A stretch of 64,000 nt of DNA from a virus. The stretch lies in IMG/VR virus record IMGVR_UViG_3300005805_000051, positions 1-64,000 of that record; one strand, written 5' to 3'. Below, in pieces: positions 1 through 64,000 of this stretch. The position numbers were made by a program, and so were the translations under genes. Below the pieces are notes generated by a model. The model was not told where the DNA came from. It was given only the letters and a program-made list of their open reading frames with translations, and did no database searches. Position 1 is the first letter of the stretch; each line of letters opens with the position of its first letter.

Positions 1-1
1 G

Positions 2-637
2 TTGCTGTTGTTCCCACTGCTCTGCATAAGTTTTCGCAAGGGCATGCTGCGATTCAATCACCGCGAGATGACCCTGTGCTTGCTGAAGCAGGTCTTTGGT
101 TTCGGTGAGGCGCCCCTTGAGGAGGGCATGCATCATGGAAAAAACTTCAATGTCGAGGACATCTTCCAAGATATCGCGTCGTGCTTGCGGGGTCAACCGC
201 ATAAATGGCACATACGACGATGCACCGAGAATCACGACTTGCGTAAACGCTTTGTAGTTGCACTTGAGAATATACTTCTCCAAGTGGTCTTGCATCTCGT
301 TTGCGCTCGGAAGCGCCTCAATCGGTTTTCCATCACAAAGAATATCAAACACACTGGGTTTGATGCCACGCCGCACGACATAGCGATGACTCTGCGTCGT
401 GAACTCGACTTCGACCACGAGTTCCTTTTGGTTCACGCTATTGATAATCGATGGCTTGTTGATATTCCGAAACGGCTTACCGTACAACGCAAAACACAAC
501 GCGTCCAGCACGGTGGTTTTCCCTGCACCGTTCTGCCCGACAATCAAGGTATGCGGATGTGAGTCCAGTGGCGTTTTTGTCCACGCATTACCAGTGGCGA
601 GGAAGTTCTTATATTTTATGGAGTGAAAAGTCAGCAT
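2..637 (-). CDS. gp46: Recombination endonuclease ATPase subunit (SbcC/Rad50-like); the 3' part runs off the window edge
   Basis: Not in the ORF track. Hand translation from ATG 637 gives MLTFHSIKYKNFLATGN...IVGQNGAGKTTVLDALCFALYGKPFRNINKP (Walker A). It follows gp47. Confidence 0.95.
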   Translation of the reverse strand, partial: MLTFHSIKYKNFLATGNAWTKTPLDSHPHTLIVGQNGAGKTTVLDALCFALYGKPFRNINKPSIINSVNQKELVVEVEFTTQSHRYVVRRGIKPSVFDILCDGKPIEALPSANEMQDHLEKYILKCNYKAFTQVVILGASSYVPFMRLTPQARRDILEDVLDIEVFSMMHALLKGRLTETKDLLQQAQGHLAVIESQHALAKTYAEQWEQQQ

Positions 638-639
638 AC

Positions 640-1743
640 TTACGCTCGGGCAACGGTCTTCGCTTGTTCTGCGGCTTCTTGATACAGCGAGGTCATCAGT
701 GCAGTCACATCGCGTTGAATGTCACTGTTGGCCCACGGTAAACTCTGGACATACCAACGAATCGTGGACAAAGTATCCAATGATGTATTGGCCGCTTCCG
801 TTGGCATATCTTCCGGTGTCCATGCACTATCATCGATAAACTGGACATCGTGACAGCCGAGTTTCATGACCGCATCTGCAAAGGTTTCATACCAAATCGG
901 TTGGGTCTTCTTTCGCACCAGCACTTTCACAATCCGTTGTGCGACACCACGAGACGACATAGACGCGAGTAACTCTTTCACATAGGTCATCGGCTGATCT
1001 GCATCATCATAGATGAAGCGGAAAAAGAGATGATGCGGGTTCTCCACAAAGGTCAGGTCATGCGTCTCCGGTGTCCACCAGTGAAAGCCGTGCGCGTCGC
1101 CGTGGTCGCTCCAAATCATCTCATACGGTGACCCCAGATAGTGAATATTCCCTCGCGAGGACTTGTGATGATAATGACCACTCAGCACCAACGGAAACTG
1201 CTTGAAGGCGTCCGTGCTGAGTCCGTGGTCGTTAGTGACGCCACGGAACATTTCAAATCCTCCGAACTCGAAGTGCCCCATGACGACACTGCCGGTATAC
1301 TGTGCAAGGGTATCCATGCTGTGTGTCGTGTTCTCATCACACAACCACGGCATCAACAGTACTGCGGTATCCTGCACCCGAATCTCGGTGGCGGTGCGAT
1401 AGACCTGCACATTCGTATATTCCTTGAACGCTTCGTGACTCGACAATGACAAGCTGTGCTTGTAAGGAAGGTCATGATTGCCAAGGAGCCAATGCACTTT
1501 GATGCCCCGCTGTCGTGCGGGTTCAAAGAACATATGCTTTGCAAACGAGAGCGTTTGAAAATTAACAAATTTGCGGCGATCGGTCATGTCACCCAGATGT
1601 AGAATCTCGGTGACGCCCCCTTCGGCGTCAATTGCCGGCCAAAAGATGTTTGTATAAAAATCTTCCTGATTCGCGTAAATGACTTGCGAATCTCCCCGCG
1701 CACCGAAATGTGTGTCAGTTATAATCGGGATACGATGGCTCAT
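640..1743 (-). CDS. gp47: Recombination endonuclease nuclease subunit (SbcD/Mre11-like)
   Basis: Metallophosphoesterase motifs DTHFG, HLGD, GNHD and SGHYH; gp55-gp47-gp46 synteny. Confidence 0.95.
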   Translation of the reverse strand: MSHRIPIITDTHFGARGDSQVIYANQEDFYTNIFWPAIDAEGGVTEILHLGDMTDRRKFVNFQTLSFAKHMFFEPARQRGIKVHWLLGNHDLPYKHSLSLSSHEAFKEYTNVQVYRTATEIRVQDTAVLLMPWLCDENTTHSMDTLAQYTGSVVMGHFEFGGFEMFRGVTNDHGLSTDAFKQFPLVLSGHYHHKSSRGNIHYLGSPYEMIWSDHGDAHGFHWWTPETHDLTFVENPHHLFFRFIYDDADQPMTYVKELLASMSSRGVAQRIVKVLVRKKTQPIWYETFADAVMKLGCHDVQFIDDSAWTPEDMPTEAANTSLDTLSTIRWYVQSLPWANSDIQRDVTALMTSLYQEAAEQAKTVARA

Positions 1744-2393
1744 AGTTCCTCAATCGTGTCATCGGCGTCCTCTTCCCCATCATCGTCGGGAAAGCGTTCC
1801 ACTTCGCCGTCGACGCCGCGTTCATGCTCAACCTCTTCATCCTCTTCTAGTATATCAAAAGAAACGATGCCGTCATGCTCGGCGTCGTGTAAGGAACGTC
1901 GCGCTCGGTTCGCACTGAGCTTCTGCTCGTAGTCGCGGATGAAGTCATGCACATTTTCGTAGGACATCCATGCCGGATCTTTGATATTTGCGGCATCCCC
2001 ATCCTGCGTGGTGTAGTCGGCATTTTGAAGCGTTTGCTCCATCGCATACTTGAGCTTGATGTAGGATTGTTTTTTCTCGCGCTCAATGCGACGAATAAAC
2101 GCGAAGTGCGTAATCTGCGTAAAGTACGCAAACGGATTCGTACTCTTGGCCGGGTCAAAGTTGTGCATATACATGATGCAGTTTTCCACCGCATCACTAA
2201 TCATATCATCGCGAAAGGTATACTGAGCAAAGTTGGCTTTATGTGACAACCGAGTCGCAATCTTCAGCAAACATTCACCGATGTATTCAGGAATCGGTGG
2301 GGGATTCTTTGGCTTCTTTGCGATCTTGTTCCTGTACTTGACTAGTTCTTCAAAGAGCTTCTTGTTGTCGACATAATGATGTTGGCTGGCCAT
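1740..2393 (-). CDS. gp55: Late transcription sigma factor
   Basis: HYVDNK...YIGECLLKIATRLSHKANF...NPFAYFTQI motifs and acidic C-tail. Start moved to ATG 2393 because the longer ORF overlaps the upstream gene. Confidence 0.95.
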   Translation of the reverse strand: MASQHHYVDNKKLFEELVKYRNKIAKKPKNPPPIPEYIGECLLKIATRLSHKANFAQYTFRDDMISDAVENCIMYMHNFDPAKSTNPFAYFTQITHFAFIRRIEREKKQSYIKLKYAMEQTLQNADYTTQDGDAANIKDPAWMSYENVHDFIRDYEQKLSANRARRSLHDAEHDGIVSFDILEEDEEVEHERGVDGEVERFPDDDGEEDADDTIEEL

Positions 2394-2394
2394 A

Positions 2395-2901
2395 TTAGTT
2401 GGGCTTGCCTTTCGGCTTGAAATTTTGCAGCACGTAGTCGAAATACGACTTTCGCACTTCATCCACTGTGGTGTCGGGCGGCAGCGGCTCCGGGAAGGTA
2501 TGTTGCCCGTCTTGCCCCACGGGACGCAACTCGCGAAACACGACCCCGTGATCATAGAGCTTTTCCGCCCACTCGATATAGGCTTGCACAATATTGTCCG
2601 CGAGAGGGGCGATCGTCAGTATGTGATCGAGATAGATGGGAAACATCAGGGCATCGCTCATAGAGAGCCAGCGTTCAAACCGAGTGCGAACGCGAGAGAC
2701 ATTCAAGTCATCTTGCATGTCTGCGGTCTGCTCTAACGATTCATATTGAACGGCAATCGGCCGTTCCAGCATCATCCGGTCATCTTCGGGGGAATGATAT
2801 GCTACCGTGAGGATTTCTTCGCCGGTGATTAGTCGCACGATGACGGGCGCGCCGTCATAGAGGGCGGTAAACCCATCCTCTTTCGGGGTCTGATAGCTCA
2901 T
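2395..2901 (-). CDS. Conserved T4-like hypothetical protein (possible Sm-like fold)
   Basis: VRLITGEEIL N-terminal motif; sits between uvsW and gp55. Confidence 0.7.
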   Translation of the reverse strand: MSYQTPKEDGFTALYDGAPVIVRLITGEEILTVAYHSPEDDRMMLERPIAVQYESLEQTADMQDDLNVSRVRTRFERWLSMSDALMFPIYLDHILTIAPLADNIVQAYIEWAEKLYDHGVVFRELRPVGQDGQHTFPEPLPPDTTVDEVRKSYFDYVLQNFKPKGKPN

Positions 2902-3242
2902 ACTAACTCTCCTTCATCACTGAGGTTATGGGTATATAGTTCGATGGGAAACGCTTCTTCTTTGTAGAACTTTGCGCGTTGCCCCCAATGCTTGAACGCA
3001 TAGTTTACATGTTTGCGGTCATGGGCATCATCTACAATATCCATCACATGCACCACGCGCTTTGAGGCATGAAGGCGTAGACCACGACCGATGCTTTGCA
3101 ATACGCGATAGCGGCTCTTGGAGGGCGATGCGAACACGAGATGGTGCAAGCGACGCACATTGACGCCGGTACTAAAGGTGCCGTACGATGCGATGAGAAT
3201 CGCATCTTTCACCTGTTCCCGCCGGATTGCTGTAGGCTTCAT
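2898..3242 (-). CDS. uvsW: UvsW helicase, C-terminal fragment (motifs V-VI)
   Basis: DAILIASYGTFSTGVNVRRLHHLVFASPSKSRYRVLQSIGRGLR...DIVDD...H..QR..FY.EE.F is the UvsW C-terminus. ATG at 3242. Confidence 0.9.
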   Translation of the reverse strand: MKPTAIRREQVKDAILIASYGTFSTGVNVRRLHHLVFASPSKSRYRVLQSIGRGLRLHASKRVVHVMDIVDDAHDRKHVNYAFKHWGQRAKFYKEEAFPIELYTHNLSDEGELV

Positions 3243-3255
3243 CCTGTACCACCAT

Positions 3256-3288
3256 AAAAAAAGGGGATGTCGTTTTGACATCCCCTTT
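3256..3288 (-). terminator. Intrinsic terminator of the gene inserted in uvsW
   Basis: Minus strand GGGGATGTC-AAAAC-GACATCCCC followed by T7. Confidence 0.85.
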
Positions 3289-3297
3289 AGTATAGCA
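3289..3297 (-). promoter_or_regulatory. Extended -10 promoter TGCTATACT
   Basis: The same 9-mer occurs at 5990, 30728 and 61610, each upstream of a non-structural gene. Confidence 0.6.
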
Positions 3298-3312
3298 CAA
3301 GATGTAGTAGAG

Positions 3313-4167
3313 TTACTCAGGTAACTGCGTGTCGTCTCCGTCACCACCACCCGGATCAACGATGCTTCCCATCGCGACCAAGCACTCGTACTGCACCCGA
3401 CCATTCGGTAGCACCTTGCGGAGATTCCATCCCGCTGACGGTACCTTGCTCTGCTCTGAACGCAGTGCAGCGGTCGCGGTCGACCCCGATCCACCCGCAC
3501 CACCGAAGGTCACGGTCGGTTCACTGGTGTAGTTGATGCCGTTTGCAGTCATCGTGACCGCTAACACACCGAAGTTCAGGTTGATGACCAATCCCGAACC
3601 CACCCCCGTGGTGTTGGTCACATCGTTGTTGGACACACGGGTCGGCAGCGTGGTAAATGCTCCAGCGGTGTTGATTGAGATGGTCAGCACGGTGTTCGAT
3701 GCGGCCGCGTTTACGGTCAACACATTGAACTTCGCACCGGTCGTGGCACCCGCGGCGCCCGTGGTGTTGATGGTCACCACATCACCGGGGGCGTAGTTTG
3801 ATCCACCGGCGAAGATCGTGCTACCCGTCACAATCTTTGCGGTCGCTTGTGCGGTTGCCCCTGAGGCGTCAGGACCGCCACCCGAGAATGCGACGGTCGG
3901 GCGCGCAGTATATCCTGACCCCGCAGCCGTCACGGTTACGGACGCGACCTGACCCGTTACTGAGTCCAGCATTTCATCAGCGGAGACGCCAAACACACCA
4001 GCAGTGTATCCGTTAGAAAATGCGGTGTTGGTCACGAATGCGTTCGCGGTCGTGTTGTTGAACAGGGTATCGCGGTTTGCCGTATTCGGCGTGAGCATAA
4101 CCGACACAGGGCCCCAGATGGGCGAATTGTTGGCTTGGTCTGTATTTCCCCACATGGTCTGTGACAT
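3313..4167 (-). CDS. Putative virion structural protein (Gly/Thr/Ala-rich) inserted within uvsW
   Basis: GSGYT..PTV.F.GG-type modules, MWGNTD N-terminus and GW...GRVQYECLVAM C-terminus. It has its own late promoter, RBS and terminator. Confidence 0.7.
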   Translation of the reverse strand: MSQTMWGNTDQANNSPIWGPVSVMLTPNTANRDTLFNNTTANAFVTNTAFSNGYTAGVFGVSADEMLDSVTGQVASVTVTAAGSGYTARPTVAFSGGGPDASGATAQATAKIVTGSTIFAGGSNYAPGDVVTINTTGAAGATTGAKFNVLTVNAAASNTVLTISINTAGAFTTLPTRVSNNDVTNTTGVGSGLVINLNFGVLAVTMTANGINYTSEPTVTFGGAGGSGSTATAALRSEQSKVPSAGWNLRKVLPNGRVQYECLVAMGSIVDPGGGDGDDTQLPE

Positions 4168-4182
4168 GTTGGTATCCTTTAG

Positions 4183-5547
4183 CTAAAAGTTATCTGACGC
4201 GGAAACGTGCGCTGGCACTTCCTCTACTCTTCTATTTAGTATCCACGCATCGTCCACATCGTCCTCTAGCGTGATGGCTTCTGCTGCTTTTATAGTACCA
4301 TCCACAAGGGGTACCGGTTCCATTGGGATACATCTAACGTATTTATCTCCGAAGGTTAACACGATGTGTTCTGGTTGTTCTAACAAAGCGCGAATCGATT
4401 CACGGGTATCCCCGTCTACTTGACCGCTAACGAAATACACCGGTCGGGTTGATCCGACTCGCGCTTTGATGGCGTGATACAACGGCACCCCATGCTTTTC
4501 CACGAACTGATACAGCACCAGCACATTGCCCTTGAGTTGCTCGGTAAAGCTGACGAGCCACTCCATGCGTTTGGGGTGCTGCACGAGATACTGTATCTCG
4601 TCCACATACCGGCGATGGTGTTCCCGAAGCTGCCAGCGGTCGTGTGAAGAATACTGGAGGAAGTGGCCTTGGATACGGATGGGTGTCAGGTGCCCCCGCT
4701 CCTGAAGGTCGGCTGTGCGCGCCACGCGGTGCGGGGGACCAAAGACGCCTTCCACCATGAGCTTGTTGCTCTTTGCATCGTCTAAGGTACCAGTGACACC
4801 GATCCGGTGCGAACAGTGCGGCAGCTTCTCCATGATGCTTCGCAGCGATTCCGCTTTGAAGGTATGCGCTTCGTCACCGAGCAGGGTACGATACCGACTG
4901 AACCACTCTTCAGGTTGACGAAAAATGCTTTGCCAAGTACTGACGACCACCGGCTTGGTCGTCTCTTTCGTCACCCCACCGGTAATCTGATGCACGGACG
5001 CATCGACATCAGTCCATCCATAGTCGCGCCAGTCTTCGACCATCTGACGCACCAGTGTAATGGTCGGAACCACCAGCAAGACCGGGCCGTCCATCATACG
5101 CGCCCGCACGAGATAATACAGCACCAGCGATTTTCCTGAAGCGGTCGGCGACAGCAGCACCGCACGGGTCTGATGCAGTCCGTGCGTAATCGCGTCCCGC
5201 TGGTAGTCTCGCACGTCTAGATGCGTCGGATAGGTCTGAAGCAATCGCTCGGTATCAAACCCGTCCCATACCGCACGAGACGGCGGGAGCCGATTTTCAA
5301 TCGTATAGCCCTGCTTCGCGGCCCAGCGTTCAATGCGTGACGCAAGCCCTGCGTAGACCATCTTGGTCGTACGATTGAGCAAGCGAACTTTCCCGTCCCA
5401 GCCTTTGCGAAACTTCGACATGTATTGCGAGCCGGGCACGAGAAACGACAGTTCCTCGCTGAGTTCGCGCTCAATGCTCTCGCTTGTCCACACGAAGCAA
5501 TACGCATGCGTGTGCGGTGCGAGAATGATATCAGGAGGGACAGGCAT
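4183..5547 (-). CDS. uvsW: UvsW helicase, N-terminal fragment (motifs I-IV) with a ~60-aa non-helicase tail
   Basis: RDYQ, SPTASGKS, DEAH, TGTL and SGQVDGDTRESIR are present; motifs V/VI are absent. Confidence 0.92.
   Translation of the reverse strand: MPVPPDIILAPHTHAYCFVWTSESIERELSEELSFLVPGSQYMSKFRKGWDGKVRLLNRTTKMVYAGLASRIERWAAKQGYTIENRLPPSRAVWDGFDTERLLQTYPTHLDVRDYQRDAITHGLHQTRAVLLSPTASGKSLVLYYLVRARMMDGPVLLVVPTITLVRQMVEDWRDYGWTDVDASVHQITGGVTKETTKPVVVSTWQSIFRQPEEWFSRYRTLLGDEAHTFKAESLRSIMEKLPHCSHRIGVTGTLDDAKSNKLMVEGVFGPPHRVARTADLQERGHLTPIRIQGHFLQYSSHDRWQLREHHRRYVDEIQYLVQHPKRMEWLVSFTEQLKGNVLVLYQFVEKHGVPLYHAIKARVGSTRPVYFVSGQVDGDTRESIRALLEQPEHIVLTFGDKYVRCIPMEPVPLVDGTIKAAEAITLEDDVDDAWILNRRVEEVPAHVSASDNF
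4233..4239 (-). promoter_or_regulatory. Late promoter CTAAATA
   Basis: Matches the recurring (C/A)TAAATA motif; lies inside the uvsW-N tail, upstream of the inserted gene. Confidence 0.65.
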
Positions 5548-5981
5548 TACGCCCCCTGCGAGAAGCGCAGGTAGTCCACATAACTGCGAATCAGATAGCC
5601 ACGATTGTTGATGTGCTTGATGCAGTCTTCAATGAACTTGAGCTTGAGTTCTTGCACATCCACTTTCCCCGCGAGGGGGAGCAAATCGGTATCGGTGTTC
5701 AGGTACGTATCGACTTCCTGACGCACGATACGCACCGGCTGCGGGTTCCAGCCCAGAGCTTTCCGTTCGTCTTCATCCATGCGCCCGAGATACCACTCAA
5801 ACTTCTGTCGCTTGAGCATATCATAATCTTGCTTGAGCGCGACGTACCGCTGCCGTTCGTGGGTATAGAACTGCCACCATTTGCCGTGCAACAGCGGCAC
5901 CTGCGTGATGGCACGATCAGGCGACGAGAAATCCAGCGTCTTATCGGTATGCCATTCCTGATGGAGTGCGTCGAGTGTCAT
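5547..5981 (-). CDS. uvsY: Recombination mediator protein
   Basis: PLLHGKW, KFEWYLG and I.NRGY.I....DY.RF..G motifs; its stop overlaps the uvsW start. Confidence 0.92.
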   Translation of the reverse strand: MTLDALHQEWHTDKTLDFSSPDRAITQVPLLHGKWWQFYTHERQRYVALKQDYDMLKRQKFEWYLGRMDEDERKALGWNPQPVRIVRQEVDTYLNTDTDLLPLAGKVDVQELKLKFIEDCIKHINNRGYLIRSYVDYLRFSQGA

Positions 5982-5989
5982 AGGTCAGT

Positions 5990-5998
5990 AGTATAGCA
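5990..5998 (-). promoter_or_regulatory. Extended -10 promoter TGCTATACT upstream of uvsY
   Basis: TGn-TATACT located 8 nt before the ATG. Confidence 0.6.
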
Positions 5999-6000
5999 TA

Positions 6001-6573
6001 CTACCGACGAATCTCCACGATGGTGTAGAAGTCATACTCGAACGTGGCGGTAGAGGTCATGACCTGCCCCGGATCAACATTCGTGGCAAACTGCACCTGA
6101 CCCAACGAAGTAATATAGGCGTTGTAGAACAACACGCGCAGAATCGGAATCTTCGCGGGGTTCACAATCGTCAACCCGGCATAGGTTTGCGATGCAAGAC
6201 CGAGTGCGGTTTCATCATTCTTATTGTCCGGCCAGATATAGTTCGCTTGGTCGGCTAAAAACTCTGCGACCACTTCAGAACGGTCGGCCCCACCGGTCAT
6301 ACCCCAGAGCCACTTATACAGTTCACGATGCACCCGAAACTCTTCATCGACAATGAAGGTCACATTCAAGGGATCGAAGTTCAGGCGCTCTGGGGCAAAT
6401 TTTGAAAAGATACCCGCTGTTTGTACGCGGGGAATATTCGCGGTAATCGTAGGTAGATTCACTTCCTGTATCATGAATGACAGATTAGGCATTCGCGCAA
6501 ACCTAATCATGTGATTCTGCGGGTTTGCAGGAAACAGGTTGTAGGTGTCTGCGGGAAGTGAGAGATTACTCAT
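6001..6573 (-). CDS. gp3: Tail tube terminator / tail completion protein
   Basis: PNLSF.IQEVNLP, F.PLNVTFIVDE and F.Y..Y C-terminus; synteny. Confidence 0.85.
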   Translation of the reverse strand: MSNLSLPADTYNLFPANPQNHMIRFARMPNLSFMIQEVNLPTITANIPRVQTAGIFSKFAPERLNFDPLNVTFIVDEEFRVHRELYKWLWGMTGGADRSEVVAEFLADQANYIWPDNKNDETALGLASQTYAGLTIVNPAKIPILRVLFYNAYITSLGQVQFATNVDPGQVMTSTATFEYDFYTIVEIRR

Positions 6574-6581
6574 AGCAGTAT

Positions 6582-7265
6582 TTAGGGCAACTTTCGAGCG
6601 CGATAGCCTTTAGTGTGACCATAAGTGGTAAAGTTTCCCTGACTCAAGCCGTGGTCTTTACAAAACTGACGAAGATTGGTGATGCGTACGATTTCCCCCG
6701 TGGGCATCGTCACTTCCCATTCCGACACATTCGCTTCACGCGCCCGTTGTTTTTGGTGGTCAGTTTGTGGTTTCCCACGACGCTTATCCGCAATCTGTCG
6801 TATTACTTCTGGGGAATGATGGTGTGGGTTATTTCGTTTGCTTTCACTAATCTTCCGTTTGGTTTCTTCGGTATGCGTGGTTCTAATACGAAGATGCGGA
6901 TGTTTTTCATATCGTTCTTTTTGAGCGGCAGATATCCGCTGTTTAGTTTCATTTGTAGGTGTCCATTCACGACCAACACCAATCGTATTCCCTTTCATTC
7001 GCGCAGATTGCGTTTCACGCGCCGCCGGGGTTTTCCAACGTCGTTGCTGAACATGTCGTGCTAGTTCTATCCGCGCAGCTTCTGCTTCCTCTGTCTTCCC
7101 CGCAAGTAATAACCACGCGAGTTTATCTTCAGGACGACCATGCTGTTCCCATAACAATCGATGAGCTTCCGCATGTTCTGTAATCGTAAGACGAATAAGA
7201 TTAGAGGGGTCGTCAGTACCGCCTGCATGTTTGGGAATAATATGATGCCAATGATAAACTTCCAT
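6582..7265 (-). CDS. HNH homing endonuclease with NUMOD3-type repeats
   Basis: HHIIPKHAGGTDDPSNLIRLTITEHAEAH and HTEETKRKISES. ATG 7265 has a GAGG RBS, with a late promoter at 7283-7289. Confidence 0.9.
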   Translation of the reverse strand: MEVYHWHHIIPKHAGGTDDPSNLIRLTITEHAEAHRLLWEQHGRPEDKLAWLLLAGKTEEAEAARIELARHVQQRRWKTPAARETQSARMKGNTIGVGREWTPTNETKQRISAAQKERYEKHPHLRIRTTHTEETKRKISESKRNNPHHHSPEVIRQIADKRRGKPQTDHQKQRAREANVSEWEVTMPTGEIVRITNLRQFCKDHGLSQGNFTTYGHTKGYRARKLP

Positions 7266-7290
7266 ATGATTAACCTCTTTTATATTTAGC

Positions 7291-7324
7291 AAAAAGAAAG
7301 GGGCAGGATTGCTCCTGCCCCCTT
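7291..7324 (-). terminator. Intrinsic terminator after the major capsid gene
   Basis: GGGGCAGGA-GCAA-TCCTGCCCC followed by a U-rich tail. Confidence 0.88.
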
Positions 7325-7356
7325 CCCCAATCTATCTAGCATTTTTAGGTCAAATG

Positions 7357-8661
7357 CTAGAATAAGTTGGTTACCTTGACTTTTCTATAGTAAAGATTCG
7401 TGTCGGTCACCAGCGAACCGGGGCTCGCTGCGGTTGCGAACGGGTTGCCCACGGTCGCGTAGCGCGTCTTGAACCCGATCTTCGGCACGAAGCTGTTCGG
7501 GTCAACTGCACGATACATCTGGAGCGGCACATACGGGCAGTAGAACAACCCTGCGTCGTACGGTGACGAACCCTTGTATCCGACGATGAAGTAGTCAGCG
7601 GTCGGGGCCACGGGAGCATACGGGTCCACGAACACCTTGTAGCGACCCTGCAACATACCCGCGAAGGTGTTGCCGGTGTCGTCGACCACGAGGTCAGCGT
7701 TGTAGGCAGGGGTGTAGTCCAGCAGACCCGCAGCAACAAGGGCACTCGCCACATCTGACGAGGTGATGATGATGTTGCCCTTTCCGCGACGGGTGTTCTT
7801 CGCGATAGCATTGGCTTCGCGCTCGATCTGGAAGAACAGACCCTTGAACTTCTCTACCGACCAACGACCATTCGCATCCACGTCGAGGTCGAAGGTGCCG
7901 GCGACTGAAGTCGTGTTCGCACCGTTTGCAGCCACGCGACCAATGGTGCGGACCACTTCACGGTTGATTTCCGCGAGGATTTCTGCGGACAGGATGTTGG
8001 CGAGTTCCGCCTCGGCGTCGAGGTTGTGAACTGCCTTCAAGTCCTGCGCGATTTCCACGCTGTACTCGGCCTTCAGCGCACGAGTCACTGCGGTCGCGGT
8101 GACCTTCTCGATTGAGAATGCCATCTCGGGGATTGCAGTGTTCGATGCGGTTCCCAGACCTTCACCGTTCAGCGTCGACATACCCGTTGCTGCACCGTAA
8201 CCGGCTGAGAACGGATAGGTACCAAGCTGGGCACCGTTTGACGACAGACCGGCTGATGCGTTACCAGCGGCTGACCACTCGGTGTTCGCTTCGTTGAACA
8301 GCGCCTCGTCCCCACCCTGTGAGTTGTAGCGCGAACGCAGAGCGAAGATGAGTCCGGTCGGTCCTGACATCGGCTGCACACCGCAGATGTCATAGGCAAT
8401 CAGGTTCGGCATTGCACGACGCACCAACGCAATCAGAATCGGGTCGAAACCCTTGAGGTTGGTCGCGTTCGGGAATGCACCTGACTGGTTTGCAGGAGCG
8501 ACTTCGTTCAGCATCTGTGCCTGTGAGGCAACTGCTTCGCGCTCCTGATTTTCAAGCACCACGGCGGTAACCGCACGGCGCCAAGAATCCTTGATTCCCG
8601 GCAGACCCTTGTGGTCAAGCAGTGGTGCCCACTTACGTTCGAGTTCGGGCTTGAGATTCAT
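7357..8661 (-). CDS. gp23: Major capsid protein
   Basis: KWAPLL, FDPILIALVRRAMPNLIAYDICGVQPMSGPTGLIFA, YCPYVPL and KIGFKTRY motifs. Confidence 0.98.
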   Translation of the reverse strand: MNLKPELERKWAPLLDHKGLPGIKDSWRRAVTAVVLENQEREAVASQAQMLNEVAPANQSGAFPNATNLKGFDPILIALVRRAMPNLIAYDICGVQPMSGPTGLIFALRSRYNSQGGDEALFNEANTEWSAAGNASAGLSSNGAQLGTYPFSAGYGAATGMSTLNGEGLGTASNTAIPEMAFSIEKVTATAVTRALKAEYSVEIAQDLKAVHNLDAEAELANILSAEILAEINREVVRTIGRVAANGANTTSVAGTFDLDVDANGRWSVEKFKGLFFQIEREANAIAKNTRRGKGNIIITSSDVASALVAAGLLDYTPAYNADLVVDDTGNTFAGMLQGRYKVFVDPYAPVAPTADYFIVGYKGSSPYDAGLFYCPYVPLQMYRAVDPNSFVPKIGFKTRYATVGNPFATAASPGSLVTDTNLYYRKVKVTNLF

Positions 8662-8714
8662 TACTGTATTCTCCTAAAGTAAAGTAAATAACTAACGGTG
8701 AATGAGCGTCTTGG

Positions 8715-10280
8715 TTACCGAGAGAACTTCTCCGCCGCTTGAATATACGCATTCACAGGCGTCTTCGAAGGCTGCTTCTCTTCAAACAAGGGTGCAGCAT
8801 CGGGCACATTCATCGGTCGCTCCCCCGATGTCTTGGCCCCTGAGTACTGCTCCCGCAAGGCAACCAAATCCTTCTTGAAGGTCTTGGTGTTCGCGAACGT
8901 CAGCGACTCGGCGCGCTTTGCGAACTGACCGCGTTCTGCCGCGGGAAGGACGCTTGCAGCCTCAGCGATGAGGCGTGCTTTATGCTCACGCACGAGAGCT
9001 TGACGTTCACGATTGACGGCGGTCTTCATCTCCGCATGGAGTTGTACCGCACGAGCTTCCGACTCTTGCACTTGCTGCTTCAGCGTCTTCACATTCTTTG
9101 CAAGAGCTTCCACGACATTGACGCGCGACTCCGGCACTTCAATGTAGTGCTTCTTGAACAGGTCTTTCAGACCGTTGATGAAGTTCTCCGACAGCTTGTT
9201 ACGGAGTTGCGTCCGTACCGTGGTGCGGTTTTCCTTCACCCACTGCTCGACCACATAGCTCAGATACTGATCTACCTGCTTTGCAGTCTTCGCTTCGAAC
9301 ACCTTCTGACTCAGCGCGAGCTTGCGCTCACTCAGCGACTTCAGGTTCTTGTAACGGGCACTGTACGCCTCGTGCAACTGGGCACCGATATCCTGTGCCA
9401 TTGCACGAACGGTTGCTTCAAACAACCGGCGTGACTGCTGCTTCTCTTCCTCAGTCAGTGTCTGGTTGTTCTCGAAGAGCTTGTTTGCATCACCAAACTT
9501 CAGCGAGACGCGAATCTTGCCTTCGGACATCATCTCGTCCTCGGCCTTCTTCAACTCGTCCTCTTCTTCAGCGAGCTTCTCTTCGTCCTCGTCCTCTTCT
9601 TCAGCAACGAGTTCGTCCTTCTTCTCGTCCTCGTCATGCTCTTCTTCGGACATGAGTTCGTCGTGCTTCTCGTCCTCGTCCTCTTCCTTCATCTTATAAC
9701 CTTCAGCAAACGGCATCTTCTTCTTCTCGTCCTCGTCCGCTTCATCCGCAGACATCTCATCTTCTTCAGCCGCGAAGTCGAGTTCGTCCTCGTCCTCAGC
9801 CTCGTCTGCTACTTCTTCCACATCTGCGTCGCCGAGTTCCACCATTTCAGTGTCGTCGTCCGCAAGGTCTGCCAAATCGAGGTCAAGGACATCTTCATCT
9901 TCTCCGTCGAGTTCGGCAAGGACTTTTTCGTCCTTGTCGTCTTCGTCGTCTTTGTCGTCGACTTTCTCGGCATCGTCTTCCTCCTCTGGAAGCTCTTTCG
10001 GTTCGTCCTCGGATTCCATCTCCTCGGACTTGACATCCATCTCATCGGACGGATCGTCATCTTCCTCGCTCATCTTGTGAACGGGTTCCGCCGGCACACC
10101 CGCCTTCGGAAGAATGGTCATGTCGGGACTCACCCCCGACGCCGCGTCAAACTTGAAGTTTGCATAGTTCGCCGTTGACCAATCGGGAGTGGGTCCACCC
10201 ACATCCTGCACATCGGCGTGTGAGGGAACCATCGGTTCCTGTTTGCCCGCAACTGAAAGTAGTTCCTTCTGTGATGCCAT
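8715..10280 (-). CDS. gp22: Prohead core scaffolding protein with a long acidic N-terminal region
   Basis: VDQYLSYVVEQW.KEN and ENFINGLKDLF..HYIEVPE motifs; lies between gp21 and gp23. Confidence 0.9.
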   Translation of the reverse strand: MASQKELLSVAGKQEPMVPSHADVQDVGGPTPDWSTANYANFKFDAASGVSPDMTILPKAGVPAEPVHKMSEEDDDPSDEMDVKSEEMESEDEPKELPEEEDDAEKVDDKDDEDDKDEKVLAELDGEDEDVLDLDLADLADDDTEMVELGDADVEEVADEAEDEDELDFAAEEDEMSADEADEDEKKKMPFAEGYKMKEEDEDEKHDELMSEEEHDEDEKKDELVAEEEDEDEEKLAEEEDELKKAEDEMMSEGKIRVSLKFGDANKLFENNQTLTEEEKQQSRRLFEATVRAMAQDIGAQLHEAYSARYKNLKSLSERKLALSQKVFEAKTAKQVDQYLSYVVEQWVKENRTTVRTQLRNKLSENFINGLKDLFKKHYIEVPESRVNVVEALAKNVKTLKQQVQESEARAVQLHAEMKTAVNRERQALVREHKARLIAEAASVLPAAERGQFAKRAESLTFANTKTFKKDLVALREQYSGAKTSGERPMNVPDAAPLFEEKQPSKTPVNAYIQAAEKFSR

Positions 10281-10321
10281 ACGATCCTCGCTAATGGGGA
10301 TAAACCAACGCTAACCTTTAT

Positions 10322-11032
10322 TTAGCGTTGACGAATGTTTGACTGCACACCGCGACGTAATGCATTCAAATACTGGTTAAACGACTCCACGAACAACCCC
10401 TGCCGCGTCGCTGTGGACACAGTAGGTTTATGCGCGGCGTCGAGGGTTTGAGCCACGGCGTCGAGCGCACATTCTTTATACACACCACTCTCCCAGACCC
10501 ACGCTTTACCTTCCATAATACCACGCACAAATGCTTCGGGGGCTGAGGGGTCTGCAACAATATCCACCGTTGACAAGAAGAAATCATCTTGCACGAGCAT
10601 ACCGTCATTAGTATCCACGAGTGACCCAAGGCCACGCGTTGACACCCCAAGCTCACCGCCCTCGTCGATCAACGCCTTGACAATCTTACCCATCGGCGTC
10701 TCCGACATAATCTTCGCTTTACCGACGAAGTTCTTGCCTTCGCGCCGCATTTGCGTAATCATGTGAGAAACACGGTCCAGATTCACCGTGGGGCTATCAG
10801 GGTGCCCGAGTTCGCCGAAGGCGCGCTTGCGGTCAATATATTCCCGCTGATACCGTTGCATCTCACGGTCGAGCGTCTCCGAAGGATAGATGCGGCCGTT
10901 TTGATTCTTGACATCGCCTTGCATGAAGATGCCTTCGATGAAGTACGCACTCTTCCGACCCTGATGGGTTTCTTGATCTTCCACCAGCGTTCGCACATCA
11001 TGAATGGTTTCGGTAATAAGTCGTAATGCCAT
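10322..11032 (-). CDS. gp21: Prohead protease
   Basis: NQNGRIYP, GELGHP, GVSTRGLGS and DIVADPSAP motifs. Confidence 0.97.
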   Translation of the reverse strand: MALRLITETIHDVRTLVEDQETHQGRKSAYFIEGIFMQGDVKNQNGRIYPSETLDREMQRYQREYIDRKRAFGELGHPDSPTVNLDRVSHMITQMRREGKNFVGKAKIMSETPMGKIVKALIDEGGELGVSTRGLGSLVDTNDGMLVQDDFFLSTVDIVADPSAPEAFVRGIMEGKAWVWESGVYKECALDAVAQTLDAAHKPTVSTATRQGLFVESFNQYLNALRRGVQSNIRQR

Positions 11033-11033
11033 C

Positions 11034-11690
11034 TTAGTATCCTACCAATCCTGCGTTGCGGTCGTAGTATGGTTGTGCGTATCCTGACACCTTGGCGACA
11101 TCCAAAATCAGCGTGTAGTGCGAATCTGCACTCCAGTTCAAGCAGGACAGAATGATGTTGCCGGTCGCGCTGTTTGCGTTATTCGGAATGCGACCAATGT
11201 AATCTTCCAAATCCAGATGCCCGGTGCGGTTCAGCACGGCAATGACGCGATTGTTCGCCCCACCGCTGGTACCTTCCCACTCAAGCTGCACCGCAGCGAT
11301 ACCGGAGTTACCGGACACATTATAGTAAATCTGCTGGACATGAAGCTGTGTGTTGGCCGCACCAATTGCGCCGTTCTGTGTGCGCTCTTTACCGGTCGTG
11401 AACCCGGTCAGGGTATCGTTGTCTGCGAACGTGCCAGAGACATTGATGACAACAACCGATGTGGAGTTGATCACATCCTGCACAATTGCCGATCCTCCGC
11501 TGGTCGCGTTTACCGTCTCACCCACGCGGAAGTTATTCGAGGAGGCATCCGTGGTAATGGTCTGAAGGGTATAAGCGAGCGCACTCGCATTCACGACCAG
11601 CGCACTGGATTCCGTGTTGCCGGAATTGACGCGCTTCGTGATGTGACGGCGGTCGGTGTCCGTAATGGTTTGAACTTGTGTATACGCCAT
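11034..11690 (-). CDS. Putative virion structural protein
   Basis: Lies in the head operon and carries the F.VGET.../GTF...TLTG module also seen in gp7, gp13 and gp14. Confidence 0.7.
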   Translation of the reverse strand: MAYTQVQTITDTDRRHITKRVNSGNTESSALVVNASALAYTLQTITTDASSNNFRVGETVNATSGGSAIVQDVINSTSVVVINVSGTFADNDTLTGFTTGKERTQNGAIGAANTQLHVQQIYYNVSGNSGIAAVQLEWEGTSGGANNRVIAVLNRTGHLDLEDYIGRIPNNANSATGNIILSCLNWSADSHYTLILDVAKVSGYAQPYYDRNAGLVGY

Positions 11691-11697
11691 ACGTTAT

Positions 11698-11862
11698 CTA
11701 CTTCTGTTGGGGTGACGACGCGCTAAACTCCGCGGCCACGGACTTGTATTCAGCACCAATGGCGGCCGACAGCTTTTCCCGCATCACATTCAGAAAGTGT
11801 TCCTTCGCGACAGGAAAGTTCCCGCTAGCAATCGCACGATATAAATTAGTCGGTGTGGACAT
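11698..11862 (-). CDS. gp67: Small prohead core protein (54 aa)
   Basis: Hand translation gives MSTPTNLYRAIASGNFPVAKEHFLNVMREKLSAAIGAEYKSVAAEF. It has a GAGG RBS, a late promoter at 11876-11882, and lies directly after the portal gene. Confidence 0.75.
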   Translation of the reverse strand: MSTPTNLYRAIASGNFPVAKEHFLNVMREKLSAAIGAEYKSVAAEFSASSPQQK

Positions 11863-11885
11863 AAAACCTCACTGGTATTTAGGAG

Positions 11886-13538
11886 TTACGAAGGCTTCTC
11901 TTCGTCCTCTGACCCGAAGAAAAAGTTTTGTGTGTCGATCTCGGTTTGTCCTGTCGATGAAGTCCCGTCTGCGGTGGTGACTTCAATCTCCCCGGCCGGA
12001 CTCGCAGGAAGCGTTGATGAATCCTGTTCCTTTTGCTCGGGCACTTTCTGAAGCTCTTGCCGAATCTCTTCTTGCTCTTCGGCGGTTTGCTTCAGAATGC
12101 GGTCACGCACATACTGATCAGAGAAATACCGACCCAAATACGGGTCAACCTGTTGCAGCGCGGAGAGCCGCTCACGCAGGATTTCTAAATCCTTCAACTC
12201 CGAGAACTTCGAATCGGTGACAAACTCATAGCGAATGTATTGACGGAGTTCGTGCCATTGATCTTGCGAGCGAGTAATACCCTTCAGGGTAAGATGCCGT
12301 GACAATACTTCGTCGAACAACATCGCAAACCGCGACCGCAACCGATTCAAAAAGCGATTGAACTTGATTTCATCGCGCTGAATCTCCGTGGTGCGACCGA
12401 TCGTGAAGTTTCCCCCCGTCGCTTCGATGCGCGACACGGGTAAGTTCAATGCACGATACAGCTTCTCCCGGAAGTACATGACATCGGCCATCTCACCGAG
12501 GTTCTGTCCTGCGGGTAGCGTCTGGATTTCCGTGCCGCGACCGTTGCTGCGACGCGGGAGGAAAAAATCTTCCAGCATGGACTGCACCTTGCGGTCGTCG
12601 CGCACTTCGCCGGTGTTGCTGTCGTAGACCACGCGATTGCGATAGCGAGTCGCGATGCTATTGATATATTGCTCTGCACGAGCGGTCGGGAGGTCAGCCA
12701 CATCGATATAAAAGACACGGCGCTCCGGCGCACGAGTGATGCGATAAATGACCGTGGCATCTTCCACCATGCGAAGCTGGTTATACGGCTTAATCGCTTT
12801 GTGCAGATGGGATAGTACTGCCACATTGCCGGGAGTGTACACACCAGAGTTGATGTGGGCGATGCGGTCTTTCGTGATACGCACACCAGACATGTTCGAG
12901 ACATTCGACAGATTGCGGAATCCCTGCGGGCTGTACACATAGTATTCGTCGACAATTTGTGTCAGACGCGCCCCGGAATCTTCGTGATCAAATTGCCGCA
13001 TTTCACGAATCGGGCGAATCGTGCGCGGGTCGATGTTCCGCATTTCCACAATACCACGCTGTGGGTGTTCCTCGTCAATCACCAAGTCATAAAATAAACG
13101 ACCATCGACATAAAACTGCCGCGCAATGTCGTAGCAACGATCCTTGAAGTCCAACATGTTCATCACATTATTGAACTCAGTCACCACTTGCTGACGGAAG
13201 TTCTGATCGTACACTTCAGGGAGGGCGTCCACATCAATCGACACCGGCACATCATCGTCATCGCGCACAATCATCTCGTTAATGATGTCACTAATCGCTT
13301 CGTCCACTTCGGGTTGCAGTGACATGTCACGATACTGATTAATGAGGTCGACTTCGTTTGTATAGGCACCAAAGGTATCGAAATCTACGGCGTACTGACC
13401 GAAGACGCCGAGGCCCGTTTCCATGACCGTCGCCGCGGCATCCGTATTCTGCGGCGGGACAATCGACGGGGCCCGACCGATGCTCTTCTGTACATCGCGG
13501 GGTGTTAAGAGGGTAAAACCAAAGAGGTTAATCGCCAT
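11886..13538 (-). CDS. gp20: Portal vertex protein
   Basis: YRITRAPERRVFYIDV, MLEDFFLPRR..GRGTEI.TLP.GQNL and RDEIKF motifs. Confidence 0.98.
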   Translation of the reverse strand: MAINLFGFTLLTPRDVQKSIGRAPSIVPPQNTDAAATVMETGLGVFGQYAVDFDTFGAYTNEVDLINQYRDMSLQPEVDEAISDIINEMIVRDDDDVPVSIDVDALPEVYDQNFRQQVVTEFNNVMNMLDFKDRCYDIARQFYVDGRLFYDLVIDEEHPQRGIVEMRNIDPRTIRPIREMRQFDHEDSGARLTQIVDEYYVYSPQGFRNLSNVSNMSGVRITKDRIAHINSGVYTPGNVAVLSHLHKAIKPYNQLRMVEDATVIYRITRAPERRVFYIDVADLPTARAEQYINSIATRYRNRVVYDSNTGEVRDDRKVQSMLEDFFLPRRSNGRGTEIQTLPAGQNLGEMADVMYFREKLYRALNLPVSRIEATGGNFTIGRTTEIQRDEIKFNRFLNRLRSRFAMLFDEVLSRHLTLKGITRSQDQWHELRQYIRYEFVTDSKFSELKDLEILRERLSALQQVDPYLGRYFSDQYVRDRILKQTAEEQEEIRQELQKVPEQKEQDSSTLPASPAGEIEVTTADGTSSTGQTEIDTQNFFFGSEDEEKPS

Positions 13539-13565
13539 AACAGTATGTAGCTCCCACAGAAATCA

Positions 13566-14219
13566 CTAACTTCCGAGTGCCCGATGCGATTCAAATTCCA
13601 TGTGTTGATAGCGGAACTCAACATCGAAGGTTTGAATCTCCGCATCGTTATCATAGCTAAACTGCAACCCCCCGATGGAGGTCGGAAACGCATCATACAG
13701 CGTATAGGTGGCAATTGGTTGGGCTTTAATCAACTCACTAATCGCAATCTCTGCGACGTCAGATAACGTACCACCGGGTTTAATAATTCCCTTCGCAATT
13801 AATATCGCAAGGGTCGCAAGCGGATCAATTACCGAATCATACTGCGTGATAGTGATGGTGCTGTATAAATCGGTACCGGTAATCGTTCGACTATTTGCCG
13901 CCGGATCGTTCAACAAACGGTTCCATTGTTCGAACCCAACGCGGGACGAGTATTGCTGCGAATGAAGAAAAGTCAGCGTCAGCGGTTGAAAAGTGCGTTT
14001 GCCGGGGATGCTAATTTGACGGGTGAAATATGACAGTTCGGTGGCTTCTACCGTCCAGCTAGGGACGGTTGTTGCTTTGCACAGCAACGCGGTCGTTTCG
14101 GTAAAATAATCAGAAATAGGCTTCACTCGGGGCGTGACCACGCAACGAAATAAATGGCCACGCGCCGGCTTCCGCAGGGCGGCTTGAAGATTCAGAATAG
14201 AAAAGGATGCGCTGTCCAT
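13566..14219 (-). CDS. Second tail-tube-like protein (gp19 paralogue)
   Basis: PAR..LF, IPGKRTF..LTLTF and AFPTSIG...SYD....QTFDVEF.YQ motifs. Confidence 0.8.
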   Translation of the reverse strand: MDSASFSILNLQAALRKPARGHLFRCVVTPRVKPISDYFTETTALLCKATTVPSWTVEATELSYFTRQISIPGKRTFQPLTLTFLHSQQYSSRVGFEQWNRLLNDPAANSRTITGTDLYSTITITQYDSVIDPLATLAILIAKGIIKPGGTLSDVAEIAISELIKAQPIATYTLYDAFPTSIGGLQFSYDNDAEIQTFDVEFRYQHMEFESHRALGS

Positions 14220-14244
14220 AGACGGATGTCACTGTCTACATGAT

Positions 14245-14277
14245 AAAGGTGGGGTGAGAGTTGCCCCTCACCCCACG
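14245..14277 (-). terminator. Probable terminator after gp19
   Basis: GTGGGGTGAG/CTCACCCCAC inverted repeat followed by a short U run. Confidence 0.65.
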
Positions 14278-14283
14278 ATGGCA

Positions 14284-14790
14284 TTACAGCCAGTATTGAT
14301 ATGCGAACTCGACGGTGTATTCCTCGATGACCGCATCATTGCTCCAATCCAGCGGAATCGGAGCAATGTTCACCGGGAACATCCCGAAGAACTTGTAGGT
14401 CGCAAGGTCGCCGCCGGTCTTTGCATACTGCGTAACGGTGCCAACCCCTTCAAGACCCGCTTGCTGGTATCCTGCAAGGTTGGTCAGCTTTCCGTTGATT
14501 AAATCCATCCAGCGATCTAACGCTTTGCGGATTCGGAACCCTTCATCATTCAGAATGGTGACCGTCAGATTCGTGAAGGTGCGCTGTCCGGCGAACTTGA
14601 TTTCACGACCGACAAACTTCTGAGTGATAAGGTTCTGTTGTGACCCCGGAATTTCCGACACACGGCAAAAATATTGTGCCTTGGATAATCCCGCCGGTGT
14701 GTAGTCCAACTCCATCGTGAACAGGGAGGGGCGCGCCCCTCCGTCTGCCATCTGTGATTTGAACTCGTCGAGAAATGGTAACTGCGCCAT
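14284..14790 (-). CDS. gp19: Tail tube protein
   Basis: GGARPSLF, GREIKFAGQRTF..LTVTILNDE.F.IR and IEEYTVEFAYQYW motifs. Confidence 0.95.
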   Translation of the reverse strand: MAQLPFLDEFKSQMADGGARPSLFTMELDYTPAGLSKAQYFCRVSEIPGSQQNLITQKFVGREIKFAGQRTFTNLTVTILNDEGFRIRKALDRWMDLINGKLTNLAGYQQAGLEGVGTVTQYAKTGGDLATYKFFGMFPVNIAPIPLDWSNDAVIEEYTVEFAYQYWL

Positions 14791-14830
14791 TGATGTCTCC
14801 TCGCTTCCTATTTAGTGTCGTCGTTACGCG

Positions 14831-16945
14831 TTATTGAAGATTAGTGATAATCTCGTTAAACGCGACATCCGACCGCACCGCAACAACATTCAACTGGATA
14901 AAGTTGATGCTGCGAATCGGCTTGACATAGACATCCGCACGGAACTCATTGCGGTCTACGGCATCAGGCGGATTGTTGGTTTCGTCGCACACGACGATGA
15001 AGTCCGAGATTCCGCGACGGCCCTTGACCTGACGCAAGAACGGCTCCACCAGATTGACGAACTGGTTGCGCGAGAAGTCATCGTTCTGCTCGAACAGCAA
15101 CTGCTGGGCAGCGGTTTCGATGGTCTTCTCCAGCACGATGAACAAGCGACGCACATTGATACGGTCAAATGCGCTCGGCTTCGTCAACAGGGTCTTGTCT
15201 CCGAACAGCACCGTACCCTGACCGGGGAAGGTGACAATCGGGTTGATACCCTTTGAATAGAGGTCATCGCGGTCTACCTGCTTCGGATTGAAGGCAAGTT
15301 TAACCACATTCTTGATTTGACCACGGGTGAACCCTGCGGGTGAGAACCATGTCTCCGCTTCCTGACTCGTCCGCACCAAGCATCCGGCGGTGTCACCATT
15401 CAGCGGCACATAACGGTACATATCGTTGTACTTGTCGTACTGATACTTCCACCCCGAGTCCAACACCGCGTAGCTGGTTGACGGCAATCCGTCGCGGTAG
15501 CTCACGATGCTATCCACTTCGCTCCCCGCGTTGTTCACCACATCGCTCTTTTCGGGAGAGAAGAAGCCCATCGTGTACTTCCGTGCTAACACGATGTTGT
15601 TGATGATATAGGTTGCAAGTGTGGTGTTTGCGGATGCACCCAACACGGTGTCCATCAACACGGTTTCGTCCTTGAGCTTGTCGTACCCACGAATCAGGTC
15701 AGCGTTGGTCGCGTCCCCACCGTCGGCACCACCATTCAAGCTGCCACCTTGTAGCAAGCTCGGTGAATCAAATGCGACTCCCGACGCCGCTGAACCCCAG
15801 TTGGTACCCGACGACGGGTGATGCAACCACCACACATACGCGGACTGGTTGTTCAGCACATCCTTGTAGTAGACATTTGACCCGACATCGTTCTTCGCGT
15901 CCGAGGCCTTGCTGACATATCCGAACTTCTCCAGCACGGTGTTTGCAGTACCCGTGAAGAGTCCGTCCTCGTCCACCACGACCACATGCATTTCATCCAA
16001 CGACCCCCCGCGCTGTGAAGCGAAGGTTGAAGTCCCCGGCGCGCTCCCGAACAGTGACGCATGCTTCCACTTGCGCGTCCATGCAGAACCTGTCAGTGCG
16101 GTGCTGAATGCAGCGTTCAGCGTTACGGCAGTATTATTCTGCACCAAAGTGACCGAACGCTGTTCGGCGTTTGCCGTGACAATATCACCTACCTGCACAT
16201 ACGGTGCGATGTTTGACGAGAAAGTCGCGGTCGTGTTTCCTGATGTCACGGTCAAGGTGGTTGACGCCACATTTGACTGTGAGTAAGCATTTGCACTCGC
16301 GCACACATCTACGCGCAGACTGTTTCCGAGCTTCCCGACCCACTTTGCACCCCACTCACCACCGATAGCTTGCACACCGTCCGCAAAGCTTGCGTCGTAG
16401 TTGTCCTGATTCTTAATGTAGAGTCCGAACGGGAACGCGTTCCCCGCAGTGACTGCGGCACTCGGAATCGATGCTAACTGAGCAGCGGTCGTGTTCGTGA
16501 TGGACGCGACAGTCACCAGCACATTCGAGGTGGCAGAGTTTCCAACATGGTAGGCCAATCCGACCGTCAGATTCTGCGTATTTCCCGAGGCGGCTAACAT
16601 CAAGGTGTTGCCGGTGTTGATGGTGAACGTTCCTCCCGCGATAGCGGTCGCAGACGGTGAAGCGGTCGCGACTTTTGCAGCGGATGCATTCGCTACACGC
16701 ACGACGCGCAACGAGTTGCTATAGGAAAGGAAGTTTGCGGCAGTAAAAAACTGATCCGCCGTGTTGGAATTTGGCTTTCCAAACCGCGCGACTAATTCGT
16801 CTTCGGATGTGACGGTTTGCACATCTTCCAGCGGGCCCCATGTGAATTGCCCCGCAATTGCACCAGTCGGAGGTGCTGTTTGCGGAACCGCAAGGGTCTG
16901 GTCCACTTCTTGTACTAATACGCCGGGGCTAACTTGCGTTGCCAT
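14831..16945 (-). CDS. gp18: Tail sheath protein
   Basis: SPGVLVQEVD, WFSPAG..RG and FDRINVRRLF motifs. Confidence 0.98.
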   Translation of the reverse strand: MATQVSPGVLVQEVDQTLAVPQTAPPTGAIAGQFTWGPLEDVQTVTSEDELVARFGKPNSNTADQFFTAANFLSYSNSLRVVRVANASAAKVATASPSATAIAGGTFTINTGNTLMLAASGNTQNLTVGLAYHVGNSATSNVLVTVASITNTTAAQLASIPSAAVTAGNAFPFGLYIKNQDNYDASFADGVQAIGGEWGAKWVGKLGNSLRVDVCASANAYSQSNVASTTLTVTSGNTTATFSSNIAPYVQVGDIVTANAEQRSVTLVQNNTAVTLNAAFSTALTGSAWTRKWKHASLFGSAPGTSTFASQRGGSLDEMHVVVVDEDGLFTGTANTVLEKFGYVSKASDAKNDVGSNVYYKDVLNNQSAYVWWLHHPSSGTNWGSAASGVAFDSPSLLQGGSLNGGADGGDATNADLIRGYDKLKDETVLMDTVLGASANTTLATYIINNIVLARKYTMGFFSPEKSDVVNNAGSEVDSIVSYRDGLPSTSYAVLDSGWKYQYDKYNDMYRYVPLNGDTAGCLVRTSQEAETWFSPAGFTRGQIKNVVKLAFNPKQVDRDDLYSKGINPIVTFPGQGTVLFGDKTLLTKPSAFDRINVRRLFIVLEKTIETAAQQLLFEQNDDFSRNQFVNLVEPFLRQVKGRRGISDFIVVCDETNNPPDAVDRNEFRADVYVKPIRSINFIQLNVVAVRSDVAFNEIITNLQ

Positions 16946-17037
16946 AGGGATACTCCTCGTTACGCTCGATGGTTACAGACTCACGTAGTGTGAAGTCCAT
17001 TCAAACTCTTTGGTATTTAGGAAAGCAGTTTCTTTCA

Positions 17038-18684
17038 CTAGAGTAACCAACTGGCATCCTCGGGATCGTCATCATTTGACCAAACACCAAGCGGCATCGG
17101 TGTCTCCGCTTGTGACTCGGATACCTGCGGAAGTTCTGGCATCTGTTTCGCCGTTTGAGTATAGACATCCAACGCACGGACACTCGTGACTTCCGCAAAG
17201 TTGGGTTGGAGTGATGCCCATCCAAGCATGACCAGTGGCATCACTAAGTCGTCATGATGCCCGACTTCGGCTTCGTAGGTGCTACGCCGCTGGACAAACA
17301 CCGACAGTTGCTGGATGATGCGATAATCATTCAGCACCAGTTGTTGATTTTCGATAAGGGTTTTCAGCACGGAGCAGCCGCTACGTTTGACGCTCGCGGT
17401 CATGCGGACACCGGGATGGCGATTATTCCCCACCCCGAAGCTGATTTTCTGACCCAGCCGCGTTTCGGTCGCGGTCGTCAGCAACCGGTCATATTCATGG
17501 TCGCGCATTAGAATATGCGCGATATCGCGGCCAATATCGTTGACTTCTACCAATACCCATGCGTTATTGTAGCGTCGTGCATACTCCAACACTACCTGTG
17601 GATATTCCATCGTCGTGATGCGATTGTTTTCATATGCAGCGACCACCCGATACGGCATCTGTGATACATCAAACACGACAAACGCCGATGAATCGAGTCC
17701 CTGACCCGACGCAGTATCGACCGTCATGATATAGGTGTGATCTGGCAGTGGCGGTTCATACTCATAGTAGCCCGTGGTGTTGGTCTTGATGGGTTCCGTC
17801 GACACCAGTGTTTGTAACACTTGCGGACGAATCAGGGTATATGCGGTTGATAGGAACGAGCATTCATATTCTTGAGCAAACTTCTCAGGACCACCAATGT
17901 TCCGCGCGGTTTCTTCTTTCCATTTCTCATCACGCCCCGGTACCTGCGACCAATGCACGAAAAGCGGATGAAAGTCATTGCGCTTCGCTTTCGCATCCGA
18001 CCAGAACTTATGAAACAAGTTCATCCCGTTTGGGGTGCTGACAATAATCAACTTGGTCGTCTTGCCAGAAGTAATCGTTGGAAAGGTTGATGCATAGAAC
18101 TCGTTCGCGATATTTTCCGGCACGAACGCAAACTCATCCAGTAGCAGGACATTATAGGACCCGCCACGGACGGCGCTGGAAGAGGTTGCTGCGGCAAAAC
18201 ATGTCGACCCGTTCGCGAGTTCGATCTCCATCCGCGCCCAGCGGGTGACCCCTTGTTGAAGAAACTTCGGAAGATTCTCGTATGCGAGTTTCAGACGACT
18301 GAGCAAATCCACGGCGGTCTTCTGCTTGTTCGCGGAGATACACACGCGGACATTTACATTAAAGAGAATATAGTGCAGAAAATATCCAATGACGGTGGTG
18401 GATTTGCCGACCTGACGAGAACACATCGTGATACTGAAACGGTTCTCGTGATAGCACCGCACCATATCTTCCTGAAACTCCCACATCTCGAACGGCACCA
18501 AGCCTTTATCGACTTGGATAATCTTCATGTAGTTCTTGATGAAATACACCGGGTCTTGGGCGCACTTCACGAACTCTTGGACTTCCTGTACAGTGTATTG
18601 CTGTGTGATGCCAGCAGAGAGAAGTTGTTGATTATTTTTAAATGCTGTGCCTTCGTCGCGCATATTATTGTCGGCTCTTATCAA
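17038..18684 (-). CDS. gp17: Terminase large subunit
   Basis: SRQVGKST, LLDEFAFV, STPNG.N.F and HDDLVM motifs. Confidence 0.98.
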   Translation of the reverse strand: MIRADNNMRDEGTAFKNNQQLLSAGITQQYTVQEVQEFVKCAQDPVYFIKNYMKIIQVDKGLVPFEMWEFQEDMVRCYHENRFSITMCSRQVGKSTTVIGYFLHYILFNVNVRVCISANKQKTAVDLLSRLKLAYENLPKFLQQGVTRWARMEIELANGSTCFAAATSSSAVRGGSYNVLLLDEFAFVPENIANEFYASTFPTITSGKTTKLIIVSTPNGMNLFHKFWSDAKAKRNDFHPLFVHWSQVPGRDEKWKEETARNIGGPEKFAQEYECSFLSTAYTLIRPQVLQTLVSTEPIKTNTTGYYEYEPPLPDHTYIMTVDTASGQGLDSSAFVVFDVSQMPYRVVAAYENNRITTMEYPQVVLEYARRYNNAWVLVEVNDIGRDIAHILMRDHEYDRLLTTATETRLGQKISFGVGNNRHPGVRMTASVKRSGCSVLKTLIENQQLVLNDYRIIQQLSVFVQRRSTYEAEVGHHDDLVMPLVMLGWASLQPNFAEVTSVRALDVYTQTAKQMPELPQVSESQAETPMPLGVWSNDDDPEDASWLL

Positions 18685-19129
18685 TCAAGCGAAGAAGCTC
18701 TTCGCTTGTCCCATTAAATACGACCCCTTGCTGAATATTCACTTGTGCTTGCGGGGTTTTGCCTGCTTGCGAAGCGATACGAATCTCTGCGCTTGTCTTA
18801 TGCAGGTCATGCAGTTGTTTGTGCGTTTCCACTGTTGCCCGGAGTAGTTCGGCCACCGCCGTGAATGACGACGCTTTATCGGTTTGCTCTGCCGCTTCAA
18901 CCGCACGATGCAGCGTGGTTTGTGCTTCCACCGCGAGAGTTTTCAACGCCCCGCGGCTAAACTCAAAGTCTTCATCCGCTTTGCGTTCCGCGTCGGACTT
19001 TTCGTCCACGACGGCTGGTGCAAGTGCCGTGGGTTCTGCCACCACAAGTTCTGTCTGAGGAAGCGGTTCGGTGATCGCCTCTTCAATATTGAACACCGCA
19101 CGGAGCGCGATGTCTGTATTGTTTGTCAT
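18665..19129 (-). CDS. gp16: Terminase small subunit
   Basis: DFEFSR..L and VFNGTSEELL motifs; overlaps the gp17 start. Confidence 0.88.
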   Translation of the reverse strand: MTNNTDIALRAVFNIEEAITEPLPQTELVVAEPTALAPAVVDEKSDAERKADEDFEFSRGALKTLAVEAQTTLHRAVEAAEQTDKASSFTAVAELLRATVETHKQLHDLHKTSAEIRIASQAGKTPQAQVNIQQGVVFNGTSEELLRLIDKSRQ

Positions 19130-19131
19130 AC

Positions 19132-20061
19132 TTAACTTCCTACTAGCTCATCCTGCCCCGTAAACACATTTGTCACTGTCCCGTTTGCATACTCGGTAAT
19201 CGTCGTGGTCGCATTCACCGGTTTCGTCGGTGGAGCATCCAACGGATTCGGTGTAATCTGCATGGTAATAACTCGGGCAATATCTTGTGCGCTCGTGACC
19301 AGAGACTCGTCAATAAGACGGCCATCACCGGACTCCAGAATCAGTCGGTCTAACGCATCTGTCAGATAGTAACTAGGCAGTTCCAGTGACATATCCGGTT
19401 CCGCATTATACAGATCAATAAAGATTTTCCGAATAATCGCCGGCGGGGTGGTCGAGATCGGCCCATACAGATTAATCAGTGCGTTGAAGTTAAAAGTGAG
19501 AATCACATCACGCTTGCTGTCCAATCCGGTTTCTTCGTAGTTATCGACCCACTGCGGGGTACCATCCAAGACGATACGCATACGGTCGAGGATGCCCATC
19601 GACGGAATCAACTTCACCAACAAATCATAGTTGGGGGTAAAGTACGGAAGGATTTGCTCCGCAATCTGATTCGCATCTTCCAGATTTCGGGTCAGCGCAT
19701 ACAAACTAATCGACATCACATAGGGTGTCGGCATAAAATACCGGCGCACGGAATTGTTTACCCCGTCTAATCGCGGGCGTGTGCGTTGATTAAAACTGTT
19801 AAGCTGACGCGACGCATCATATCGAATGCCGGTCATCTCATATCCTAATCGCGGCACCGTTACTTCCGTTCGACGATTCAAATCCGGGTCGCGATGATAC
19901 CGTGCTATCCATGCTTCTTGTGACGCGTATTCAATCGGCAAGGTGAATCGTTCTTGCTCTTCTAACGCCCCGTTGACTCGCAATAAGGTCAGATTGTTGA
20001 ACAACGATCCGAACGCAATCTGATAGCGACGAAGAAGCTGATGGTAAAAAGGCGTAAACAT
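19132..20061 (-). CDS. gp15: Tail sheath stabiliser / terminator
   Basis: FYH..LRRY..AFGSLFNN and QI.EQILPYF.P motifs. Confidence 0.93.
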   Translation of the reverse strand: MFTPFYHQLLRRYQIAFGSLFNNLTLLRVNGALEEQERFTLPIEYASQEAWIARYHRDPDLNRRTEVTVPRLGYEMTGIRYDASRQLNSFNQRTRPRLDGVNNSVRRYFMPTPYVMSISLYALTRNLEDANQIAEQILPYFTPNYDLLVKLIPSMGILDRMRIVLDGTPQWVDNYEETGLDSKRDVILTFNFNALINLYGPISTTPPAIIRKIFIDLYNAEPDMSLELPSYYLTDALDRLILESGDGRLIDESLVTSAQDIARVITMQITPNPLDAPPTKPVNATTTITEYANGTVTNVFTGQDELVGS

Positions 20062-20066
20062 CGTCG

Positions 20067-20942
20067 CTACCCCGTAATGCGATTCACTTCACGGCCATCA
20101 ACAACTAACGACCCTTGCAGTTCCAAGAAACGATTATCTTCGGTGGGATCATTCGGGTTTTCTTCTTCCACCGGTTCCTGCACAATCGTGTAGACCGATC
20201 CTGAAGTGACCCCGGTGACCGCAATCCCGTTCGCAAACGTTCCCTTGATATGTACCACATTCAGGTGGCGGGTGCCGTTGTCAATCGTCCAACTGGACAC
20301 CATTCCGGATGCCGTGGCTACTGCAAGAGACGGGCCTTGGAAGACCGTTTCACCCACGGTGTAGGTGCCCGATCCGCTACCCATGTGAAGCTGCACGGCG
20401 TCGTTTTCCAAGTAATCAACCACATCGATTTCGGCGTCGCCTGTCTCGATTTTTTCTTGATTGCTCGTGTAGCTTTCCAGCTTAATCTGATAGTAGGTCA
20501 GTTTGCCCAGCGGATAGAACTGACCCGGTGCGCGTTCGTGGATGACATGCACGATTTCCATCAACGCATCCACGGGTGCCGGCAGATACACTAAGTCGCC
20601 TTCCATTGGGCGGGTTTTATTCGATATCGGTGACACCAGTTCGATGAACCGTTCCCGAGACACGCGCATGGTCACTTGGTCTTTCATCTGCAAGCCAAAC
20701 TTGCTCATGAAGTCGCCTTGCGCGTCCCAGCCCTGCACATTGTCGAGATACATTTCAATCGACACGGCACTGGAAAACTTTCGCAATGTATCTTCTTCGT
20801 AGAGCAAGTCCTCATTCCGAAGCGTGACCGGAAGATAGCGAACTTCGGTGCCAAACATTTGAATCGTTTCAGTCATCAACGACTGAAGCAACTCTTGCTC
20901 TCCGGTGTCGTTCCAGAAATCGATATACGGATTCGTGGGCAT
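20067..20942 (-). CDS. gp14: Neck protein
   Basis: EQ.LLQSL..E.IQMFG, SKFGL and RP.EGDLVY.P motifs. Confidence 0.93.
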   Translation of the reverse strand: MPTNPYIDFWNDTGEQELLQSLMTETIQMFGTEVRYLPVTLRNEDLLYEEDTLRKFSSAVSIEMYLDNVQGWDAQGDFMSKFGLQMKDQVTMRVSRERFIELVSPISNKTRPMEGDLVYLPAPVDALMEIVHVIHERAPGQFYPLGKLTYYQIKLESYTSNQEKIETGDAEIDVVDYLENDAVQLHMGSGSGTYTVGETVFQGPSLAVATASGMVSSWTIDNGTRHLNVVHIKGTFANGIAVTGVTSGSVYTIVQEPVEEENPNDPTEDNRFLELQGSLVVDGREVNRITG

Positions 20943-20950
20943 GTGAAATC

Positions 20951-21925
20951 CTATGCCACAAAGAATTCAGGCGGCAACTCGTACTTCGATTGAATCTGCT
21001 CTTCCATTTGTTGTGCTTCGCGGTTCCCCTCGTCGTAAATCGCACGACCGTTGAGCGTGACCCCACCCGGCATCTGCACACCCTCATACTTGATGAGATT
21101 CTGCCCCCATTGCTTTTTCACCAACGCCGTGGAGTAATCGCGCAAGAAACGGTCAGTCCAGACATCCGCATACGTCGCGGGGTCGATAATGCGCTGTGCT
21201 TCGACAATCACATAATCGTTGACACGAATATCGGTTGACCAGTCTAAGTCCAAATACAGTCGATTGACATGTCGATTGTATCGGACATTGACGGTACCAA
21301 TAAACAGGTCATTCAATAGCTCCATGTGCGAACGCGTGAGGTAGTAGGAAATCACACTACTACTAGAAAGCCACGACAGGTCGTTCATCAAGAACTGGTA
21401 GTTCCACGAAAACAACCCCGTGCTGCGGTCGACTGCAAACCCGTCAAGGGGCAGCACTTTGGAAATACTCATCACCAAGTTTGACACCGGCAAATACTGA
21501 TTATCGTAGTCGCCCAATGCAATCGCACTAATCGTCGCCGTCGCGTTACTACCGAGTCCCTTGACCGTTTCCCCCACGCTAAAGGTGTTGGCCGGCACTG
21601 CACTCGAATAAGTGAACTGAAGAAACGTGGCGTTCGCGTTGCTTGTGTACGCTTTTCCGTAGGCGTTACTGGTCAAGCCTTGGAGGCTTTCGCCGTTGGT
21701 AAAGGTACCGGTCGACGCAACCGTAAAGGTCAGATTGGACGGCGTAACCCGATGCTTCAGATAGACCTTTTCCGACCCATCGAAGTGATAGTCTTGAAAG
21801 AACGCCAACGCATCATCAATCCGTTGCTCTAACTGGTCGTCAGAGACATTGACGGTGATCACGGGTTCGCCAAGACGGCGACGGATATAGGTTTTGAGTT
21901 CCGTGCGAGTAGTTGGGAGTGCCAT
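20951..21925 (-). CDS. gp13: Neck protein
   Basis: RRLGEPVI.VNV..DQ and KQWGQNL.KYEGVQMPGGVTLNG motifs. Confidence 0.95.
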   Translation of the reverse strand: MALPTTRTELKTYIRRRLGEPVITVNVSDDQLEQRIDDALAFFQDYHFDGSEKVYLKHRVTPSNLTFTVASTGTFTNGESLQGLTSNAYGKAYTSNANATFLQFTYSSAVPANTFSVGETVKGLGSNATATISAIALGDYDNQYLPVSNLVMSISKVLPLDGFAVDRSTGLFSWNYQFLMNDLSWLSSSSVISYYLTRSHMELLNDLFIGTVNVRYNRHVNRLYLDLDWSTDIRVNDYVIVEAQRIIDPATYADVWTDRFLRDYSTALVKKQWGQNLIKYEGVQMPGGVTLNGRAIYDEGNREAQQMEEQIQSKYELPPEFFVA

Positions 21926-21939
21926 ATCTGGTATTTAGG

Positions 21940-22794
21940 CTACACCGTCGACCATTTATCAGCTCCCACCGGCACCACAATACGACCATTATTTGCCCCA
22001 TCACATTTGATGGTGGCGTTTGCCGTGGTAGTCCCGCTCAACAATACTGTACTGCTGAAAGTCGCGGCCCCTGTGTGAGCAGAAGTAGAGAGCGCACTGA
22101 AGGCCCCACTTACTCCGAGGGTACTTGCTGTATTCATCGCACCCGTAACGGACACAGTATTACTGAGAGTGACCGCCCCGGTGATACCTACATTACTTAA
22201 TGCGTTTACCTGACCCGTAACACTGAGGGTGCTGTTCATGACTACCGCACCGGTCAGGGTGGAGTTCGCCAACGCGGTGAATACTCCAGTCACCCCGAGA
22301 GTACTCAGCGCATTCGCCGCCCCCGCAATACTGGCAGTATTGCTCATCGTGACCGCACCCGTCAACGTGGAGTTTGCGGATGCGGTAAAGACGCCAATGG
22401 CCCCTAATGTGCTAGCGGCGTTTACTGCACCGGTAAAGGTTTTTGCTCCAGCAAAACTTTGCGTCGTGGTATCCACCACACCATTTGCGCTGGTATTTGC
22501 TGACGAGAGTCGTTCAAGCGGTACCGTTCCAGACCCCAACGCGCTTGCATTCAGGGTAGTCAGGGAAACGCCGTTTCCTGAAAATGCTGTTGCGGTAACA
22601 TTCCCGGTTGCGTTCACGGTCGCAACGGTAAATGTTCCATTGAGTGTCGCGTTCGCGGTCGATACCCGAGGGGTCGCGTTCGTCGCTAGCTGTAAATAAG
22701 CTGCGGTGTTATCAACATGACTAGTTAGATTATTGGTTGCATCCAACCACACAAAGAATGTGTCGGTATTTGCAACAAAATTCGGTAATGGCAT
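21940..22794 (-). CDS. Fibre protein with low-complexity beta repeats, at the position T4 uses for wac
   Basis: The N-terminal ~55 aa match those of the 633-aa fibre; repeated NxxSTL.VTG units. The ATG at 22794 has a GAGGAG RBS. Confidence 0.75.
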   Translation of the reverse strand: MPLPNFVANTDTFFVWLDATNNLTSHVDNTAAYLQLATNATPRVSTANATLNGTFTVATVNATGNVTATAFSGNGVSLTTLNASALGSGTVPLERLSSANTSANGVVDTTTQSFAGAKTFTGAVNAASTLGAIGVFTASANSTLTGAVTMSNTASIAGAANALSTLGVTGVFTALANSTLTGAVVMNSTLSVTGQVNALSNVGITGAVTLSNTVSVTGAMNTASTLGVSGAFSALSTSAHTGAATFSSTVLLSGTTTANATIKCDGANNGRIVVPVGADKWSTV

Positions 22795-22881
22795 CTCCAC
22801 TCCTCTTCGGAAACGGGCCGAGTGCGCGAATCCTTCATCCGCGCAGGTCTATGCCATATTTAGGGAAGCATCAATGTCCAC

Positions 22882-23940
22882 CTATGCGGGGGACGAGGTG
22901 CCCGTATTTAACGCTTTCTTTGCGAGTCGTTCCGCTTCCAATTCTTCGTTCGACTTGTGAGTTCCGTCAGGACGCAACATCCCTTCCTTTGCCAACCGAT
23001 CAAAAATATCCTTCATCGAGGTTGCTTGTTGTTCCTTATAAGCCGCGGCCCGTGCATAATTCTTTTCGTATTCTTCTGGCCCATAAGCTTGCTTGCAAAT
23101 AACCTTTGCGCGTTCTACAATACTTTCCCCCCACTCAAAGTAAGAATCAAGGAAATCTTTACCTTCCGGGGTATAACGAACATGCTTGCGGATTTCCACC
23201 AATCCATCCTCAATTTTGGGAATGTTCCCAATCAAATAATGAGAAGCGTTGATCAGATTGCCGGGAAGTTTTGCACACTGAATGTCGTTTTCTCCGAACA
23301 CAATCCACGAATAAATTGCTTGAATGACCGCTGACATCGGACGCTTTTTGTCGCGACGGATCGGTGAATCGTAGAGTTCTTCGCTTGTATTGAGAATTAA
23401 AGAATAGTCGTGGTCATCGATATCCATACCCAGTGCTTCCAGCCGTGCATGACCGACTTCGTGATAAATGCCTTCCGCACACCCTTGCATGCTATTAATG
23501 GTCACATACACCGCGTTGACAAACATGCCTTCTTCTTTGCGGTGGGTCTTAGTCGCACTTTTCATTTCAAAATGACCCGACGAACATCCGTTCGCCCCCT
23601 CCCCCATAATCTTTGACCATTTGGGCCAGAATTCATCGAGAAAAAGTTTGAGCATGAGATGCCCGTCTTCCCATGTCCGTAAGTAGGGGTCAAGATTGGC
23701 GGCAATTTCAGGTGTCCAACGGTCATACCCATCCAACATGGGGTCATCGGGGGGAACCAAGGCTGGGTCAACTAAGGGATCGCGCACAACGGCAACTTCT
23801 CCGTCACAAATCGTAAACTTTGAGGTTGGTTTTCGTTTTGTCCAGCCGTATTTTTGATTCAAAAGATACGCAATTGCGTGGGAATCATAACCGTCAGGTT
23901 GAGGTTTACATACGCGCTTCCAGTCAATTTTCATGATCAC
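22882..23940 (-). CDS. HExxH-motif peptide-modifying enzyme (aKG-HExxH-like beta-hydroxylase)
   Basis: AEGIYHEVGHARL followed by YDSPIRRDKKRPMSAVIQAIYSW, the SP.R...RP signature of RiPP-associated HExxH proteins. Late promoter at 23951-23957. Confidence 0.8.
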   Translation of the reverse strand: MIMKIDWKRVCKPQPDGYDSHAIAYLLNQKYGWTKRKPTSKFTICDGEVAVVRDPLVDPALVPPDDPMLDGYDRWTPEIAANLDPYLRTWEDGHLMLKLFLDEFWPKWSKIMGEGANGCSSGHFEMKSATKTHRKEEGMFVNAVYVTINSMQGCAEGIYHEVGHARLEALGMDIDDHDYSLILNTSEELYDSPIRRDKKRPMSAVIQAIYSWIVFGENDIQCAKLPGNLINASHYLIGNIPKIEDGLVEIRKHVRYTPEGKDFLDSYFEWGESIVERAKVICKQAYGPEEYEKNYARAAAYKEQQATSMKDIFDRLAKEGMLRPDGTHKSNEELEAERLAKKALNTGTSSPA

Positions 23941-23949
23941 TCTCCGTGT

Positions 23950-24546
23950 CTATTTAGTGCGTTCTATTGGAATCTGTGGCCGCTCCGCTTCGGAAATAAA
24001 CGACTGAATACTAACTCGTAACAATCGATTTGTCATCACCGGAGTGGTCATATGAAATTCATTTTTATCATTGTGGATCAGCATACCTTGTGTCGGCACC
24101 AAACTGTCCCATCGACCCGTTGACGCATTATGATATTGGAACAGTCCTCCACAAGTAATATCCCACTCAGGATTTGTGTAGATAGTGACTGTTTTTCGTT
24201 CTGTATCAATGGTTTCATCTTTCCCGTTGTCAAAATGACCGGGAATATACGATCCCTTCGTCCACACATACGCCATGATGCGTCCATGTTTGCCATCATT
24301 TACAAAAGTGGATCGTGAGTTACCCAGCCCCATACGGAAAAGATGCTCATACACTGCGTTGGTCAGTCGTTCATTTAACACCAAGCAAAACACTGGTGTA
24401 CTATCTCTGATGATATCAGAACGCCACGAATAATTTGACCACATAACCACCGGTTCGGTGTGACCGCAGGTCAAGACAATACTGGTCGCCCACCGATAGA
24501 CTTCATTACACAATTCTTTGGGAATAGCCGCAGGATATACAATCAT
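23950..24546 (-). CDS. 2OG-Fe(II) oxygenase (prolyl-4-hydroxylase-like)
   Basis: HFD (HxD), Y.N.EW....GG.F, distal H in FHMTTPV, and R.SIQ.F. Confidence 0.88.
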   Translation of the reverse strand: MIVYPAAIPKELCNEVYRWATSIVLTCGHTEPVVMWSNYSWRSDIIRDSTPVFCLVLNERLTNAVYEHLFRMGLGNSRSTFVNDGKHGRIMAYVWTKGSYIPGHFDNGKDETIDTERKTVTIYTNPEWDITCGGLFQYHNASTGRWDSLVPTQGMLIHNDKNEFHMTTPVMTNRLLRVSIQSFISEAERPQIPIERTK

Positions 24547-24573
24547 AATAATACTAGCTGTTTACTTAATTAA

Positions 24574-25860
24574 TTAAAAACCAGTTTCTGGCTTATCAAT
24601 ATGGGTGATATCGTTGTGTGAATCGACATGCGCGGTGTCAGTGTGCGCGTCTGAGTGGGAATTACTGAAGGCAATATCTGTATGGGCGTCCGAATGGGAA
24701 TTACTGAACGCAATGTCGGTATGAGCATTCGAGTGCGAATTGCTAAATGCAATGTCGGTGTGTGCGTCTGAGTGTGAATTACTAAAGGCGCGGTCAAAAT
24801 GAGCATCCGAGTGGGAGTTATTGAACGCGCGATCAAAATGAGCATTCGAATGTGACGACCCAAACGCGATGTCGTAATGGGCGTTTGAATGCGACGAACT
24901 AAATGCGCGGTCGTAATGAGCATTCGAATGTGAACTGCCAAACGCGATATCATAATGCGCGTTTGAAAACGCTTGGTCGTAATGTAAATAGAAGAATCCG
25001 TCAATATGAAACGGTTGCCACGGACCAGAACCGTAACATATGAATCCATAATTGGGCCCACCCGGCCATGGCACATTAGAGAACCCCGGATAGCCCCACG
25101 GTGCTAAGTTAGTACCATTGTAACAATTATTGTCGGCATATCCATCGAAGTGCGAAGAACTGAATCCAATATCACTGTGCGATGACCCAAACGCGATGTC
25201 GTAATGGGCGTTTGAATGCGACGAACTAAATGCGATATCGTAATGGGCGTTTGAATGCGACGAACTAAATGCGATATCGTAATGGGCGTTTGAATGCGAA
25301 TTACTAAACGATATATCGGTGTGTGCGTTAGAGTGCGACGAACTAAAGGCAATATCTGTATGGGCATTCGAATGTGAACTGCTGAAGGCCCGATCAAAAT
25401 GAGCATCCGAATGGGAGTTACTGAACGCAATATCCGTATGCGCGTCCGAATGGGAGTTACTAAATGCGATGTCCGTATGGGCGTCTGAATGTGAGTTACT
25501 AAACGCAATATCCGTATGAAGGTCTGTATGCGGAGTATCGTTATGCACCCAGAACTCGTTGCCGCTTTCTGCAAGATAATGTAGCTGGCCGGCCGGCGTC
25601 GACGGCGCATAAGATGTTTCTACCCACACCGATCCTGCAAGTCCCGGTGTTGCTCCGATGAACGGCCCGTCGACATAGCGTTCGACGCCAGTGGAATCGA
25701 TGTAATGAATCGTGTTTGACTCAATCCATAAGCTTCCCTGCAACGCGCCGGCCGGAGTGGCGACCGTGGTGCCAAGAAACCGATATTCTGTATTGGATGA
25801 GTTGCGCCAATGTAGGTAGGTTGACTCTACCCACATTGACCCATTGGATTCATTTGCCAT
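24574..25860 (-). CDS. His/Asp/Ser 13-aa repeat protein A (putative virion needle/fibre and modification substrate)
   Basis: Three GS.W.E N-terminal modules, about 17 H(T/Y/F)DIAFSNSHS(D/N)A units split by a unique centre, and a DKPETGF C-terminus. Late promoter 5 nt before the ATG. Confidence 0.85.
   Translation of the reverse strand: MANESNGSMWVESTYLHWRNSSNTEYRFLGTTVATPAGALQGSLWIESNTIHYIDSTGVERYVDGPFIGATPGLAGSVWVETSYAPSTPAGQLHYLAESGNEFWVHNDTPHTDLHTDIAFSNSHSDAHTDIAFSNSHSDAHTDIAFSNSHSDAHFDRAFSSSHSNAHTDIAFSSSHSNAHTDISFSNSHSNAHYDIAFSSSHSNAHYDIAFSSSHSNAHYDIAFGSSHSDIGFSSSHFDGYADNNCYNGTNLAPWGYPGFSNVPWPGGPNYGFICYGSGPWQPFHIDGFFYLHYDQAFSNAHYDIAFGSSHSNAHYDRAFSSSHSNAHYDIAFGSSHSNAHFDRAFNNSHSDAHFDRAFSNSHSDAHTDIAFSNSHSNAHTDIAFSNSHSDAHTDIAFSNSHSDAHTDTAHVDSHNDITHIDKPETGF
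24640..25520 (-). repeat. 39-nt coding tandem repeats in two arms
   Basis: The periodic units differ mostly at synonymous positions; interrupted at about 24980-25150. Confidence 0.9.
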
Positions 25861-25865
25861 ACAAA

Positions 25866-25872
25866 TATTTAG
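25866..25872 (-). promoter_or_regulatory. Late promoter CTAAATA of repeat protein A
   Basis: CTAAATA-TTTGT-ATG, the same 5-nt spacing as at gp3 and gp20. Confidence 0.75.
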
Positions 25873-27246
25873 TTACCGATTCAAACGAATTACTCCGACA
25901 GCTACTCCCTTGGCAGCATCAGTGTGCGTCACGAGCAACTTGTCATTTGGCAGTCCCATCGCTTGTACCCACTCTTCTAGCGATTTCTTTTCCAAATTAT
26001 CCCCATACACGTATACGATGTGTATTGGGCAAGTTTTCAGAGCTTCTAATCCTGCAAATCGGGGTTCTTCGGACATCTCCACGAATCGCACCGGGCAATA
26101 CACCGGTACTGGTGACTCAAACTTTGTTAGTTCATTATACCATCCGAGATTTTCTAGCGCATCCACAACCCACGTTCCTACACCCACCGCTTGTGCGTCC
26201 TTGATGGCGTCTTCGTTCACATCCACCCCGAAGAGGTTCACATCCGGGCGATGCAACTTGATACGACGCAGTAAATGACCATTCCCACATCCTAGATCGA
26301 CCAGCGCGGCGTTTTCAGGAGCAAATTCTTTGACAGTATCAATAATTGGGGAATGCGCTTGACGCATTGCCGCAAAAGAGGCGAAACCATTTTGAAGCCA
26401 AATTTTCTTAGTCGGCTTCACATACCGACCCTTACGTTCAAAGTGTCGTTTTGCCCGAGGCGGAGCCCAATCCGTGCGCGTCGACACCTTGATGCACGGT
26501 CCGACAATTTCCGCAATCCCATTGACTCCGCTCCACTTCGTTGGCCATGATAACACCGTATCAATCGTATGTGCGATTTCGACGTATCCACGGCGCTGCG
26601 CCATCTGACGCATCTGACGCCCGAGTTCGACCGTGTGTTTACACTGATACGAACACGGTAGATGCGACACCCACCGAATCCCCTTCCACCGCCACAGCAT
26701 ATTCGCTTCGACGGGACCGTCTGCAACCCCCGTGGTCGCGAACTGATTCCATGTCGTATCTACCTGACCGGAACCCCATGTATTCAGAAAGAATTGACGG
26801 CAACACTCGGGATAGCCGAGAATCTCTCCGAGCGCCGCATCATTCTTTGCTAAGTTTGATACGGTTGCAATCTTTGCGACCATTTCAGGGCGCGTGATAA
26901 TCACCCGATAATCCCACGGTTGTGATGGATCAAATCCGTCATTTGAACCTGACCGATAAGACGTAGTGCGATTAATCTGCGTAATCGGAACAACAATCAA
27001 TCCATGCGTCGACGCCCACGTAGAGAGTTCCATGAATCTCTCCGGTGACGCCACTTGATAAGTCGCGGGGCGAATCCCATCCACCACAGACCAACGTTCC
27101 AGTTCTTCCCATGACTGGCTCACCTGTTCAAACAACGGCATCCAATAATCACGTTCAGTCAACGATGACCACGCCCAGCGTGTCCACTCTGGCAATACAG
27201 GTCGGTTCGGGTCAAGTTCAGTAGAAATATTGATCGTTTCACTCAT
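25873..27246 (-). CDS. Fusion of a Cys-motif N-terminal domain and a class I SAM-dependent methyltransferase
   Basis: LGYPECC and HLPCSYQC in the N-terminal half; LVDLGCGNG and GVDVNE in the C-terminal half. Confidence 0.8.
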   Translation of the reverse strand: MSETINISTELDPNRPVLPEWTRWAWSSLTERDYWMPLFEQVSQSWEELERWSVVDGIRPATYQVASPERFMELSTWASTHGLIVVPITQINRTTSYRSGSNDGFDPSQPWDYRVIITRPEMVAKIATVSNLAKNDAALGEILGYPECCRQFFLNTWGSGQVDTTWNQFATTGVADGPVEANMLWRWKGIRWVSHLPCSYQCKHTVELGRQMRQMAQRRGYVEIAHTIDTVLSWPTKWSGVNGIAEIVGPCIKVSTRTDWAPPRAKRHFERKGRYVKPTKKIWLQNGFASFAAMRQAHSPIIDTVKEFAPENAALVDLGCGNGHLLRRIKLHRPDVNLFGVDVNEDAIKDAQAVGVGTWVVDALENLGWYNELTKFESPVPVYCPVRFVEMSEEPRFAGLEALKTCPIHIVYVYGDNLEKKSLEEWVQAMGLPNDKLLVTHTDAAKGVAVGVIRLNR

Positions 27247-27254
27247 AATTAATC

Positions 27255-29198
27255 CTATCGTTTTGCGAGATCAGTATGATCGCCGTGTGGAATATCTCCA
27301 TGCCAGTTTCGCGGGGTAATGTTTGATTCTTCTCTTCCGATATCAAAATGATCTCCGTGGGAACGCTCCACAACTTCCACATCTTCATGTGAATCGCCGT
27401 GCGGAATATTCACGGGTGTTTGCAATAACGCAGTATCTGTGTGATCCCCGTGCGGAATATTCTTTGGAGCGTCAAGTAACGCAGCATCGATATGGTCACC
27501 GTGTGGAATATTCTGTATTTGATTCGCAATCATCAAGTCGGTATGATCACCGTGCGGAATATATTCCGTTCTATTCACAATAGCCGAATCTGTATGATCC
27601 CCGTGTGGAATATTTTGCGGCTCATTTAGGAAGGACGCATCCGTATGATCCCCGTGTGGAATATCTTCAGATTTGTCCAGAATAAATGTATCGGTATGAT
27701 CGCCGTGAGGAACTGTTTGGACAGACAAATCGGTGTGATCCCCGTGCGGTATGTGTGGAATACTGGCATCTGTATGGTCAATGTAGTTATCCGCGTGACC
27801 GGGATGCTCTCCCGTTTGCTGGTGTTGCTCCACAGTCATCTGCTCCCGTTGCTGGAGGTCGAATTGCAACATCGCCACATCTGTATGATCCCCATGCACT
27901 CCGTTTCGACGAATCGATTCAGATTGCATGACATTCACTAATTTTGAATATGCCCGATTCCAATTGCCTTGCGATTCATTGGCAATTTGTATTGCATGAG
28001 CGACATCAATTTCTCCCCCGCGCTCCCATGTCGTATACATGATCGTTTCAATGAGCGGCCGCTGCGGGCTTAATGACAGGGGTTCGTCCCCAACGGCGAC
28101 TAATCGACGCTCGACTTCTTCAAACTGCGATTTGAGTGTTGCACAATGCGAGGATTTCAGACGCCAGTCACCGTCCTTCGTATCGAACGGGACTCCCGTA
28201 CCGGGACAATATCCTTGACACATCAACCAGAACCGGCATCCTTTGCACCCACCATCTTCTTCGGGGGTAACATACAATGAAAGCTGCCGTTCATGAAAAC
28301 GATTGGTCTTAAATTGTGTAATCTGCCATTGACTTTCTTGTCCCGACCCCTCAGACGGCAACCAATCTTTCCCGTCTTTGATGCCACGTGTACAGTTTGA
28401 AGGTTCTCCTTCATTTCCAAGTCCTTGCACCGCAGCGGTACTCCACGGGTCGCAGGCTTTCCAAACGCACATGGACGCGGAATCTTTTCCGCGCAAAAGG
28501 TCAATCAATTCTTCAAAATTCAAGAACTTCAAACTTTTGAGTTCTTCGGTCATCTCCCATAGTTCTACCATGACTTTTGTGATTTGCTCATCTGGCAAGT
28601 AGAACTTCTCGGCGTTGTAATCCATTTCCATGAAATGAATGTTGATGAAGCTGACCCCGATACTATCCAGATAGCGAATCCATTCCTTCATCCGCGGCCA
28701 GCGTTCTTCTGACGCGTTGCCCGCATGGAGCGTCACAATCATAGTCGGACCGATGTTACGATCACCGGTTTCTCGGGCGATTCGTGCAATCTCTTCCACC
28801 GCCCATTCACTCTTTGCGGTTGCGTTCCGTGTCGCTTCGAGCGTTCCCGCCCACCGGGAATCGTTGAGTTCACCGGGACCGTCCATACTGATCCCGACTT
28901 GTGTGCGATACTTCTGAAACAGTTCGATGTGCTTTGGGGTGATGAGGGTTGCATTGGTTTGCAGACCCGTGTAGCCCCACTTCTCATATCCGGCCTTCAA
29001 GAGTTCTTCCAACTCTTCAAACCGAATCAGCAACGGTTCACCACCAAATAACTGCCAAAATCCTTGCGACGTTTTAATGGCTTGCATCACTGCTTCGCGA
29101 TTATACTTCGAAACCGGTTGCACATCACGCGCCGCCTGCTCGTAACAGTATTCGCAACGCAAATTGCAAGTTACCCCAACCGGGAGGACTTCAATCAT
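27255..29198 (-). CDS. Radical SAM/SPASM maturase 2 with a long IPHGDHTD-repeat tail
   Basis: CNLRCEYC, FGGEPL, ISMDGP...ND.R and SPASM-type CKGCRFWLMCQGYCP motifs. Confidence 0.93.
   Translation of the reverse strand: MIEVLPVGVTCNLRCEYCYEQAARDVQPVSKYNREAVMQAIKTSQGFWQLFGGEPLLIRFEELEELLKAGYEKWGYTGLQTNATLITPKHIELFQKYRTQVGISMDGPGELNDSRWAGTLEATRNATAKSEWAVEEIARIARETGDRNIGPTMIVTLHAGNASEERWPRMKEWIRYLDSIGVSFINIHFMEMDYNAEKFYLPDEQITKVMVELWEMTEELKSLKFLNFEELIDLLRGKDSASMCVWKACDPWSTAAVQGLGNEGEPSNCTRGIKDGKDWLPSEGSGQESQWQITQFKTNRFHERQLSLYVTPEEDGGCKGCRFWLMCQGYCPGTGVPFDTKDGDWRLKSSHCATLKSQFEEVERRLVAVGDEPLSLSPQRPLIETIMYTTWERGGEIDVAHAIQIANESQGNWNRAYSKLVNVMQSESIRRNGVHGDHTDVAMLQFDLQQREQMTVEQHQQTGEHPGHADNYIDHTDASIPHIPHGDHTDLSVQTVPHGDHTDTFILDKSEDIPHGDHTDASFLNEPQNIPHGDHTDSAIVNRTEYIPHGDHTDLMIANQIQNIPHGDHIDAALLDAPKNIPHGDHTDTALLQTPVNIPHGDSHEDVEVVERSHGDHFDIGREESNITPRNWHGDIPHGDHTDLAKR
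27270..27900 (-). repeat. HGDHxD repeat tail, mostly 17-aa period
   Basis: Ten HGDH(T/I/F)D motifs plus variants in the translation. Confidence 0.9.
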
Positions 29199-29199
29199 G

Positions 29200-30705
29200 T
29201 TAGTTCTCCATCTTCAGGAGCGCATCATCCACATGATCACCATGCGGAATATTTAATATACCCGCATCGGTATGATCGCCATGTTCGTCACCGTGCGGTA
29301 TAATTCCCGAACCAAAATCCTGATGCGACTCGTTATCTGAATGCATCGCATCCGTGTGATCCCGATGTTCATCCCCATGCGGACGGCTTCCTGTCGATGC
29401 AGGAACAAGATGACTCCCGTCATAATGATCGCCGTGACCAAACCCATACTGATCGATATCTTGTTCACGGAGTTGCCCGTTGAAAATCTTAATCGCGGTA
29501 CTCATCTCACACGCACGACCCTGCGTCCACGCGCGATACATGATTGCTTCAATTTCTTTGCGTTGCGGGTGCAACGACATCGGCGTTTCTCCCAACAGCT
29601 TCAGTCGTCGCTCCCCTTCGGTAAACAGTCCCATCCATGTTTGACAGTAGCTTGACCGCAGACGCCAATCCCCGACCCCGCTTTCTTGACTTGCGTCTCC
29701 CTCACCGGGGCACTGCCCTTTACACATCATCCAGAACCGGCAATCCTTGCAACCCCCCTCTTCTTGTGGAGTCACATACAGCGAAAGCTGTCGCTCGTGA
29801 TGACGTTGACCTTCGAAAGTACCGATTTCCCATTTTGCGTGACGACCCGCACCCTCGGCCGGTAGCCAATCAATCCCGTCTTTATTCGTGCGAGAGCAAT
29901 GGGAGGGCGACCCGTCCCCTTCGAGCCCCTGCACGGCGGAAGTATTCCACGGGTCACAGGAGTGCCATGTACACATGACATTCTCATCTTTTGCGCGAAG
30001 CAGTTCAATAATCGCACGGAAGTTGACTACCTTTGCGTTTTTGAACTTGCTGCTCAAATCCCAAAGCTGTAACAGCGCATCCATCAACTCTTCATGCGGG
30101 AGATACCATTCGTTTGCTTGGTAATCCATCTCCATTGTATGAAAGTTGAAATTGAGCATACCTTTTTCATCAAGGTCAATCAACCACTGCTTCAACCGAG
30201 GCAACTTATCTTTTGCAGCATTTCCCGCATGCAATGTAATGATCAGGCTCGGCACCATGTGCTTGTTGTTCACCTTCTTTGCACGTTCCAACAGCAGATC
30301 GATTGCGCGTTCAGACTTCGCGGTTGCCTTGCGCGTGGCTTCTAAGGTACCGGCCCACCGGGAATCGTTGAGTTCGCCGGGCCCGTCCATACTGATACCC
30401 ACATGTGTGTTGTATTTTTCGAAGAGGTCAACATGCCGCTCAGTGATGAGGGTGGCGTTCGTTTGGACGCCGGTGCTGCCAAACTTCTTGTAACCAATGT
30501 CGAGCAGTTCTTCGAGATGATGGAGCGGTAGCAGGAGAGCTTCGCCTCCAAAGAGTGACCACTGCCCGGTGGACTTATCGATCTGGGCAAGAACGGCCTC
30601 GCGGTTATATTTGTGAACCGGCTGCACATCACGCATCGATTGCTCATAGCAATAGGTACAACGCAAATTGCAGGTCACGCCTACAGGTCGAACTTCAATA
30701 CTCAT
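29200..30705 (-). CDS. Radical SAM/SPASM maturase 1 with a short HGD/HTD tail
   Basis: CNLRCTYC, FGGEAL and CKDCRFWMMCKGQCP motifs; tandem paralogue of 27255-29198. Confidence 0.93.
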   Translation of the reverse strand: MSIEVRPVGVTCNLRCTYCYEQSMRDVQPVHKYNREAVLAQIDKSTGQWSLFGGEALLLPLHHLEELLDIGYKKFGSTGVQTNATLITERHVDLFEKYNTHVGISMDGPGELNDSRWAGTLEATRKATAKSERAIDLLLERAKKVNNKHMVPSLIITLHAGNAAKDKLPRLKQWLIDLDEKGMLNFNFHTMEMDYQANEWYLPHEELMDALLQLWDLSSKFKNAKVVNFRAIIELLRAKDENVMCTWHSCDPWNTSAVQGLEGDGSPSHCSRTNKDGIDWLPAEGAGRHAKWEIGTFEGQRHHERQLSLYVTPQEEGGCKDCRFWMMCKGQCPGEGDASQESGVGDWRLRSSYCQTWMGLFTEGERRLKLLGETPMSLHPQRKEIEAIMYRAWTQGRACEMSTAIKIFNGQLREQDIDQYGFGHGDHYDGSHLVPASTGSRPHGDEHRDHTDAMHSDNESHQDFGSGIIPHGDEHGDHTDAGILNIPHGDHVDDALLKMEN

Positions 30706-30727
30706 AACGAAGCCTCACTCACTACTT

Positions 30728-30736
30728 AGTATAGCA
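30728..30736 (-). promoter_or_regulatory. Extended -10 promoter TGCTATACT for the rSAM-rSAM-methyltransferase operon
   Basis: Same motif as before uvsY, followed by a GAGG RBS. Confidence 0.6.
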
Positions 30737-30741
30737 CAGAA

Positions 30742-31938
30742 TTAGAACCCTGTCTCTGGTTTGTCGACATGTGCCACATCGGAGTGCGTATCCGTATGAA
30801 GGTCGGTGTGGGTATCCGTGTGCGCGTTGTTGAATGCGATGTCATAATGCGCGTCAGAATGCGAGTTACTGAAGGCAATATCCGTATGAGCATCCGAATG
30901 CGAGTTACTGAAGGCAATATCCGTATGAGCATCCGAATGTGAGTTACTGAAGGCAATGTCCGTGTGCGCGTCTGAATGCGATGATGCAAACGCGATATCA
31001 TAGTGTGCGTCCGAGTGCGACGACACGAATCCAATATCATAGTGGGCATTTGAGTGCGATGACGCGAATCCAATATCATAGTGGGCATTTGAGTGCGATG
31101 ACCCAAACCCAATATCGTAGTGTTCATCCGTGTGAGAACTGGCAAATGCTTGATATGGCGGCCCATAGTCATTGTAATAATCCGAATGCCCGGGATCGTA
31201 GGGGCCACCACCATTATCAATATATTCATCACCATGACTATTATCAAATGGTATATCATAATGATCGTCAGCATGTGAATTAGAAAATGCGATATCATAG
31301 TGGGCATCCGAATGTGATGACCCAAAGGCGATATCATAATGAGCATTTGAATGTGACGACGCAAACGCAATATCGTAATGAGCATTCGAATGTGACGACC
31401 CAAACGCAATATCGTAATGCGCGTCGGAGTGGGAATTGCTAAACGCACGGTCAAAATGAGCATCCGAGTGCGAGTTGTTAAATGCAATATCCGTGTGGGC
31501 GTTTGAGTGCGAATTACTGAACGCAATATCCGTATGGGCGTCTGAGTGTGAGTTGCTGAACGCGATATCGGTATGCACATCCGAGTGCGTGATCACGGAG
31601 GTGTCAGTGTGCAAGTCCGTGTGTGCGATGTCATCATGGGCATAGCGTTCTGCCCCTGACGCATCAACCCAGTGGAACCCACTGGCATGTGGAGAGGTGC
31701 TATCGGCCCAGATTGACCCTTGCGTTGCTCCTGCGGGTGACGCGACGGTCGGCCCGTAGACATAGCGTTCCGTGCCTGATTCGTCGATGTAGTGGAAGTT
31801 GTTGCTTTCCACCCAGATACTTCCCTTTGTGGCGCCGGCCGGCGTCGCGACCGAGGTACCTAAGAACCGATACTCGGTGTTACTTGCGTTCCGCCAGTGA
31901 AAGTAAGTGCCTTCAACCCAAATAGAGCCGTTCGCCAT
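30742..31938 (-). CDS. His/Asp/Ser 13-aa repeat protein B (paralogue of A)
   Basis: Same GSIWVE modules, about 17 repeats, a different centre and the same DKPETGF end; directly follows the tail fibre gene. Confidence 0.85.
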   Translation of the reverse strand: MANGSIWVEGTYFHWRNASNTEYRFLGTSVATPAGATKGSIWVESNNFHYIDESGTERYVYGPTVASPAGATQGSIWADSTSPHASGFHWVDASGAERYAHDDIAHTDLHTDTSVITHSDVHTDIAFSNSHSDAHTDIAFSNSHSNAHTDIAFNNSHSDAHFDRAFSNSHSDAHYDIAFGSSHSNAHYDIAFASSHSNAHYDIAFGSSHSDAHYDIAFSNSHADDHYDIPFDNSHGDEYIDNGGGPYDPGHSDYYNDYGPPYQAFASSHTDEHYDIGFGSSHSNAHYDIGFASSHSNAHYDIGFVSSHSDAHYDIAFASSHSDAHTDIAFSNSHSDAHTDIAFSNSHSDAHTDIAFSNSHSDAHYDIAFNNAHTDTHTDLHTDTHSDVAHVDKPETGF

Positions 31939-31956
31939 ATTCTTATCCTAGTAATC

Positions 31957-33858
31957 CTATGGTTGTAGTGTAGCACGAAGTGCTGCAACTTCCGCAGACA
32001 ATTCTTTGATTGCTGCAACCAGATATGGCACTAATCCTTGATATGCCATGACTTTAGCATCGTTGAGGTCTTCGGATTCAATTGTGTGAACTAATTCGGG
32101 GAAGACCCGTTCTACATCTTGAGCGATAAGGAATGACCGCGTAACATCCGCGTCATCACCCGTGAACCGCCCCATCACCGTGCGAAGAGTCTGTAGTCGT
32201 GAAGTGGCGTTTGAAATTGGCTCAGTTAAAATCTTTGTCCGTTCATCGGACATCGCCGACCAAGCGGTGGCCCCATTAACTAACTGGACACCACCAGAAC
32301 CCCCAACCCCCGGATTTGCATACGCTCGTAGTACTGGAGCGGCCCCTGTACCATAGACATCAATGACCCATGCGTGCGCCTGATCCGAGGCGCGTTCCCA
32401 TCTAATCTCCCCACCTTCGATCGATGTATCTCCGCGACGCAACACAAACCCGGTTGATACACCTTCATACGCGACGGTGGCGGTCGTAGCAGAAGAGGCG
32501 CTTCCCGCACTTCCCGTGATGTTGATGCCCCATGTTCCAGAAGCTCCAGCTCCGCCGGTGGAAGGCGCACCCACCGTGTTGTAACTGATGGTCTTACCCG
32601 CACTTCCATTATAGCTGGTGCCTGATGCCTCACCAGCACCACCATTGTTAAATATGATGGCGTTGGATACTTGAGTTGCTTGCGCCGCGGTCGTCGCACT
32701 AGTGGCGGTCGTGGCGGTTGTGGCACTTCCCGCACTTCCCGTAATATTAATGCCCCAAGTTCCAGAAGCCCCAGTTCCGCCCGTGGAAGGCGCGCCTACC
32801 GTATTATAACTGACCGTGATAGCTCCCGATCCATTATACGTCGTCCCTGACGCGGCTCCACTTCCTCCGTTGTTGAAGGTTACCGCGTTGAGGTTGCTTC
32901 CAAGTGTAACACCTGAAATGGTTGAGGCTGCGAGCTTACTGACAGCAATCGCAGCACTCCCGCTGATGTCTGCGTTAACGATACCTCCCGTCAACGACAA
33001 CTTACTATATGCAATCGCCGCGGAGGCGCTGACGTCTCCATTGACAATCGTACCATCAGCAATCATTGAACTTGTAACTTTTCCTGCCCCAATGGTAGTC
33101 GCTCCAGTACCAGAGATGGTCACATCCCCGGACATAGCAAGAGCTTCAATCCCACCGGTCGCATTCCCTAGTAACAACCGACCGGCGCTAGTGGTCGCCA
33201 GCTTGTCGTGCGACAACGATCCGGCAGCAATCCGTGCGGCGGGCAAAGTACCATTTGAAATATTACTTGCGTTAACCGTCGTAATGTTGATGCCGTTTCC
33301 GGTCAGGAATCCCGCAGCTCCTGCGCTTACATTCGACGTCGCATAGATGTTGACTGCGTTCATGTTACCAGCAGTGGCCGTCACATTCCCTGACGCAGTA
33401 ATGGTGCCAGATGCAGTGATGAACCCCGTGGCGATGACATTCCCGGTCGCGACATTGCCGGTCGCACTGATAGTCGTGGTGTTCAGTGCAGTCGTGTTGA
33501 CATTCTGTGTCGCGGTGATGTTCAACGCACCCGTGATGTTCGCGCTCAGTACCAAGTTGCGCGTCACCGACAAGGAGTTGCTCATCGTCACATCACCGGT
33601 AATCGCCACATTCGCATTAAACGTCGCAATGCCGTTGATGGTCGTATTTCCGTTAACGGACAGTACATTACTGGTCGTCAGATTGACAATCGTTGCAGTC
33701 CCATTCAGACTAACATTGCCAGTTGAAACGCTCGGAGTCGCATTCTGTGCAACCTGCAAATAGACGCTCGTGTTCGCAACATGGCTAATGAGATTATTTG
33801 TCGCATCAAACCATGTATTGAAACTATCGGTCGTCTGAATAATGGAAGGTAACGGCAT
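31957..33858 (-). CDS. Tail fibre with a C-terminal intramolecular chaperone (peptidase S74-like)
   Basis: SDERTK cleavage motif, IAQDVERVFPELV, Y..LVPYLVAAIKEL coiled coil, and an internal ~60-aa duplication. Confidence 0.9.
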   Translation of the reverse strand: MPLPSIIQTTDSFNTWFDATNNLISHVANTSVYLQVAQNATPSVSTGNVSLNGTATIVNLTTSNVLSVNGNTTINGIATFNANVAITGDVTMSNSLSVTRNLVLSANITGALNITATQNVNTTALNTTTISATGNVATGNVIATGFITASGTITASGNVTATAGNMNAVNIYATSNVSAGAAGFLTGNGINITTVNASNISNGTLPAARIAAGSLSHDKLATTSAGRLLLGNATGGIEALAMSGDVTISGTGATTIGAGKVTSSMIADGTIVNGDVSASAAIAYSKLSLTGGIVNADISGSAAIAVSKLAASTISGVTLGSNLNAVTFNNGGSGAASGTTYNGSGAITVSYNTVGAPSTGGTGASGTWGINITGSAGSATTATTATSATTAAQATQVSNAIIFNNGGAGEASGTSYNGSAGKTISYNTVGAPSTGGAGASGTWGINITGSAGSASSATTATVAYEGVSTGFVLRRGDTSIEGGEIRWERASDQAHAWVIDVYGTGAAPVLRAYANPGVGGSGGVQLVNGATAWSAMSDERTKILTEPISNATSRLQTLRTVMGRFTGDDADVTRSFLIAQDVERVFPELVHTIESEDLNDAKVMAYQGLVPYLVAAIKELSAEVAALRATLQP

Positions 33859-33860
33859 GA

Positions 33861-34139
33861 CTACTCCTGCGTCTTCGTCGGTTCAGGCGTCGACCGCGAC
33901 ACCAGTGTGGTAATGTGCTGCACGAGTTCTTGCAGTAACGATTCACAGCGGTCTAGCCGATTCGACATCATCGAAAATCGGGTTTCAAAATCTTCTCGCT
34001 GTTGCGTAACTTCCGCCATGCGCTTGGCGGTGCCGCGAGACGCGCGGGCCTTGAGTAACGCGGCTCGGTCTGTGACGACCAAGCCGCGGGAGTCCGTGTC
34101 TCGTGCTACCAGAGGATTGTCTGTCTGAACATATGACAT
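33861..34139 (-). CDS. Small conserved late protein
   Basis: RD..SRGLV.TD motif plus a coiled coil; ATAAATA 5 nt before the ATG. Confidence 0.7.
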   Translation of the reverse strand: MSYVQTDNPLVARDTDSRGLVVTDRAALLKARASRGTAKRMAEVTQQREDFETRFSMMSNRLDRCESLLQELVQHITTLVSRSTPEPTKTQE

Positions 34140-34152
34140 GATTGTATTTATC

Positions 34153-37100
34153 CTATACGTCTAACGCAATTGCTCGTAGGTTTCGCAACCGTGGCACAAT
34201 CGTCGTATCTTCTGACCGCATCACAATCTTAATCGCAAAGGTACGGAACCGTGTGTATTCTACGCTATTGGATGTATACGCAGCGGTATTGGCAGTTGTG
34301 CGATACTCATACTCACGGAACTCACGATCTGTATTCGAGAATACATTTTCCTGCGTACTCTTGACCTGCATTCGTACCCAGTTCTTTTGATCGAAGGTTT
34401 CCTTGTCCCCTGTTGCTAACACTTTGTAGTAGACATCGATGTTTGTCGCGGGCGGGCGATTAGCAGAGACATAGACCTTGAGGTCTGCCGCTTCAAACCC
34501 ATCGGCGAGATTGACACGACGCGTTACATAGCGGGCTTTCTGCTCTCCGTAGATACTAACCTTGTTGCTGGTTTCTCCACGATATGTCAGCACCGGGGTC
34601 GTCGAGAATGCCCCAGTTGCTAATGTCGGGGCAGGAACTGTGATTGTTTCCAGATACCCGCTCCCATTAGTAGTAACATAGACATTCTGCACTTGTCCCG
34701 TGCTGTTAATGTAGAAGGTAGCTACCCCACCCGTGCCGCATTCTGCACCATTGGCCATGGTTCCTGTAATTGAAACCGTCAGCGTATTGGTATTCGCATA
34801 CGCGGCGTTTGCGGTAGCATCCATCTGGCCCGGATTTTCGATGATGACACCGTTACTATACAACTGTCCATTGTCGATGACATTTCGCACCGCAATCAAG
34901 TTGAACCGTGAGGTGTCATACATTGGAGCAACCAGATTGGAATCTGTTTTGAACGATACCACCAGTTGCAAGCTATCAGTGTTGCTGTTGTTGATACGCG
35001 CACGGCTGGTCAACGGAATATTCTGATCCAGTCGTGTAGAGAATGTTGACTGATAGGTGTTGGTTACTGCGTCCGTTACCTTCAACTGATAAGTGGCATT
35101 ATTCACCGTCTCAGGGAAATCAATGTGTTGTGTTTCCACATGATACAAATCAAAGAAGTAAGTACCGTTTGAATCCGTGGTTAGCAAATTACCACTACCA
35201 AACGGACGCAGCGTTGGCGTTTCTGCTAACTTGAACACTGCCGTAGCGGGACTCGTTGAAAAGACCGCCCGATTCAATACGAACATAAGGTCTTCTTCTT
35301 GCTGCGGTGTCCATGTGCGCGAGTTCTGCGACTTGAAGAATGAACCCGCATACGGTTGTTCCGAAATGCGACGGGTCGTTCCGATAATGTTCTGACCAAT
35401 TTCTCCGACCATAAGCTCATAATCAAAGCTGTTGGTCAGCACCACAATCGCGTACTCTTGACCAGCAGCTAAGTATACGGGATTTGCAAAAGTAAACCGC
35501 GTGTAGTGATCGGCATTTGTCGGATCGGGCGTCGTATTTGACGGCACCACATTCACGCTATATGCAATTGCCGACCCCAACACTTCATCCGCAGACGGGA
35601 ATCCATTGACAGTGGTTCGCAGTTGTACCGTGACCGGCACATTTCCGCTATCTTTACGACCAAAGAACAAATCCAAGCTAGTGATGTAGACCCCGGATGG
35701 ATTTTGTTGAGCATCCACAAGGAATGTCTGGGCTACGGGATCGATATACGCCCCCGGTGTCACGGTGACGCGTGTTCCGGCATCGGTAATACGAGTAGTA
35801 TCGGCTCTAGTTCCAGTTGTAGCCTGTCCCGAAATACTGACCGCAACCGTTGAAACTTTTTGATTCTCTACAACCTTTGTCTGTCCTTGCGCTTCATATG
35901 CGGTTTCGGCCGACATCTTTGCGACAGATGCAGACAAGTTATCTGCTATTTTGAAGATTCGGCGACCCGTATTAAATCGTAGCGAGGATAACGTGATTCC
36001 CTCGATACTTCCGTTGGCTAACCGCCGCAAACTGGATGTATCTGTGGTGTACCCATATCCCGGCAAGAAGAACATACCATATGCACACCCCGGTTGGCGC
36101 GAGCCGGCACTAGGAGCATTATAGGACATTTCTCCAGACAAGTTTGTAGTAAGCGGATCAGTTTTTACATTTCCAATACTGTACCGACTGCTTGCGGTCG
36201 GTGTTGTACTAAGTGCGCTACTGAGTGTGGCCACTTTCGTACCGCCATCATATGCGGTGATGGTTGCACGACTTCCTTCACCCGGTCCGTTAGTGACATA
36301 CAGGACTTGATTTTGGTAGGCATTTGTGACAGCACTAGCACCCGTATCTAAACATACAGATGTCGTGTTTGAACTTCCACTGGTCTGGAATCGACCCGCA
36401 TATGACACATATTCACTAACCGGCACAGCGGTGTGTGCGGTCGAGCGAAGGCTACTCAACGCGGCGGTTACATGAATGTTTTCACCAGACCCGAAGAAGC
36501 GACCACGCGGATTCACCACACGCAACACATTGCCAGTAATCGCAGCAATCACCGCTTGACCTGCATTTGATGCGGCGTTTGAAGTGATAGTTTCTCCGAC
36601 AATAAACGTTGCCGCAGCGGCATTTGACGCTAACCGCACTTCGCTTGCGCGTTCAATATAATTGGTGACATCCACTTCATCGAACGAGGCGACCAATGTA
36701 GAATCAGGTTTTAATCCGGTCGTCACAAAAACTACATTTGCTTCGCGAATCGTGGGAACAATATTGGTGTCGATTACGCGATCGCCCAAATTAGTTTCGC
36801 GCACACTGGTGGTCGCACTAATTGTGTTTCCCGTGCGTTGATGTCTTTCTGTCACGCGGGTAACACTGGAATCAATGGCTACATCAAACCATCGCGCACG
36901 ACCAGTTCCATCTGACCCCGGTCCGGCCACGGTTCCAGCCGCAACGCGAGTAAAGTCAGTTCGTGGCTGACCCACCACCGTGGTTTCCCAATCATTCCAC
37001 ACCGTACCAAACGATTTGGTGCCCCAATTGTCTTCTGCATTAAACAGATTGGTTGACACTTGAGGCGCACGGACCGTATCAACCCAAATATCACTGGACG

Positions 37101-40100
37101 GGTTTAATGTAACGCGACCGTTCCATGACGCAACAGCAAACGGATTTACATTGACCAGCTTGGAGGCCAGTGGTTGTGAAATAAACGAAGTCGTAGTATA
37201 TGTGGGAAGAATAAATGTTGATACTTCATTTCTAACGGGCGAAGGACGCATTACATTGGTACTTTGAGTGCTGTCCCAGTTTCCGACACGCAACCCTTGC
37301 GATACGAATGCCGGACGCAGTTCACGTTGCTGCGTGTCCATCGATGCTTGATAATCTTCATCAGATACATCGGCAATCGCATACGAGGCAAAAGGATCAA
37401 TCAAAATACCATTCTTAAATCGTTCAATATCATCTTCGTCCAGTTCAGGAGTCGCTAATGTGCTGTCTTCTAACTGACTCAACTGCACATAGTATTCCAA
37501 ACGTTCAATACGCTTTTCTAACCGGCCAATATCGCGCATCGTGTATCGGCGATGCTCTACTGTCTCGACTTGCACCAGTTCTGCATTCACGGTATATGGG
37601 GGATAGGTTACCAGATACAGCGTCATTGTGTCTTCTGAATCTGCCGGAGGTACCGGATTCACCGCAGGCAATCCGCGCACTACCTTCATCTGCTTGTCCG
37701 TCGTCAAAACCACCTTATCCACGCGACCCAGATAGTGTGCGTAATCCATCTGGAAGTATTCTTCAGGGTGCGGATAAAAGTTCTGCGTATCGAATGTCTG
37801 CGTCGCTCCCACATACGGCATATACGCGGTGTTCGCCAAGACGGTATTTGCTTGACGCGTCGGTCGGAAGTCCACATGGTCGCGTAGCTCTACCGTGTTT
37901 CCCGTTGCGGGATCAGTAAATGTCGGAATGTTTGCGTAACTGACACCGTTATAGCTGTTCGCGGTGAAGTATCCGCTGGTGCCGGTGTGCGAGAATAAAT
38001 CAACCACCACGAGCATCTGATTCGCGGTCGGGTGATGAATCTGCCCCGGCTTCAAGACCAACGCTGCGTGGTCGTAGCACCAGTTTCGCTGACCCGTATC
38101 CAGTGTATACCGACTTGTGACATCCACATACTCACTGGTGCTAGTAATCGCTGCATTTGCATTGGTGACCGCATACACTTTTTGCAGGGTCACCGCATCA
38201 GGTACGCCCAATCCAATCACTTTGAACGAGGCATTAGCGCGCACGGCGGATGCGTCATTAATCGCGATTTGTCCAACCGAGGTGTTGCTTACCAGATACC
38301 CCGTGGCATTAACCGTGCGACTAGTGGTATTTCCAGAAACGAATGTCTTGGTGCGGCGCACCGCAGTTAATGCGGTGTTTGAAGTGACTTCCAGACGACC
38401 AATAATGGACAGGGCGCCACCACCTGTCGCACTTGTTGGTAGCGTCAACGATGCGGTAGTGTATGGCGACGAAATACTCGTCGTCATGTTGTTTAATGGT
38501 ACTACCGCGCTAGAGTTTGCAATCACAAAACTTAAGTGACCTAATGTAGTGGTCACCGGATAGAATGTGGCGCCAGTCGGAGCAGTAATGCTATAGGTAT
38601 TGTGTGTAGCATTTGAGCTTGACGCGGCCGCTCCTGTCCATGTGTACATGGTGGAGAAAGTTTCGTCTTTAATCGATGACGGTGAAATCCAGTTTTCACG
38701 AATCTTGAAAAGCATCGGATTTTGATCCGTGCCCGTCATCGTGGTATTTCCGGCCGACACTAATCCCGTACGACTTTCAATTGCCACCGTCGCACCAATC
38801 ACAAGGGTATTTGCAGTCGTGACGCTGCGAAGCGCACGGTCGCTAAAGCTCACGACCACATTAGCAGAAGTGTTGATGCGATCCATCAATCCTGCGGCGT
38901 CCATCGTCAGCGTCAACGTTGCGCTGTTTCCTGTTGACGCAAACACCGATGTCACCACATCATAGTATAAGGTTTCTCCGTAAATGCCATAAAACTTGAC
39001 CGTTGCCCCATTAAACGCGTTGTTTGCTTGCGGAAGCAACCATGTTGACGAACCCGCACTGGAGGTGTTGTGCGTCAACACCACTTGCTTTGATGACTGG
39101 GTAACCGTAATCTTTGTCAAGCTACTGTCACTATTGGCCGCCGCAGTCACCTGATAAGTCTTTGTCTCAAACTCCATCCCCGTAAGATAGAGATTATACA
39201 GTGTATTTGCGTTACCATTTCCAGCGGAGTATACGAGCGACCGCACACGGCCGGTACCGATTCGACTATAGGGATACAGCGTGGCGGACTGTTTGATTTC
39301 ACTAAAGTCCACGCAGTGTAAATCTACCTTCTGCGTCGTAGTCAAATCAAACATGCCGTTTCCGCGTTTGACGCCCACAAACGGCCCAAAATAAGTGCTG
39401 ATTAATCCGTTGTCGATATTCTGTGTCGTGCGTGGGCGTGGCACCACCAACTTCGTAGTGCCCAGCGTTTCAAACTCATACCCGCGCACATACGCCTTGC
39501 CTGCACTCAGTTCCAGATTCATCAAATCATTGGAGATGAATCCGTAGGTGCTATTGGTAAATCCGACAGAAAACGCGTTGTTAACAGTCAAACTTTGCGA
39601 TGCATACGACCCGTCAACGGCGGTAATGGCGCGCTTTTCACCATTTACCACCAACACATCACCCGCTTGTAATCCAGTATAGAAAGTATACGCAGTGGCA
39701 TTTACGGGCGTGAAGCTAGAGTTTGAAACTAATGCTCCACTAAAGTTGGTCGGAGACGCGTTGACAATCAGAGTGCTGTTTGCGTTACCGGTCAGCGTTC
39801 CGATGCCGCTTGGTAGGTTGGTCGGGGGATTGTGGTCTTTCGCCGTTAAGACAAATGGGCGCACCACATAACTACCGGATTCGTCGAAGGTACGACGCGC
39901 AAGAACATCTTCAGTAATGGGTTCGGTTGTCGCTTGATTACGAACTTCTAAATCGCCGACACGCGCAATTTCAATGAAGTTTTCACTTGCATTCTGTTCG
40001 ACCTGCGTTGAGTTATTGGCATCAATCGTGCGGGTCGCGAGCGTCGCAGTCAACTTCAACCGGTCGGCGCCGGGAGCCGCGTAGTTTGACGAGTTTAACG

Positions 40101-40779
40101 CCGGATCTAACAAGCTACTGTCATCCAACGAAGTAATGAAGTCCTCGGACATTTCAAAGCCGATACGCGCCCGAGGTTGATTCGTCGACGAACTAACCAC
40201 CACTGTTTGTTGTGGAACATCAACTGCGTGCCCCAACAGATAGTAGGTACCAGCACGAACACTGAATACCGCCGCGTCACGAGTTACTACTGCACTGGGA
40301 GCGGCAGTCATCGTATAGGTCGTGGTGCCGACAACGATGCTGAGTTGCTCGTCCCCTGCAAAACTCTTGTCATTCATCGGGGCGATAATAATCGCCGAGT
40401 AGGTTTCGCTTGACTGCTGCGCGACTTGCACGACGCGGCCTTCTGCACCGCTGGTGCCGCCACGAACAATACCTCCGATACCCGTATTCGCGTTGTAGAA
40501 GTTCGCAATATTGACCGTCGAGTCCTTGACGAGCTGTAATGCGGTCACATTATTCGCATAGGTTTGTTCACCACCGACCAGCGCACGCCCCTCGGTATAC
40601 AACGAGGTCGCGAGTTGCTCCACTTGATTTTGGAGCATCGACTGAATTTGATTCAGTTCGCGAACCTGTACCGGTCGTTTGGTTTGAACAAGGATTCGAT
40701 GAAATCGCTTGGATTTCTCGAAATCATCCCAATACGGTTGACCGGCAATTGTTTCATTCGTGGTGTTAGAGAGAGGCAT
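34153..40779 (-). CDS. Large virion/baseplate structural protein (DUF4815/VrlC-like)
   Basis: PYWDDF...K.FHRIL, RELNQIQS.LQNQ, APGADRLK, LARRTFDESGSY, RRYTMRDIGRLEKRI..LEYY and DPVAQTF motifs. Confidence 0.88.
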   Translation of the reverse strand: MPLSNTTNETIAGQPYWDDFEKSKRFHRILVQTKRPVQVRELNQIQSMLQNQVEQLATSLYTEGRALVGGEQTYANNVTALQLVKDSTVNIANFYNANTGIGGIVRGGTSGAEGRVVQVAQQSSETYSAIIIAPMNDKSFAGDEQLSIVVGTTTYTMTAAPSAVVTRDAAVFSVRAGTYYLLGHAVDVPQQTVVVSSSTNQPRARIGFEMSEDFITSLDDSSLLDPALNSSNYAAPGADRLKLTATLATRTIDANNSTQVEQNASENFIEIARVGDLEVRNQATTEPITEDVLARRTFDESGSYVVRPFVLTAKDHNPPTNLPSGIGTLTGNANSTLIVNASPTNFSGALVSNSSFTPVNATAYTFYTGLQAGDVLVVNGEKRAITAVDGSYASQSLTVNNAFSVGFTNSTYGFISNDLMNLELSAGKAYVRGYEFETLGTTKLVVPRPRTTQNIDNGLISTYFGPFVGVKRGNGMFDLTTTQKVDLHCVDFSEIKQSATLYPYSRIGTGRVRSLVYSAGNGNANTLYNLYLTGMEFETKTYQVTAAANSDSSLTKITVTQSSKQVVLTHNTSSAGSSTWLLPQANNAFNGATVKFYGIYGETLYYDVVTSVFASTGNSATLTLTMDAAGLMDRINTSANVVVSFSDRALRSVTTANTLVIGATVAIESRTGLVSAGNTTMTGTDQNPMLFKIRENWISPSSIKDETFSTMYTWTGAAASSSNATHNTYSITAPTGATFYPVTTTLGHLSFVIANSSAVVPLNNMTTSISSPYTTASLTLPTSATGGGALSIIGRLEVTSNTALTAVRRTKTFVSGNTTSRTVNATGYLVSNTSVGQIAINDASAVRANASFKVIGLGVPDAVTLQKVYAVTNANAAITSTSEYVDVTSRYTLDTGQRNWCYDHAALVLKPGQIHHPTANQMLVVVDLFSHTGTSGYFTANSYNGVSYANIPTFTDPATGNTVELRDHVDFRPTRQANTVLANTAYMPYVGATQTFDTQNFYPHPEEYFQMDYAHYLGRVDKVVLTTDKQMKVVRGLPAVNPVPPADSEDTMTLYLVTYPPYTVNAELVQVETVEHRRYTMRDIGRLEKRIERLEYYVQLSQLEDSTLATPELDEDDIERFKNGILIDPFASYAIADVSDEDYQASMDTQQRELRPAFVSQGLRVGNWDSTQSTNVMRPSPVRNEVSTFILPTYTTTSFISQPLASKLVNVNPFAVASWNGRVTLNPSSDIWVDTVRAPQVSTNLFNAEDNWGTKSFGTVWNDWETTVVGQPRTDFTRVAAGTVAGPGSDGTGRARWFDVAIDSSVTRVTERHQRTGNTISATTSVRETNLGDRVIDTNIVPTIREANVVFVTTGLKPDSTLVASFDEVDVTNYIERASEVRLASNAAAATFIVGETITSNAASNAGQAVIAAITGNVLRVVNPRGRFFGSGENIHVTAALSSLRSTAHTAVPVSEYVSYAGRFQTSGSSNTTSVCLDTGASAVTNAYQNQVLYVTNGPGEGSRATITAYDGGTKVATLSSALSTTPTASSRYSIGNVKTDPLTTNLSGEMSYNAPSAGSRQPGCAYGMFFLPGYGYTTDTSSLRRLANGSIEGITLSSLRFNTGRRIFKIADNLSASVAKMSAETAYEAQGQTKVVENQKVSTVAVSISGQATTGTRADTTRITDAGTRVTVTPGAYIDPVAQTFLVDAQQNPSGVYITSLDLFFGRKDSGNVPVTVQLRTTVNGFPSADEVLGSAIAYSVNVVPSNTTPDPTNADHYTRFTFANPVYLAAGQEYAIVVLTNSFDYELMVGEIGQNIIGTTRRISEQPYAGSFFKSQNSRTWTPQQEEDLMFVLNRAVFSTSPATAVFKLAETPTLRPFGSGNLLTTDSNGTYFFDLYHVETQHIDFPETVNNATYQLKVTDAVTNTYQSTFSTRLDQNIPLTSRARINNSNTDSLQLVVSFKTDSNLVAPMYDTSRFNLIAVRNVIDNGQLYSNGVIIENPGQMDATANAAYANTNTLTVSITGTMANGAECGTGGVATFYINSTGQVQNVYVTTNGSGYLETITVPAPTLATGAFSTTPVLTYRGETSNKVSIYGEQKARYVTRRVNLADGFEAADLKVYVSANRPPATNIDVYYKVLATGDKETFDQKNWVRMQVKSTQENVFSNTDREFREYEYRTTANTAAYTSNSVEYTRFRTFAIKIVMRSEDTTIVPRLRNLRAIALDV

Positions 40780-40795
40780 ACTTTGTTCCTATACG

Positions 40796-42334
40796 CTAAA
40801 AGGACAGCACAAACCGAATGGTTTCAATCTGAGCAGGATCACGATATACAGGGGCTTTGTGGTCAACCACCAGAATATCTCCAGAGAACGGTGTAATGTC
40901 TGGTGCGGACACCGATTCTACCGCGGCTTGCGAACCAGATGCGGGAACAATCGGAGTAAACGCTTCGGGGGTTGCTGGAACCGTCGTTGCTCCGGCAATT
41001 TGTCCTGTCGCATTTCCATTTCCAATTCCCGAGATATTTATACCCGTTACAAAAGTGCCATAAACATGGGTGAGCTTCACTTTGGTTGCTTGGGATTCGG
41101 TGACCACCCCATAGGCCACCCCATTGGCACCTTTATCTTGGAAGACCAGCTCATTCGTAGTGAACAACCCTGTTGTATTTGAAATACCCAGTTCCCACAT
41201 CTGAACATATTCATCGCCGGTGGCAATAGTGCTGGTGCCATAGAGTTGGGGATTCCGAACAATACCTACGCGACGATAGCTCACCGCAAGAGGTAACTCT
41301 CCCGAAATACCCGTGGAATCTAACGTGGAATAAACCATGACCGCAGACCCTGATAATTCATGTTCAATGTTGATGCCATGGTTTGTGATATAATGAGTCC
41401 CGGTCGTGTTTGTGAAACTATTACGCGGAGAAATAATGGCGGCCGCGGAAGCACCGGTTCCACCACCCACACCATCAACAAAGGTGACGTTTGCGTAGCT
41501 ATAGTTACTGCCACGCAACACCATGTTAACCTGTTTAATAGACCCGGCGTCCACAACCGCGACGCCTTGTGCGCCGGTACCATCACCCGTAATAGTTACC
41601 TGTGTACCTTGACTGTACCCGCTTCCACCTTCTTCAACAACTACCGTGTAGATTGCACCGTTGCTGAACCGCGCGTCGTTGAACACGGTGTATTGGTCTG
41701 AACCGTCGTCGTACACATCCCCAAAGTTTGGGCTGGTGTTGTTGGTTTCTAATGTGCCGGCCACGGTTTTAACCGGAATGTATTCCGGTGTCAAATACTT
41801 TGTGACTAAATCGCCATCAATCTTATACAAATATTTCCATGTATAGGAATAAGGTGTCCCTGCGGTCGTAACCAACTTGGTCACATCTTCCAACCCTTCC
41901 GTGGATGGTTCTGCGATGCTGGTAGAATTGCCGTCAGGGTAGCGCCCGTTATACAAACACTTGAAGACTTCGTTGTTACTGTTCAGTACATAAAATGGAC
42001 TAGTTGCATTCGCATACATGACCGTCGTATTTGATCGATGATCATACATGTTGTAAATTGCTGCATTCGCCCAATCATGTCGCGGCGCGACCTGATACAC
42101 GTTATTTGGTGTCAAACGCACCAGCGCAATCATGTCACGCCAGTAATCAAAGGTAGTTTCTTTTACCGTGTCAGACGGGGTAGAAATTGCCGCAAAATTG
42201 GTGTCTGCGGAACTTGACCATGGCACGGAACGACCAATAAACAAGTAGAAATTATCTCCTTCTGCGGTTGAAAGAGCTTCCACAAATTCTTTGGCGTTTT
42301 TAACCCGATACTTGCGTGTAACAATTGAAGGCAT
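40796..42334 (-). CDS. gp8: Baseplate wedge subunit
   Basis: YLFIGR..PW, FYVLNS..EVFKCL.N and Y.WKYLY motifs. Confidence 0.88.
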   Translation of the reverse strand: MPSIVTRKYRVKNAKEFVEALSTAEGDNFYLFIGRSVPWSSSADTNFAAISTPSDTVKETTFDYWRDMIALVRLTPNNVYQVAPRHDWANAAIYNMYDHRSNTTVMYANATSPFYVLNSNNEVFKCLYNGRYPDGNSTSIAEPSTEGLEDVTKLVTTAGTPYSYTWKYLYKIDGDLVTKYLTPEYIPVKTVAGTLETNNTSPNFGDVYDDGSDQYTVFNDARFSNGAIYTVVVEEGGSGYSQGTQVTITGDGTGAQGVAVVDAGSIKQVNMVLRGSNYSYANVTFVDGVGGGTGASAAAIISPRNSFTNTTGTHYITNHGINIEHELSGSAVMVYSTLDSTGISGELPLAVSYRRVGIVRNPQLYGTSTIATGDEYVQMWELGISNTTGLFTTNELVFQDKGANGVAYGVVTESQATKVKLTHVYGTFVTGINISGIGNGNATGQIAGATTVPATPEAFTPIVPASGSQAAVESVSAPDITPFSGDILVVDHKAPVYRDPAQIETIRFVLSF

Positions 42335-42372
42335 GTCTGTATGTCCTCTACATCATTCTATTTATTGTCACT

Positions 42373-45300
42373 TTAAACAACCGTCGCGGTCGGGACAACA
42401 ATGTCCACAATGCGTGGCTTCGAATCGGCCGTTGACGCGGCAACTTCATCTCCGTGGATATTGATGGGATCGTTACCGTATTCAGCAATTGCGGGATTAT
42501 TATTAACCCCAATGAACAACCCTACCACAATCGCATCTACGCTAATCGTAATACTGAGCGCCCCTGCAAGGGGTTCAATAGTCGCACTTCGCGTCGCGGT
42601 CGGCGCACTTATTGTTTCAATTGCAGATTCTGCAACACTATTTGGGCCCGCAGGAATAACTAAATGCACCAGCGGGGCCGGTGCTGTGCGAGTGACTGTG
42701 GCCGTTGTAATAACAATTGCCCGGTTGGGCTTAACCGCAGGTGCGCTAACCGTAATAATAACCGACGTCACTTCAAAGTCTAAGTCTGCATTACGGAATG
42801 TTTCAATTTCTTGAATGCCAGCATTTAAATTAACCGTAATGCTTTGATTCGGGATAAGCTTTGCACCAGCCGGATGCACAAATCGTTTCACCGCATCCGC
42901 ATATCGCGTGTAATCTTCTTCGACAGACAACACATACGCAAACGGTTGATACGTCGACGCATCCTGCATGTATTGGTCGGCGGATGCAAAACTTTGAGTG
43001 GTCTTAAATCGAGGTGTGCTGGTGACGGTTCCACCCAACACTAATTGAAGTTGTGCGTTATTTCCGGATGCGCTGGATGAGGTCGTGCTGTTTACCGTGA
43101 AGGTTGCCGCAGAGATGTACCCTGATCCGCCAGACACCACTTCAAGTGACCCGATGACGCCGTTGCTCGCTTGCGTCGATAGCTCGGCCGCTTCGTACGG
43201 ATAAACCGACCGGGAGACATACGACCCGTTTGAAAATTGCGGTTGATTTGGCACTGGCAATGTAACAACGGGGCTTCCCAAAATGTATCCGCGACCCACA
43301 CCAGTAACAAGAATATCGTCTACTTCACCGATTGCGGTTCGGACACCATTGATATAAATTGGCACCACAGTCGTTGCGAGTAGAATCGGCTCGATAATCG
43401 AGGCTAAGTCAGCTTCGTATAATCCACTTCCCGTGGCCCCCATACTCCAATCGGTGGCCCCAATCGTCGGAGGTTCCTGCCCTAAAGTAACGGACGAAGT
43501 ATTCCCCGATTGCACACGCGTTTGTGCAGAGGTTCCACCGGTCAAGGTGGTATTTGCGGTAAAGGTGCCGGTGGAGCCTTCAAGCACCAATGCGGTGCTG
43601 TTGATAGTGGAGTGCAGTGTTCCGGTGCCCCCACTACCCGCCGTGATTGTTTCCCCTACCGTGAAATTGTTGGTCGAGGTAATTGTGGTGACTAGCGTCA
43701 ACCCTTCGGCGGCAATGGTGTCGCCGCTAAGGAGTTCGTCATCAACTGCTAATCGCCACGATAAGACGTCAAGAAGAGAAATACCACTAATAAAGTAATC
43801 TGTACTCTCTAACCCTGATTTATATTCAAGGGGAATCGTCGGGAATACAGGATTGTTCACGGTAAAGTAAATAGTATCGCCCGCTTCGGTAAGAATCTGA
43901 CCCGCTGTAATGTCAGAAACATACGCTTCAAGACCAGACCCACCCGTGCCGGTGTTGTCTACAATGACCGGGATACCGGCATAGTACCCTTCACCGGGCG
44001 TATCAATATTGATGATTGAGATTTCTGACGAAGATAACCCCGTAACTCGACCGATGGCTCCATATCCGTTAATCGTTGGCGGGGTATTGGGCACATACAC
44101 CAAATCACCGACTTTATAATTGCTACCACCACTATTAACTAGGAACCCGGCGACTGCGCCCGTTACGGTTGCTTGAATTCGCAGGGGGTCTTCTAGGGGC
44201 AGTGTACTGACGCGTTCACCCACCTCAAAATTTGTGCCGGGTTTTTGCTCTTGGACAAACGGTTGTGTATAGATTTGTGTCTCTACCTGCGTCGGGGGCA
44301 CACCAAACACTGTCGACATCAGATAGCCACCTTCTGTGGTTACCTGATATGCAGTACCGCGAGTAACTTCTGTGGAAGGCGTTGCGGTGAGAGTAATGTG
44401 TGTGCCATTAGTTGCCACATTCGCTACTGTGACGCGCACCGCGCTCACGCTACCATTGGCGATATAGAACGACTGTCCTGCGGCTACCAACAACGCCACA
44501 TTTCCAGAGGCCACCATTGTCGTGCTGCTGGTGTTAATCGCAAAAGTTTCGGTGCGCGTAACCGCACGACCGGGTTCGTCGACATCTAAGATAAGATTAA
44601 ACGGAATATCATTTGTAATAACATCATCAAGATTTAAGGACAGAATAGTATTGCGTCCTTCAATTTCTTCACGCACTTGTGCAACGCGGGCGCGCACATT
44701 ACTGGTCAATCCCACAATCTCACGCGATTCTAGCGCATACACATTACCTGTTGCTATTCCACCAAAAGTTAATCCCGTGGTATAGGAACCGGTTGATGTT
44801 GCGTTGACCGTAATCGTGCGAGTATAGCCAGTGGTGTTACCCGTTAAAACCTCACCAGTTGTCAAACTTCCATAAATGGCATACACATCCACCGCTGTGC
44901 TATTAACAGTTTGATAAACAGTGGCAAAATCACCAGCGGCGGTGTCAAGAATTTCTCCGTTACTAAAGGTATTCGACGACGCGCTGGTGGTTACACGATA
45001 AATCAAACGCGGAGGCGTCGAGTCTACCTTTAAAATGGTCGAGCGGTCATACGTCGCATCTGACGCCGTAAATGTATATTCGCGGGGATAGCGAATCGTG
45101 ATTTCTCTTCCAAACAATGCCCGGAATAAGAACCGATAGGAATCTTCACTACCACGCGCTTGATAAAAGCTCAGAATTTTTGGGATTAATCCAGCGGCAT
45201 CCGCCCCTTCTTGCGGAAACTCTCGCAAATACGTATCTTGAAAATACGAAATGAAATCTGCAATCGTAGCTTCGTATTCATGAAAATCTAAAATTTGGCG

Positions 45301-45732
45301 TAGTGCGCCCGCCGCTTGCCGCACGGACTTTTGCGTTTCAACCGAATAAGTATTGCCATAATACGTGCGTTCTGGCACATCATACAACAATAACGACGTA
45401 CTGTTCGTTACACTTCGAACCGTAAAAAATTCTTGCCCAACCTTAATGCGGTCATACTGCACTAAAGTGGAGTCTGTCTCGACTCCGCGATCAACTAACG
45501 TAAATGTGGTATTTGAGCCAACTACCGTCGAATTTCCCGAGAGAACCGTAAGCACCCCTTGCTGGGCAACATAGACGGACTCAATAGGATTTTCGTCGTT
45601 TTGCTCAAGAAATTGAAAATATGCTTTAAGAAAAGCAAAAAATTGCGGATATTGAGCCTGAATAAACTGCGGGACAATTTCCCCGAGTCGAGTTGAAGTT
45701 CGGTGGTGAACGTCTTGTGCGTAATGCGCCAT
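42373..45732 (-). CDS. gp7: Baseplate wedge initiator-like protein
   Basis: P.F..FLKAYF.FLE, FY.ARGSE.SY.FLFRALFG and YQ.FAYV...HPAG motifs; lies between gp6 and gp8. Confidence 0.75.
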   Translation of the reverse strand: MAHYAQDVHHRTSTRLGEIVPQFIQAQYPQFFAFLKAYFQFLEQNDENPIESVYVAQQGVLTVLSGNSTVVGSNTTFTLVDRGVETDSTLVQYDRIKVGQEFFTVRSVTNSTSLLLYDVPERTYYGNTYSVETQKSVRQAAGALRQILDFHEYEATIADFISYFQDTYLREFPQEGADAAGLIPKILSFYQARGSEDSYRFLFRALFGREITIRYPREYTFTASDATYDRSTILKVDSTPPRLIYRVTTSASSNTFSNGEILDTAAGDFATVYQTVNSTAVDVYAIYGSLTTGEVLTGNTTGYTRTITVNATSTGSYTTGLTFGGIATGNVYALESREIVGLTSNVRARVAQVREEIEGRNTILSLNLDDVITNDIPFNLILDVDEPGRAVTRTETFAINTSSTTMVASGNVALLVAAGQSFYIANGSVSAVRVTVANVATNGTHITLTATPSTEVTRGTAYQVTTEGGYLMSTVFGVPPTQVETQIYTQPFVQEQKPGTNFEVGERVSTLPLEDPLRIQATVTGAVAGFLVNSGGSNYKVGDLVYVPNTPPTINGYGAIGRVTGLSSSEISIINIDTPGEGYYAGIPVIVDNTGTGGSGLEAYVSDITAGQILTEAGDTIYFTVNNPVFPTIPLEYKSGLESTDYFISGISLLDVLSWRLAVDDELLSGDTIAAEGLTLVTTITSTNNFTVGETITAGSGGTGTLHSTINSTALVLEGSTGTFTANTTLTGGTSAQTRVQSGNTSSVTLGQEPPTIGATDWSMGATGSGLYEADLASIIEPILLATTVVPIYINGVRTAIGEVDDILVTGVGRGYILGSPVVTLPVPNQPQFSNGSYVSRSVYPYEAAELSTQASNGVIGSLEVVSGGSGYISAATFTVNSTTSSSASGNNAQLQLVLGGTVTSTPRFKTTQSFASADQYMQDASTYQPFAYVLSVEEDYTRYADAVKRFVHPAGAKLIPNQSITVNLNAGIQEIETFRNADLDFEVTSVIITVSAPAVKPNRAIVITTATVTRTAPAPLVHLVIPAGPNSVAESAIETISAPTATRSATIEPLAGALSITISVDAIVVGLFIGVNNNPAIAEYGNDPINIHGDEVAASTADSKPRIVDIVVPTATVV

Positions 45733-45742
45733 GAACGATCCC

Positions 45743-47650
45743 TTAGAACACGATTGCGCCGTTGATGATGCGACCCGCTGTGGTGCCGCGACGGTCTAAC
45801 AGATCAGGTAGCACTCGTACACTCACACTCTCCGCAGGAATCCGCACAATCTGTGACCGACGTGCGATAATGTCCGTTGTATTTGGAATCGCCTGTACGC
45901 GTACTTCCCCGATAAAATTTGTCGTAATATTTGTCGGATAGAAGTGTGTCAGAGACACCGCTCCCGTGGCAAAATTTACCGTACCAACACCACTCTTGAC
46001 TAAGGTTTTACCGGTAGCAGGATCATCGCGATATACATTAATCACATTTGCATGATTTTCAATAAAACATCCAGAATACACGAATCCTGTCGTATCTGCA
46101 TGCGAGAATCGTTGTGTGCCTACTCGACTTGTGACGGTCACCAATTGATTTGCGTCAGTTGCTTCAAAAACAGGGTTAGAAAATTCTAAAGTGTATGACC
46201 CAGTAGTCGCGACCACCCGAAAGCGTTTTTCCATTTTTACCGCAGTGATATTACTTTGAATGCTTTGTTCTGCACTGTCGATAAGCTTTGATACCTGTGA
46301 GTATCGGAAAATGGAACCAAACTGACCCACGGTAATCTGCCCATACCCGACAATTGCATTACTGATTAAAGCGGCAAGTTCAGAGGTATTGCGTGAGGTT
46401 AACGCGGGAGTATACTTAGCCTCAACATCAACCGCGACATAGATGTAGTCGGGGTCAACAAATTCATATCCAAGAATCGGCAACGATTTTGGACGCAATA
46501 CATGGTCGAGAATCGAGTTCTTTTGCGTATCTCCGAACTTATCACCGTTGAACGGTTTCAGGGCGATAAACATCTTCCCATATACCGGAGGATCGTTATC
46601 TTCACCGCCCCAGATGGATACCGATTCGATGCCGCTATACTCGGTGAGCAGTACTGTTCTGGCATCTTCTGGGGTCACAATACGACCCTGTACCTGATAA
46701 ATCGCCGGAGCATTCTTTTTGATACTATCAATCGATTCGCGAACATCTCCACCGTACGCCGGTACGTTGATGTTGTTCAGCACGGTGGCCACCGTCACGC
46801 CGGTGGTATTGACGACGAGATTTCCCACGGTATCGGCGAACGAGAAGGTGTTAGCCCCGTTCCCGCGCGTCCCACCAGAAATCAGATAATCCGCAACCAC
46901 TTGTTGCCCGACTGTTAGGTTGCGACCAAGACGGCCGTCTCCGAATTGAATATCGTAAGTGCCATCATTGTTTTCAAACAGGAAGTAAACATTTGTAGTC
47001 GGACCAACCACGACGGCTGATGTTGCACGGTCATAAATGAACGAGGTTGTGCTATTTGCGTCAGGCTTCACCGAAATCGTGATGGTGCGGGTATCAATTG
47101 TTTCGTTGGGGAGGGTCAACTTTACCCCAGAGGCTTGAATGTCTCCCGACGCAACGGTAAAAGTTTGGGTCAGCTTAATACCTTCGTATAGCTCGGCCCC
47201 GATGAACGTCACGGTGTTTGCCGCAAATGTTTCCTGTTCGGCGTCATCAATCGTATAAAAAGTCAGCGTTTGATTACCCGTCGTTGATGAGAACTTCGTA
47301 TAGCGGGGAAGTTCTACCGTAACCTCTGTCGTGTCGACACCATTCAAGGTTACATCGACAATCGCAGTTGCACTTGAAATAGAACGCGGGACGTAGCCTA
47401 GCTGACGCGCGGCAGCCACCACCGAGTTTCGAATCTGGGCGGTTTGCAGGAAGACTTCGTTAATTGCAAAATTGGTATACCAGCCATGGTAGTAAGCATC
47501 ATATGCCAACACATCCAGAATCGTGCTGATGGCTGATCCCTCATAGTTATAATCTTGCAGTAGCGTCTGACTTTGTAAAAACCGCTTGAGGTCAGCACGA
47601 ATGGTATCAAAGTCCAGTGGGACAATTTGAATTTCGGAAGGTAGTGGCAT
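45743..47650 (-). CDS. gp6: Baseplate wedge subunit
   Basis: LDFDTI...LK.FL, DYNYEGS, LDVLAY and WGGEDNDPP.YGK motifs. Confidence 0.95.
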   Translation of the reverse strand: MPLPSEIQIVPLDFDTIRADLKRFLQSQTLLQDYNYEGSAISTILDVLAYDAYYHGWYTNFAINEVFLQTAQIRNSVVAAARQLGYVPRSISSATAIVDVTLNGVDTTEVTVELPRYTKFSSTTGNQTLTFYTIDDAEQETFAANTVTFIGAELYEGIKLTQTFTVASGDIQASGVKLTLPNETIDTRTITISVKPDANSTTSFIYDRATSAVVVGPTTNVYFLFENNDGTYDIQFGDGRLGRNLTVGQQVVADYLISGGTRGNGANTFSFADTVGNLVVNTTGVTVATVLNNINVPAYGGDVRESIDSIKKNAPAIYQVQGRIVTPEDARTVLLTEYSGIESVSIWGGEDNDPPVYGKMFIALKPFNGDKFGDTQKNSILDHVLRPKSLPILGYEFVDPDYIYVAVDVEAKYTPALTSRNTSELAALISNAIVGYGQITVGQFGSIFRYSQVSKLIDSAEQSIQSNITAVKMEKRFRVVATTGSYTLEFSNPVFEATDANQLVTVTSRVGTQRFSHADTTGFVYSGCFIENHANVINVYRDDPATGKTLVKSGVGTVNFATGAVSLTHFYPTNITTNFIGEVRVQAIPNTTDIIARRSQIVRIPAESVSVRVLPDLLDRRGTTAGRIINGAIVF

Positions 47651-47656
47651 AGTTGC

Positions 47657-48058
47657 TTACCGCACCCGCTTCAAGACCAGTCGTGTGGTTTGAATCTGGG
47701 GAATGTTTTGAACAATAAACCCGACTTCAATCAAAATGGCATGTTCGTCCAGCATCTCATTCTGCGGACCACGATTCTTGTAGACATCCACAAATTTGAC
47801 CGTGGCGCGAGGTTCAAACTGACGAATCACATTCCGAATATCATTTGCTAACACAAACTCCGTAATATCGTCATACGGTTCAAATAACCGCAACATGATG
47901 GAATTTCCCAACGCCGGCTGAAAGGGACGCTCATAAAAATTCGTATACAATAAATTCATTACGGACTGCTTGACGGCCTCTTCCTCCGTCAAGACAGGAA
48001 TGTCGCGAGACACCGGGTCTTTCACGAAGGAAATGTCTAGGTCGCTGTATACTGCCAT
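47657..48058 (-). CDS. gp25: Baseplate wedge / sheath initiator
   Basis: YSDLD, AVKQSV.NL..TNFYERPFQP and FEPR motifs. Confidence 0.95.
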   Translation of the reverse strand: MAVYSDLDISFVKDPVSRDIPVLTEEEAVKQSVMNLLYTNFYERPFQPALGNSIMLRLFEPYDDITEFVLANDIRNVIRQFEPRATVKFVDVYKNRGPQNEMLDEHAILIEVGFIVQNIPQIQTTRLVLKRVR

Positions 48059-48093
48059 GGTAGCTGTATTTAGCTGGAATAGAAAACCGTATC

Positions 48094-49806
48094 CTACGCG
48101 GCAATAAACACCGGATTGATGCTGTCATCCTGTCCGGGACAGGTATGGTCAATCCACGCAAAGGACGCCCCCGATGACCCGGCACCACCAATAATATCAA
48201 TGACGCATATACGTTTATCTGCATCCCATTTGTCGGTTCCTTGTCCTTGAGGACCACCGGTCGGATCAAGAATCGCAATTGCATCACCAGATGCATCGCT
48301 TGCATTTCCACGAATCCCAACAATCCCCACCTTTGGATCGTTAACATTTCGCACCACTGCCGCAAGAAACTCGCGATGCGGTCCCATATTGTCACGGAAT
48401 GCTGAAGTTTTGACAGCTTCAAACAAATCAGGATTCTCTTTAACCGCCGCATCGAACGCGGAACCCACAGATCCGTAGTAGGCAGAACGAATAGCCGACG
48501 GGTTGTATTTCTGACCCCACGGGTCAACCAACGATCGGCAATCTTCTCCACCCGCTCCGTATTCGCCAGTGAACCCCTCTTCGGTATTTACACCAATCGG
48601 ATTGAGTCGTTGTTGCCGAGACGCGAGGCGGTCAATATATTGTGACGCCAAATTAGCGTCTGCGATCAATGCATTTAAAGCCGCCGTTTCAGCACCCGGT
48701 GCATAGGGTTGATGCACAATCAGGCCTTCTAGAAACTCATCATTGAAGGTTTTAGTCATCACCAGTCGTCGACGACTTTCGGGGGTAAAGGTAATATGCA
48801 ACCATGCTTGTCCTTTTCCTACTGGCACCAAGCTGTGCGATAGGATCAATTGGTCAAACACTAGGTTGTTTTTTGCCCACCGCGCAAGTTGAAACAGCTT
48901 CGGAGCCTCAGCTAAACTCCCATCACCTATCGTGAGATCAATCGCTTCGCCGCGCTCATGCGGGCTGGTGCTGCTGTTCTCGCTTCGGAATCCTTCAAGA
49001 ATGCGTGGGGTGCCCCAATTTTGTCGTCGTGCATATCCAGCCAGCGGTTCGTAAATGTTTTCCGCAATCAACACCAGCCGATAAAAAATCTCATCCTGTA
49101 GTAGACCATGTTGGTTTATCAAGACACTTGTGGGTTCATTACTCGTCGGTACCGGATTCGGCGCGGGTAGTGTTGTAGTTCCCAGTTGCCCAGTTTCGAC
49201 TTTAGTCACATCCCAAAACCGCTTGCTGCTCTCGATTTCTTTCTTTGTGCGAAAAATCGTTGAGACAGGCGGAATGCCTTTTCCTAGCGGTGCGGACAAC
49301 AATCCCGTGAGGGCTGCTTTGGCCGCCGTTTCTGAAAGTTGTTTGGCCGCTTGTGACGGATTGACCGACAATCCTTCAGGGAATGGTCGACGCAGCTTCG
49401 TCAAGTTCGTTTCTTCGACGATACTGACACCAAGACCCATCGCACCAGCAAGCTTCGAGACACTCCCGAGCGCACCGCGTCCAATCGCGCCCGCAGCTTT
49501 TCCCACTTTCCCTTCCATCGCCGCTTGTGTGCGTTTAGAAGCGACGGCTAATGCTTTGGCCGCAGCCGCCTTCAGTGCATATTGCCCAATCTGTTGTGCT
49601 AACACACTACTGCCACCGGTTGCAACGGCAGCTCCCACCGTCGTAGCAGCACTTTTCATCTTACTAATCAAACTCTTTGTTCGTTGCACGGCCCCTAAAA
49701 GCTTTGCAGATATGGGGTTCTGAAGATTAACCTTAATCTCTTTTGGGGGCCGGCTACTCGCAAGGAGTTCAGCATCCGAACGTAAATCTTTAAATGCGCG
49801 TGACAT
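48094..49806 (-). CDS. Baseplate-associated protein with a peptidase M15-type Zn cell-wall peptidase domain
   Basis: ENIYEPL...GFRS....S.H..GEAID...FDQLIL...WLHITF motif. Confidence 0.78.
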   Translation of the reverse strand: MSRAFKDLRSDAELLASSRPPKEIKVNLQNPISAKLLGAVQRTKSLISKMKSAATTVGAAVATGGSSVLAQQIGQYALKAAAAKALAVASKRTQAAMEGKVGKAAGAIGRGALGSVSKLAGAMGLGVSIVEETNLTKLRRPFPEGLSVNPSQAAKQLSETAAKAALTGLLSAPLGKGIPPVSTIFRTKKEIESSKRFWDVTKVETGQLGTTTLPAPNPVPTSNEPTSVLINQHGLLQDEIFYRLVLIAENIYEPLAGYARRQNWGTPRILEGFRSENSSTSPHERGEAIDLTIGDGSLAEAPKLFQLARWAKNNLVFDQLILSHSLVPVGKGQAWLHITFTPESRRRLVMTKTFNDEFLEGLIVHQPYAPGAETAALNALIADANLASQYIDRLASRQQRLNPIGVNTEEGFTGEYGAGGEDCRSLVDPWGQKYNPSAIRSAYYGSVGSAFDAAVKENPDLFEAVKTSAFRDNMGPHREFLAAVVRNVNDPKVGIVGIRGNASDASGDAIAILDPTGGPQGQGTDKWDADKRICVIDIIGGAGSSGASFAWIDHTCPGQDDSINPVFIAA

Positions 49807-49815
49807 ATTATATCC

Positions 49816-51306
49816 TTAGATCAACGGAGGATCGTTCCATCCTTCTGGGGGTGGTCCGGGGGGTGTTCCTCCTCCCCCTCCAGTACTACCGCCGGGCCCT
49901 GATGTCGTATTGTCTACTACCGCGTCAACAGGGATGGCAAACTCTTCGGGTTCGATAATCGGTGGAATATAGTTTTGCATCAGAGAAGCGAGAGTTAGTG
50001 TGCTACTGCCTAACTGGTCAGTAAGCGTAAAGACTTTCTTGTCCGCGTATTCTGCAAATGCCCGATACCGGAATACATACGGTACCACACTAGTAACGGT
50101 AGGATAACCATACGGTTCCGTAATAACCATTAGCGTGTCATTCGCAATCGATGCAATCCGAGGGAATCCCTGTGGAAATGGCGCACTCACAAACGGCGGT
50201 GACGGGAAGGTCAAATACATTCCAACAGCAACATCTTCGGTAAACTTGGTGTTGGTGCCAACCACCACCGTGTTGCCTTGCTCAAAGCGTACGGTACCGC
50301 CGCTTGCAAATGGATAGGAGGTGGCCGGCGGTGGTTCTTCACCCGGCGGTTCCGTATCCACATATATTGTGCTTTGTTGACCGGGAAGAGCTTTGGTTGC
50401 AGAGGTGAAATCACCAATTTCTTCCGACAGATTCTGATGTGCTGTATACGCTTCGCTGTTTTGCACATCTTCCGGGGTGTCAAACTGACGGTCACGGAAC
50501 TCAATGCGTTCCACCGACTTTCCGTTATACACTTGCGGATTCGACACGGGAATTTCTTCCGGTGGGGCCACTTCTGGCACCAACGGCATGCCTTTAGCAT
50601 CCGTTAGTGATTTTGCAAATTGTAGGCTCTTCCCGACATTTCGCGCATACGAACTGATCGTAGACACCGCAGATAATAATCCCGCAAGCGTACTAATCGA
50701 CCCCGGTGAACTCGGGAACACTCCCGTCACGCGCGGCACCAACACCCCAAAGATAGGCACAATCCCCGTTGGTAACGATAAGAACGGTGTCGTTGCGTTC
50801 GCCCCGACTCCGCCAATATCCACCTTCGGAGCGGCGAGCGAAATCTTATTGTCGGCGCGCATGAAAATATTATCCCCGCGCATCTTTAACTCACCCTTGA
50901 CATTGATGGCTAAGCCGTTATCGGCTTGAATCTCAAAGGCTCCGTTACGGACATAAATGTTTGCTCCACCGGACACCGTGATTTTATAGTCACCGTTGAC
51001 AATAATCTCATGGTCGGCCACCGTCACATCTTGCCGTTTTGATTTTGAGACATACTTCACCGCTCCATCAGGACGCAGTTCGATGTGAGAACCCGTACGA
51101 TGATAAACCTGTATGCGTTCGGCGCCCGGCGTATCATCCATCTCAAACAGATGACCAGATTCCGTCGCGGTCACATTGTTGTAGGGGTACTCTGCGGCGT
51201 ATGATGGAGGCAGTTCCGTAATCGTTGGGGCGGCCGCGCCACGAATCGGGTCGTTCTTCGCTTTTCGAAATACCCGTAGGATATTAGCACCAGCGCCTAA
51301 AAACAT
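49816..51306 (-). CDS. gp5: Baseplate spike, C-terminal (beta-helix) part
   Basis: YPYNNV..TESGH.FE.DDTPGAERI..YHRTGS followed by V.GD/V.GG repeats. Confidence 0.85.
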   Translation of the reverse strand: MFLGAGANILRVFRKAKNDPIRGAAAPTITELPPSYAAEYPYNNVTATESGHLFEMDDTPGAERIQVYHRTGSHIELRPDGAVKYVSKSKRQDVTVADHEIIVNGDYKITVSGGANIYVRNGAFEIQADNGLAINVKGELKMRGDNIFMRADNKISLAAPKVDIGGVGANATTPFLSLPTGIVPIFGVLVPRVTGVFPSSPGSISTLAGLLSAVSTISSYARNVGKSLQFAKSLTDAKGMPLVPEVAPPEEIPVSNPQVYNGKSVERIEFRDRQFDTPEDVQNSEAYTAHQNLSEEIGDFTSATKALPGQQSTIYVDTEPPGEEPPPATSYPFASGGTVRFEQGNTVVVGTNTKFTEDVAVGMYLTFPSPPFVSAPFPQGFPRIASIANDTLMVITEPYGYPTVTSVVPYVFRYRAFAEYADKKVFTLTDQLGSSTLTLASLMQNYIPPIIEPEEFAIPVDAVVDNTTSGPGGSTGGGGGTPPGPPPEGWNDPPLI

Positions 51307-51322
51307 ACTCTACCTTTCGTGC

Positions 51323-51715
51323 TTATGTCGGAAACGGCGGACTAGATGCCGGAGCAAGAGGGTTCTGATACCGATACCCCGGCAACACTCCGAGCATGAC
51401 CGGTTGTTGTGCGAGCTGTCCGTCCAAGAAAAATCCCAAGACCCACGACGCAATCGGCGGCGACTTCGGGCATCCCGAGTTTCCTAATGGTGCCATGGCT
51501 AAGGCCCACGGAAGATCGTCAGTTGCAATACCCGTCGCCGCACTCTCGCTGGTAGTAGTCTGTGCGGACTCGTTGTGAAATCCGAAGATTCGGACGCGCG
51601 CCCGGCCAAGCTTTAAGGGGTCTTTGTTATCTTCGACGACACCAATCCACCAGACGAATCCATTCTTGCCCATGAAATCGTGCGCGGATGGTGTGCCAAA
51701 AGCATTTAACGACAT
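51323..51715 (-). CDS. gp5: Baseplate spike, N-terminal OB-fold encoded as a separate gene
   Basis: FVWWIGVVED..DPLKLGRARVRIFGFH, LPWA and V.GFFLDG..AQQPVMLG motifs, then a stop codon. Confidence 0.9.
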   Translation of the reverse strand: MSLNAFGTPSAHDFMGKNGFVWWIGVVEDNKDPLKLGRARVRIFGFHNESAQTTTSESAATGIATDDLPWALAMAPLGNSGCPKSPPIASWVLGFFLDGQLAQQPVMLGVLPGYRYQNPLAPASSPPFPT

Positions 51716-51724
51716 ACAACACCT

Positions 51725-53149
51725 TTACGCAATAGAATCCGAACACGCTTCAAAAGTTGTTTCATACTGATATGCGTCATTTCCCATATTTATGATGGTA
51801 TGTTTGACCGCTAAAATAATATACAATCCCGATCGCAAATCAGCAAATCCGCCCGTCGTGGTGTCATTATTCAAGACATTGGGAATCTCAATATGCACAA
51901 CCGACCCCACATTCAGATTTGGGGCACCAGCCACCTTTACCCGCACGGTAAACATTTGCAGTTCGAGCAACTCACGATTTCGTACCGCTAAAGTTTGCTC
52001 AATAAAGTTTTCCGCCGGACGATGCTCCCGTGGAAACGGCGAAGTATCGTTGCCGGCGCTAATGCTGGTCGTGGGTACCACAAATACTCGGGCGGTTGGG
52101 TGTGCAACCGTAGCAAACTCAGGCGGATATAGTGGTCGCGCATTCAACCGCTCGCGACTCTTAAACAGATTATCGTTTACTGATGTTGTGGTCACGCGAT
52201 ACTGTCCTGCTAACACATCAACCCCGATAGTCGCCGACGAAAAATATCCTTCACTCAAGCCATATAAGAAATCAAAGTTATTGACGATATCGATTTGTTC
52301 TGCGGCAATATAACGATCTCCCGCACGAGTCGGTGCTAAACCACCAGCTTGACGACGCACATAAACGGGATTCTCGTTCCACTTCTTGCGGCCTTGTTTC
52401 ACCATCTCTTGTAGTGACCGGAAATAGAACCCATCTAACGTTTCATAGAAAAAAAAGTTTGCGCGATTGTCTGGGGTGTATGCTTGCAATGTCGCTAACT
52501 TAATCGCATTCAGCGGGGTAATATACGGGGCTACAAATCCAAACGGTTTTGCGTCTGCACTGAATGTAGGTTCAAAATACGGTCGACCGTCAGGAGCGGT
52601 AGTGGTACCGTACGGTTTTGTGGTGCCAATATATTCAGACAGCACTGTGTTGATAACTTGCTCGACGCGCAAGTTCTTGAACACCCGAGAAAACCGTTTT
52701 TCGCTAGACTTTAGCAGTTCGGGACTCGCAAGACCAAGACGATAGGTTTCTGACCCTTGTGATTGGGGAATGCGCTCCGTTTGATTGTATACGGCAAAGT
52801 TTAACACTGCACTAGTGCTGGTTGCGGCTTGATAGGGATAGTATCGATACGTTCCTGTGCGAGGGTTGAATACACGAAACTTGACCGAAAGATTTTCTAT
52901 GCCCATAAGAGGCACAACACTCGACAAGTTCATGTCATCTTGAACGCGCAACTCTCCCGTCAGTGTGGGGTTAAACACACTTTCATAAATGTTCAAGGAG
53001 GTCATGTAGTTCCGCGCATCACGAAATACCGCAGCTTGTTTTGCAGTAATATTTCGTGCCGTTAGATCACCGAGAGTCGGCGTTTTTAAGTCACATTCCA
53101 GTAACTCAACATCTTTAAGAGCAAACGGAGAACTCATTCCACCAGACAT
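51725..53149 (-). CDS. Baseplate hub protein (gp27-like)
   Basis: LNIYES.F, FFFYETLDGFYFRSL and SGLY.I..VKH motifs; lies between gp53 and gp5. Confidence 0.75.
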   Translation of the reverse strand: MSGGMSSPFALKDVELLECDLKTPTLGDLTARNITAKQAAVFRDARNYMTSLNIYESVFNPTLTGELRVQDDMNLSSVVPLMGIENLSVKFRVFNPRTGTYRYYPYQAATSTSAVLNFAVYNQTERIPQSQGSETYRLGLASPELLKSSEKRFSRVFKNLRVEQVINTVLSEYIGTTKPYGTTTAPDGRPYFEPTFSADAKPFGFVAPYITPLNAIKLATLQAYTPDNRANFFFYETLDGFYFRSLQEMVKQGRKKWNENPVYVRRQAGGLAPTRAGDRYIAAEQIDIVNNFDFLYGLSEGYFSSATIGVDVLAGQYRVTTTSVNDNLFKSRERLNARPLYPPEFATVAHPTARVFVVPTTSISAGNDTSPFPREHRPAENFIEQTLAVRNRELLELQMFTVRVKVAGAPNLNVGSVVHIEIPNVLNNDTTTGGFADLRSGLYIILAVKHTIINMGNDAYQYETTFEACSDSIA

Positions 53150-53152
53150 AGT

Positions 53153-53737
53153 TTATGCTCGCAGTAATGCGTCTAACTGATTTTCTATTGAAGGCACAAT
53201 ACGCGGTTCGACAATCTTGATTTCTCGTCGAGTATCGTTTGCTTCTTCTTCTTGCTCGTAGACAGTTTTAATTTCGCGTACGGCGGTACCTAAACTCAAA
53301 TATGTTTCCCGATTGACAAAGTACCGTTCCCCATCAATAAGTTGGATGTATTGGGTGTCAGGCAACGGAGTTACTTCATTCTGGCTACGAGCAACACCAT
53401 CTAAGGCACCTGCGCTACTTTCGTATTTTTTTGCGATGTAGTTTTCAAATTCTTCGTTTGACATCGGCCAATCATACCAATCACGCATATTGTTGGCTAA
53501 CAAAATTAACCACACATACTGGGTGCTGCCATAAAACTTTGCCGCCACTGTATCTGCGCGTTCCGACTCTTGTACCCGATAGGTAACAAATGGAATCGAC
53601 TCCGACCCCGTAGCCAAACTTTGCAGTTGAAATCGCACGGTCATATCTGGCACCGTGCGATTGACAGGCAGACCAGTGTCGTCCGTATATTCAGTCGCGG
53701 TATAAGGAATGCGTGGAAGACGAGTAAAATAATTCAT
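53153..53737 (-). CDS. gp53: Baseplate wedge protein
   Basis: YF...P.I.Y, ERADTVA..FYG...WLILLAN...DWP and YE.E...N..RREIK motifs. Confidence 0.93.
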   Translation of the reverse strand: MNYFTRLPRIPYTATEYTDDTGLPVNRTVPDMTVRFQLQSLATGSESIPFVTYRVQESERADTVAAKFYGSTQYVWLILLANNMRDWYDWPMSNEEFENYIAKKYESSAGALDGVARSQNEVTPLPDTQYIQLIDGERYFVNRETYLSLGTAVREIKTVYEQEEEANDTRREIKIVEPRIVPSIENQLDALLRA

Positions 53738-53739
53738 GG

Positions 53740-54762
53740 CTAGAATCGATAACGAGTTCTATTTTTTGTAATTGTATCAAACACTCCAGCATTTTCTAAT
53801 GTTCCCTCTACGGTAACTGGGTTTTCAATCACAATTTGATTTCGTGTTAAAAATGACACTTCTTTGAATGTCATAGACACATCAATTTTTGTTGGATATC
53901 GTTTGACATCGTTTCCTACAGTTTTAAACAACTTTGGAGAGTCTACTCCGTCTGCATAATTCACTTGCATACTTGTCAGCACTGAAGGCAACAGTGTGAA
54001 TGTGGTGTCTGCAATCGAATAAATAATTTGCCATTCTAACGGAAACTTTAACCATGTTCCAAACTGTCCAGCTAGTGTAGACGTAAACTCGGGTAGCATG
54101 TAAAACTTGAAGTATTGAAGAATCTTATCTATTGTTTGAGATTCGTGCAATGACTTTGGTTGAAATGTGTACACAAAAGTGTGTTCGCGAAATGGCACAT
54201 TTTCATATAACACTTCGGTAAACGGGTTCACCGTTTTATTCATTGCTAGTGTTGCCGCATCTTTAAATGTTTCGCTGATTCCGCCTAACCCTTGTAATGC
54301 CCCTGTTGTGCCTGCATCAACGAGGGTCGAACCGGCTTCACCCGCAATACCAGCAAGCCCACCAACAGTAGCTTTTACTTTATCAATCCATCCGTCCGCA
54401 TTTTGTACCGCATTTTTTAATTTGTTGGCTTCTTCAAGAATGTTTTTTCCACCTACCGCTAACGAACCTACAGCACCACCTAATGATGCGTCACGATATC
54501 CCACAGAAAATGTGGTTGATAACGCGGACGATGGGATAGGAAGTGCAATCGTGCGTCGAGGTCCGGGCAATCCGTCTAGTAATGAAGTCGGTGTCCCTGA
54601 AGAACCACCGATAGAAACTATTCGATTGCGTTCATATGGACCAAACAACACATACGGGATACCAAGCTTTGACAGATTGGTCGGAAACTTGACACAATCT
54701 GTCCCGAATACCGTAAGCGGATCTCTTGACGGGTCGTCGTATGAATAAAAGTTATCGGCCAT
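53740..54762 (-). CDS. gp48: Baseplate tail tube cap
   Basis: I.LPIP, NPF.EVLY....FR.H.F.Y.F.PKS..E and M.FKE motifs. Start set at ATG 54762. Confidence 0.88.
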   Translation of the reverse strand: MADNFYSYDDPSRDPLTVFGTDCVKFPTNLSKLGIPYVLFGPYERNRIVSIGGSSGTPTSLLDGLPGPRRTIALPIPSSALSTTFSVGYRDASLGGAVGSLAVGGKNILEEANKLKNAVQNADGWIDKVKATVGGLAGIAGEAGSTLVDAGTTGALQGLGGISETFKDAATLAMNKTVNPFTEVLYENVPFREHTFVYTFQPKSLHESQTIDKILQYFKFYMLPEFTSTLAGQFGTWLKFPLEWQIIYSIADTTFTLLPSVLTSMQVNYADGVDSPKLFKTVGNDVKRYPTKIDVSMTFKEVSFLTRNQIVIENPVTVEGTLENAGVFDTITKNRTRYRF

Positions 54763-54767
54763 ATTGG

Positions 54768-54777
54768 TATCTAAATA
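54768..54777. promoter_or_regulatory. Overlapping divergent late promoters for gp48 and gp4
   Basis: CTAAATA on the + strand (54771-54777); TTAGATA on the - strand 5 nt before the gp48 ATG. Confidence 0.5.
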
Positions 54778-54804
54778 GGAAACGGACATTAGTATATAGG
54801 GACT

Positions 54805-55260
54805 ATGGCACGATATCATCAGGGGAAGTTCATTCCGAGGAACCCCCACAAGTATGTGGGTGACCCGAGCAACATCATCTATCGGTCGTCGTGGGAATTT
54901 AACTTCCTACAATGGGCCGACCGTGAAGAGAATGTCTTGCGATACGCATCGGAAGAGCTACATATCCCGTACTACTTTCAAGGTGACGGCAAATGGCATC
55001 GGTATTTCCCCGACTTCATCTTGCATGTCAAAGATAAAAACGGCACACAGCAGGTTTGGATGGTAGAAATCAAGCCGCAGCACCAAACACAACATCCCCA
55101 AACGAAGCGGTTTCGGTCAAAACAACGGCAGCTTCGGGAGACGATGGAGTACGCGAAGAACCAAGCAAAGTGGGCGGCCGCCGATACCTTTTGCCGCAAT
55201 AAAGGGTGGCGGTTCATGATTCTTACCGAAAAGGAACTGTATGGCGACCGATCCCTTTGA
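54805..55260 (+). CDS. gp4: Head completion nuclease
   Basis: KY.GDP.NI.YRSSWE, HRYFPDF, EIKP and N.AKW.AA motifs. Confidence 0.95.
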   Translation: MARYHQGKFIPRNPHKYVGDPSNIIYRSSWEFNFLQWADREENVLRYASEELHIPYYFQGDGKWHRYFPDFILHVKDKNGTQQVWMVEIKPQHQTQHPQTKRFRSKQRQLRETMEYAKNQAKWAAADTFCRNKGWRFMILTEKELYGDRSL

Positions 55261-55993
55261 CGCACTCGTCCTGCGGAACGCACCCCAGTTTCTTGCAGGC
55301 AACTATCGTATACTCCCTCGTAATGCGTTTCGCGGGGTGTTTCACGACGCTCCTCCCGACCGTCGAGTCTTGACCGGTCAGACCCTTCCAAATGTGCCAA
55401 ACTTGACTTTTGTGCCGTTACTCAAGCAGCTTGGTGCGATTGCCAACCAGCGGACACCCGCAGGCGTGGCCGCATGGGTTAAAACCGCGACCTATTTGCT
55501 TGGCCGGGTCGATGACGACGACCAGCGCGAAGTCATGCAGAAATACCAAACGCTAAAAAGCTTTAGTGTTTCTCCGTCGCAAATGTTGCCGGGATTTCTC
55601 TATACCTTTCGCTATCAAGCAAAAGCAAATCAGTTTGACCGATTCCCCCTGACACTGGTATTAGACAAAGACAAAACCAGCATCTTGGGATTGAACTTCC
55701 ACTATTTGCCGTTAATCTGGCGGTTTGCATTCTTTGAAGCGTTAATGCCGTTGATTGCACCACTCCCTGTGTCTCAGCGGACACGGATTCTTGCAACTTA
55801 TCAACGTCTTTCTACCGGCACTAAATACTATTATTGGGAATCAACCGTGAAACGATACACGATGAAGCAGATTCAAAGTCGTGCGATATTCATAACCCCG
55901 ATTGAGTGGGCCGCGGCAATAGCGTATCCGAGCGATATGTTTATTCGGACAACATCCAATATAGTGTATACCCAGAGTCTTCGTAACAAGTAA
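55241..55993 (+). CDS. gp2: DNA end protector protein
   Basis: PG.LY.F.Y.AK, DRFPL and GLNFHYLP...R motifs. Confidence 0.88.
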   Translation: MATDPFDALVLRNAPQFLAGNYRILPRNAFRGVFHDAPPDRRVLTGQTLPNVPNLTFVPLLKQLGAIANQRTPAGVAAWVKTATYLLGRVDDDDQREVMQKYQTLKSFSVSPSQMLPGFLYTFRYQAKANQFDRFPLTLVLDKDKTSILGLNFHYLPLIWRFAFFEALMPLIAPLPVSQRTRILATYQRLSTGTKYYYWESTVKRYTMKQIQSRAIFITPIEWAAAIAYPSDMFIRTTSNIVYTQSLRNK

Positions 55994-55994
55994 T

Positions 55995-56729
55995 ATGTCG
56001 ATTACATCCTTTCGTCCAGACGCGTTTTTTGCAAAAACGGCACATTTTGCCAGTCAAGGGCGCGGTCTATTTACGCTCACCCCTGATACCGCAAAAGCCA
56101 CGCAAGGTGCAGTCGACGACGGGGGTCACATTCTTGATACGACAAAGACCTCCCGTGATTACAACAAAGCTAAAATTACCGAAGGTCTGGCGTTATTATC
56201 GCGAGGATTGGTCGCTAAAAATTTTAGCATTCCGTCGCTACAATTGAATACCTATGAACCATTTAGCTACATGGGCCCCACCAAAAAAATGCCATATGGG
56301 TTACAGTTTAGTGACCTTGAGGTAGAATTTTATCTAATGGGGTCGTCTCAGTCCGAAGCTGGTTGCTTACATTATTTGTTCTCTCGTTGGATGGAAGGCA
56401 TTGCGGGCCCGCGTGTTGGAAGTAACGAGTTTTCATTACCAGACAGCAATATGCCTACTTCAGACGCAACGGTGTTTGAAGTCGAATATTATAACAACTA
56501 TATCGCTAGTGCAGAAATTCGTATTTACTCACCTACGGATGAAGTTCTACCTACAGCAAATAATGTCACTTCTCCCTCTAAACCGCAAGTCATCACCCTA
56601 GTCAAGTTTAGTGAACTTTTTCCGATTGCGTTAGGGCCGCTCCAACTTTCGTGGGAATCACCGGATGCTCCGTTGTCTTTGAGCGTAACTTTTGCTTACT
56701 ACTATCATCGTGTTATTTCTGTCGTCTAG
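55995..56729 (+). CDS. gp54: Baseplate tail tube initiator
   Basis: GP..KMPY, F..WM, YY.NY and FP..LG..QLSW...LSVTFAY motifs. Confidence 0.8.
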   Translation: MSITSFRPDAFFAKTAHFASQGRGLFTLTPDTAKATQGAVDDGGHILDTTKTSRDYNKAKITEGLALLSRGLVAKNFSIPSLQLNTYEPFSYMGPTKKMPYGLQFSDLEVEFYLMGSSQSEAGCLHYLFSRWMEGIAGPRVGSNEFSLPDSNMPTSDATVFEVEYYNNYIASAEIRIYSPTDEVLPTANNVTSPSKPQVITLVKFSELFPIALGPLQLSWESPDAPLSLSVTFAYYYHRVISVV

Positions 56730-56749
56730 TTTTTTTAGTGAGGTATATC

Positions 56750-57511
56750 ATGAAACTTCCGTTAGTTGATACATACGCATTTCCGGTAACCGTCCCGTCA
56801 TCAAATACAAGCATCACGATTCGACCATTTTTGGTGAAGGAAGAAAAGCTGTTACTGATGGCACAGCAAAGCAAAAGTTACGACGAACAGGTCGAAGCGA
56901 TTGCTCAAGTGATTCGTAACTGCACGAACAATCAAGTTGAGCCAAAAACCGCCCCCTTCTTTGATATCGAATATCTCCTGATTCAACTTCGCACTCGCAG
57001 TGTGGGAGAAACAATCAGTCCCTACTATGTGTGCCGAAATAAAGTAAATGAAGAAGAATGTGGGCACCGTACGGCGGTGACCATTAATCTCCAAGAAATC
57101 AAGGTGACAGACTTCGTTACCACTATTCCGGTGAAGTCACTACAGGTATCACCACGATATGTACTAAACCTTCGCTATCCAACTGTCTATACCGTGCAAC
57201 GGCTGTTATTATTTAACGCTTCCGTAGATGACGCGGAACGCAGCAAACTGGCCGTAGATGTCGTCGATAGCTTGATTGACGTATTCGATACCCTCGAAGA
57301 TAAAGATACCGGCACTCTGTATAAGTTTGACGACTTCAATCGAACACAAAAGATTGAGTTTTTAAACAGCTTGCTCTCGACCGATTACGAGAAGATTACC
57401 CAGTTTGTGGCTGAGATGCCGACCGTGTATGTAGAAACATCATACACATGTGAAAAATGTGCGTTCGAACACAGCATCCGGTTACAGGGCATGTCGGATT
57501 TTTTAGGCTAG
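56750..57511 (+). CDS. gp26: Baseplate hub assembly chaperone
   Basis: RPFLVKEEKLLLMA, FDIEYL.IQLR.RSVGE and C..C motifs; the ATG at 56750 follows GAGG. Confidence 0.92.
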   Translation: MKLPLVDTYAFPVTVPSSNTSITIRPFLVKEEKLLLMAQQSKSYDEQVEAIAQVIRNCTNNQVEPKTAPFFDIEYLLIQLRTRSVGETISPYYVCRNKVNEEECGHRTAVTINLQEIKVTDFVTTIPVKSLQVSPRYVLNLRYPTVYTVQRLLLFNASVDDAERSKLAVDVVDSLIDVFDTLEDKDTGTLYKFDDFNRTQKIEFLNSLLSTDYEKITQFVAEMPTVYVETSYTCEKCAFEHSIRLQGMSDFLG

Positions 57512-57693
57512 GGTTTCAGTATGATACGTTAGGCAATCACTTTCAAACGAACTTTGTGCTGATGCAAGACCACCACTGGTCGTGGACAGACATTCAGAAC
57601 ATGGTGCCGTTTGAACGGGACATTTACATCATCCTCTTGCGTCAGTGGGTCGAGAAAAAGAATGAGGAGACAAAGAGGCAGACCACACGATAA
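57499..57693 (+). CDS. gp51: Baseplate hub assembly catalyst, probably entered by a -1 frameshift from gp26
   Basis: L.NHFQTNF.LMQ.HHWS..DIQNM.PFER.IY...L motif; no ATG upstream of the conserved core. Confidence 0.85.
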   Translation, partial: FFRLGFQYDTLGNHFQTNFVLMQDHHWSWTDIQNMVPFERDIYIILLRQWVEKKNEETKRQTTR

Positions 57694-57703
57694 ATAGGCG
57701 CAT

Positions 57704-60169
57704 ATGGCAGAAAATCGCAATCCTTCAAAAAAAATATCCTTCGTGGAGCAGTTTTACAAGCCCGAAGCAGTTCAATCTGAGATGGCTAAGACATTTCTGA
57801 ATGTCACAAAAGAGCTATCGGATAAAAAAGCAATGGCTCTAAAAAAGACTATTGCCCCGTTCGAGAAGCAAGTTGAAGGAACTTTAATTAGTTCTTCGGG
57901 TGAAAAGCAATCACTGGTTGAGTTATATTACAATCAGATTGCTGAGATTTATTATGGCTCCGCCGAAGCATCAACGGATATTATTAAGCGAGAACTGCTT
58001 CCTACGTTGGAAGATATCAGTTCATCTCTTCGATCAGAAATTGCATTAAGTGACGAAGAAAAAGACCCTCTTCTAAAAATTATCGGAGAAGCACAAGATG
58101 CGTTAAAATCTCGCATCAGTGTTATTGGTCGTGTTGCGGCAAAAACAAAAGCTCTTGCCGGCAGTGGCGTTGTTCAATCGTTCCTCGCAGGGGCAGCGAC
58201 CGACAACCCCCTAGTAGCATTAGCTGTATTTGCCGCTAGCAACCGACCAAACAAGAAAAAAACCGTCGAAATTGAAGAATCGCGCCGGCAAGCATCAATG
58301 GAGCGAGGAAAAAAATCGTTTGCCGCATTAGACGAAGCGACTGCTCCTACCGCAACCAAAGAAGGTCGAGCAGGAACACGACCATCAGCAAAAGCGTTGT
58401 CATCGTCTGCTGGAGGCGATGGAGGATTTGCTCTTGGTGATGGGGAGGGTGGTGGTGGAGGTATTGCAGGCATTCTTGCAAAACAAACCACCACATTAGA
58501 AAGCATTGACGCGTCGATGAAAGGTATGGTTGAACTGTTTAGTAAGCAGTTTGACCTTCAACAACGGCAGGCGGAAGAATCAACATTTGAAACTAGCTCT
58601 GCGGTCAAGATGACTAAAGAAAAAGCTGATGATGGCAAGGAAGAAAAAAAACAAAAAGGATTTCTGGAAACCTTACTTGGTGGATTTGTCGGAGTTGCAG
58701 ACTTTATCAAAGGCTTACTTCCTAATTGGATGACCGAACTTGGTGGTAAACTTTTTGGAATGATTTCTACGCTTGGGAGTACCTTAAGTACCGCACTTTC
58801 GTCTCTTGGTTCGACTCTTTCTGGTGCATTTTCAGCTCTCAAAGGTGGACTTTCAAGTCTTTTGTCAAATATTTTGCCCGCTGGAGCAGGAGCTACCGCA
58901 GCATTTTTAGGTGGTGGATTGGCTGGTGTGGCGGCCACAGCCGCTACATTTAAAGCCATCAACGCAGGTCCAGCCCTTGTCGGAAGTGTTTACAAGAAAG
59001 CTAAAGAATACGGACTCGATCAAACAGGTTCAGTTACTGAAATTTCAAAACGTATTCGTGCCTATGAACAATCAAAAGGCATGACCCTTTCGAAACAAGC
59101 CCGTGTTATTAATGAAGGTGGAAAACCTGTTCTCCTAGAAGAAGGCGATCCTCGATTGACCGCAGCACCGGCGGCCGCACCTGAAAAGGCTGCATCATCT
59201 GCGGCACCTACATCTACTGGCACTCCGTCTTCTCCACCACCAGCTCCACCAGCCCCAACACCTTCGGCAGCACCAGCAGCAGCACCAACGCCTCCAGCAC
59301 CTCCACCACCGTCTGCAACACCGACGCCTGCACCCACGGGCCCGGCTGCTGAATCATTGGGGAGTGTTGATGAAAACATGAAAATGATTATGCAGCATGA
59401 GGGCGTGCGGACACGACCCTATAAAGATTCTCTCGGACTGTGGACCGTTGGTGTGGGGCATCTCATCGGTGATGGAAAAACGCTCCCCCCTGAAATGAAC
59501 CGCGAATTTTCACAAGCGGAAGTCATGAGCATGTTCAAAAAAGATTATGAACATCATGCCACAGCCGCAGCAAAAATTCCCGGCTTCAACAAAATGAATT
59601 CTACGGGCAAGGGCGCGCTCATCGACCTCACCTTCAATATGGGACCAAAATGGTATACAAAGTGGCCCAATACCGTAAAAGCTCTTAGTGCTGGAGATGC
59701 GGAAGGTGCGGCAAGTGGTCTTGAAAATTCAAAATGGTATCGTCAAGTAGGCAACAGAGCGCGAAAAATTGTTTCAATGGTTCGTGCAGGATTTTCGGGT
59801 AAACCCACAACCACCCCTGACGCTGCGTCTGGTAATGTCCCCACACGATTTGCCGAAGCTTCAACCGGCGGTGGTGCGGGAGGGGGAGCGGGTGCTGGTA
59901 GTGCAACCACATCTATGGCACAAGCATCTCCCTCAACTGGTGGTGCCCCAATAACAGCCGCTCCTGCTGGTGGTGATATGGTAGCCACAGGTCGTGCATC
60001 GATGACCCCAAGCTTACAAGTTGCCTCCGCTGCTCCGTCTTCAGGTGGTGTAGTTGTTGGAGGTTCAAGCACCAATGTCATCAACAACGGGGGTGGTGGA
60101 CAACCGATGGGACGACTACCCGCACCAGTCGACGGGGAACCCGTTGTGCGTCGTGTGATTAACGCCTAA
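57704..60169 (+). CDS. Tape-measure/hub-like protein with a T4-type lysozyme domain
   Basis: Helical Ala/Gly-rich body, Pro-rich linker, and HEG.R..PYKDSLGLWTVGVGHLI...FNMG...SKWYRQVGNRA. Sits at the gp29-equivalent position. Confidence 0.8.
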   Translation: MAENRNPSKKISFVEQFYKPEAVQSEMAKTFLNVTKELSDKKAMALKKTIAPFEKQVEGTLISSSGEKQSLVELYYNQIAEIYYGSAEASTDIIKRELLPTLEDISSSLRSEIALSDEEKDPLLKIIGEAQDALKSRISVIGRVAAKTKALAGSGVVQSFLAGAATDNPLVALAVFAASNRPNKKKTVEIEESRRQASMERGKKSFAALDEATAPTATKEGRAGTRPSAKALSSSAGGDGGFALGDGEGGGGGIAGILAKQTTTLESIDASMKGMVELFSKQFDLQQRQAEESTFETSSAVKMTKEKADDGKEEKKQKGFLETLLGGFVGVADFIKGLLPNWMTELGGKLFGMISTLGSTLSTALSSLGSTLSGAFSALKGGLSSLLSNILPAGAGATAAFLGGGLAGVAATAATFKAINAGPALVGSVYKKAKEYGLDQTGSVTEISKRIRAYEQSKGMTLSKQARVINEGGKPVLLEEGDPRLTAAPAAAPEKAASSAAPTSTGTPSSPPPAPPAPTPSAAPAAAPTPPAPPPPSATPTPAPTGPAAESLGSVDENMKMIMQHEGVRTRPYKDSLGLWTVGVGHLIGDGKTLPPEMNREFSQAEVMSMFKKDYEHHATAAAKIPGFNKMNSTGKGALIDLTFNMGPKWYTKWPNTVKALSAGDAEGAASGLENSKWYRQVGNRARKIVSMVRAGFSGKPTTTPDAASGNVPTRFAEASTGGGAGGGAGAGSATTSMAQASPSTGGAPITAAPAGGDMVATGRASMTPSLQVASAAPSSGGVVVGGSSTNVINNGGGGQPMGRLPAPVDGEPVVRRVINA

Positions 60170-60201
60170 AAAAAGCCCCGTTGGCCGAAACCAACGGGGC
60201 T
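60168..60201 (-). terminator. Intrinsic terminator between convergent genes (ends gp32)
   Basis: AGCCCCGTTGG/CCAACGGGGCT stem with a U tract on the minus strand. Confidence 0.85.
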
Positions 60202-60222
60202 GAGTTCCACCCGACTTACGCA

Positions 60223-61149
60223 CTAATCATCATCAAACTTCCGCAGTCGTGCGTCGTCTTCGTCCTCGTCGTCATCACTGACACTCGGGGGCGTCCACGG
60301 GCGTGCCGAGGTTGGAACCGGCACGTCATCATCCTCATCCAGCTTCGCAACCGCAGGACGACGGGTGGCACTCACAGGGGCATCATTCGGCGTCAGGTAT
60401 ACTGACGTATCGAATGTCATCACCTTATCAAGCTTCTTCTTCAACTCTTCATACGACTTGAACTTCTCCGGTGCGACAATCTCCGTCAGCGACCGCAGCC
60501 CGTTCAGCACCTGAAGAATCGCGGTTTCGTTGCCCTTCAGCAGCGGTGACGGCGCTTCAAATGCAGAATCATCATAGTTGGGATAGCCCGCCTGCTTCTT
60601 CTGACGCAGACGGAAGTTCGCCCCGTCAATCACATGGAACGGATCAACCGGCTGATCATCCTCGAACTCCGGCTCAATCGCCTTCGTGATCTTGTCGAAA
60701 ATCTTCTGACCGAAACGGAACAGAAACACCTTACCGTCGTTCTCGGGATTTCCCTTGTCCTGCACGACATAGATGTTTGCCACATAGGTCTTCTTACGTG
60801 ACTGCTTTCGTACCTGATCTCGCAGGGTATCATCCTTCGTCGCCCACATGCGTGAGTTGTAATCCCCAACGGGATCAGACTCTCCAATCGTCGTGCGACT
60901 CAGTTCGATATACCAGCCGTTCGGTCCTTCAAACGCATGACGATAGAACGACACAAACGGAATCGTCTCCGGCGGGGGCGCAGGAAGAAACCGGATGATC
61001 GCGGACCCATTGCCTGCCTTATCGACGGTCGGCTTCCAATAGCCTTCGTCGTCGCGGGCCCCGCCTTCCTTCGTCTGACTCTTGACCGCCGCCTTGAGCT
61101 TATCCAGCGAACTACTCTTCAACAGACTCTGAAACTGAGATGGTGACAT
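60223..61149 (-). CDS. gp32: Single-stranded DNA-binding protein
   Basis: DKAGNG.AIIRFLPAP, GWYIE, KIFDKI and NYD.S.F motifs with an acidic tail. Confidence 0.97.
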   Translation of the reverse strand: MSPSQFQSLLKSSSLDKLKAAVKSQTKEGGARDDEGYWKPTVDKAGNGSAIIRFLPAPPPETIPFVSFYRHAFEGPNGWYIELSRTTIGESDPVGDYNSRMWATKDDTLRDQVRKQSRKKTYVANIYVVQDKGNPENDGKVFLFRFGQKIFDKITKAIEPEFEDDQPVDPFHVIDGANFRLRQKKQAGYPNYDDSAFEAPSPLLKGNETAILQVLNGLRSLTEIVAPEKFKSYEELKKKLDKVMTFDTSVYLTPNDAPVSATRRPAVAKLDEDDDVPVPTSARPWTPPSVSDDDEDEDDARLRKFDDD

Positions 61150-61214
61150 ACTCTTTCATTCTCCTTAACACTGACATTCCAAGCAAGATAGACAATATAG
61201 ACAGTATAGACAAA

Positions 61215-61523
61215 TTAACCAAGTTTATCCAATAGAAACGAATTATCTTTCAACAATCGCCGACGAGACATCTCTTCCAACAGTGCCAACTTTAAGGTCG
61301 GGGTCAATAGCGGCTTTACGGATTCGTAATCCCGCTGGTAATATTCACAGAGTTCCAGAATCGCCTCGAAGTGCGATATCTGGTACCGTTGCACAACGGT
61401 CAGCACCACTTTAGTAAACGCTTCCGGGGTAATCTCGGCATCTTGTTCCGGCAAGCGTTCATCTGCGTGTTGGAACATTTGTCCGAAACTACGAACCGTG
61501 AGCGTAGAATTTGTGCTGTCCAT
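61215..61523 (-). CDS. gp33: Late promoter co-activator
   Basis: F...V...V......FEAIL..CE......ESV..LL...LK..L pattern; lies upstream of gp32. Confidence 0.75.
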   Translation of the reverse strand: MDSTNSTLTVRSFGQMFQHADERLPEQDAEITPEAFTKVVLTVVQRYQISHFEAILELCEYYQRDYESVKPLLTPTLKLALLEEMSRRRLLKDNSFLLDKLG

Positions 61524-62085
61524 ATGTCTTTACATGTTGTAACTGCTTTGACCACGCCGGCGAAATTGACACATGATGGAAGTGTGTGATGTTTTCGTAC
61601 GACTCCCGTAGTATAGCACGATTTTGAAGAAATGTTTTAGCCATGTCGATATATTTTTGTGGTGGCACACGACGCCACTTCGCATAATCGGCTGTCCATG
61701 AAAATTGTGCAGCTTGATAAACGACACCACAGACAGTGTGTGGATACGCATCAGACGACATCCGGTTGAAAACTACCGCCGCGACCGCCTCAATGCCTGC
61801 TACGGGTTCATATGCCGATTCAAAGAAAATATTTTGGGCAAGACACAACACTTCATTCGTGACCCGCTTCGGTCGCGTGACTTTTGCGCGTTTCACTGAC
61901 TTAACTTTTTCTGGCGTACTCCGCTGTAATGTGGCCGGACGAATTGCAATATGGTCGACAGGGGTGAATGTGTATACATTTTTCGGACGATTCCCGATGC
62001 CTTGACTTATGGCCATGACAATCAGAGTCAGGGCTAACCCTCGTGACGCCCAAATCCGAATCGACGATTCTCGTTTTCGTGCCAT
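61489..62085 (-). CDS. SleB-like cell wall hydrolase with an N-terminal hydrophobic segment
   Basis: CLAQNIFFES..EP..G..AVA.VV.NR, TVCGVVYQ..QFSW and HKFY motifs; GAGGAG before ATG 62085. Confidence 0.9.
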   Translation of the reverse strand: MARKRESSIRIWASRGLALTLIVMAISQGIGNRPKNVYTFTPVDHIAIRPATLQRSTPEKVKSVKRAKVTRPKRVTNEVLCLAQNIFFESAYEPVAGIEAVAAVVFNRMSSDAYPHTVCGVVYQAAQFSWTADYAKWRRVPPQKYIDMAKTFLQNRAILRESYENITHFHHVSISPAWSKQLQHVKTYGQHKFYAHGS

Positions 62086-62099
62086 TGCTCCTCGCTTGG

Positions 62100-62138
62100 A
62101 AAAAGAAAAACGCCGGTTTTGGGTCAGCGGAGCCGGCG
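62100..62138 (-). terminator. Probable terminator after the tmRNA
   Basis: CGCCGG...CCGGCG stem followed by TTTTTCTTTTT. Confidence 0.55.
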
Positions 62139-62139
62139 C

Positions 62140-62400
62140 GCTGTGATGATCACTTCTGTTGCAAGGTGGAACATCGAACCCCTGACTCATGAATGAGTCA
62201 AGTAGCTGCTAGGCAGCCATTGCGAACTGATAGGTGTCAGTTGCGAGTGTCTCTGTTTAACGTCAGCGACTTGACGATAGCCTCCATAGCTTTCTGCCGA
62301 TACTCTGTCGAATCCAAGTCACCCCCGTAAGTTTGAATGGTGGAGGTGGGCGGGTTCGAACCGCCGTCCAAAATATCCGAACGCTACTTCATCAGCTACA
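62140..62400 (-). ncRNA. ssrA: Circularly permuted (two-piece) tmRNA
   Basis: The acceptor piece ...GGCGGTTCGAACCCGCCCACCTCCACCA (ends 62338) comes before the coding piece GGGGGTGACTTGGATTCGAC (starts 62326). G3-U70 pair present; tag ATDTYQFAMAA*. The outer ends are approximate. Confidence 0.92.
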
Positions 62401-62408
62401 TTCTGTAT

Positions 62409-63158
62409 TTATGTCAACACCGTCTGTTGTACCTCGGCAAACCGTGCCACGCGTTCTTCTAGCAACGGGCGCCAGAGTTCAGCCGAAGATTCTTGCCAAA
62501 CCAACAGTTTCGGGCACAACTGTACAATCACGATGGTATCTATAGTACCACGACCCAACCATTCTGTCAACGCATCCGCATAAAATGTGGCTTGCAAGGC
62601 ATAGTTAGTCACCCGATTGTCCGTTTTGGGTTTTTTGCCAGTTTTAAAATCAATCACCGCAAGACGACCATCGGTCAGTTCCGCACAAATGTCCATGCGT
62701 CCAGCCACTTTATGACGCGTAGACATGATGCGTGACTCGGACAATAATACCGTGCGAATCCGCGCATTCAGCAGCGTTCCGATCGCCGCGGCCATCGGTG
62801 GGTCAGATGGGTCTTTCAAATATTTCCACAGAGGCTGCCCCGTGATGAAGGATTCGCAGAAATCATGCCAACGGGTACCGTTTCCCGCGGCGGTTTTGGT
62901 GACTCGATCCGCTTCCACTGCCCCGACGCGTTTCCGCCACTTACGAAGTGCCGATTGCCCTTCATCATCAGTCGCACTCAGCAGTGTCGTAATCGACGGA
63001 TAGCGTTCTCCTTCGCTCGTATACCAACGTTTCCCGTCGTGATAGGTTTCACTCAAGGTGACGCGCAACGGTTGAGGGTCGTAGGTAATCGTCGACGCAG
63101 GAATGTCAGCCGCATTCCAAAACGGATATTCATGAACATGCCATTCCTGTTGTGTCAT
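62409..63158 (-). CDS. PD-(D/E)XK exonuclease
   Basis: YPSITTLL, W.KRVG..EA, GT.WH and AGR.D...VIDFKT...Y.LQ..FYA motifs. Confidence 0.88.
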   Translation of the reverse strand: MTQQEWHVHEYPFWNAADIPASTITYDPQPLRVTLSETYHDGKRWYTSEGERYPSITTLLSATDDEGQSALRKWRKRVGAVEADRVTKTAAGNGTRWHDFCESFITGQPLWKYLKDPSDPPMAAAIGTLLNARIRTVLLSESRIMSTRHKVAGRMDICAELTDGRLAVIDFKTGKKPKTDNRVTNYALQATFYADALTEWLGRGTIDTIVIVQLCPKLLVWQESSAELWRPLLEERVARFAEVQQTVLT

Positions 63159-63201
63159 AACCCTAGTATACTACACTTCTAAATAGAGATGGAGGTATCC
63201 T

Positions 63202-63375
63202 ATGAACGGTGTACTTGTTGGTATTGTTCTCGGGCTGTTGCTTGTTGCGTGGGCCGTCACAACATTTATCGGCAAAGAATCAGGCGGACATGATCGTGTG
63301 CCGTTTGACTCGCGAAACTCCCCGTCATTCGGAGGCTCCACGCACCATGACGATCATGATAAACCCCTTATTTGA
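63202..63375 (+). CDS. Small membrane-anchored late protein (57 aa)
   Basis: Hand translation gives MNGVLVGIVLGLLLVAWAVTTFIGK...HHDDHDKPLI. GGAGG RBS and CTAAATA at 63179. Confidence 0.7.
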   Translation: MNGVLVGIVLGLLLVAWAVTTFIGKESGGHDRVPFDSRNSPSFGGSTHHDDHDKPLI

Positions 63376-63392
63376 GTATAGCTGAGGTCTGT

Positions 63393-63584
63393 ATGGAACT
63401 AGTTGGAGGCGTTGTTTTTGCAGTTGTTTTTGCGGGTGTCCTCGGGTATGCGTTATTGGGAAGAAAATCCCAAGACTCCATCGAGGCCACGCGTGAAGAA
63501 ATCTTACGACATCACGGGGTAGACGTTGACCCCGTGGATTTTCATAGTGATATCGACCCCGGCGACGACAATCGATTCATCTAA
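63393..63584 (+). CDS. Small membrane-anchored protein (63 aa)
   Basis: GAGG RBS, N-terminal transmembrane segment and acidic tail. Confidence 0.65.
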   Translation: MELVGGVVFAVVFAGVLGYALLGRKSQDSIEATREEILRHHGVDVDPVDFHSDIDPGDDNRFI

Positions 63585-63586
63585 CG

Positions 63587-63620
63587 AAAAAAGGACGGGC
63601 ATTTTACCCGTCCTTTTTTT
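63587..63620. terminator. Bidirectional intrinsic terminator
   Basis: A6-GGACGGG-CATTTTA-CCCGTCC followed by a T run, between convergent genes. Confidence 0.88.
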
Positions 63621-63630
63621 ATTGTACCAG

Positions 63631-63984
63631 TTAGTTCACGCGACCGACGAACAGTCGAGCGCGATCCCACGAAACGTTAAACACCTCACCAGCTTTCTTA
63701 TTGACGGGAGTCGCATCACCAGTTGCAGGATGATAGAAGGTACCACTGAAATTTCGAGCGGCACGAAACTGGTGTGTGCCGGGTTCTCCGTAGAACAGAT
63801 AGACACACCGACCATCACTGTGCTGCGCGCCGTCAACACGCACTTCGTGCGAAATGCCTTGATCAACGATACGTAGTTGACTCCATGTGTTGCCAGAGTG
63901 ATGTAGCGTAGTATATGTCATGACATCCTTCGGTAGTAACGCGCATATCTTCGGGGTGTTCCAGAAACCATTCTCCACTTGCAA
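63631..63984 (-). CDS. Hypothetical protein (start uncertain)
   Basis: The ORF ends next to the bidirectional terminator. Confidence 0.55.
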   Translation of the reverse strand: MQVENGFWNTPKICALLPKDVMTYTTLHHSGNTWSQLRIVDQGISHEVRVDGAQHSDGRCVYLFYGEPGTHQFRAARNFSGTFYHPATGDATPVNKKAGEVFNVSWDRARLFVGRVN

Positions 63985-64000
63985 GCCCTTGTCAATGGAG

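Follow-up and report, generated by a model that had tools for sequence, protein, structure and literature searches.

Substrate-like His-x-Asp tails on radical SAM/SPASM enzymes of a conserved phage gene module

Two adjacent radical SAM (rSAM) genes in the stretch of viral DNA analysed here (IMG/VR record IMGVR_UViG_3300005805_000051, positions 1 to 64,000; hereafter the window, 64,000 nucleotides in length) end in arrays of the same His-x-Asp (HxD) triplet that fills two neighbouring repeat proteins, their presumed substrates. A sequence-only reading of the locus had offered three functions for these tails, namely self-modified fused cores, metal-delivery arms or co-assembly handles.

The motif arrays of the two enzymes

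rSAM 2 (27255–29198, minus strand; 647 aa), a radical SAM/SPASM enzyme, consists of a folded core (residues 1–430) and a C-terminal tail of about 215 residues (residues 435–647; 27258–27896, minus strand) containing 12 HGD motifs at residues 435, 485, 498, 515, 532, 549, 566, 583, 600, 614, 633 and 638. Ten of them read HGDH[T/I/F]D, and the HGD-to-HGD spacings are 50, 13, 17, 17, 17, 17, 17, 17, 14, 19 and 5 residues, with six consecutive at 17 aa. Upon 20,000 composition-preserving shuffles of the tail HGDH[T/I/F]D occurred 0.00065 times on average and at most once, compared with the ten copies observed, while the 25 HxD triplets of the tail exceed a shuffled mean of 3.9. His and Asp account for 12.9% and 13.8% of the tail versus 1.4% and 4.2% of the core. 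The shorter tail (residues 424–501; 29203–29436, minus strand) of rSAM 1 (29200–30705, minus strand; 501 aa), a paralogue with 53% identity to rSAM 2, contains five HGD motifs within HGDHYD (residue 424), HGDEHRDHTD (443), HGDEHGDHTD (471) and HGDHVD (488). These results confirm that the motif arrays are real and far above chance, and they bear out the sequence-only reading, which had described, at matching coordinates, some 210 aa with ten HGDH(T/I/F)D motifs mostly at 17-aa spacing on rSAM 2, and on rSAM 1 a shorter tail with all of the above motifs except the one at residue 471.

The DNA under the 17-aa repeat is itself periodic, since TRF reported two overlapping arrays with a 51-bp period at 27387–27614 (strand not assigned), although with only 74–76% matches. 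Such a period, together with the 0 to 19 motif copies found among close relatives and a long tail that switches between paralogues, would fit a near-neutral expansion of low-complexity sequence, in which one ancestral C-terminal HxDHxD matters and the extra copies on rSAM 2 are tolerated without added function. However, six IPHGDHTD units of rSAM 2 are identical as protein and have 19–23 of 24 bases in common, with the differences falling at synonymous sites, which indicates that the motif is maintained at the protein level and does not stem from recent slippage. The units thus stayed intact despite divergence of synonymous sites and spacers, and long arrays arose repeatedly in separate lineages (e.g. 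P0030, P0047 and L006); we regard neutral expansion as very unlikely. The spacers, initially described as divergent, proved to be only partly so, as a pattern preceding the next HGD, D-[AST]-A-[ILV]-[ILV]-N-[IV]-P, is common to the homologues.

When the rSAM 2 tail alone (216 aa) was scanned against Pfam at E-values up to 10, only DUF6961 and VASt were returned, both at chance level. A phmmer search of the tail against 1.84 billion proteins gave 15 matches, six of which were inspected and found to be unrelated periodic low-complexity repeats, while one further match (P0029) is an rSAM homologue already among the relatives; with these 7 of the 15 matches accounted for, no other protein family with this tail was found.

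A conserved three-gene module with a SPASM-type enzyme

In the window, the rSAM genes lie between those of the two paralogous repeat proteins, A (24574–25860, minus strand; 34 HxD triplets) and B (30742–31938, minus strand), the latter with 39 HxD triplets behind a triple GSxW(V/I)E module at its N-terminus. This N-terminal module recurs in HxD proteins, namely in 43 ORFs across the loci. Next to rSAM 2, a GYPxCC (DUF483-like) domain is fused to a class I methyltransferase (25873–27246, minus strand; Pfam DUF483 at 2e-4 plus methyltransferase models). The GYPxCC protein was modelled by AF2 with a mean pLDDT of 94, and its C148, C149, D163, R191 and C202 are invariant; fold searches with the fusion model returned match lists filled by the methyltransferase domain, from which no fold for the GYPxCC domain emerged, and in the ESM Atlas only DUF483 viral clusters were obtained for it. 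Two putative accessory enzymes follow, a 2OG-Fe(II) oxygenase for tailoring (23950–24546, minus strand; Pfam 2OG-FeII_Oxy_3 at 1.9e-5, just under the cutoff), whose gene occurred in this window only among the loci scanned, and an HExxH protein (22882–23940, minus strand) resembling aKG-HExxH peptide beta-hydroxylases (NCBIfam TIGR04267 at 6.3e-7, 29.6 bits against a cutoff of 40), with homologues in a minority of related loci.

Gene contexts taken from IMG/VR and GTDB loci demonstrated that an HxD-rich protein or peptide, an rSAM/SPASM enzyme and a DUF483-like GYPxCC protein form a module that is present in about 55 viral contigs, in the Thermus phages phiMa, phiLo and Cumys, and in 26 cellular loci of bacteria and archaea. 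Of the 57 viral rSAM sequences, 54, including both in this window, have an HxD-rich ORF adjoining their gene, and a GYPxCC/DUF483 gene, sometimes fused to the rSAM gene, lies beside 53 of the 57 viral and 25 of the 26 cellular sequences. This conservation across viral contigs, Thermus phages and cellular genomes strongly supports the earlier proposal that the enzymes and the repeat proteins belong to a single system. The module is widespread, with hundreds of metagenomic homologues and occurrences in T4-like marine phages, in Thermus phages, and in prophages or chromosomes of many phyla including haloarchaea. Megablast of the cassette DNA gave no match among 50,697 phage records, and rSAM 2 alone as a query retrieved no related viral loci, which were recovered with an alignment-based query.

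The candidate substrates differ widely in size. In bacterial loci they are peptides of 63–77 aa consisting almost wholly of PHxD repeats, while in the large viral ones an HxD module forms the C-terminal part of lectin-domain proteins, and among related candidates the triplet is repeated up to 93 times. HxD is the sole feature common to the presumed substrates, and proteins A and B are probably virion proteins and substrates of the rSAM enzymes.

The core of rSAM 2 fits this assignment. It matches Pfam Radical_SAM (PF04055) at 4.7e-13 (50.1 bits against a cutoff of 29.5), with the CxxxCxxC motif formed by Cys 11, 15 and 18 and conserved in at least 90% of 120 homologues. Eight Cys of the C-terminal half are conserved to the same extent; seven of these (C244, C249, C269, C321, C327, C331 and C352) are invariant and C318 is nearly so, and C318-x2-C321-x5-C327-x3-C331 fits the SPASM pattern CxxCx5Cx3C, part of the Cys set for two auxiliary [4Fe-4S] clusters. 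The Pfam results for rSAM 2 at E-values up to 0.01 did not include the SPASM model; by its Cys pattern and predicted structure, rSAM 2 nevertheless belongs to the radical SAM superfamily and its SPASM enzymes. The model superposes on anSME, ChlB and CteB, and the best fold matches were anSME (4k37, TMt 0.72) and the triceptide synthase ChlB (9gmc, 0.70). The top NCBIfam match was the cyclophane maturase AmcB, at 67.6–68.8 bits far below its cutoff of 425, and YhhB, XyeB, GrrM and FxsB scored lower still, so that no cutoff of a curated cyclophane or triceptide maturase family was reached. The anaerobic sulfatase maturase family (TIGR03942) scored 64.8 and 68 bits against a cutoff of 349.45, and the cassette holds no sulfatase. 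HxsB and HxsC were absent among the 25 best NCBIfam matches (E-values to 1.9e-7). Profiles and folds together place the core among peptide- and protein-modifying SPASM enzymes, including cyclophane synthases.

The module itself was noted in a 2024 preprint on Thermus phages as an 'rSAM module' (Cumys/phiMa; 10.1101/2024.08.14.607894), which comprises the same three genes with rSAMs 38–39% identical to rSAM 2; there, the third protein was called unknown and a role in DNA modification was suggested. If DNA rather than protein were the target, the His/Asp tails would be unrelated to any protein substrate. In support of such a target, some cyanobacteria are reported to have rSAM and DUF483 homologues close to genes for deazapurine DNA modification (10.1101/2024.08.14.607894), the DUF483 domain of the window is fused to a methyltransferase, and about ten cellular loci contain no obvious HxD ORF. 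However, it is difficult to reconcile with the HxD-rich ORFs beside nearly all viral rSAM genes and the short PHxD peptides beside bacterial ones, with closest folds and profiles that belong to peptide- and protein-modifying SPASM enzymes, and with an accessory HExxH protein that resembles a peptide beta-hydroxylase. We therefore consider a DNA target highly improbable. The word 'histidine' is absent from the text of the preprint, which apparently describes no HxD repeats and no HGD tails (10.1101/2024.08.14.607894).

Tails across the family and their possible role

At least one HGD follows the core in 102 of the 120 best homologues, with 0–19 copies, and minimal homologous enzymes end in a single motif (...GGYHGDHTDA). 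The tails are enriched in phages, since at least two HxD triplets follow the core in 51 of 57 viral sequences versus 2 of 26 bacterial and archaeal relatives, an association that comes down to only 3–4 independent contrasts (pairs) and so has little statistical power. Absence from homologues, which the sequence-only reading had named as part of its refutation, thus gives a split result, as most viral enzymes have tails and nearly all cellular ones do not; from the latter it follows that tails are not needed for core catalysis. Tail gain or loss involves at least seven changes on the tree, with tails on either side of the midpoint root and one tailless viral clade (L012–L014, L022 and L024), and the copy number changes fast among relatives. 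The long tail resides on rSAM 2 in the window, whereas it is found on the rSAM 1 orthologue in L006, and the HxD counts of tails and substrates are weakly correlated (rho 0.37, relatedness ignored); this switch of paralogue and the weak correlation suggest that valency matters more than position.

The tail motifs are not simply copies of the substrate repeats. Gly occupies the x position in 59% of tail HxD motifs versus 14% of those in substrates, HGDH adjacency amounts to 33% versus 9%, and both biases hold across enzymes that are only 30–40% identical. Tails often read PHGD, and doubled HxDHxD occurs in substrates as well. Judged from these frequencies, the tail motif is more uniform than the substrate repeats and appears to be under its own selection. 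HGD motifs are almost never carried by the GYPxCC and HExxH proteins of related loci. In the AF2 model of rSAM 2 the core has a pLDDT above 90, while values fall to 56–68 for residues 431–460 and below 50 for residues 463–647; the tail is thus predicted to be disordered, and no confident docked pose was obtained for any tail motif.

Our preferred reading, to which we assign a probability of about 0.4, takes the tail to be a tethered substrate mimic or docking arm. The tail motif, (P)HGD or HGDHxD, is specific to the family and represents a more uniform form, peculiar to the enzyme, of the triplet that fills the repeat proteins. The rSAM may abstract a hydrogen within HxD sites, for which the most plausible outcome would be a three-residue cyclophane of the triceptide type linking His to the C-beta of Asp, with epimerisation or another radical outcome as alternatives. 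The HGD/HxD motifs of the tail could bind where the enzyme or its GYPxCC partner recognises HxD or, alternatively, pair with the HxD array of the substrate, possibly via common metal ions. In either arrangement the tail would stop the maturase from leaving virion proteins that are very large and offer many sites, and it might itself be modified as a by-product. The tailless cellular enzymes and the tailless viral clade count against a mimic or docking arm, as do the lack of a confident docked pose, the roughly ten cellular loci with no HxD-dense ORF within 6 kb, and the fact that HGDHTD could itself be a metal site (HxxHxD).

The latter point leads to the main rival, a metal-binding arm, in which HGDHxD motifs would form metal sites. 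These would either supply the three Fe-S clusters of the enzyme with Fe, Zn or Ni or charge the His/Asp-rich repeat proteins with metal. Tail and substrate would then resemble each other because of common metal chemistry and not because of recognition, and the tail would work like the tails of the metallochaperones UreE, SlyD and HypB, which are His-rich, disordered, variable in length and dispensable. The rSAM 2 tail has the same properties, being C-terminal, rich in His (13%) and Asp (14%) and predicted to be disordered, with a length that varies strongly and with many relatives that do without it, although this is a likeness of properties and not homology. Moreover, 2OG-Fe(II) oxygenases likewise bind their metal through an HxD dyad, the uniform spacing of HGDH is unlike that of the substrates, and in two of three haloarchaeal homologues Cys-rich C-termini (CGCGSGCGCG and CCGDECDC) take the place of the HGD array. 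In contrast, no Pfam metal-binding family matches the tail at E-values up to 10, including the model for the streptococcal histidine triad (Pht, HxxHxH), which we take HGDH to resemble. In addition, Pro and hydrophobic residues are conserved around the motif, which points to a linear motif that is recognised and away from a metal sponge defined by composition, and cellular enzymes with the same three clusters are tailless. A metal-binding arm is possible in our view, though rather unlikely.

A substrate-like sequence on the C-terminus of the modifying enzyme is also found in borosin-type enzyme-core fusions such as OphMA. By analogy, the rSAM tails could be true fused cores, modified by their own enzyme to give an arm that functions, for example, after release or on the virion. 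The tail is indeed built of the substrates' HxD triplets, often as PHGD like the PHxD precursors of bacteria, and in the AF2 model it is a flexible extension of the catalytic domain at its C-terminal end. However, in contrast to a borosin-like fusion that dispenses with a separate precursor, a separate HxD-rich gene is kept beside 54 of 57 viral rSAMs and beside every tail-bearing enzyme whose locus is complete at the contig end; the lone tail-bearing enzyme without a substrate gene (L054) begins at base 1 of its contig. Furthermore, minimal tails consist of one motif, the tail is variable in copy number and uniform in motif (HGD/HGDHTD), neither copying the local substrate repeat nor showing the diversity of cores, and no protease or export gene was seen in the cassette. 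The separate substrate gene and the uniform motif make a fused core as the main product the least favoured of the three functions initially offered, and we judge it quite unlikely.

Relation to known systems and implications

Similar to the locus described here, the HXS antiphage system (HxsA–D; PMC13128918) comprises a tandem repeat protein, with His-x-small-residue motifs, that is matured by rSAMs together with a small partner protein; its two rSAM genes lie side by side, and the modification maps to the His-containing motif. HXS differs in having only five repeats of His-x-Ser instead of His-x-Asp, and in being a bacterial defence effector with HxsD as the partner instead of a presumed phage virion protein with a DUF483/GYPxCC partner. 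The His-x-Asp repeats, the DUF483 partner and the lack of HxsB or HxsC among the best 25 profile matches place the present system outside HXS. Substrate-like tails on the HXS enzymes are not mentioned in the abstract or the maturation section (PMC13128918).

A likeness is also found with the triceptide synthases HaaB, YhhB, HtkB and ChlB (PMC11499958; PDB 9gm3/9gmc), rSAM/SPASM enzymes that act on often-repeated aromatic-X-X motifs, with ChlB reaching a TMt of 0.66–0.70 to the rSAM 2 model. These enzymes form links from His-C2 to the C-beta of X3, and such cyclophanes are known on HAA, HNR and HTK motifs (PMC11499958); H-x-D fits the form of these motifs and occurs 34–39 times in proteins A and B. 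However, the motifs that we found described do not include one with His at position 1 and Asp at X3, and triceptide synthases act on short peptides, whereas up to about 90 sites lie on a presumed substrate protein here and the DUF483 partner is obligatory. The best structural match, anSME (PDB 4k36–4k39; TMt up to 0.72), is a SPASM enzyme without an N-terminal peptide-recognition domain that acts on a short motif of a folded protein, but it has neither a tail nor a DUF483 partner, and no sulfatase or C/S-x-P-x-R motif is present in the neighbourhood analysed here.

In the literature searched we found no description of the HxD repeats, the rSAM tails or their system, and in the searchable literature no chemistry is assigned to the module. 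The locus might represent the first natural case of rSAM maturases that carry a tethered substrate motif, within a His-x-Asp protein-stapling system acting at dozens of sites on C-terminal modules of phage receptor-binding or fibre proteins, and on short PHxD peptides in bacteria and archaea, with the tail as an in-cis docking or pseudo-substrate device that enables multi-site processing; in this full form we hold the proposal as tentative and on the whole doubtful.

The module provides an abundant and tractable gene set for discovering a new His-Asp modification, and allows a radical enzyme to be tested on a very large, multi-site substrate as well as a test of whether the stability of phage fibres or the recognition of hosts depends on such modification or on metal binding. 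If the preferred reading is true, the built-in substrate-like arm would be a mode of recognition that we have not found described for rSAM maturases, and phages would use radical chemistry in the style of peptide natural products to modify dozens of His-x-Asp sites in proteins of their own virions.

Motif arrays and cores of the two radical SAM enzymes

The C-terminal tail of rSAM 2 (window 27258-27896) contains 12 HGD sites within residues 435-638, ten of which read HGDH[T/I/F]D, with an exact 17-aa step in six successive spacings, while the tail of rSAM 1 carries the motifs HGDHYD, HGDEHRDHTD, HGDEHGDHTD and HGDHVD. In 20,000 shuffles of the rSAM 2 tail's own residues HGDH[T/I/F]D occurred on average 0.00065 times compared to 10 observed copies, and HxD (His-x-Asp) triplets 3.9 times compared to 25. 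Motif positions, spacing and shuffles thus bear out the HGDH-motif tails that the sequence-only reading had described on both enzymes. The DNA beneath the rSAM 2 tail has a 51-bp period with matches of just 74-76%, and the six identical IPHGDHTD units have 19-23 of 24 bases in common with differences at synonymous sites, indicating that the motif is upheld by protein-level selection and does not result from recent slippage. Since the motif was kept despite this divergence of synonymous sites and spacers, a neutral expansion of the array is disfavoured. The tail is predicted to be disordered, with AlphaFold2 pLDDT values below 50 for residues 463-647 and of 56-68 for residues 431-460. It matched no Pfam domain, and an exhaustive phmmer search with the tail gave 15 matches, of which those inspected were unrelated low-complexity repeats and one known rSAM homologue.

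Residues 1-430 of rSAM 2 were predicted with pLDDT above 90 from a 120-sequence alignment. Both enzymes contain CxxxCxxC, with Cys 11, 15 and 18 kept in at least 90% of 120 homologues, and eight more conserved cysteines in the C-terminal half, seven of them invariant and including C318-x2-C321-x5-C327-x3-C331, represent a full SPASM set. The nearest folds to the core in Foldseek were anSME, with TMt reaching 0.72, and the triceptide synthase ChlB, with 0.66-0.70, followed by CteB and SuiB, and the best NCBIfam matches, the cyclophane maturase AmcB and anSME, reached 65-69 bits relative to cutoffs of 349-425. Together, these fold matches and sub-cutoff scores place rSAM 1 and rSAM 2 in an unclassified branch of peptide- or protein-modifying SPASM enzymes.

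A three-gene system centered on HxD repeats

The phage contig (IMG/VR, 109 kb) has T4-like structural genes, and the window is its first 64 kb. The rSAM cassette lies on the minus strand, flanked on each side by a minus-strand fibre gene, one with an S74 chaperone domain (31957-33858) and one fibre-like (21940-22800). Between them, on the same strand, are the genes for repeat protein B (30742-31938), rSAM 1 (29200-30705), rSAM 2 (27255-29198), a fusion of a GYPxCC/DUF483-like domain with a methyltransferase (25873-27246), repeat protein A (24574-25860), a 2OG-Fe(II) oxygenase (23950-24546) and an HExxH protein (22882-23940) weakly matching the aKG-HExxH peptide beta-hydroxylase family TIGR04267 (29.6 bits, cutoff 40). 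HExxH homologues also occur in a minority of related loci, and among the loci scanned the separate oxygenase was present only in the window. The tail is confined to the rSAMs, since the GYPxCC and HExxH proteins almost never have HGD motifs. In the GYPxCC-methyltransferase protein (mean AF2 pLDDT 94), C148, C149, D163, R191 and C202 are invariant and H195 and C198 nearly so, hinting at a metal or catalytic site. The N-terminal domain of this protein received no fold assignment because the methyltransferase domain dominated the fold searches.

Neighbours were counted by script over all fetched loci, with ORFs called mechanically from the longest start. The gene order HxD-rich ORF, rSAM, GYPxCC is conserved, and an HxD-rich neighbour accompanied 54 and a GYPxCC gene 53 of the 57 viral rSAM sequences (IMG/VR contigs, Thermus phages and the window), in agreement with the earlier proposal that enzymes and repeat proteins form one system. 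The module was already noted in Thermus phages in a 2024 preprint (10.1101/2024.08.14.607894), whose idea that it modifies DNA is hard to square with an HxD partner that is almost always present. The word "histidine" does not occur in the preprint text, and HxD repeats and tails are apparently not described there; likewise, our literature search turned up no description of HxD repeats alongside rSAM enzymes. Thermus phages phiMa and phiLo both contain the complete set. The rSAM of phiMa has an HGD-rich C-terminal tail, and phiMa_29 has 53 HxD and an N-terminal triple GSxWIEG module as in proteins A and B. In phiLo, the 474-aa phiLo_137 (L004:11801-13225) has 72 HxD triplets, lacks the N-terminal GSxW module and is encoded on the other strand, roughly 4 kb downstream of the rSAM gene, so a substrate gene apparently need not lie beside the rSAM gene or share its orientation.

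In Bryobacterales genomes the partner ORFs (L091:5713-5946, L092:5758-5967, L094:5755-5946) encode 63-77 aa consisting nearly entirely of PHxD repeats, directly upstream of rSAM-GYPxCC fusion genes of 658-686 aa; across the bacterial loci the domain fusion was found in L091, L092, L094 and L096. The short PHxD peptides resemble typical precursors of ribosomally synthesised and modified peptides on which the same enzyme family would act. Large viral substrates of 700-1,400 aa have their dense HxD stretch as a C-terminal module that stops just before the rSAM gene, and these proteins also carry ConA-like lectin or glycine-rich domains. Four large viral proteins (1,050-1,420 aa; L052:5461-9726, L021:5459-8998, L017:5762-8995, L057:6355-9513) combine Laminin_G_3 (ConA-like lectin) or Gly_rich_2 domains with HxD modules of about 200-680 residues, which suggests that the modified targets may be receptor-binding proteins. 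As HxD is the sole feature common to all partners, it is the likely target. About 10 cellular loci had no HxD-dense ORF within 6 kb, among them L084, with two HxD at the end of an upstream ORF. Two bacterial HxD partners, L088:8778-9200 and L084:5248-5826, have a twin-arginine-like signal (RRDLLRAG..., RRALIAAGWAAP...) ahead of the HxD region, suggesting that their products may be exported.

Distribution and turnover of the tail

Among the 120 best homologues (44-67% identity), 102 had at least one HGD and 99 at least two HxD after the core. HGD copies ranged from 0 to 19, following protein length, and minimal enzymes retained a single terminal motif such as ...GGYHGDHTDA or ...GYHGDSG. The sequence-only reading had named absence of the tails from homologues among the findings that would speak against its own proposal; two or more HxD beyond the core were present in 51/57 viral sequences and rare (2/26) in those from bacterial and archaeal genomes, although this contrast comprises just 3-4 independent pairs, too few for statistics. 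On the catalytic-core tree the tail changed at least 7 times and was present on both sides of the midpoint root, and it is missing from one large cellular clade (20/21 sequences) as well as from a viral one (L012-L014, L022, L024). A comparison of window 27255-30705 with L006:9379-12768, from a related phage that also has two rSAMs, shows that the long arm switched paralogue, with 12 HGD in rSAM 2 of the window versus 2 in its L006 orthologue, and 5 versus 13 for rSAM 1. Tail copy number is very labile.

Haloarchaeal homologues on genomes or a plasmid (L108:5980-7554, L111:5971-7452) have one conserved I/L-H-A/V-D-S motif within long acidic tails, and their neighbours share the N-terminal GSxW(V/I)E triple module with proteins A and B. 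Two haloarchaeal tails end Cys-rich (CGCGSGCGCG and CCGDECDC) in place of HGD arrays. This, together with the uniform HxxHxD spacing, speaks for the main rival explanation, a metal-binding arm resembling a metallochaperone tail, which we regard as somewhat less likely than the role preferred below.

Possible roles of the tail

Tails and substrates have in common the H-x-D triplet, a frequent preceding Pro and back-to-back HxDHxD. The tail motif is more uniform than the substrate motif, with Gly as x in 59% versus 14% and His after Asp (HGDH) in 33% versus 9%, and this bias was independent of the x preferred by the local substrate. HxD counts of tail and substrate correlated weakly (rho 0.37, relatedness ignored). 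These results show that the tail is genuine and under selection, a multivalent array of a linear motif that is specific to the family and resembles the substrate motif. That the tail is a true fused core, the enzyme's own substrate, is disfavoured, since tail-bearing enzymes at loci not cut at a contig end retain a separate substrate gene.

Of the systems described so far the HXS defence system comes closest. Its effector, a protein with His-x-Ser repeats, is matured by two rSAMs together with a small partner, and SHRSS changes by +8 Da (PMC13128918). The motif, the partner protein and the enzyme families of HXS are not those of the HxD module, and the biology differs too. We infer that the rSAM and its GYPxCC partner would act on HxD, the most natural guess for the putative product being a His-to-Asp-C-beta three-residue cyclophane, because HAA, HNR and HTK motifs are known to carry His-C2 to X3-C-beta links (PMC11499958) and cyclophane synthases are among the nearest profiles and folds. 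For the tail we tentatively prefer, at a probability of roughly 0.4, a tethered substrate mimic or docking arm that would keep the enzyme on very large multi-site virion proteins, and such a tethered tail might itself be modified incidentally. The tail is common in phage enzymes and dispensable for the family's core chemistry, and its valency evolves fast.
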